A stretch of 24,613 nt of DNA. Source: Elusimicrobiota bacterium (GTDB lineage Bacteria; Elusimicrobiota; Elusimicrobia; Elusimicrobiales; UBA9959). A program made the translations under genes and the position numbers. Below the pieces are notes generated by a model that did no database searches, was not told the DNA's origin, and worked only from the letters and a program-made list of their open reading frames with translations. The stretch lies in NCBI GenBank assembly GCA_027340875.1, contig DAIENX010000109.1, positions 1 to 24,613 of the forward strand. Reading direction: 5' to 3'. Positions 1-24,613 of the stretch are shown piece after piece (position 1 is the stretch's first letter; every line of letters starts with the position of its first letter).

Positions 1-1569
1 ACCCCCAATTTCTGCAATTCCTGCCACATCATGAAGCCGTACTACGACGCCTGGAACGGCTCCAAGCACAACAAGATAGCCTGCGTGAAATGCCATTACC
101 CGCCTTCCACGCTGAAGACCCACATGTGGCAGAAGTTCCAGGCCCTGTCGCAGGTGGTCAAGTACGTGACCCGCACCTATTCCTCCAAGCCCTACGCCGA
201 GGTCGAGGACGCGGCCTGCCTCAACAACGGCTGCCATTCCACCCGCCTGCTGGAGGGCAAGGTGTACGACAAGGAGAAGAACGTAAAGTTCGACCATACC
301 CCGCACCTGACGGAGAAGCGCCGCGGCCGCCAGCTGCGCTGCACCTCCTGCCATTCGCAGATCATGGTGGGCAAGCATATGGAGGTCACCTTCGACACCT
401 GCTTCCTGTGCCACTTCAAGGGGATGGGCTTCGGCAAGGACCTGAAACCGATAGCCGGCTGCCTGTCCTGCCACGACCTGCCCGCGCAGAATTTCAAGAT
501 GGGCAATATCACCTACAACCACAAGGACTTCGTGACGAAGCAGAAGGTGAGCTGCTATAACTGCCACCTGAACGTGGTGCAGGGCAACGGAGACGCGCGG
601 AAGGACCGCTGCTTCACCTGCCACAACCAGCCCGAGAAGCTGGAGCGCTTCGGCGACATCCCGTTCATCCACGAGAATCACGTGACCAAGCATCACGTGG
701 CCTGCTTCCACTGCCACGACGAGATCAAGCACGGTTTCACGGAGGCCAAGACGAACGAGGCCGCCGCGCCCTCCGGCGGACTGAAGAACCACCCGGACAT
801 GCTCTCGTTGAACTGCGCTGACTGCCACAGCGGCAAGCACGCGGGCCAGCTGGAGATGTACACCGGCAACGCGCCGGCCACCGGCCTGCCGGCGATGCCC
901 AGCCCGATGTACCAGGCCAAGGTGGCCTGCGTGGGCTGCCATTACAAGGATTCCGCGCCGGGAACGGCCGAGTTCTCCGGCACCACCGAGAAGGCCTCTT
1001 CCGAGGCCTGCGTGAAGTGCCATGGCCAGAAGTTCAAGGGCATCTGGGAGGAGACCCGCGACGAGCTCTCCAGGACCATAACCGAGCTGACGCCCAAGCT
1101 GGAGGCCGCCCGGGCCGCCCTGGCCAAGGCCGGGCTCAAGGGCCCGGACCAGTCGGCAGCCTTGGCCGAGATGGCTTCCGCAGACCACCAGCTCCGCTTC
1201 GTGCGCTACGGCCGCGGCGAGCACAATATCTACCTGGCCTCGGAGGCCCTGCGCCGCGTGGACAAGGCCCTGTCGGACGTCGGCCGGAAGACCGGCGTGT
1301 CGCTGAAGGACGTCTCGGCCCTGCCGCTGATCTCCGGCAGCTACTGCGCCACGATGTGCCACAGCGCTCTCGGCGTGAAAGTGCCTCCGGAGACCGTCCG
1401 CGTGCCTTCGTCCATAGGCGTGCCGGCCGTGGCGGGCAAGACGATGCCGCATAAGCAGCACACGGAAATGACCGGCTGCGCCCAGTGCCACCAGCTCGGC
1501 GCGCACAAGCAGGTGCCGCTGAAGAAGAACGTAGGCAAGGAAGTCTGCTCCGGCTGTCACGGCGGCTAG
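1..1569 (+). CDS. Large multiheme cytochrome c (about 15 hemes) with NapC/NirT-like N-terminal region; 5' end lies outside the window
   Basis: The frame is open from base 1 (TPNFCNSCHIMKPYYDAW...HNKIACVKCH, a NapC/NirT-type start). It has 13 CxxCH motifs plus CLNNGCH and CATMCH, and a helical block ending in G-E-H-N before the last three motifs. Stop TAG at 1567-1569. Confidence 0.93.
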   Translation, partial: TPNFCNSCHIMKPYYDAWNGSKHNKIACVKCHYPPSTLKTHMWQKFQALSQVVKYVTRTYSSKPYAEVEDAACLNNGCHSTRLLEGKVYDKEKNVKFDHTPHLTEKRRGRQLRCTSCHSQIMVGKHMEVTFDTCFLCHFKGMGFGKDLKPIAGCLSCHDLPAQNFKMGNITYNHKDFVTKQKVSCYNCHLNVVQGNGDARKDRCFTCHNQPEKLERFGDIPFIHENHVTKHHVACFHCHDEIKHGFTEAKTNEAAAPSGGLKNHPDMLSLNCADCHSGKHAGQLEMYTGNAPATGLPAMPSPMYQAKVACVGCHYKDSAPGTAEFSGTTEKASSEACVKCHGQKFKGIWEETRDELSRTITELTPKLEAARAALAKAGLKGPDQSAALAEMASADHQLRFVRYGRGEHNIYLASEALRRVDKALSDVGRKTGVSLKDVSALPLISGSYCATMCHSALGVKVPPETVRVPSSIGVPAVAGKTMPHKQHTEMTGCAQCHQLGAHKQVPLKKNVGKEVCSGCHGG

Positions 1570-1591
1570 CTGCCGCCCGTCAGGAAGGCGA

Positions 1592-1625
1592 AGGAAGGCC
1601 CGGCAATGCCGGGCCTTCCTCTTTT
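1592..1625 (+). terminator. Rho-independent terminator after the multiheme cytochrome gene
   Basis: 14-bp inverted repeat aggaaggcccggca-a-tgccgggccttcct followed by ctttt, 22 nt after the stop. Confidence 0.75.
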
Positions 1626-1880
1626 ATCCTCTCCGTCAGAAACCACGGGGCTTTTTAAGGCCGTGCATGAATGGCAGTTCGGAGCTAAACAGAGGCTGGT
1701 TTTCCTTGATGCGCGGGTGGCGGCGGATTCGGGTGCGGAGGGCCGTCGCGCAGGCCCGAGCTTGCGGAGCGTGAGGGCCGAGCGGGAGCGCGGCCACGGT
1801 GTGGCCGATAGCGTGCCCGACGACCCGAACCGCCGACAGGACCCGCGCACATGCGGTAGCATCCAGAAGCCACGGCCTTA
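1622..1880 (+). repeat. Structured non-coding element, copy 1 (candidate ncRNA or MITE-like repeat; stem-bounded core 1657-1879)
   Basis: Intergenic between convergent genes. Terminal inverted repeat taaggccgtg (1656-1665) / cacggcctta (1871-1880). Nested stems gcgcgggt/acccgcgc and cggcgg/ccgccg, and hairpin cggccac-ggt-gtggccg. Homologous to the reverse complement of 23013-23270. Confidence 0.8.
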
Positions 1881-1892
1881 TAGCGGGGAGTT

Positions 1893-2621
1893 TTATTTGT
1901 CGTCGTGCGGCTGGGTCGCCCTGCCCGCGGCCAGCGAGACCCAGATGCTCAGCTCGTAAAGGGCCAGCATCGGGGCCGCGAACATCAGCATGTTGAAGAT
2001 GTCGGAGGTCGGGGTGATCACCGCGGCCGTTATCAGGATGGCCACTATCGCGTAGCGGTACTTCCCGCGCAGGAAGCGGTGATCTATCACGCCCAGCCGG
2101 GTCAGCACGTAGCTGAGCACCGGCATCTCGAAGACCAGGCCGCAGCCCAGCGCGGTCCAGACCACGAACGAGATGTAGCTCTGTGCGGAGATCATCGGCA
2201 GCAGGTCCGGGCCGGCGAAGCCGAGCAGGAACTTGAGCGCCGGGGGTATCAGCACGAAGAACGAGAACAGCACTCCGGCAGCGAAGGAGGCGGTAACGGC
2301 GGCCACGAAGAGGGCCGGCCCTTTCCTGAGGCGGCCGGTCATGGCCGGCTCGACGAACTTCCAGGCCTGGTACAGCAGGAACGGCATGGAGGCCGCGAGC
2401 CCGGCAGCGAAGGAGATGTTAAGGTAGATGGCCAACGCCTCGGTGGGGGAGAAGAAGACCAGCTTCTGGACGCTGCCCTCCAGCGGCCGCCTGAGCAGCT
2501 GGAAAAAGTAGGAAGAGTAATTGAAGGAGATGCCCGCGGCGACGGCGAAAAAGACGAAGGAAGAGATCAGTCTCTTCCTCAGCTCGTCAAGATGGGCGGT
2601 CAGCGGCCGTTCCTGGTCCAT
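1893..2621 (-). CDS. tatC: Twin-arginine translocase subunit TatC
   Basis: PLTAHLDELRKRL, SPTE, YQAWKFVEP, GLVFEMP and AAVITPTSD motifs; about six hydrophobic segments. Confidence 0.96.
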   Translation of the reverse strand: MDQERPLTAHLDELRKRLISSFVFFAVAAGISFNYSSYFFQLLRRPLEGSVQKLVFFSPTEALAIYLNISFAAGLAASMPFLLYQAWKFVEPAMTGRLRKGPALFVAAVTASFAAGVLFSFFVLIPPALKFLLGFAGPDLLPMISAQSYISFVVWTALGCGLVFEMPVLSYVLTRLGVIDHRFLRGKYRYAIVAILITAAVITPTSDIFNMLMFAAPMLALYELSIWVSLAAGRATQPHDDK

Positions 2622-2679
2622 CGCGGCATGGAGGGGCGGCGGGCGGCCTCCGCCTCCCGCCGGCCCGCTGCGGTCTGCG

Positions 2680-2865
2680 CTACTTCTGTTCCTTGGTCTC
2701 AGGGGCGGTATCGTCGGCCAGGCCTTCCTTGAGGCCCTTCTTCAGCTCTTTGATCGTGACGCCGACGGTCTTGCCCAGCTCCGGCAGCCTCTTGGTGCCG
2801 AAGAGCACCAGGCAGATAATGCCGATCACCAGCAGCTCCGGGGTGCCCATTCCGAATATCCTCAT
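2680..2865 (-). CDS. tatA: Twin-arginine translocase subunit TatA/E (61 aa)
   Basis: MRIFGMGTPELLVIGIICLVLFGTKRLPELGKTVGVTIKELKKG: TM helix, FG hinge and amphipathic helix. GGAGG lies just upstream of ATG 2865. The ORF-track extension to 4020 is spurious. Confidence 0.94.
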   Translation of the reverse strand: MRIFGMGTPELLVIGIICLVLFGTKRLPELGKTVGVTIKELKKGLKEGLADDTAPETKEQK

Positions 2866-2888
2866 ATTCCCTCCAGTCTTTCTTGTCC

Positions 2889-4106
2889 CTACCCGTTCGC
2901 CGCCGTCCCGCTCTCCTCTTTCTCCCACGGGGGGAGGAGGTACAGGAGGCCGGCGAGTATGATGAACGGCAGGACCTCGAGCGTTATGGCGCTCAGCAGG
3001 CCCTCGCGGCCCGCCAGCTCCATCTTGTAGGTGGTGAAGCCCAGGAAGCTCTTGGAGAAGAACTGCCCGCCTATCACCACGTTCCAGCGCATCGCGAGTA
3101 TGCCTATCAGCGCGAGGCTGCCGGCCAGCGCGTAGAAGAACTTGCGCGCCTTTTCCGAAAGCGAGACCAGCTGCGTTATCGACAGCAGGATGATGGGCGT
3201 CACCGAGCCCATCAATATCTGTATCAGTATCATGCTGACGAAGAGCTTGCCTTCCACCAGCAGGCTGATGATGTCGAAGTGTTCCTCGGCCTCGTAGATG
3301 GTCTGGATGCTCTCCAGCATCTCGAGCGAGAAGGCCACGATGATGGCCGTCAGCAGGAACTTGGCTATCATGTCCAGGCAGGGCATGTCTATCTTGACGT
3401 TGCGGACCCAGTTGAGGAACATGTAGATCAGCATCACGCCGGCTATGCCGGAGGCCATCGCGGAGAAGATGAAGATGACCGGCATCAGCGGCGAGGACCA
3501 CCACGGGTTGGCCTTGATCGAGCCGAAGATGAAGCCGACGTAGCCGTGCAGCAGCAGGGCGGAAGGCAGGCCGACGACCGTCAGGAATTTGCCCACTTTG
3601 TCGTCTATCTCCAGCGAGCGGGGTGAGATATTGTCCACGCCCAGCGTAAGGACCTTGTAGACCAGCCGCTTGGGCCAGAACTTCTCGCTCCTGGACCAGA
3701 GCACGATCTCCTTGCGGTAGTCCAGCCAGATCTCCATCAGCAGCACCACCATCAGGTACCAGATGTAGACGAAGCCGAACATGGCCATCGCGGAGGAGGT
3801 GTGCGGGGTCAGGAAGATCTCGAAGCCGCGCTCCGGGTGGCCCAGGTGCATGTTGAGCGGCAGGGGAGCCACCAGCAGGAAGGCCAGCGCCACCAGCAGC
3901 GCCAGCCGGTAGGTGGGCTTTATGACCTTGACGTCGAAGACGCGCTCCAGCGAGGCCAGCACGAAGGCGCCGGCCACGAGCCCCGTGATGTACGGGTAGA
4001 GCACTATCAGCACGCTCCACTGCAGTTCCAGCTCGTTCGGATAGATGAACCCGGTGACCAGGTGCAGCGCGTCGCGCAGCGCCGGGATGACGGAATGGTC
4101 GAACAT
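2889..4106 (-). CDS. nrfD: NrfD/PsrC-family membrane quinol-interacting subunit
   Basis: WSVLIVLYPYITGLVAGAF, HLGHPER, LLHGYVGFIFG...PWWSSPLMPVIF and MRWNVVIGGQ motifs; many TM helices. The ATG at 4106 overlaps the upstream TGA (TGATG) and has GGAGG upstream. The symbol denotes the family, not proven orthology. Confidence 0.9.
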   Translation of the reverse strand: MFDHSVIPALRDALHLVTGFIYPNELELQWSVLIVLYPYITGLVAGAFVLASLERVFDVKVIKPTYRLALLVALAFLLVAPLPLNMHLGHPERGFEIFLTPHTSSAMAMFGFVYIWYLMVVLLMEIWLDYRKEIVLWSRSEKFWPKRLVYKVLTLGVDNISPRSLEIDDKVGKFLTVVGLPSALLLHGYVGFIFGSIKANPWWSSPLMPVIFIFSAMASGIAGVMLIYMFLNWVRNVKIDMPCLDMIAKFLLTAIIVAFSLEMLESIQTIYEAEEHFDIISLLVEGKLFVSMILIQILMGSVTPIILLSITQLVSLSEKARKFFYALAGSLALIGILAMRWNVVIGGQFFSKSFLGFTTYKMELAGREGLLSAITLEVLPFIILAGLLYLLPPWEKEESGTAANG

Positions 4107-4867
4107 CAGCGGACCTCCTTCGTGATGCCCTTGTAGACCACTTTCGGCTCCGTGCCGATGTGCGCCTTCAGCACCTGCGTGGGTTCGTACTCGTAGAACC
4201 TGGAGATGGCGCTGTTGGGGTCGCTCAGGTCGCCGAACATGCGCGCGCCGGTGGGGCAGCACTCCACGCAGGCGGTCTTCTGGCCGCGCTTGATGCGGTG
4301 GTAGCAGAGCGTGCACTTGTCGGCCACGTGCTTGACCGGGTGGAAGTAGCGGCTGCCGTAGGGGCAGGCCTGGATGCAGTAGCGGCAGCCGATGCAGTAC
4401 TTCTGGTCCACCAGCACCACGCCGTCCTCCGACTTGAAAGTGGCCCCGACAGGGCAGACCTGTACGCAGGGGGAATGCTCGCAGTGGTTGCAGAGCTTGG
4501 GAACGAAGAAGCTGCGGGTGACGGTCTCCGGGTCCTGGATGTCGGACCAGGGGTCTATGCCGCCGTTAGGGGACTCCACCTGCACTTCCCCGCTGCGGCG
4601 CAGGATGTAACGCTCCACCCAGGTGCGGAAGTAGAAGGGTTCGCGCGGGACGTCGTTCTCGTTCTTGCAGGCGTCGGCGCAGCGGCCGCAGCCGATGCAC
4701 TTGGTGACGTCTATCGCGTAGCCCCAGTAGGGCTTCTTCCTCTTCCAGGGCGGCTCGCGGAAGAACTTGTCCGCCGCCTCCAGCGGCGCCGCGAAGGCCT
4801 TGGTGGCGGCCACGAAGGCGGCGCCTACGGCGGTCTTCAGGAACTGGCTGCGGGTGAATTTTCTCAT
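4106..4867 (-). CDS. NrfC/PsrB-like 4x[4Fe-4S] electron-transfer subunit with a Tat-like leader
   Basis: CIGCGRCADAC, CNHCEHSPCVQVCP, CIGCRYCIQACP and CTLC...CVECCP cluster motifs; N-terminus MRKFTRSQFLKTAVGAAFVAATKAFA. Confidence 0.93.
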   Translation of the reverse strand: MRKFTRSQFLKTAVGAAFVAATKAFAAPLEAADKFFREPPWKRKKPYWGYAIDVTKCIGCGRCADACKNENDVPREPFYFRTWVERYILRRSGEVQVESPNGGIDPWSDIQDPETVTRSFFVPKLCNHCEHSPCVQVCPVGATFKSEDGVVLVDQKYCIGCRYCIQACPYGSRYFHPVKHVADKCTLCYHRIKRGQKTACVECCPTGARMFGDLSDPNSAISRFYEYEPTQVLKAHIGTEPKVVYKGITKEVR

Positions 4868-4897
4868 AATAGCCCCGTGTATCCGTATTTCAGGCCG

Positions 4898-5353
4898 TCA
4901 CATCGGCTGGTGCGGCTGGTGGCACATGTTGCAGGGCGCGTCCGGGTTGTGGGCGGCCAGGTCTATCTGCGGGAACTTGGCCGGCTTGGAGACGGACCTG
5001 GCGTGGCAGCGGCCGCAGAAAGCGCGCATTTCGGCTTCCTTGGGCCTGCGCGGTTTAACGTCCGATCTGGGGTTGTCGGCGTGCGCCAGCAGTGCTCCAT
5101 GGCAGCTCTCGCAGGCTATGCGCTTGTGGCTGGATTTTGCCTTTTCCGCGGCCTGCTGGGAGTGGCAGCGTTTGCAGGCGTCCTCGCCGGCGTAGCGCAT
5201 AGGCAGGGCGGCTATCTCGTCCACCGAAGCGGCCCGGTAATGGCCGTATTTTCCGAAGCTTTCCGGCACCAGCAGGTGGCGGATGCCGAGGAAGCCGACT
5301 ATAGCGGCGGCGAAGATCACCGCCACCCGCAGGAGGTGCTGTATATCTTTCAT
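4898..5353 (-). CDS. Membrane-anchored tetraheme cytochrome c
   Basis: N-terminal hydrophobic helix (LLRVAVIFAAAIVGFLGI) followed by CKRCH, CESCH, CGRCH and CNMCH. Start taken at ATG 5353. Confidence 0.88.
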   Translation of the reverse strand: MKDIQHLLRVAVIFAAAIVGFLGIRHLLVPESFGKYGHYRAASVDEIAALPMRYAGEDACKRCHSQQAAEKAKSSHKRIACESCHGALLAHADNPRSDVKPRRPKEAEMRAFCGRCHARSVSKPAKFPQIDLAAHNPDAPCNMCHQPHQPM

Positions 5354-5438
5354 ATTTGGGTTCAAAGGAGATTGAATCAAATTTAATATATAAAATAAAG
5401 ACGTTCCGGGCCTCGGGTGGTCCCCCGCATTGTCAAAA

Positions 5439-5447
5439 TGCTAAAAT
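5439..5447 (+). promoter_or_regulatory. Putative extended -10 element (TGcTAAAAT) for the cytochrome c maturation operon
   Basis: Matches TGnTANNNT in the AT-rich divergent intergenic region. The same 9-mer precedes the MFS gene at 20529. Confidence 0.45.
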
Positions 5448-5495
5448 AAAAGTTCCCCCGCTTGCCGGGGAGACTGCGAACTGCCGCGACTTCCT

Positions 5496-6551
5496 ATGAG
5501 CAAACTTATAAACCAACTGGCGTCTTTAAGGTTCTTCTTCATCATCTCGGTCCTGTTGCTCGTCGCCTTCATCATAGGCGGCGTTATCCCGCAGGGACAG
5601 AGCCCCGAGGATTACAAGGCCATGCTTGGCAGCCTGGGCACGCTGCTGGTCATGAACCTGCGGCTGGACAACGTCTTCTCCAGCGCCTGGTTCATGCTGC
5701 TGCTGGCGGCGGGCGCGCTGAACATGCTGGCCTGCACCGTGAAGCAGTGGAAAGTGCTCAAACACCGTCCGGGAGTCTTCCTCAGCCACCTGGGCGTCTT
5801 CCTGATGTTCATCGGCGGCGCCGTCGGCGGCCTTTTCGCCACGCACGGCATCCTCCCGCTGGAGACCGGCGCCCCCCGGTCCGACTTCTTCCTCCGGACC
5901 GGCGGAATGGCGGAGATGCCCTTCCAGGTGCTGCTGAAGGAGTTCAACATCCGCTACTGGGACGATGAAAAACACGTTATCCACGTGCTTAAGACGGCCG
6001 GCGCGCCAGGCATGGAGCAGGAAGGCGTGGTGGAATCGGTGGAGGTCAAGCCCGGGCAGGACGTGCAGTTCAAGTCCGGAGCCCCCGCCCTTGCCGTGCT
6101 CAATTTCTACCCCAACTTCTCCATAGGCGAGAACGGCCCGGTCAGCCTCAGCGACGCCAGGGTCAACCCGGCCCTTACCGTGAAGCAGGCCGGGGTCAAG
6201 GCGGCGAAGATGAGCTACCTGTTCGCCGCCCATCCGGATTTCCACGGCATGGCGGACACCGGGGGTTACCGCTTCGTCTACGAGTACCGCCCCGGCCAGA
6301 TAAAGCAGTTCGAGAGCCGCATAGCCGTCCTCGAGGACGGCAGGGAGAAGCTGGAGAAGGTCATCAACGTGAACACGCCGCTGACCTACAGGGGCTACCG
6401 CTTCTACCAGTCCGGCTACGACGAGAACAATCTGAACGCGTCAACGCTGCAGGTCGCCAAGGACCCCAGCGTGATCGTGATATACGCCGGGTTCCTGATC
6501 CTGATGGCCGGGCTGACCTGGGCCTTCTGGAAGGAGATGGCGGCCAAGTAA
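5496..6551 (+). CDS. resB: Cytochrome c biogenesis protein ResB/CcsB (System II)
   Basis: LASLRFF...GGVIPQ, NVFSSAWF..LL..N..AC, TM histidine (FLSHLG), VNTPLTYRGYRFYQSGY, and C-terminal KDPSVIVIYAG TM segment; directly upstream of ccsA. Confidence 0.9.
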   Translation: MSKLINQLASLRFFFIISVLLLVAFIIGGVIPQGQSPEDYKAMLGSLGTLLVMNLRLDNVFSSAWFMLLLAAGALNMLACTVKQWKVLKHRPGVFLSHLGVFLMFIGGAVGGLFATHGILPLETGAPRSDFFLRTGGMAEMPFQVLLKEFNIRYWDDEKHVIHVLKTAGAPGMEQEGVVESVEVKPGQDVQFKSGAPALAVLNFYPNFSIGENGPVSLSDARVNPALTVKQAGVKAAKMSYLFAAHPDFHGMADTGGYRFVYEYRPGQIKQFESRIAVLEDGREKLEKVINVNTPLTYRGYRFYQSGYDENNLNASTLQVAKDPSVIVIYAGFLILMAGLTWAFWKEMAAK

Positions 6552-6584
6552 GGAGCGCCGCTCCGGCGGCGGGAGGTGACAAGC

Positions 6585-7382
6585 ATGATGCAGATCGCTC
6601 TTAAACTTTCTTTCGTGTTCTACGGCATGGCCGTGGGGCTGACGCTGGTGGGCTTCCTGCTCAACAAAAAGTGGAAGTTCCTCTATTCCGGCCATTCGCT
6701 GCTGGCGGGCTGGGCCGCCAGCACCGCCTATATAATCTCCCGCTGGTACCTGGGCGGGCGCGCGCCGATGTCCAACCAGTACGAGTCCATGATCTTCCTG
6801 ATCTGGGCCTTCGTGGCGGCTTTCCTGGTGTTCCGGAAGTTCTCGGTCCGCGACATGGAATGGCTCTCGCCCTGGACGGGCATGGTGGCGCTGCTGGCCC
6901 TGGGCTCGGCCTCCTTCCTGGAGTCCGACATCACGCCGCTGGTGCCCGCGCTGCAGTCGAACTGGCTGCTGATACATGTCAGTACCGTGATGACCGGCTA
7001 CGGCGCGCTGCTGCTGTCCTTCCTGGGCGGCGCGGTGCTGCTGTTCACGGACAAGGGCCAGACCGAGAAGCGCCAGGGCCTGGAGTCCATCACCTACCGC
7101 TCCTGCCTGGTGGGCTTCTGGCTGCTCAGCATGGGCATAATCACCGGCGCGGTCTGGGCCAATTCCGCCTGGGGCTCCTACTGGTCCTGGGACCCGAAGG
7201 AGACCTGGTCGCTGATCACCTGGCTCTACTACGCCGTGGCCATCCACCTGCGCCGCACGCGCGGCTGGAGGGAGGATAAGTTCGCCCACCTGATGATCTG
7301 GGGCTTCGTCCTGGTGATGTTCACCTATTTCGGAGTTAATTACCTGATGAGCGGGCTTCACAGCTACGGCCGCGGCCGCTGA
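6585..7382 (+). CDS. ccsA: Cytochrome c biogenesis protein CcsA/ResC (System II heme lyase)
   Basis: APMSNQYES, LVPALQSNWLLIH, the WWD motif WGSYWSWDPKETW, and GLHSY. GGAGGT lies 7 nt before ATG 6585. Confidence 0.96.
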   Translation: MMQIALKLSFVFYGMAVGLTLVGFLLNKKWKFLYSGHSLLAGWAASTAYIISRWYLGGRAPMSNQYESMIFLIWAFVAAFLVFRKFSVRDMEWLSPWTGMVALLALGSASFLESDITPLVPALQSNWLLIHVSTVMTGYGALLLSFLGGAVLLFTDKGQTEKRQGLESITYRSCLVGFWLLSMGIITGAVWANSAWGSYWSWDPKETWSLITWLYYAVAIHLRRTRGWREDKFAHLMIWGFVLVMFTYFGVNYLMSGLHSYGRGR

Positions 7383-7419
7383 GCCGGGCCTCCGCTGGCT
7401 GACCCTTTAAGGAGATATT

Positions 7420-8130
7420 ATGCGCAAACTGATAATTTCGGCCGTATTCGTGCTGGCCGCCTCCGCGGCTTCCGCCCAGCAGACGGTGTCCGGCAAGGTC
7501 GCGGAGGTCATGAGCTCCGGCAACTATACCTATGTCAGAGTGGAGAGCGGCAAGAAATCGTCGTGGGTGGCCACCTCCCAGCAGGAGATAAAGAAGGGGC
7601 AGAGCATCTCCTTCACCGGGATGATGATGCAGGATTTCTTCAGCAAGAGCCTTAACAGGACCTTTAAGGAGATCCTGTTCTCCGAAAGGCCCAACAACTC
7701 CGGCAAGGCCTCCCCGCACGGCGCGTCCGCTTCGGGCGCTTCGCCGCACGGCGGCGCCGGCAAGGCCGAGTCCCCCGGGCCGGTCAAGCTGCCGGAGCTT
7801 TTCGCCATCAAGCTGGCGAAGGCCGAAGGCCCCGACGGCTATACCGTGGCGGAGCTGTACGCCAAGGGCAAGGCCCTCAACGGCAAGAAGGTGGCCGTGC
7901 GCGGCAAGGTGGTGAAGTTCTCCGAAGGCATCATGAACCGCAACTGGGTGCATCTCCAGGACGGTTCGGGCGACGCGAAGAAGGGCACCCACGACCTCGT
8001 GGTGACCACCGACGGGACCGCCAAGCCGGGCGAAACCATCACCGTCCGCGGCGTGCTCGCCAGCGACAAGGATTTCGGCTACGGCTACGCCTACTCCGTG
8101 ATAGTGGAGAAGGCCGAGCTCAAGAAGTAG
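7420..8130 (+). CDS. Secreted protein with two probable OB-fold-like beta domains (NrfJ-related)
   Basis: Signal peptide (ASA-Q), AAGGAG RBS, and the blocks [27 protein letters not shown] and DFGYGYAY. The linker carries SPHG twice. Family assignment is from recollection. Confidence 0.7.
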
Positions 8131-8188
8131 GGCCCGGCGGAGGGCTTTACGGCCTCCCGGCGCCGCGGCGCGGGAGGCCGTTCCATTT

Positions 8189-8698
8189 ATGGGCATGAAG
8201 GCTGTTCTGGGCGACATAACCGGGCTGAAGCTGGACGCCGTGGTCAACGCGGCCAACCGGACGCTGCTGGGCGGCGGGGGGGTGGACGGCGCGATACACC
8301 GCGCCGCGGGCCCGGGGCTGCGGGCCGAGTGCGCGGCGCTGGGCGGCTGTCCTGCGGGCGAGGCCAGGATAACCGGCGCCTACTGCCTGCCGGCCAGGTA
8401 CGTCATACATGCGGTGGGTCCGGTCTGGCGCGGCGGCAGGAAAGGGGAGCCGGAGCTGCTGGCTTCCTGCTACAGGAGAGCTCTGGAGCTGGCGCGGGAG
8501 AAAAAACTCAAAAGCATCGCTTTTCCCTGCATCAGCACCGGGATCTACGGCTACCCGCGTGAAGAGGCCGCGGAGATAGCGGTAACGGCCGTTAAAGAAT
8601 TCCTCTCCGGCGGATATCCGCTTTCCGTGGTCTTCTGTTGTTATTCTCCGGAGGACCTCGCCGTTTACGGGCGCCTGCTGGAGCCAGCCAGGGACTAA
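8189..8698 (+). CDS. ymdB: Macrodomain O-acetyl-ADP-ribose deacetylase (YmdB-like)
   Basis: [33 protein letters not shown] and [13 protein letters not shown] motifs. The start could be 8195. Confidence 0.92.
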
Positions 8699-8840
8699 AG
8701 ACCGGGACCTCATGGGCCATGCGCCCCATGACAGCTGTTCGCGCCGCTGATAAACTCGTTTTGTGGCCGCCGCCGGGAAATTTTGAGCGCGCGGCCAAAA
8801 AGTGTAGTATTAGGACAAATCCAGATTTTCGGAGTATTAG

Positions 8841-9476
8841 ATGCCCCACACGAAGAAGCGCCCGTACAAGATCTCTCTTATTTCCACGCACGGCACCGGC
8901 AAGACCACCCTCTGCTACGAGGTGGCCGCCGAGTTGAAGAAGCGCGGCCTCAAGGTGAAGGTCTTCTCGGAGATAGCCGCGGCCGCGTTCGAGCAGGGTA
9001 TACCAATAAACGAGACCACGACGCTGCCGGCGCAGATGTACATCATGATGCAGCACATCACAGAGGAGCTGCGCGGGACGCTGCGCCACTACCAGGTGGT
9101 GGTCTGCGATAGGAGCGTCTTTGACAACCTGGTGTATCTCGAGCGCCGCTGCGGCGAGAACAGGATGCTGCGCGATTTCCTGTGCGCCTACGCCAAGACC
9201 TTCCCTTACGACGTCATCTACAAGCTGCCGATGGTGGGCGAGCTGATGGACGACGGTATCCGCGACGCGCAGAGCCGCGAGTTCCAGAAGGACATCTACG
9301 ACCGGCTGAACGCGCTGCTGGAGGAGTTCGATATCGAGCACCGCACGCTGCCGCCGCCTTCCACCGAGCTGCGCAAGGAATGGGCCGACCTGATAGTGAA
9401 CGAAACGATGGAAGCCCTGGCCCGCCCCGCCGCCGTCCCGGTCCCGGCGCCGCGCGAGAACAGCGCGGTCCATTGA
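8841..9476 (+). CDS. P-loop nucleoside/nucleotide kinase-like protein (AAA_28 / NadR-Ttd14-like)
   Basis: STHGTGKTT P-loop, VVCDRSVFDN (dNMP-kinase-type DR motif) and DDGIRD lid-like motif; GGAG RBS. Confidence 0.8.
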   Translation: MPHTKKRPYKISLISTHGTGKTTLCYEVAAELKKRGLKVKVFSEIAAAAFEQGIPINETTTLPAQMYIMMQHITEELRGTLRHYQVVVCDRSVFDNLVYLERRCGENRMLRDFLCAYAKTFPYDVIYKLPMVGELMDDGIRDAQSREFQKDIYDRLNALLEEFDIEHRTLPPPSTELRKEWADLIVNETMEALARPAAVPVPAPRENSAVH

Positions 9477-9558
9477 AGCCGGCAGGGACCTTTTTCCGCC
9501 GCCCGCATAGGCCGTAAGGCCCTTTTGCGGCGGCGGCTCCGTTTGTAGAATTAGACTG

Positions 9559-10317
9559 ATGGCCGCGTCTTTCCGTTCCATTCTTCTTTTTCTTTCCCTG
9601 GCGCTGCTGCCGCTGCAGGGGCATGCCGGCGTCTTAGGGGAGCTTTCGTCGGGCCGCTCGGCGGCCGTCCCCGTGGTCCCGTCCGCAGTTCCGGCGGAAG
9701 TCCGCGCCGCGCCGAAGCCGCATTACCTTTCGCTGGACGGCCTGGACCTCCGCGCCGTTCCCGCCCCTCCGGCCGCCGGCTCCTACGAGGACAGGGAGGA
9801 TATCCGTGCCGTTCTGGACTGGCAGGCCAGGCGCACCGGGGCGCAGTGCGCGGCGGCCCGCGCCGAGATGAGCCACGATTACGAGACCTTCTTCGGCAGG
9901 ATAAGCCCCTTCGGCTCCCCGACCCCGCCCGAGGTGAAGAAGTTCTTCGATAACGTGAGCAAGGATTCCGTGGCGGCGCACACTTTCCTGAAGGACGCGT
10001 ACCAGAGGCCGCGGCCTGCCGACAGGGACGGCCGGATCAAGCCGTGCATCCCCAACGCGCGCGGCCTCTCCTATCCGAGCGGCCACTCCGCCATGTCGCG
10101 GCTCTTCGCGCTGATACTTTCCGACCTGGTCCCTTCCCGCCGCGCCGAGTTCATGGCCAAGGCGGACGAGAGCGCGCTGCTGCGCGTCATAGGCGGGGCC
10201 CACCATCCCACCGACACCGAGGCCGGCAAGGCGCTGGCCGACGCGCTGTACAAGGAACTCAAGAAAGAACCGGCCTTCATGGCTGACATGAAGGCCCTCA
10301 AACCCCTGCTGCGCTGA
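9559..10317 (+). CDS. Secreted class A nonspecific acid phosphatase (PAP2 family)
   Basis: Signal peptide plus the three PAP2 motifs KDAYQRPRP, YPSGH and RVIGGAHHPTD. Confidence 0.9.
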   Translation: MAASFRSILLFLSLALLPLQGHAGVLGELSSGRSAAVPVVPSAVPAEVRAAPKPHYLSLDGLDLRAVPAPPAAGSYEDREDIRAVLDWQARRTGAQCAAARAEMSHDYETFFGRISPFGSPTPPEVKKFFDNVSKDSVAAHTFLKDAYQRPRPADRDGRIKPCIPNARGLSYPSGHSAMSRLFALILSDLVPSRRAEFMAKADESALLRVIGGAHHPTDTEAGKALADALYKELKKEPAFMADMKALKPLLR

Positions 10318-10405
10318 TCTTCAGATCGGCCGGCGGAGCCGCGCCCCCCTTGCGGGGGTCGCCCGCTATGGTATTGTCCGCGGCCGGGTTTTGTAGAATC
10401 AACGT

Positions 10406-12379
10406 ATGGCCAAAAAGATGAAGATAGCGATAGGGTTGGGCGGGCCCGGAGAAGCCGGAGCCGCGGCGCGCGCGGCGCTGGACCAGACGCTGCGCAAGGT
10501 GCCCAAGCCGGACCTGGCGGTGGCTTTCTCCTCGGTGCATCTGGACCAGCGCAAGGTGCACCGCGAGCTGTGCCGGCGCCTCGACCCCGCCATACTCATC
10601 GGCGGCTCGTCTTTCACCGAGATAACCAACGCCGGGGCCTCCAAGGGCACGGTGGCGCTGCTGCTGGTCTCGGGCGGGCTCAAGACCTCTCTCTTTTCCG
10701 CGGCGGCCGGCGGGGACTGCGCCAGTACGGGCAGAGACCTGGCCGCGGCTGCCGCCGGAGCCGGCGGCGACGCGGCCTTCCTGCTCAGCGCCATAACGGC
10801 GGGTTACGACCAGCTGATGGTGTCGGAGCTGGAGGCGCGCCTGAAGCTGCCGGTATTCGGCGGCCTCTCCTGCGGGGACTACGACGCGGGCATGGGCGCC
10901 CCGGCCTTCTGGCGCTGCCACCAGTACTGCGGCGGCTCGCTGGAGAAGCGCGGCGCGCGCATGGCCCTGCTGGGCCTGCCGAAGGGCGGCCGCGTCTCCT
11001 TCGCCTGCGGCCACGGCTGGGAGCCCGTAGGGGAGGCCATGACGGTCACCCGCGCCGACGGGCCCGAGGTCTACGAAGTGGACGGCATGCCGGTCATAGA
11101 CTTCTACCGCCAGTTCCTGGGCCGCGACGCAGACAGGGAGTTCTTCAAGGTGATGGTGCAGCGCTACGCTTTCGCCGTAGCCGAGGCCGGCGCGAAGGAA
11201 AGCCTGCTGAAGCTGCCGGTCAGCTGCGATTTCAGGAAGGGCTGCATAAAGTACATCCCTTCGGATGACCTATCGGGGCGTAAGGTGCGCCTTATACAGA
11301 GCAGCCGGCTGGGCATGATAGACGGCGCGCGGGCCGCGGCGAAGGAATGCCTGGCCGGGCTGCGCGGCGCCAGGCCCGACCTGGTGCTGATGGTCAGCTG
11401 CTGCACGCGCTCGCACATACTGCACAGCCGCGTGGGCGCCGAAGTGGAGACCGTGCGGGACGTTTTCGGCGCCGGCACGCCGCTGTTCGGGTTCTATTCG
11501 GCCGGCGAGATAGCGCCGTGGCATTACGGCCGCGGGCGCGGCGCCTTCTCCTCGCATTACCACGCCGGCACCGTGGCGCTGATGGCTTTGAGCTGCGGCG
11601 GCGCCGAGGCCTCGCTGCCTAAGCCGGCGAAAGCGAAGAGGTCCGCCACGGCCGCCGAGCGCGAGGCCGAGCGCATGCTGCGCGTCAGCGAGGGCTTCCT
11701 GGACACTACGGAAGGCTTCCTTTCCAACCTGAGCCGCAAGACTTACAGGGACGTGGCGCAGCTGCGGCGGCAGAGCGAGATCATCCACGCCTACACCCCC
11801 CACGGCGTGTGGAAGGAGGCCGGCGACGTGGCCGCCACCGGCGGCGACGAGCTGAAGGACGCGGAGTTCAGCGGCGTGTTCATGTTCATGGACGTGAAAG
11901 GCTTCACGCCGTACACCGAGGCGCACACCTCGGCCGAGGTGGTGAAGGCCCTCAACGAGATATTCTCTCCGGCGACGGAGCTGGTGTACGGCCACGGCGG
12001 GGACGTGGACAAGTTCATAGGCGACTGCATCTTCGCCTGCTTTCCCGGCGCAGCTTCGGCGGCGGCCGCCGCGAAGGACATACTGCTGCTTTTCCGCGGG
12101 CTCAACGCTAAGGGCAACCCGTTCAGCGTGCGCATAGGGCTCAACGACGGACGCGCCGTGCGGGCCAACGTGGGAGCGCCCGGCCGGCGCGAGTACACGT
12201 TCATCGGCGACGCCGTGAACACCGCGCAGCGCCTCGAGAGCGCCTGCGAGCCGGGCAAGGTGATGGCCTCGGCCGGAGTTTACGCCGCGGCCGGGGACGT
12301 TTTCGCCGGGGCCGAGGGGCGCTCCGTGGCGCTTAAAGGCAAGAGCCGGCCCGTGAAGGTCTTCCTCTGTTCCGTATGA
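10406..12379 (+). CDS. FIST (N+C) sensor domain fused to a class III adenylate cyclase
   Basis: FIST features (GHGWEPVG, VYEVDG.P, SCCTR, GFYSAGEI) followed by cyclase motifs FMDVKGFT, DKFIGD and YTFIGDAVNTAQRLE. Confidence 0.9.
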   Translation: MAKKMKIAIGLGGPGEAGAAARAALDQTLRKVPKPDLAVAFSSVHLDQRKVHRELCRRLDPAILIGGSSFTEITNAGASKGTVALLLVSGGLKTSLFSAAAGGDCASTGRDLAAAAAGAGGDAAFLLSAITAGYDQLMVSELEARLKLPVFGGLSCGDYDAGMGAPAFWRCHQYCGGSLEKRGARMALLGLPKGGRVSFACGHGWEPVGEAMTVTRADGPEVYEVDGMPVIDFYRQFLGRDADREFFKVMVQRYAFAVAEAGAKESLLKLPVSCDFRKGCIKYIPSDDLSGRKVRLIQSSRLGMIDGARAAAKECLAGLRGARPDLVLMVSCCTRSHILHSRVGAEVETVRDVFGAGTPLFGFYSAGEIAPWHYGRGRGAFSSHYHAGTVALMALSCGGAEASLPKPAKAKRSATAAEREAERMLRVSEGFLDTTEGFLSNLSRKTYRDVAQLRRQSEIIHAYTPHGVWKEAGDVAATGGDELKDAEFSGVFMFMDVKGFTPYTEAHTSAEVVKALNEIFSPATELVYGHGGDVDKFIGDCIFACFPGAASAAAAAKDILLLFRGLNAKGNPFSVRIGLNDGRAVRANVGAPGRREYTFIGDAVNTAQRLESACEPGKVMASAGVYAAAGDVFAGAEGRSVALKGKSRPVKVFLCSV

Positions 12380-12451
12380 GCAATGGGGGGCGCCGCGGAT
12401 GGATCCGCGGCCGTAGATCACGGCCGCGTTATTAAGGAATAACGTGCCGGC

Positions 12452-13099
12452 CTATTCGGCCTGCACGAACCAGATCTCGAAGGAGTAGCCGTCCCCGGCC
12501 TTAAGGACCCGCTTTTCCAGCGGCCCTACCTTCCCGGTCAGCAGTCTGGACTCGGTATTGTACATCCCGTTCAGCGCCGCCGCTTTAGAGCCGTACGTCC
12601 GGGAAGGGGAGAAGACCTTCGGTTCCGAGGAAGCAAGATAGCGCAGTTCGTAACGGCGGCCGGCTCCCGCGCCGGTCACGCGTATCTCGGCCACGGGCAC
12701 GCCGGCCTTGAGCAGCGAGGCTTCGGCGTTCATGGCGGCGTTGAGGGCCGCGGCGGCGGAGCCGAAGGTCTCCCTGGACAGGTACTCGGCTTGGCGCAGG
12801 GACGACAGGTAGGCTATCTCGAAAGTGTATCCCGATCCCGAACGGAGCGTCCGCTTCTCGAAGACCGGCACGCCGGTCTTCAGCAGGTTGGCCTCGGAAT
12901 TCATCATGGCGTTGACCGCCGCGGTCCGGGAGGAAAAGATCTCCGAGGAGCGGTACGTCGTCAGGCCGGCGGCCGGGGCCGGGGCCGGCATTTCCGCGCC
13001 CGTCTTCCGGATGTCCTGCGCGCGCAGGTCGGTAAGTTCCGCTGCGCGGCACTGGGAAAATAACGCCGTGGTGGCTATCAATCCTAACAGCAGCTTCAT
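12452..13099 (-). CDS. Secreted hypothetical protein with three tandem repeats of about 55 aa
   Basis: GGAGG RBS before ATG 13099, signal peptide MKLLLGLIATTALFSQCRA, and a repeat consensus S...F.S..AA.NA.MN.E..LL..GV...E.R....G.GY.FEI.Y. Confidence 0.8.
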   Translation of the reverse strand: MKLLLGLIATTALFSQCRAAELTDLRAQDIRKTGAEMPAPAPAAGLTTYRSSEIFSSRTAAVNAMMNSEANLLKTGVPVFEKRTLRSGSGYTFEIAYLSSLRQAEYLSRETFGSAAAALNAAMNAEASLLKAGVPVAEIRVTGAGAGRRYELRYLASSEPKVFSPSRTYGSKAAALNGMYNTESRLLTGKVGPLEKRVLKAGDGYSFEIWFVQAE

Positions 13100-13262
13100 C
13101 GTGGGCCTCCTGGACCGCTTACAGGGATAGTATGCCATTTCCCTTTAAGCGGCGGATGGGCCGTGTATCCCGCCCCGGCGCCGTTTTTTGGCCTATACGG
13201 GGCTGGGACTTTCCGCCCCTGCGCGCGCTCCGGGGGCGGACCTTTGAACGCTGCTGCGGATA

Positions 13263-13868
13263 TTATCGCCCGATCGCCGCGGAAACCGCCCGTATCAGCA
13301 GGTCCTGCGGGAGGGAGGGGGAGATGTTCCTGCCGGGTCTTTCCTTGAGGGCCATCTCGGTGCTGACCGGCAGGTGGATGAAGGCGAACCTGGTCTTCAG
13401 GCCGGAAACGTCTATGGCCCGCATCGCCGCGTACATCAGCGTGTTGCAGACGTAGCCGCCGGCGTGGTTGCTGACGTAGGCCGGGACGCCGGCGCGGCGC
13501 ACGGCGGCGGCGGTCTTAAGCGGGTCCACGGAGACGAAATAGGCCGCAGGCCCGTTCCCGTCGAGCTTCTTTCCGTCGGGCCGCCAGCCGGCGTTGTCCT
13601 TTATGCCGTAATCGGCGATGTTCAGGCCGAAGCGCTCCACGCGCACGGCCGCCTCTCCGGCAGCCAGCCCCAGCGAGACCGCCAGGTCGGGCTTTATCCT
13701 GGCCAGCAGGGCGGATATTTTCCCGCCCACGGCCCGTCCGCTGACGGGCAGGCGGGCCTTGAAGAGCTTCGCGCCTTTTGGCGCTTTCAATGCCGCCAGT
13801 ACGGCCAGCGTGGGGTTCTCGGAACGGCCGCCGAAGGGCTCGAAAGCGGTTACAAGTATCTTCTTCAT
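13263..13868 (-). CDS. pcp: Pyroglutamyl-peptidase I (peptidase C15)
   Basis: LVTAFEPFGG, with catalytic Glu (VERF), Cys (AGGYVCN) and His (FIHLP). Confidence 0.94.
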   Translation of the reverse strand: MKKILVTAFEPFGGRSENPTLAVLAALKAPKGAKLFKARLPVSGRAVGGKISALLARIKPDLAVSLGLAAGEAAVRVERFGLNIADYGIKDNAGWRPDGKKLDGNGPAAYFVSVDPLKTAAAVRRAGVPAYVSNHAGGYVCNTLMYAAMRAIDVSGLKTRFAFIHLPVSTEMALKERPGRNISPSLPQDLLIRAVSAAIGR

Positions 13869-13988
13869 CGGAATATTATACCCATTAGGGGAGCGCCCGG
13901 GAGTGCCGGGGCGGAAAGTATTGTATCATAGCGCGTAAGCCCTCCGCCGGGGGGCTTTCCCGCGCACTCGCGGATATCCGGGGGACCA

Positions 13989-15470
13989 ATGAAAAGAACC
14001 AGGAAAACCAGTTCCGTAAAGAACCCTCGCCCCATAGCGGCGCGCGAGGAGAAGGATTCCATGGGCGGCCTGCGCATCCCGGCCGGCGCCTACTGGGGCA
14101 TCAACTCGGCCCGCGCGGCCGCCAACTTCCCGATAAGCGGGAGGCCGGTATCCCCGGGCATCATCTCCGCCTACTGTCTGGTGAAGAAGGCCGCCGCCGC
14201 GGTGAACCGCAGGGCCGGCCGCCTGCCGGCGCGGAAGGCGTCGGCCATAGCCAGGGCGGCCGACGAGGTGCTGGCCGGCCGTTTGCGGGACCAGTTCATA
14301 GTGGACCGGTTCCAGGCCGGCGCCGGCACCAGCACTAACATGAACGTCAACGAGGTGCTCTGCAACAGGGCGCTGGAGCTGCTGGGCCTGAAGAAAGGCG
14401 CCTATGGCGCGCTTTCCCCGAACGACCACGTGAACATGGGGCAGTCCACCAACGACACGTATCCCACCGCGGCCCGTCTGGCCGCGCTCGAGGCTCTTAA
14501 GGGGTTCCGCAGGGAGGCGGACAGGCTGGCCGCCTCGCTGGCCGGCCGCGGGCGGAAGTTCGCGCGCGTGCTGAAGAGCGGCCGCACGCACCTACAGGAC
14601 GCGGTCCCGGTGCTGCTGGGACGCGAGTTCGCCGCGTACGCCGCCGCGGTGCGCTCCGGGGCGATGAACGTGGGCAGGGCGGCGGAGGACCTGAAGGAGC
14701 TGGGCATAGGCGGCTCGGCGGCGGGCACCGGCTTGAACACGCATCCTTCCTTCGCCGGGGATATGGTGCGCGAGCTGTCCAGGCTGAGCGGCTTCCGCCT
14801 GCGCGGGGCGAAAGACCTGATGCACGCGATGCAGTCCCAGGCCCCGCTGGCCAGGGTGTCCTCGGCACTGAGAGATTTCGCCGTGGAGCTGGGCCGCGTG
14901 GCCAATGACCTGCGGCTGCTGTCCTCCGGGCCGGCCACCGGCCTGGCCGAGATCCGGCTGCCCGAGGTGCAGGCCGGCAGCTCCATCATGCCCGGCAAGG
15001 TGAACCCCTCGGTGCCGGAAATGGCGAACATGGTCTGCTTCCACGCGGCCGGGCTGGACCTGAGCGTGTCTCTGGCCGCGGCGGCGGGCCAGCTGGAGCT
15101 GAACGTGATGATGCCGCTGATGGCGGAGAACCTGCTGGAGTCGATCGCGCTCCTGACCGCCGCTTGCGGGCGGCTGGCGCTGCTCTGCGTGGACGGCATC
15201 GCCGCCGACTCCGGGCGCTGCCGCGATTACGCCTGGCGCTCCATGGGCCTGGCCACGGCCCTGGCCCCTTCTATAGGCTATCTGGCCGCGGCCGGCGTGG
15301 CCAAGCGCGCGCTGGCCGCCGGCCGCAGCGTGGCCGCCCAGCTGAAGGAGGAGGGGGGGCTGGACGGGGCGGAGCTGGCGCGCCTGCTGGACCCCGCGCG
15401 CATGACCCGGCCGGCCCGGGCGCTGCGACAGAAGGCGGGAGGCGGCCGCCGTAGCAATTTGGTATCATAG
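13989..15470 (+). CDS. aspA: Aspartate ammonia-lyase (fumarase/aspartase superfamily)
   Basis: GSSIMPGKVNP signature; GAGTSTNMN and QSTNDTYPT are AspA-like rather than FumC-like; also GRTHLQDA and GQLELNVM. A class II fumarase is not excluded. Confidence 0.85.
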   Translation: MKRTRKTSSVKNPRPIAAREEKDSMGGLRIPAGAYWGINSARAAANFPISGRPVSPGIISAYCLVKKAAAAVNRRAGRLPARKASAIARAADEVLAGRLRDQFIVDRFQAGAGTSTNMNVNEVLCNRALELLGLKKGAYGALSPNDHVNMGQSTNDTYPTAARLAALEALKGFRREADRLAASLAGRGRKFARVLKSGRTHLQDAVPVLLGREFAAYAAAVRSGAMNVGRAAEDLKELGIGGSAAGTGLNTHPSFAGDMVRELSRLSGFRLRGAKDLMHAMQSQAPLARVSSALRDFAVELGRVANDLRLLSSGPATGLAEIRLPEVQAGSSIMPGKVNPSVPEMANMVCFHAAGLDLSVSLAAAAGQLELNVMMPLMAENLLESIALLTAACGRLALLCVDGIAADSGRCRDYAWRSMGLATALAPSIGYLAAAGVAKRALAAGRSVAAQLKEEGGLDGAELARLLDPARMTRPARALRQKAGGGRRSNLVS

Positions 15471-15519
15471 GAACATAGTCCCGCCGCAGGGCTATTATTT
15501 TTTTCATCCGGAAAATAAC

Positions 15520-16431
15520 ATGAAGAACACCATACTGGTAGTGGGTTCGGTAGCGCTAGATTCGGTGGAGACCATACACGGCAAGACCAAGCGCGCGCTT
15601 GGCGGCTCGGCCGTGCACTTCTCGCTCTCGGCCTCGCAGTTCAGCCCGGTCAAGATGGTCGGAGTGGTGGGGCAGGATTTTCCGGAGAAGTACCGCGGTT
15701 ACCTCGAGCGCCGCAACATCTGCCTGGAGGGCATGGAGGTCATGCCGGGCAAGACCTTCCACTGGGTGGGCCGCTACGACCGCGACTTCAAGAACGCGGA
15801 GACCATAGCCACGCACCTCAACGTCTTCGAGCATTTCAAGCCCAAGCTCAACGCCGGCCACGCCCGCTGCGGCGTGCTGTTCCTGGCCAATATCGACCCC
15901 GATCTCCAGCGCCAGGTGCTCGACCAGATGGGCAAGCCGCGCCTCGTCGCCTGCGACACGATGAACTACTGGATCAGCCTGAAGAAGCCGTCCCTGCTCA
16001 AGCTGCTCAAGCGCGTGGACATACTCTTCGTCAACGAGGAGGAGGCCCGCCAGCTCACCGGCGAGTACAACCTGATAAAGGCGGCGCGGCAGATCATGAA
16101 GATCGGCCCGCGCGGCATCATCGTCAAGCGCGGCGACGCCGGCGCGATGCTGTTCTTCAAGGACAACGTGCTCTCCATCCCCGCCCACCCGGTGGAGAGG
16201 GTGGTGGACCCCACCGGCGCCGGCGACACCTTCGCGGGCGGCTTCATGGGCTACCTCGCCGCCGCCCCGGACTGGAAGAATTTCGACGTGATCCGCCGCG
16301 CGATGAGCTACGGCACCGTGATGTCCTCCTTCAACGTAGAGGACTTCAGCACCAAGAGCGTGGGCACGATAACCAAGTCCAGGATCTGCTCCCGCTTCGA
16401 CAAGTACGTGGACGCGCTCCATATCAGATAA
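15520..16431 (+). CDS. PfkB-family carbohydrate/nucleoside kinase
   Basis: VGSVALD, LGGSA, NEEEA and DPTGAGDTFAGG motifs. It sits 15 nt upstream of add, which suggests a nucleoside substrate. Confidence 0.92.
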   Translation: MKNTILVVGSVALDSVETIHGKTKRALGGSAVHFSLSASQFSPVKMVGVVGQDFPEKYRGYLERRNICLEGMEVMPGKTFHWVGRYDRDFKNAETIATHLNVFEHFKPKLNAGHARCGVLFLANIDPDLQRQVLDQMGKPRLVACDTMNYWISLKKPSLLKLLKRVDILFVNEEEARQLTGEYNLIKAARQIMKIGPRGIIVKRGDAGAMLFFKDNVLSIPAHPVERVVDPTGAGDTFAGGFMGYLAAAPDWKNFDVIRRAMSYGTVMSSFNVEDFSTKSVGTITKSRICSRFDKYVDALHIR

Positions 16432-16446
16432 AAGCCGGCCGTCAGC

Positions 16447-17463
16447 ATGGACGAGAACGACATAGCATCCGCGCCAAAGGCGGAGCTGCACCGCCACATC
16501 GAGGGCTGCGTGCGCCTGGATACCCTGAGGGACATCCACCGCCGCGCCGGCCTGCGGCTGCCTTCCGAGGACCCCGCCGAGCTGGACCGCATCTACCGCC
16601 TCCGCGCCCCGGGCGCCTCGCTGGCCGAGGTGCTGGGGATGTTCACGCTGGCGCAGGCCTGCTTCGTCTCGTACGAGGACGTGGAGCGCATAACCCGCGA
16701 GGCCCTCGAGGACGCGTACAGGAAGGAGAACGTACGGCTGCTGGAGCTGCGGTACAGCCCGGACTTCATGCTGGGCGGCAGGGGCCTGGACTGGCAGAAG
16801 GCGCACGACATCATAGTCTCCGTCTGCGAGAACTTCGAGAAGAGCTCGCGCATGGTCTGCGGCGTTATACTTATCGCCTCGCGCGGCTACGGCCTGGAGT
16901 CGGCTGAAAAGACCGCGGACTTCGCCGCGAAGAACAGGAGGAGCGTGATAGGCTTCGACCTGGCGGACGACGAAGCCGGTCACCCCTCCAGGCTTTTCCG
17001 CGGCGTGGCCGCCAGGCTGCGCTCCTTCGGCATACCGCTCACGGTGCATTCGGGCGAGGAGGGGCATTACTCGCAGATAGAGGAGACGCTGCGGGAGCTG
17101 GCTCCCGAGCGCATCGGCCACGGGGTAAAGGCGGCCGAAGACCCCGCCGGCCGCGTGATAGAGCTCCTGAAGAGCGGAGGCGTGACGGTGGAGACCAACC
17201 CGTGGAGCAACTACCTTACCCGCGCCGTCCCTTCCGTGGAGGCGCATCCGCTGAAGAAGTTCATAGAGGCCGGGGTGAAATGCTCCATAGGCGCGGACGA
17301 TCCGGAGATACTGGCCACTGACCTGAACAACGAGTACCAGCTTTCGCTGGGCCGCATGGGCCTGTCCGCCGCGGACATCGGCTACACGCTCCGCTGCGCG
17401 GTGGAGGGCTCCTTCCTCAGCCCCGACAGGCGCGCCCAGGCGGCCCGGGAACTGGGGCTGTGA
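16447..17463 (+). CDS. add: Adenosine deaminase
   Basis: PKAELHRHIEG, ELRYSP, TVHSGE, RIGHG, SNY and ADDP metal-binding and catalytic motifs. Confidence 0.92.
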   Translation: MDENDIASAPKAELHRHIEGCVRLDTLRDIHRRAGLRLPSEDPAELDRIYRLRAPGASLAEVLGMFTLAQACFVSYEDVERITREALEDAYRKENVRLLELRYSPDFMLGGRGLDWQKAHDIIVSVCENFEKSSRMVCGVILIASRGYGLESAEKTADFAAKNRRSVIGFDLADDEAGHPSRLFRGVAARLRSFGIPLTVHSGEEGHYSQIEETLRELAPERIGHGVKAAEDPAGRVIELLKSGGVTVETNPWSNYLTRAVPSVEAHPLKKFIEAGVKCSIGADDPEILATDLNNEYQLSLGRMGLSAADIGYTLRCAVEGSFLSPDRRAQAARELGL

Positions 17464-17475
17464 ACCTTTCCCGTG

Positions 17476-17504
17476 TTGACACCCGTCAACCCAAGCGCTA
17501 GAAT
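17476..17504 (+). promoter_or_regulatory. Sigma70-type promoter of the C1 peptidase gene, with a palindrome over the -35
   Basis: TTGACA (17476-17481), 17-nt spacer, TAGAAT (17499-17504). GTTGAC-N4-GTCAAC spans 17475-17490, and a GGAGG RBS follows. Confidence 0.8.
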
Positions 17505-17526
17505 TGTCTGAGTTCAGGGAGGATAC

Positions 17527-18516
17527 ATGAAAAAAATATACAGTTTGTTCGCCGCGGCGCTGCTGCTGGCGGCGGGACAGGCCTCTGCCCAGCAGGCTCT
17601 CTCGGGCGGGGTCAGGGAGCAGATAGACCAGGTGCAGGCCGCCATCGAGAAGGCCGGCGCCAAATGGACGGCCGGCGAGAACAATATCTCGTCCGACCGC
17701 GAGAACTGGAAATATTACGTCGGCCTCGACTTCGAGCCCATAGACGCCGAGCCGGTCGCGCTGGACGCCGACGCCCCGCTGCCGCCCGCCTTCGACTGGC
17801 GCGACGCCAACGGCGTCTTCGTAACCCCGATCAGGAACCAGAAGAAATGCGGCTCCTGCTGGGCCTTCTCCATGACCGCCGGCCTGGAGGCCTACACCCT
17901 GCTGAAGGAGAACACCCCCGGCAGGAACCTGGACCTCTCCGAGCAGGTGATGCTTTCCTGCAGCGGCGCGGGCTCCTGCAACGGCGGCCGCCTCAGCGCC
18001 GGCTTCCTGTCGAAGACCGGCCTTCCCCCGGAAACGGACTATCCCTACACCGCCACCGACGGCAGCTGCAAATCGGCCGCGGCCGGCTGGCAGGGCCGCT
18101 CCTACAGGATAGGCGCCTACGGCTCCGTGAGGCAGAGCGTGCAGGCCCTGAAGGCCGCGCTGGTGAAGTACGGCCCGCTGCCCACCGCGTACATGGTCTA
18201 CGAGGACTTCATGCATTACAAGTCCGGCGTTTACTCCTACACCACCGGCAAGCGGCTCGGCGGCCACGCCGTGCTGCTGGTCGGCTACAACGACCCGGAG
18301 CAGTACTTCATCGTCAAGAACAGCTGGGACACCGGCTGGGGCGAGAACGGTTATTTCCGCATCGCCTACTCCCAGATGGACAACCAGGTGAACTTCGGCC
18401 TGAGCACCATCGCCTACAGGGAATCCAAGGACGAGGCGCCCGTCGGAGACGTGGTCCTCGGCGGAGCCTGGAAGCGCGTGGCCCCGATGTTCGAGGGCGT
18501 GAACGCCTGGAACTAA
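17527..18516 (+). CDS. Secreted papain-like cysteine protease (peptidase C1A)
   Basis: Signal peptide, short propeptide, LPPAFDWR, QKKCGSCWAF, DLSEQ, GGHAVLLVGY and KNSW..GWGENGY. Confidence 0.95.
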   Translation: MKKIYSLFAAALLLAAGQASAQQALSGGVREQIDQVQAAIEKAGAKWTAGENNISSDRENWKYYVGLDFEPIDAEPVALDADAPLPPAFDWRDANGVFVTPIRNQKKCGSCWAFSMTAGLEAYTLLKENTPGRNLDLSEQVMLSCSGAGSCNGGRLSAGFLSKTGLPPETDYPYTATDGSCKSAAAGWQGRSYRIGAYGSVRQSVQALKAALVKYGPLPTAYMVYEDFMHYKSGVYSYTTGKRLGGHAVLLVGYNDPEQYFIVKNSWDTGWGENGYFRIAYSQMDNQVNFGLSTIAYRESKDEAPVGDVVLGGAWKRVAPMFEGVNAWN

Positions 18517-18531
18517 GGAAGTTCCCGGCAG

Positions 18532-18572
18532 AAAAGAGGAACGGCGCGGAATTCCGCGCCGTTCCTCTTTTT
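18532..18572. terminator. Bidirectional terminator (perfect 40-bp palindrome)
   Basis: aaaagaggaacggcgcggaa|ttccgcgccgttcctctttt between convergent genes, with an A tract on the left and a T tract on the right. Confidence 0.85.
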
Positions 18573-18585
18573 AGGCCGCCGGGGG

Positions 18586-19122
18586 TCAGTCGTTGGCCGA
18601 CTTGATCTTGCTCTCCAGCAGGTTGGAGATCAGCAGCATCGTGGCGGAGTCCAGCGAGGCGGTGGACTTCTCGAAGCGCTTCACCCTGTCCTCGGCCTCG
18701 TAGTAGCGCTGTACGCCGGGGATCAGGCCCAGCGCGTCGGTGACCGTTCCCCGCAGGCCCATAGCGGAGCGCACGTTGGCGGGGGCGCCGCCGGCCGCCA
18801 CCTCGCTCATGATCCTGTCCAGCTCTTTCAGCCAGTTGTCCAGGTCGTTCTCCCGCGAGAGGTAGGCCTCGGCGTCGCCTATCAGCCAGAGGCGGATGAA
18901 CTCCATCTCGTCCTGCGCGGGCGCCAGGCCTTTCTGCAGCTTGGAGATCAGTATCTTGACCGTCTCGGCGGTGGCCGCCTGCATTTCCTCGCGCAGCGCG
19001 GCGTTCAGGTTGAACAGGGCGTCGTAGAGGCCGCGGAGCTGGTCCGGCCTCTTCTCGGAAACGAATTTGTTGTAGGCCGCTGCGGCCTCTCCCCTCAGTT
19101 CCGCGCTGGTCTTTGCGCCCAT
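18586..19122 (-). CDS. Hypothetical alpha-helical cytoplasmic protein (178 aa)
   Basis: GGAGG RBS before ATG 19122, host-like codon usage, amphipathic helical pattern, no recognised motif. Confidence 0.75.
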   Translation of the reverse strand: MGAKTSAELRGEAAAAYNKFVSEKRPDQLRGLYDALFNLNAALREEMQAATAETVKILISKLQKGLAPAQDEMEFIRLWLIGDAEAYLSRENDLDNWLKELDRIMSEVAAGGAPANVRSAMGLRGTVTDALGLIPGVQRYYEAEDRVKRFEKSTASLDSATMLLISNLLESKIKSAND

Positions 19123-19242
19123 GTCGCCTCCCGTCTGACGTCTCCCGCCGTTGCCGGCGGGGCTAAACAGATTATATATTAAAAAACTTTCTCCCGTGAA
19201 CCTGAGCCGGTACGGCAACTTTCCTATAATATATCCTCAGAG

Positions 19243-20508
19243 ATGCTTAAATTCTTCAAGGACCTGAAGAACAGGAACCACCGGCGCATACAGGGCGGGC
19301 TCGAGCTGCTGAAGTACATAGGCCCGGGCCTGATAGTGACCGTCGGCTTCATAGATCCGGGCAACTGGGCCTCCAACCTCGCCGCCGGCGCGTCGTTCGG
19401 CTATTCCCTGCTGTGGATGGTGACCCTGTCCACGCTGATGCTGATAATACTGCAGCACAACGTGGCGCACCTGGGCATAGCCAGCGGCCTGTGCCTGAGC
19501 GAGGCGGCGGAGAAGTACGTGAGTCCGTCGCTGGCCCGGCCGCTGCTTTGGTCCGCGATGGCCGCCTCGGCCGCCACCTCCCTGGCCGAGATAATGGGCG
19601 GCGCTATAGCCCTGCAGATGCTCTTCGGAGTGCCTGTAAAGCTGGGCGCGGCCATGGTCGCGGCGCTGGTCGTATACCTGCTCTTCTCCAATAACTACCG
19701 CCGGCTCGAAAAATGGATAATCGGCTTCGTGTCGCTGATCGGCCTGTCCTTCATCTACGAGCTGAGCCTCGCCCCTGTGGATTGGGGCAGGGCCGCGGCC
19801 GGCTGGGTGGTGCCGGCCACTCCGGCGGGCTCCATGGTTGTGGTGATGAGCGTGCTGGGCGCGGTGGTGATGCCCCACAACCTGTTCCTGCACTCGGAGA
19901 TAATACAGAGCCGCCAGTGGAACCTCGAGGACGAGAAGGTCATCCGCCGCCAGCTCAAGTTCGAGTTCACCGACACGCTGCTGTCCATGCTGGTGGGCTG
20001 GGCCATCAACAGCGCGATGATAATCATGGCGGCCGCCACCTTCTTCAAGGCCGGAAAACCGGTCTCCGAATTGCAGCAGGCGCAGGAGATGCTGGCGCCG
20101 CTGCTCGGCGGGCATTCGGCCCTGGTGTTCGCTCTCGCGCTGCTGTTCGCGGGCGTCTCGTCCAGCGTCACCTCGGGCATGGCCGGAGCCTCCATCTTCG
20201 CAGGCCTCTACGGCGAGCCGCTGAACCTGAAGGACAGCCACAGCCGCATGGGCGTCTATATCTCTTTCCTCGCCTCGCTGGCGGTGATACTCTTCATCAG
20301 CGACCCGTTCCGGGGGCTCATCTATTCCCAGATGGCGCTCAGCGTGCAACTGCCGTTCACGATATTCCTGCAGGTCTACCTGACCTCGTCGAAGAAGGTG
20401 ATGGGCCGCCACGCCAACCCGCGCTGGATGGTCGCCGTGCTCTCCGTCATCGGCCTCACGGTCGCCTTGCTGAACGTGAAGCTGCTGCTGGGCCTCTTCG
20501 CCGACTGA
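19243..20508 (+). CDS. mntH: Nramp-family divalent metal (Mn/Fe) transporter
   Basis: GFIDPGNW and VMPHNLFLHS motifs, about 11 TM segments, SQMALSVQLPF; TATAAT at 19225-19230 upstream. Confidence 0.9.
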   Translation: MLKFFKDLKNRNHRRIQGGLELLKYIGPGLIVTVGFIDPGNWASNLAAGASFGYSLLWMVTLSTLMLIILQHNVAHLGIASGLCLSEAAEKYVSPSLARPLLWSAMAASAATSLAEIMGGAIALQMLFGVPVKLGAAMVAALVVYLLFSNNYRRLEKWIIGFVSLIGLSFIYELSLAPVDWGRAAAGWVVPATPAGSMVVVMSVLGAVVMPHNLFLHSEIIQSRQWNLEDEKVIRRQLKFEFTDTLLSMLVGWAINSAMIIMAAATFFKAGKPVSELQQAQEMLAPLLGGHSALVFALALLFAGVSSSVTSGMAGASIFAGLYGEPLNLKDSHSRMGVYISFLASLAVILFISDPFRGLIYSQMALSVQLPFTIFLQVYLTSSKKVMGRHANPRWMVAVLSVIGLTVALLNVKLLLGLFAD

Positions 20509-20546
20509 CGGTGCGGTTCCTCCCGAATTGCTAAAATCTATCCGGC

Positions 20547-21746
20547 ATGAACAACCTGCTCGACCGCTGGCGCAAGACCGATCCCGCTTTCAGGGCTTTC
20601 CTGCTCGGGGTTTTCTTCCTGGGCATCAACGCCGGGATCCTCTCCTCGGCCTTCAACAACTACCTCAACGACGCCTTCCGTCTCACCTCGGAGCAGCGCG
20701 GCTTCCTGGAGTTCCCGCGCGAGCTGCCCGGCTTCATGGTGGTCTTCATGACCGGCCTGCTGGTGGCGCTGCCGGTGCGCCTCTGGGCGGTGATCACCGG
20801 CCTGCTGACCGCCGCCGGCGTCGCCGGTCTGGGCTTCCTCTCCCCGTCCTACTACCCTATGGTTTTCTGGATGCTGCTCTGGAGCGCCGGCAGCCACCTC
20901 TTCATGCCGGTGGAGAGCGTTATGGGCCTGCGCTTCTCGAAGGCCGGAGGGCACGGGCGCAGGCTAGGCCAGATAAGCGGCATGACCAATTTCGCCGGCA
21001 TAGCCGGGGCCGGGCTGGTCTGGGTGCTGGCGAAGACCACCGGCGCGCGCATCTACCACTGGGCCTTCGCGCTGGGCGCGGCGGCCTCTCTGGTCTCGGC
21101 CTGGCTCTTCTACCGCGTGGGCGGGGAAGAGGACGCGGTGCCGGGCGGCAAGCGCTTCGTGTTCAAGTGGCGCTACAAGTGGTATTACCTGCTGAACATC
21201 CTGTTCGGCGCGCGCAAGCAGATCTTCCTCACCTTCGCCCCGTGGGTGCTGGTCACCGTCTTCGGGGCGAGCCCCGCCGTGATGGCCGCGCTGCTGCTGG
21301 CCGCGTCCGCTCTGGGAGTGGTGTTCAGGCAGGCCCTCGGCGCCATCGTGGACCGTTTCGGCGAGAGGAAGGTGCTGCTGGCCGACGCGCTGATCCTTCT
21401 CGTCATCTGCGCGGGCTTCGGTTTCAGCTCGCTTAAGCCGGTGCTGTACTCCCTGTTCATCATGGACAATCTGATGTTCGCCGTGCGCATAGCCAGGACC
21501 ACCTATCTCAACCGTATAGCCGAGAAAAAAGAGGACATAGCCCCCTCGCTGTCGCTCGGCGTGACCATGGACCACGCCATGTCCATGGCGGTGCCCGCCG
21601 CGGGCGGCCTGCTCTGGGCGGCCTACGGCTACAGGTCGGTCTTTTACGCCGCCGCCTTCATCGCTTTCGGCATCTTCCTGGCCGCGCTGGCGGTGGACGA
21701 AAGGCCGGCCAAGCCCGCCCCGGCCCTGCTGGTGCCGGAAGACTGA
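20547..21746 (+). CDS. MFS transporter
   Basis: About 12 hydrophobic segments, RELPGF block, and motif A-like GAIVDRFGERK. Confidence 0.88.
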   Translation: MNNLLDRWRKTDPAFRAFLLGVFFLGINAGILSSAFNNYLNDAFRLTSEQRGFLEFPRELPGFMVVFMTGLLVALPVRLWAVITGLLTAAGVAGLGFLSPSYYPMVFWMLLWSAGSHLFMPVESVMGLRFSKAGGHGRRLGQISGMTNFAGIAGAGLVWVLAKTTGARIYHWAFALGAAASLVSAWLFYRVGGEEDAVPGGKRFVFKWRYKWYYLLNILFGARKQIFLTFAPWVLVTVFGASPAVMAALLLAASALGVVFRQALGAIVDRFGERKVLLADALILLVICAGFGFSSLKPVLYSLFIMDNLMFAVRIARTTYLNRIAEKKEDIAPSLSLGVTMDHAMSMAVPAAGGLLWAAYGYRSVFYAAAFIAFGIFLAALAVDERPAKPAPALLVPED

Positions 21747-21931
21747 ACTCTCCTTCGCGCGCCCCGGGCGGGAGGCTGGCCGCGTCCGCGCAAGACCCGT
21801 TCCGCCCATGTCCGCGCGCAATAAAACCGGTCCCGGAAGCGTTATATAAAGGACGCTCCCGGCCCGGCTTATTTCTGTATAATACGCTCAGCGGCCGCTG
21901 CGGGGCCGGATAGCGGGTTATGGAGAAAAAT

Positions 21932-22711
21932 ATGAAGAAGAATTTTTTAGCTTTTGCGGCGCTGCTGATGGCTGCGGCCCTGTCCCTTGCCCAGGCGCAG
22001 GGCAATTCGGACAATAAGGGTAATAAAGGCAACAACGGGAATCCGCCGGAAGTTACCGATTCCGGCACGCAGCCGGCCGACCCCGGCGTAAGACCGGCCA
22101 TACCTGGCAATAAAGGCGGGAACGGACAGGACGACAATGGCGGCGGCAACAGCGGGAAGCCGCCGGAGGTTACCGATTCCGGCACCCAGCCGGCCGATCC
22201 CGGGGTCAGGCCTGCCATACCCGGCGGCAAAGGCGGGAAAGGGCGGGACAACAATGGCGGCGACCGCACCGGCCGGCCCGGCCAGCCGCGCGGCGAACGC
22301 CTTGAGAAGCGCGGCGAGCTTCGGGAGGACCGCGGGGAAAGGCTTGAAAAGCGCGGCGAAGACCGCGAAGAGCGCGGCGAACGCGTGGAAGACCGCGGCG
22401 AGAAATGGCAGCGGAAGGCCGACAGGATGGAGCAGAAGAGCGACAGGCAGGAAGCCCTCGGCCACGACAAGGCCGCCGAACGGCTGGACAGGTCCTCCGA
22501 CCGCATGGAGCAGAAGGGCGAGCGGATGGAGAACAAGGGCGACCGCATGCAGAACCAGGGGGAGCGCATGCAGCGCAAAGGCGGCCGCATGGAGCGCCAG
22601 GGCGGGCGCATGGAGAACAAGGGCGACCGCATGCAGCGCCAGGGCAACAGCATGGAGAACCGCGGGCAGCGGATGCAGAAGTCCCGCGGCGGCGGCAAAG
22701 GCCGGAACTGA
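21932..22711 (+). CDS. Secreted low-complexity repeat protein
   Basis: GGAG RBS before ATG 21932, signal peptide, two 39-aa repeats and many 7-aa xGxR(M/L)xx repeats; TATAAT at 21878 upstream and a terminator downstream. Confidence 0.82.
   Translation: MKKNFLAFAALLMAAALSLAQAQGNSDNKGNKGNNGNPPEVTDSGTQPADPGVRPAIPGNKGGNGQDDNGGGNSGKPPEVTDSGTQPADPGVRPAIPGGKGGKGRDNNGGDRTGRPGQPRGERLEKRGELREDRGERLEKRGEDREERGERVEDRGEKWQRKADRMEQKSDRQEALGHDKAAERLDRSSDRMEQKGERMENKGDRMQNQGERMQRKGGRMERQGGRMENKGDRMQRQGNSMENRGQRMQKSRGGGKGRN
22028..22262 (+). repeat. Intragenic tandem duplication with a 117-nt period
   Basis: PPEVTDSGTQPADPGVRPAIPG is encoded from 22043 and again from 22160, with only synonymous differences in that block. 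Confidence 0.9.
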
Positions 22712-22731
22712 GACGCTATTCTTAACATGGG

Positions 22732-22763
22732 AAGCCCCGGTGAAAGCCGGGGCTTTTTATTTT
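22732..22763 (+). terminator. Rho-independent terminator
   Basis: aagccccgg-t-gaaa-g-ccggggctt followed by tttatttt. Confidence 0.88.
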
Positions 22764-22764
22764 G

Positions 22765-22788
22765 AAAGGGGTCAGGTCTTGATTTTTG
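22765..22788 (+). repeat. 24-nt direct repeat, left copy
   Basis: aaaggggtcaggtcttgatttttg, 23/24 identical to 24433-24456. Confidence 0.85.
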
Positions 22789-22839
22789 TAAAATGCGGCT
22801 TATCGACGTAAAAGTCCAGCTAACGTGACGCGAGCGTAA

Positions 22840-22868
22840 TTGACAAACATCAACCTGCCACTTATACT
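22840..22868 (+). promoter_or_regulatory. Near-consensus sigma70 promoter
   Basis: TTGACA (22840-22845), 17-nt spacer, TATACT (22863-22868). Confidence 0.75.
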
Positions 22869-23012
22869 ATTTTGCGGGGATATCATAATTGGGTTAAGTC
22901 CTTCAGTATAACGCAACAGCGGATCTGGTCCAGGCAGCCATCTTGCAGCAGGGAGCGGCGAAATGGGCGCAGGTAAGCGGGTGGAAATGAAAGCCTCAAT
23001 GGTCCCAGGGCG

Positions 23013-23270
23013 CAAGTCCGGGGCGTGGGGTTGTTTGGCGGCGCGCGGGTCCTGTCGGCGGTTTGTCTCGTCAGGCACGGCGTCGCGAACACCGTTCGCG
23101 CGCCTCCTCACTCGGTCGTCGCGCTTACGCAAGCTCCTCCCTGCGCGAAGGCCTTCCTCGCCAGAACCGCCGCCACCCGCGCATATCAGCCGCTGCCTAC
23201 GCCTGGCTCAAGGCTGTCATTCATACACGGACCTGAAAAATCCGGGGTTTTCTGTCATGGAAGATTAAAA
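23013..23270 (-). repeat. Structured non-coding element, copy 2 (inverted relative to copy 1; core 23013-23235)
   Basis: The reverse complement shares exact 18-nt and 21-nt blocks with 1709-1726 and 1828-1848. Outer stem caggtccg/cggacttg and hairpin cgcgaac-ggt-gttcgcg. Confidence 0.8.
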
Positions 23271-23283
23271 GGAGTAACGCGCT

Positions 23284-24318
23284 ATGAGAACTGCTAAATT
23301 CAAGACACTTTTTATGGCGGGAATGTTTCTCTGCCTGGCCGCCGCGGGATGGGCTCAGGAGCAAAGCAAAGGTCCCCGAATTATATTGGAAGAGGAAGAA
23401 GTAACGCTCTTTGATGATAGCGGAAAAGAATTGGGGAAACGCTATGTGAGTAAAATTGGGGAAGAAAAGCGTGTGATATTAAATCAGGTAAAAGAAAAGG
23501 TGCGGCGAAAACTTGGGGTTAAATCAGAGCAAGAGGTGCAAAAGAAAAGGTTATGGCGGAAGGCGAAAGAAGAAAATGAAAAGTTGATTAAAATCCAGGA
23601 ACTTAGCCAGCCTACACTGAAGTTTGCCGATAAAGATGGGAGGATTGTAAGGGAACTTAAACTCCGAAACATAACGGAACGCCATAAAGTTCCCTCTAGA
23701 AATGGTGATGAAAGTATTGAGGTTTCGTCAGAAAATATACAGGTTGCAATCTTGTCTGATTCCGGCAATGCGGCAGGTATTATTGGCATAGATGAAGTTA
23801 CAGCTTGGGATTCTAGAATTTCCTCTACAATGACCTTTGAATATTTTAATGCAAATGGAGAAAAGAAATGGTCTGTCAATCATATTAAACCCTGGGTCAA
23901 CTCCGATCCAAGAAGAAGCGCCATATTTTCGGCTGATGGTAAACGCGTGATACTGGCAATTGCGCGGTTGCCTCGCAATGCAGATATGGAGCTATATCCT
24001 AATTGGGTAGTTGTTTATGATGAGGCTGGGAAAGAGCTTGTGCGTTTTGGCCCATATGACCAGTTAAGAAACATGTACCTTTCAAAAAATGGACGATATG
24101 GGTATTTTGCTACAGGCAATTCATCAGTTTGTTTTTCGGTTGATAGCAAGGCTTTACACGAATTCCCTCAAGAGCGCGTTAAACGAGAGTTAAATGGGGT
24201 TATCCGAGTTTCAGAAACAGGGCACTGTACTATTAATAGGGTTGTGCTTCCTACAGAAATTAATGAGGACGGAGATCCAAAAACAAAAGTTGTGCGGGAA
24301 TTTTTGTTTAAGGAATAA
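23284..24318 (+). CDS. AT-rich secreted hypothetical protein (charged N-terminal part, beta-rich and possibly propeller-like C-terminal part)
   Basis: AAGGAG RBS, signal peptide (AGWA-Q), 344-aa ORF in AT-rich DNA, and repeated turn motifs LSDSG, FSADG, LSKNG and VSETG. Confidence 0.8.
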   Translation: MRTAKFKTLFMAGMFLCLAAAGWAQEQSKGPRIILEEEEVTLFDDSGKELGKRYVSKIGEEKRVILNQVKEKVRRKLGVKSEQEVQKKRLWRKAKEENEKLIKIQELSQPTLKFADKDGRIVRELKLRNITERHKVPSRNGDESIEVSSENIQVAILSDSGNAAGIIGIDEVTAWDSRISSTMTFEYFNANGEKKWSVNHIKPWVNSDPRRSAIFSADGKRVILAIARLPRNADMELYPNWVVVYDEAGKELVRFGPYDQLRNMYLSKNGRYGYFATGNSSVCFSVDSKALHEFPQERVKRELNGVIRVSETGHCTINRVVLPTEINEDGDPKTKVVREFLFKE

Positions 24319-24323
24319 GTCCT

Positions 24324-24461
24324 ATGAGAAAGGAACGAATTTTGAGCGCAGCATGCTTGCTCATCAGTCTCTTGATGTCTAATGCTTTTGCGCAATTTAT
24401 TGATCCGCCATTTGCCGGTCAGGTAATCCGGAAAAGGGGTCAGGTCTTGACTTTTGACTAG
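24324..24461 (+). pseudogene. 5' stub of a secreted-protein gene, truncated at the direct repeat
   Basis: MRKERILSAACLLISLLMSNAFA-QFIDPPFAGQVIR-KRGQVLTFD*: an intact signal peptide starting 5 nt after the upstream stop. The frame runs into the 24-nt repeat and stops just after it. Confidence 0.6.
24433..24456 (+). repeat. 24-nt direct repeat, right copy
   Basis: aaaggggtcaggtcttgacttttg, 23/24 identical to 22765-22788. Confidence 0.85.
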
Positions 24462-24613
24462 GTGGGAAACGACAGGCGGTTGTTGTTGCGCAGAAGGTAA
24501 AGATTCAAGCTCTGGTTCATTAGGCTGAGAGGGCAAATAATAAAGGTATATATAATAATAGTCCCGGAAAAGACTGGAAAAACGACGATTTTTCGACTGT
24601 GCGGGCGGGGTCT

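What the first reader, a model, noticed from the sequence alone, without database searches (positions are those of the whole stretch)
1622..1880. Unannotated 223-nt structured element present twice, with compensatory base-pair changes (copy 1)
Seen: 1622-1880 (+) is homologous to the reverse complement of 23013-23270. Exact shared blocks are atgcgcgggtggcggcgg (1709-1726 / 23167-23184) and aaccgccgacaggacccgcgc (1828-1848 / 23043-23063); these two blocks pair with each other across a gg/acagg internal loop. The hairpin cggccac-ggt-gtggccg (1791-1807) is cgcgaac-ggt-gttcgcg in copy 2: three consecutive pairs change on both sides (G-C to C-G, C-G to G-C, C-G to A-T) while acggtgt is invariant. 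The outermost stem also changes while staying paired (aaggccgtg/cacggcctt vs caggtccg/cggacttg), and both stem-bounded cores are 223 nt. A second arm (tcgcgcagg...cttgcg...cg[t/c]ga) shows a G-U/G-C exchange. Inference: selection acts on a long-stem, three-way-junction fold, as in a structured ncRNA family or an ssDNA-folding non-autonomous mobile element. I cannot match it to tRNA, SRP, RNase P, 6S, tmRNA or any riboswitch I know. Most G-U pairs favour the + strand for copy 1, but not all.
Basis: partly seen in the sequence, partly recalled or inferred. Interest (0 to 1): 0.88.

Follow-up and report, generated by a model that had tools for sequence, protein, structure and literature searches.

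The report
Branched DNA repeat inside transposon remnant
The two look-alike stretches are not a new RNA gene but small gene-less transposon remnants that each enclose one copy of a Y-shaped repeat scattered dozens of times between the genes of these uncultured bacteria, a repeat that looks built to fold as single-stranded DNA and may be handled by a small nuclease of so far unknown function.

Summary
The sequence observations hold, but the 259-nt span is a composite. Its middle (1709-1851; 23041-23184) is one of 84 intergenic copies of a Y-shaped repeat in this genome, found in 60 of 79 other genomes of this Elusimicrobiales family. It has no Rfam match. Its flanks are decayed IS200 left and right ends. 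The orthologous site in a close relative is empty. Covariation is strong (32 of 46 pairs). DNA mini-hairpin loops (63 versus 1 by strand), tandem G-A pairs and no preferred orientation to genes favour folding as ssDNA over RNA. Copies swap whole stem modules in place and host nested 21- and 46-nt mini-repeats. A stand-alone Slx1-like (UPF0213) GIY-YIG gene has a copy beside it in 18 of 36 genus genomes, but purM does in 10 of 29, so that link is unproven. The scan found this repeat before in two other genomes. Verdict: new variant of REP/REPIN/SRM-type repeats.

The parts
1628..1896 (+). Copy 1 composite: gene-less IS200 derivative (PATE-like) carrying one Y repeat
   Evidence: Absent from the orthologous cytochrome c/tatC gap in L032, 277-nt indel; ends match the intact IS200 in L075
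1623..1627 (+). TTTAT motif abutting the left end (probable IS200 target motif)
   Evidence: Same motif before the LE of the intact IS200 in L075; TTTAT and TTCAT are IS605-family motifs in PMC10055086; role here inferred
1628..1708 (+). Decayed IS200 left end with subterminal hairpin (1643-1665)
   Evidence: Local alignment score 82.5 against the L075 LE; the 76 copies outside the window have mean 22.6, max 44
1709..1851 (+). Y-shaped repeat core: long outer stem with tandem G-A internal loops, three-way junction, two arms
   Evidence: One of 84 copies in G000; covariation; DNA fold z -5.2
1747..1784 (+). Arm A with tandem G-A pairs, tipped by the GCGGAGC mini-hairpin at 1764-1770
   Evidence: an alternative register of the tip is possible
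1791..1807 (+). Arm B hairpin; its GGT loop is the preferred insertion point of the 46-nt mini-repeat in other copies
   Evidence: 11 of 38 copies of the 46-mer sit directly after ACGGT inside a Y repeat
1852..1896 (+). Decayed IS200 right end, finishing in TTTAT
   Evidence: Best score of 78 copies against the L075 RE: 38.5; copies outside the window mean 17.8, max 30.5
1592..1620 (+). Terminator-like hairpin of the upstream cytochrome c gene (neighbour, not part of the element)
   Evidence: a similar hairpin is all that fills the empty site in L032
22987..23263 (-). Copy 2 composite: same IS200-end/Y-repeat/IS200-end layout, ending in TTCAT
   Evidence: no syntenic site was available in the relatives searched
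23185..23263 (-). Copy 2 IS200 left end
   Evidence: Top LE score, 84.0, of 78 copies
23041..23184 (-). Copy 2 Y-repeat core: same outermost blocks as copy 1, different inner modules
22987..23040 (-). Copy 2 IS200 right end (more decayed)
   Evidence: Second-best RE score, 36.0, of 78 copies
22840..22868 (+). Sigma70-like promoter (11 of 12) facing ORF 23284-24318, so copy 2 would be transcribed on its non-folding strand
   Evidence: consensus match only

Best explanation
The span is a gene-less IS200 derivative (left end plus right end, transposase gene gone) whose interior holds one copy of an independent, high-copy Y-shaped repeat. The composite reached its sites as a unit, most likely by the IS200 single-strand 'peel and paste' route (inferred). 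The Y repeat is a REP/REPIN/SRM-like dispersed DNA element of about 140 nt core and about 175-200 nt inserted length. It is recognised as a folded single strand: long stem, tandem G-A pairs, three-way junction, GC-GNA-GC tips. Shown: copies come and go at orthologous intergenic sites, copies at one site exchange whole inner modules, and smaller hairpin repeats insert into loops and the junction. Inferred: a structure-specific nuclease nicks the folded strand, and repair from another copy or from the opposite arm both spreads the repeat and keeps the stems paired. The best candidate enzyme is the family's stand-alone Slx1-like (UPF0213) GIY-YIG protein; I put that step at about 0.35.
For: Copy number and place: 84 copies, 83 intergenic by my own gene calls. 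Orientation: 27 antisense versus 21 sense among copies inside co-directional gene runs; 7 of 7 doublets are back-to-back. Empty sites: indels of 197 nt (uvrB, 4 of 4 loci aligned), 183-187 (purM, 5 of 5), 194, 176 and 277 at the window site. IS200 ends: the L075 ORF is an IS200 transposase (144 bits, cut-off 55); the two window copies rank first and second of 78 for both ends; a core-less LE+RE remnant exists on C40. Folding strand: G-T 41 versus A-C 18 (p 0.004) and G-A 136 versus C-T 15 in 76 copies. DNA signature: GCGNAGC occurs 63 times on the folding strand and once on the other, 9.7 expected; such mini-hairpins melt at 76.5 C as DNA and r(GCGAAAGC) at 39 C (PMC13037366); tandem G-A and Watson-Crick pairs interchange at three columns. 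In-place swaps: C71:63264 versus L255 and C22 versus L401, and the copies flanking the GIY-YIG gene. No two of 56 near-full copies exceed 92% identity, and modules assort widely, with 15 of 16 closing-stem by arm-A cells filled. Enzyme: adjacent copy in 18 of 36 genus genomes, on both sides in 3, against 71 of 2443 genes in G000 and 0 of 30 Y1-transposase loci.
Against: No transcript or biochemical data. 17 of 84 arm-A loops are GNRA-compatible, the RNA fold is as significant as the DNA fold (median z -5.1 versus -4.5), and RNAalifold prefers another register of the arm-A tip. CTTCGG occurs 17 times on the non-folding strand, 6.6 expected (not checked for loop position). Diverged relatives in other families keep the junction but not the GNA tips. 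No leading/lagging-strand bias (19 versus 14, p 0.49), unlike IS608-type elements. No IS200 transposase was found in G000 (92% complete). The enzyme link is confounded: the gene mostly sits at one inherited locus beside tRNA-Gln; purM has an adjacent copy in 10 of 29 relatives and the uvrB 3' end in at least 5 of 29; 0 of 11 GIY-YIG loci in three other repeat-bearing genera have one; and G048, G052 and G053 carry many copies with no gene found.
Confidence: 0.75

Rival explanations
1. The Y core is a multi-copy structured RNA, or an element that moves or acts through RNA like bcr1 of Bacillus, and selection acts on the transcript.
For: Strong covariation; G-T favoured over A-C; 17 of 84 GNRA-compatible loops; the junction is conserved in other families while the DNA-type tips are not; bcr1 is described as transcribed, cruciform and compensatory (PMC3184786).
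Against: No shared promoter or terminator flanks; sense and antisense placement about equal; both window copies lie on the strand opposite their likely transcript; 45 of 84 arm-A loops are 3-nt GNA or ANA; no reverse transcriptase found in G000; sites are empty in close relatives.
Confidence: 0.15
2. It is an ssDNA repeat as described, but the GIY-YIG neighbour is a coincidence of one old insertion 3' of tRNA-Gln, and spread is due to another HUH enzyme or to host recombination. This differs from the best explanation only in the enzyme.
For: purM control 10 of 29; conserved locus; 3 of 45 tRNA/tmRNA genes in G000 have a copy just 3'; repeat-rich genomes lacking the gene; the G216 variant is not next to its GIY-YIG genes.
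Against: Occupancy upstream of the gene (15 of 24 tRNA-adjacent loci) is the highest of the sites tested and extends to a second genus; 5 genomes also have a downstream copy; RAYT and IS200 loci have none (0 of 30); the close GIY-YIG clade (57% identity or more) and the repeat occur in the same 5 of 13 genera, though these may be one clade.
Confidence: 0.45
3. The whole 223-259-nt span is one structured unit closed by the outermost stem, as first read.
For: The outer arms are complementary and 223 nt apart in both copies; the MFE of copy 1 forms that stem.
Against: The arms are the right half of the IS200 LE hairpin and the left half of the similar RE hairpin; 76 other copies lack these flanks; the full span of copy 2 folds no better than shuffles.
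Confidence: 0.04

Closest known systems
NTS/SRM repeats with Ssn GIY-YIG ssDNA nucleases (Chenal et al. 2025, PMC11893778; parts 1-4 of 11 and passages read)
   Same: High-copy intergenic hairpin repeats with an orientation, lying beside a ~95-aa single-domain GIY-YIG gene, sometimes on both sides.
   Different: SRMs are ~28-nt simple hairpins with a CGTCATT foot; this repeat is a 140-190-nt three-way junction without that motif. The protein here matches UPF0213 structures and is 32% identical to an Ssn-like protein with canonical SRM flanks in the same genus. Binding is untested.
REP/REPIN-RAYT systems (PMC3116915, PMC6006769; passages read)
   Same: Extragenic, inverted doublets, compensatory stems, long-lived single enzyme locus flanked by repeats.
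   Different: Not associated with Y1/RAYT genes (0 of 30); the single copy is already a long branched unit; nested mini-repeats and module swapping.
PATEs, non-autonomous IS200/IS605 derivatives (PMC10055086; passages read)
   Same: The window composites have LE and RE hairpins with TTTAT/TTCAT motifs and no transposase gene.
   Different: The interior is a foreign repeat, and only 2 of the 78 copies with scorable flanks have IS200 ends.
bcr1 of the Bacillus cereus group and ERIC (PMC3184786; passages read)
   Same: About 130-155-nt intergenic repeats with long stems; bcr1 is cruciform-like with compensatory changes and a non-conserved distribution.
   Different: bcr1 has 5-bp direct repeats and is treated as RNA-level; here no consistent target duplication and DNA-type loops.
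Small dispersed repeats (SDR) of Nostoc (recalled; the paper was not found)
   Same: 21-27-nt structured repeats that insert into other repeats resemble the nested 21-23-nt and 46-nt inserts.
   Different: No sequence comparison was possible; resemblance only.

Membership tests
IS200/IS605 non-autonomous derivative (window composite) | Left end with subterminal hairpin homologous to an intact IS200 | tested here: met
IS200/IS605 non-autonomous derivative (window composite) | Right-end hairpin ending in a TEM-like motif | tested here: met
   Ranks 1 and 2 of 78; decayed, margin over the third-ranked copy modest (36.0-38.5 versus 30.5)
IS200/IS605 non-autonomous derivative (window composite) | Empty orthologous site | tested here: met
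   L032 for copy 1; the site is too diverged to read the joint base by base; no syntenic site for copy 2
IS200/IS605 non-autonomous derivative (window composite) | Cognate TnpA in the same genome | tested here: not met
   The only Y1 hit in G000 is RAYT-like; no TnpB; genome 92% complete
Ssn/SRM system | NTS/SRM consensus hairpin | tested here: not met
   0 matches in the window with 3 mismatches allowed
Ssn/SRM system | Nuclease of the cd10448 clade | tested here: not met
   Best PDB matches are UPF0213 proteins 1ZG2 and 1YWL, called bacterial Slx1-family members in PMC1564403; separate long branch from the Ssn-like protein. CDD itself was not available.
Ssn/SRM system | Repeat flanks the small GIY-YIG gene | tested here: inconclusive
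   18 of 36 genus genomes, but purM control 10 of 29 and a shared locus
Ssn/SRM system | ssDNA-specific binding and cleavage | not testable with these tools
   Needs purified protein
REP/REPIN-RAYT | Extragenic, many copies, inverted doublets | tested here: met
REP/REPIN-RAYT | Flanks a Y1/RAYT transposase gene | tested here: not met
   0 of 30 loci by HMM; one weak partial CM hit away from the gene
Classical MITE | Fixed terminal inverted repeats plus target-site duplication | tested here: not met
   Clean insertion without duplication at uvrB, a possible 7-nt repeat at C20, heterogeneous ends elsewhere
Known Rfam ncRNA | Covariance-model match | tested here: not met
   0 at gathering score in the window; the 8 weak matches at E<=10 cover only the neighbouring terminator
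Independent ncRNA gene | Discrete transcript from the folding strand | not testable with these tools
   No RNA run holding the stretch was listed

The most novel reading that the evidence does not exclude
The stand-alone Slx1-like UPF0213 GIY-YIG protein, a widespread bacterial family without an assigned substrate in the papers found, is the partner nuclease of a branched ssDNA element. It would cut at the three-way junction and drive both spread and in-place exchange of stem modules among dozens of copies, while smaller hairpin repeats parasitise the loops. That would be a second GIY-YIG/repeat system beside Ssn/SRM, with a far more complex DNA substrate, and a natural case of combinatorial evolution of a DNA fold.
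Probability: 0.3. Interest if true: 0.8.

Novelty: new variant of a known kind. Interest (0 to 1): 0.45.

Why it matters
It removes a false ncRNA candidate and shows that textbook-looking covariation can come from a DNA repeat that swaps whole stems between copies. The repeat is unusually elaborate for a bacterial ssDNA element: a three-way junction, tandem G-A pairs and nested mini-repeats. It offers a concrete, cheap-to-test substrate for UPF0213 nucleases. No description of the repeat turned up in Rfam or in paper searches (open-access library only; supplements not seen). The scan itself noted the family in two other genomes.

Tried and rejected
Rfam at gathering and E-value thresholds: nothing on the element. 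RAYT/Y1 transposase as partner: the one gene in G000 has different flanking palindromes, and 0 of 30 genus loci carry the repeat. TnpB and reverse transcriptase: not found in G000; the IS91 search was uninformative because its control rang nowhere. omegaRNA reading: rejected because only the two window copies are followed by an IS right end. Phage, plasmid and viral-contig collections: no match. RNA runs: no RNA holder listed, so no reads were laid. Replication-strand bias: none seen. A first stem-mismatch script was noisy and was replaced. The 'Bbase' module typing was unreliable and is not used. tRNA-site test: where other DNA separates tRNA-Gln from the GIY-YIG gene, 1 of 10 informative loci has a copy at the tRNA (14 fetched; 4 truncated or set aside), but most have none at the gene either, so it does not decide. 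The protein tree is too short to resolve. Metagenome loci: 5 of 29 examined (of 80 returned) had adjacent copies, largely duplicating genomes already counted. ORFs overlapping the element (1606-1959, 22963-23268) have no Pfam match.

Full report
Observation. The two copies are 72% identical over 235 nt. Rfam has no match at gathering score, and its weak matches cover only the terminator at 1592-1620. Copy 1 lies between a multiheme cytochrome c gene and a convergent tatC. The titled TatC relatives nearest to this genome are Elusimicrobia/Elusimicrobiales records.

The core is a high-copy repeat. Iterative nhmmer from the two 142-nt cores finds 84 copies at E<=0.01 in the 2.8-Mb genome and none in the reversed genome. 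With my own gene calls, 83 of 84 are intergenic. Of 72 with neighbours on both sides, 27 are antisense and 21 sense within co-directional runs, 18 lie between convergent genes and 6 between divergent ones; the background is 41 convergent and 118 divergent of 426 gaps. All 7 close pairs are back-to-back. BLAST finds it in 24 of 24 same-genus and 0 of 16 other-family genomes. A covariance model finds it in 60 of 79 family genomes, 5 of 13 genera, and in 8 of 149 genomes drawn across the phylum, 4 of them outside the family. Those distant forms keep the junction but have other arm tips. Phage, plasmid and viral collections gave nothing.

The flanks are IS200 ends. The 5' flank matches the left end of an element in L075 whose ORF is an IS200/IS605 transposase. 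Scored against that element's ends, the two window copies rank first and second of 78 copies for both the left end (82.5 and 84.0; others at most 44) and the right end (38.5 and 36.0; others at most 30.5). A left-end-plus-right-end remnant with no core exists on C40. The ends abut TTTAT/TTAAT and finish in TTTAT/TTCAT, the kind of motifs described for IS605-family elements (PMC10055086, passages). In L032 (TatC 95% identical) the same two genes are separated only by a terminator hairpin, a 277-nt difference. G000 has no IS200 transposase or TnpB that I could find, so the composites are probably stranded.

The fold is real. On 31 copies from the genus, 32 of 46 named pairs change on both sides, 0 of 500 shuffles reach any measure, and slid controls fall to 34-47% paired against 85% (related sequences inflate the shuffle test). 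In 76 near-full G000 copies, isolated stem mismatches are G-T 41 versus A-C 18 (p 0.004), and G-A mismatches number 136 versus C-T 15. The + strand folds better in 72 of 75 copies.

DNA or RNA. For DNA: GCGNAGC occurs 63 times on the folding strand and once on the other, 9.7 expected, and 78 of 84 copies carry a GC(G/A)N1-2AGC tip. 45 of 84 arm-A loops are 3-nt GNA or ANA. These motifs are very stable as DNA (76.5 C) and much less so as RNA (39 C for the 8-mer) (PMC13037366, passages). Tandem G-A pairs interchange with Watson-Crick pairs and slide by one column. The same GA-GC-GAA-GC motif sits in the IS200 left end, a known ssDNA substrate class. Neither window copy lies on its likely transcribed strand. 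For RNA: 17 of 84 loops are GNRA-compatible, RNA z-scores are as good, RNAalifold picks another tip register, CTTCGG is enriched on the opposite strand, and distant forms lack the tips. Weinberg et al. note that ssDNA and RNA motifs are hard to tell apart computationally (PMC5737381, passages). No RNA run was available. I put DNA at about five to one.

How copies evolve. Seven other G000 copies that I aligned to relatives' loci show indels of 161-315 nt; the cleanest are 197 nt before uvrB (4 of 4 loci aligned, no duplication) and 183-187 nt before purM (5 of 5). The inserted unit is therefore about 175-200 nt with variable ends. No two of 56 near-full copies exceed 92% identity (median nearest neighbour 81%), so this is no recent burst. 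Closing stem, arm A and arm B alleles occur in most combinations, with some linkage. At the same site in close relatives, flanks and outer stem can be nearly identical while inner modules differ wholesale (C71:63264 versus L255; C22 versus L401). The same holds on both sides of the GIY-YIG gene. C51 versus C6 shows it within G000, but these may be mixed strains (5.5% contamination). 28 of 84 copies carry nested inserts, 27 a 21-23-nt hairpin and 13 a 46-nt element that has 38 copies genome-wide.

Candidate enzyme. Of five mobile-element families searched in G000, only a 93-aa GIY-YIG gene has a copy beside it, 43 nt upstream on the opposite strand. Its closest solved relatives are UPF0213 proteins 1ZG2 and 1YWL, described as stand-alone bacterial Slx1-family members (PMC1564403, passages). 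Slx1 cleaves branched DNA (PMC6902002, abstract start only). It is not an Ssn: an Ssn-like gene with canonical inverted SRM flanks in G058 is 32% identical. A copy lies within about 50 nt of the gene in 18 of 36 other genus genomes, on both sides in 3, and in 3 of 6 genomes of a second genus. The G000 background is 71 of 2443 genes, and Y1 loci give 0 of 30. The close clade and the repeat share the same 5 of 13 genera, and G058 lacks both.

Against the enzyme link. The gene mostly stays at one spoVG-tRNA-Gln locus, so these counts are not independent, and the upstream copy is also just 3' of a tRNA. Two controls were chosen because G000 has a copy beside them: purM has an adjacent copy in 10 of 29 relatives, and uvrB in 0 of 29 upstream but at least 5 of 29 at its 3' end. 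In three other repeat-bearing genera 0 of 11 gene loci have a copy, and three 89-92% complete genomes have many copies with no gene found. The link is a lead, about 0.35.

Comparison and verdict. It works like REP/REPIN (PMC3116915, PMC6006769; passages) and NTS/SRM repeats (PMC11893778; parts 1-4 of 11), but fails their defining tests (no RAYT, no SRM motif, other nuclease clade) and lacks MITE target duplications. The window composites qualify as IS200 derivatives. The scan reported this repeat family in two other genomes; by their summaries they did not mention the IS200 ends, module swapping or the nuclease lead. Novelty: new variant of a known kind. Interest 0.45; 0.8 if the UPF0213 link proves true (probability 0.3).

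Noticed in passing
G000 genome-wide, e.g. L308:172-263 and L309: A 46-nt hairpin element with two GC-ATA-GC-type tips has 38 copies; it inserts into loops of the Y repeat, into itself and in tandem. A 21-23-nt GA-GC-GAA-GC-GA hairpin behaves alike.
   Followed up: partly
G000 C33:6022-6143, C44:8766-8925, C66:43053-43272: Copies lie beside uvrA and uvrB and beside the long GIY-YIG gene on C66, probably uvrC. Post hoc; the uvrB upstream site is empty in 29 of 29 relatives, so probably chance.
   Followed up: partly
L306 (G000 C40:3370-3530, minus strand) and L307 (C66:35763-35840): A core-less IS200 left-end-plus-right-end remnant and a lone left end of the same IS200 family.
   Followed up: yes
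L031:1420-1445 and 2115-2185: A RAYT-like Y1 transposase gene flanked by its own short palindromes, unrelated to the Y repeat.
   Followed up: partly
L297:1410-1775: An Ssn-like GIY-YIG gene with canonical inverted SRM hairpins in G058, one of two genus genomes where the Y repeat was not found.
   Followed up: partly
L280:200-1150 (G216): A diverged back-to-back Y-repeat pair with a second repeat family nested between and beside the copies.
   Followed up: no
window 23284-24318 (+): A 344-aa ORF with a signal-peptide-like start, in lower-GC DNA, with no Pfam or NCBIfam match; copy 2 sits between it and its likely promoter.
   Followed up: no
window 22762-22785: A GACCTGACCCC-type motif next to a terminator, recalled as typical of RAYT-associated palindromes (label from memory).
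   Followed up: no
spoVG-tRNA-Gln locus (L370-L383): In many relatives 1-5 kb of other DNA separates tRNA-Gln from the GIY-YIG gene, suggesting an integration hotspot.
   Followed up: no
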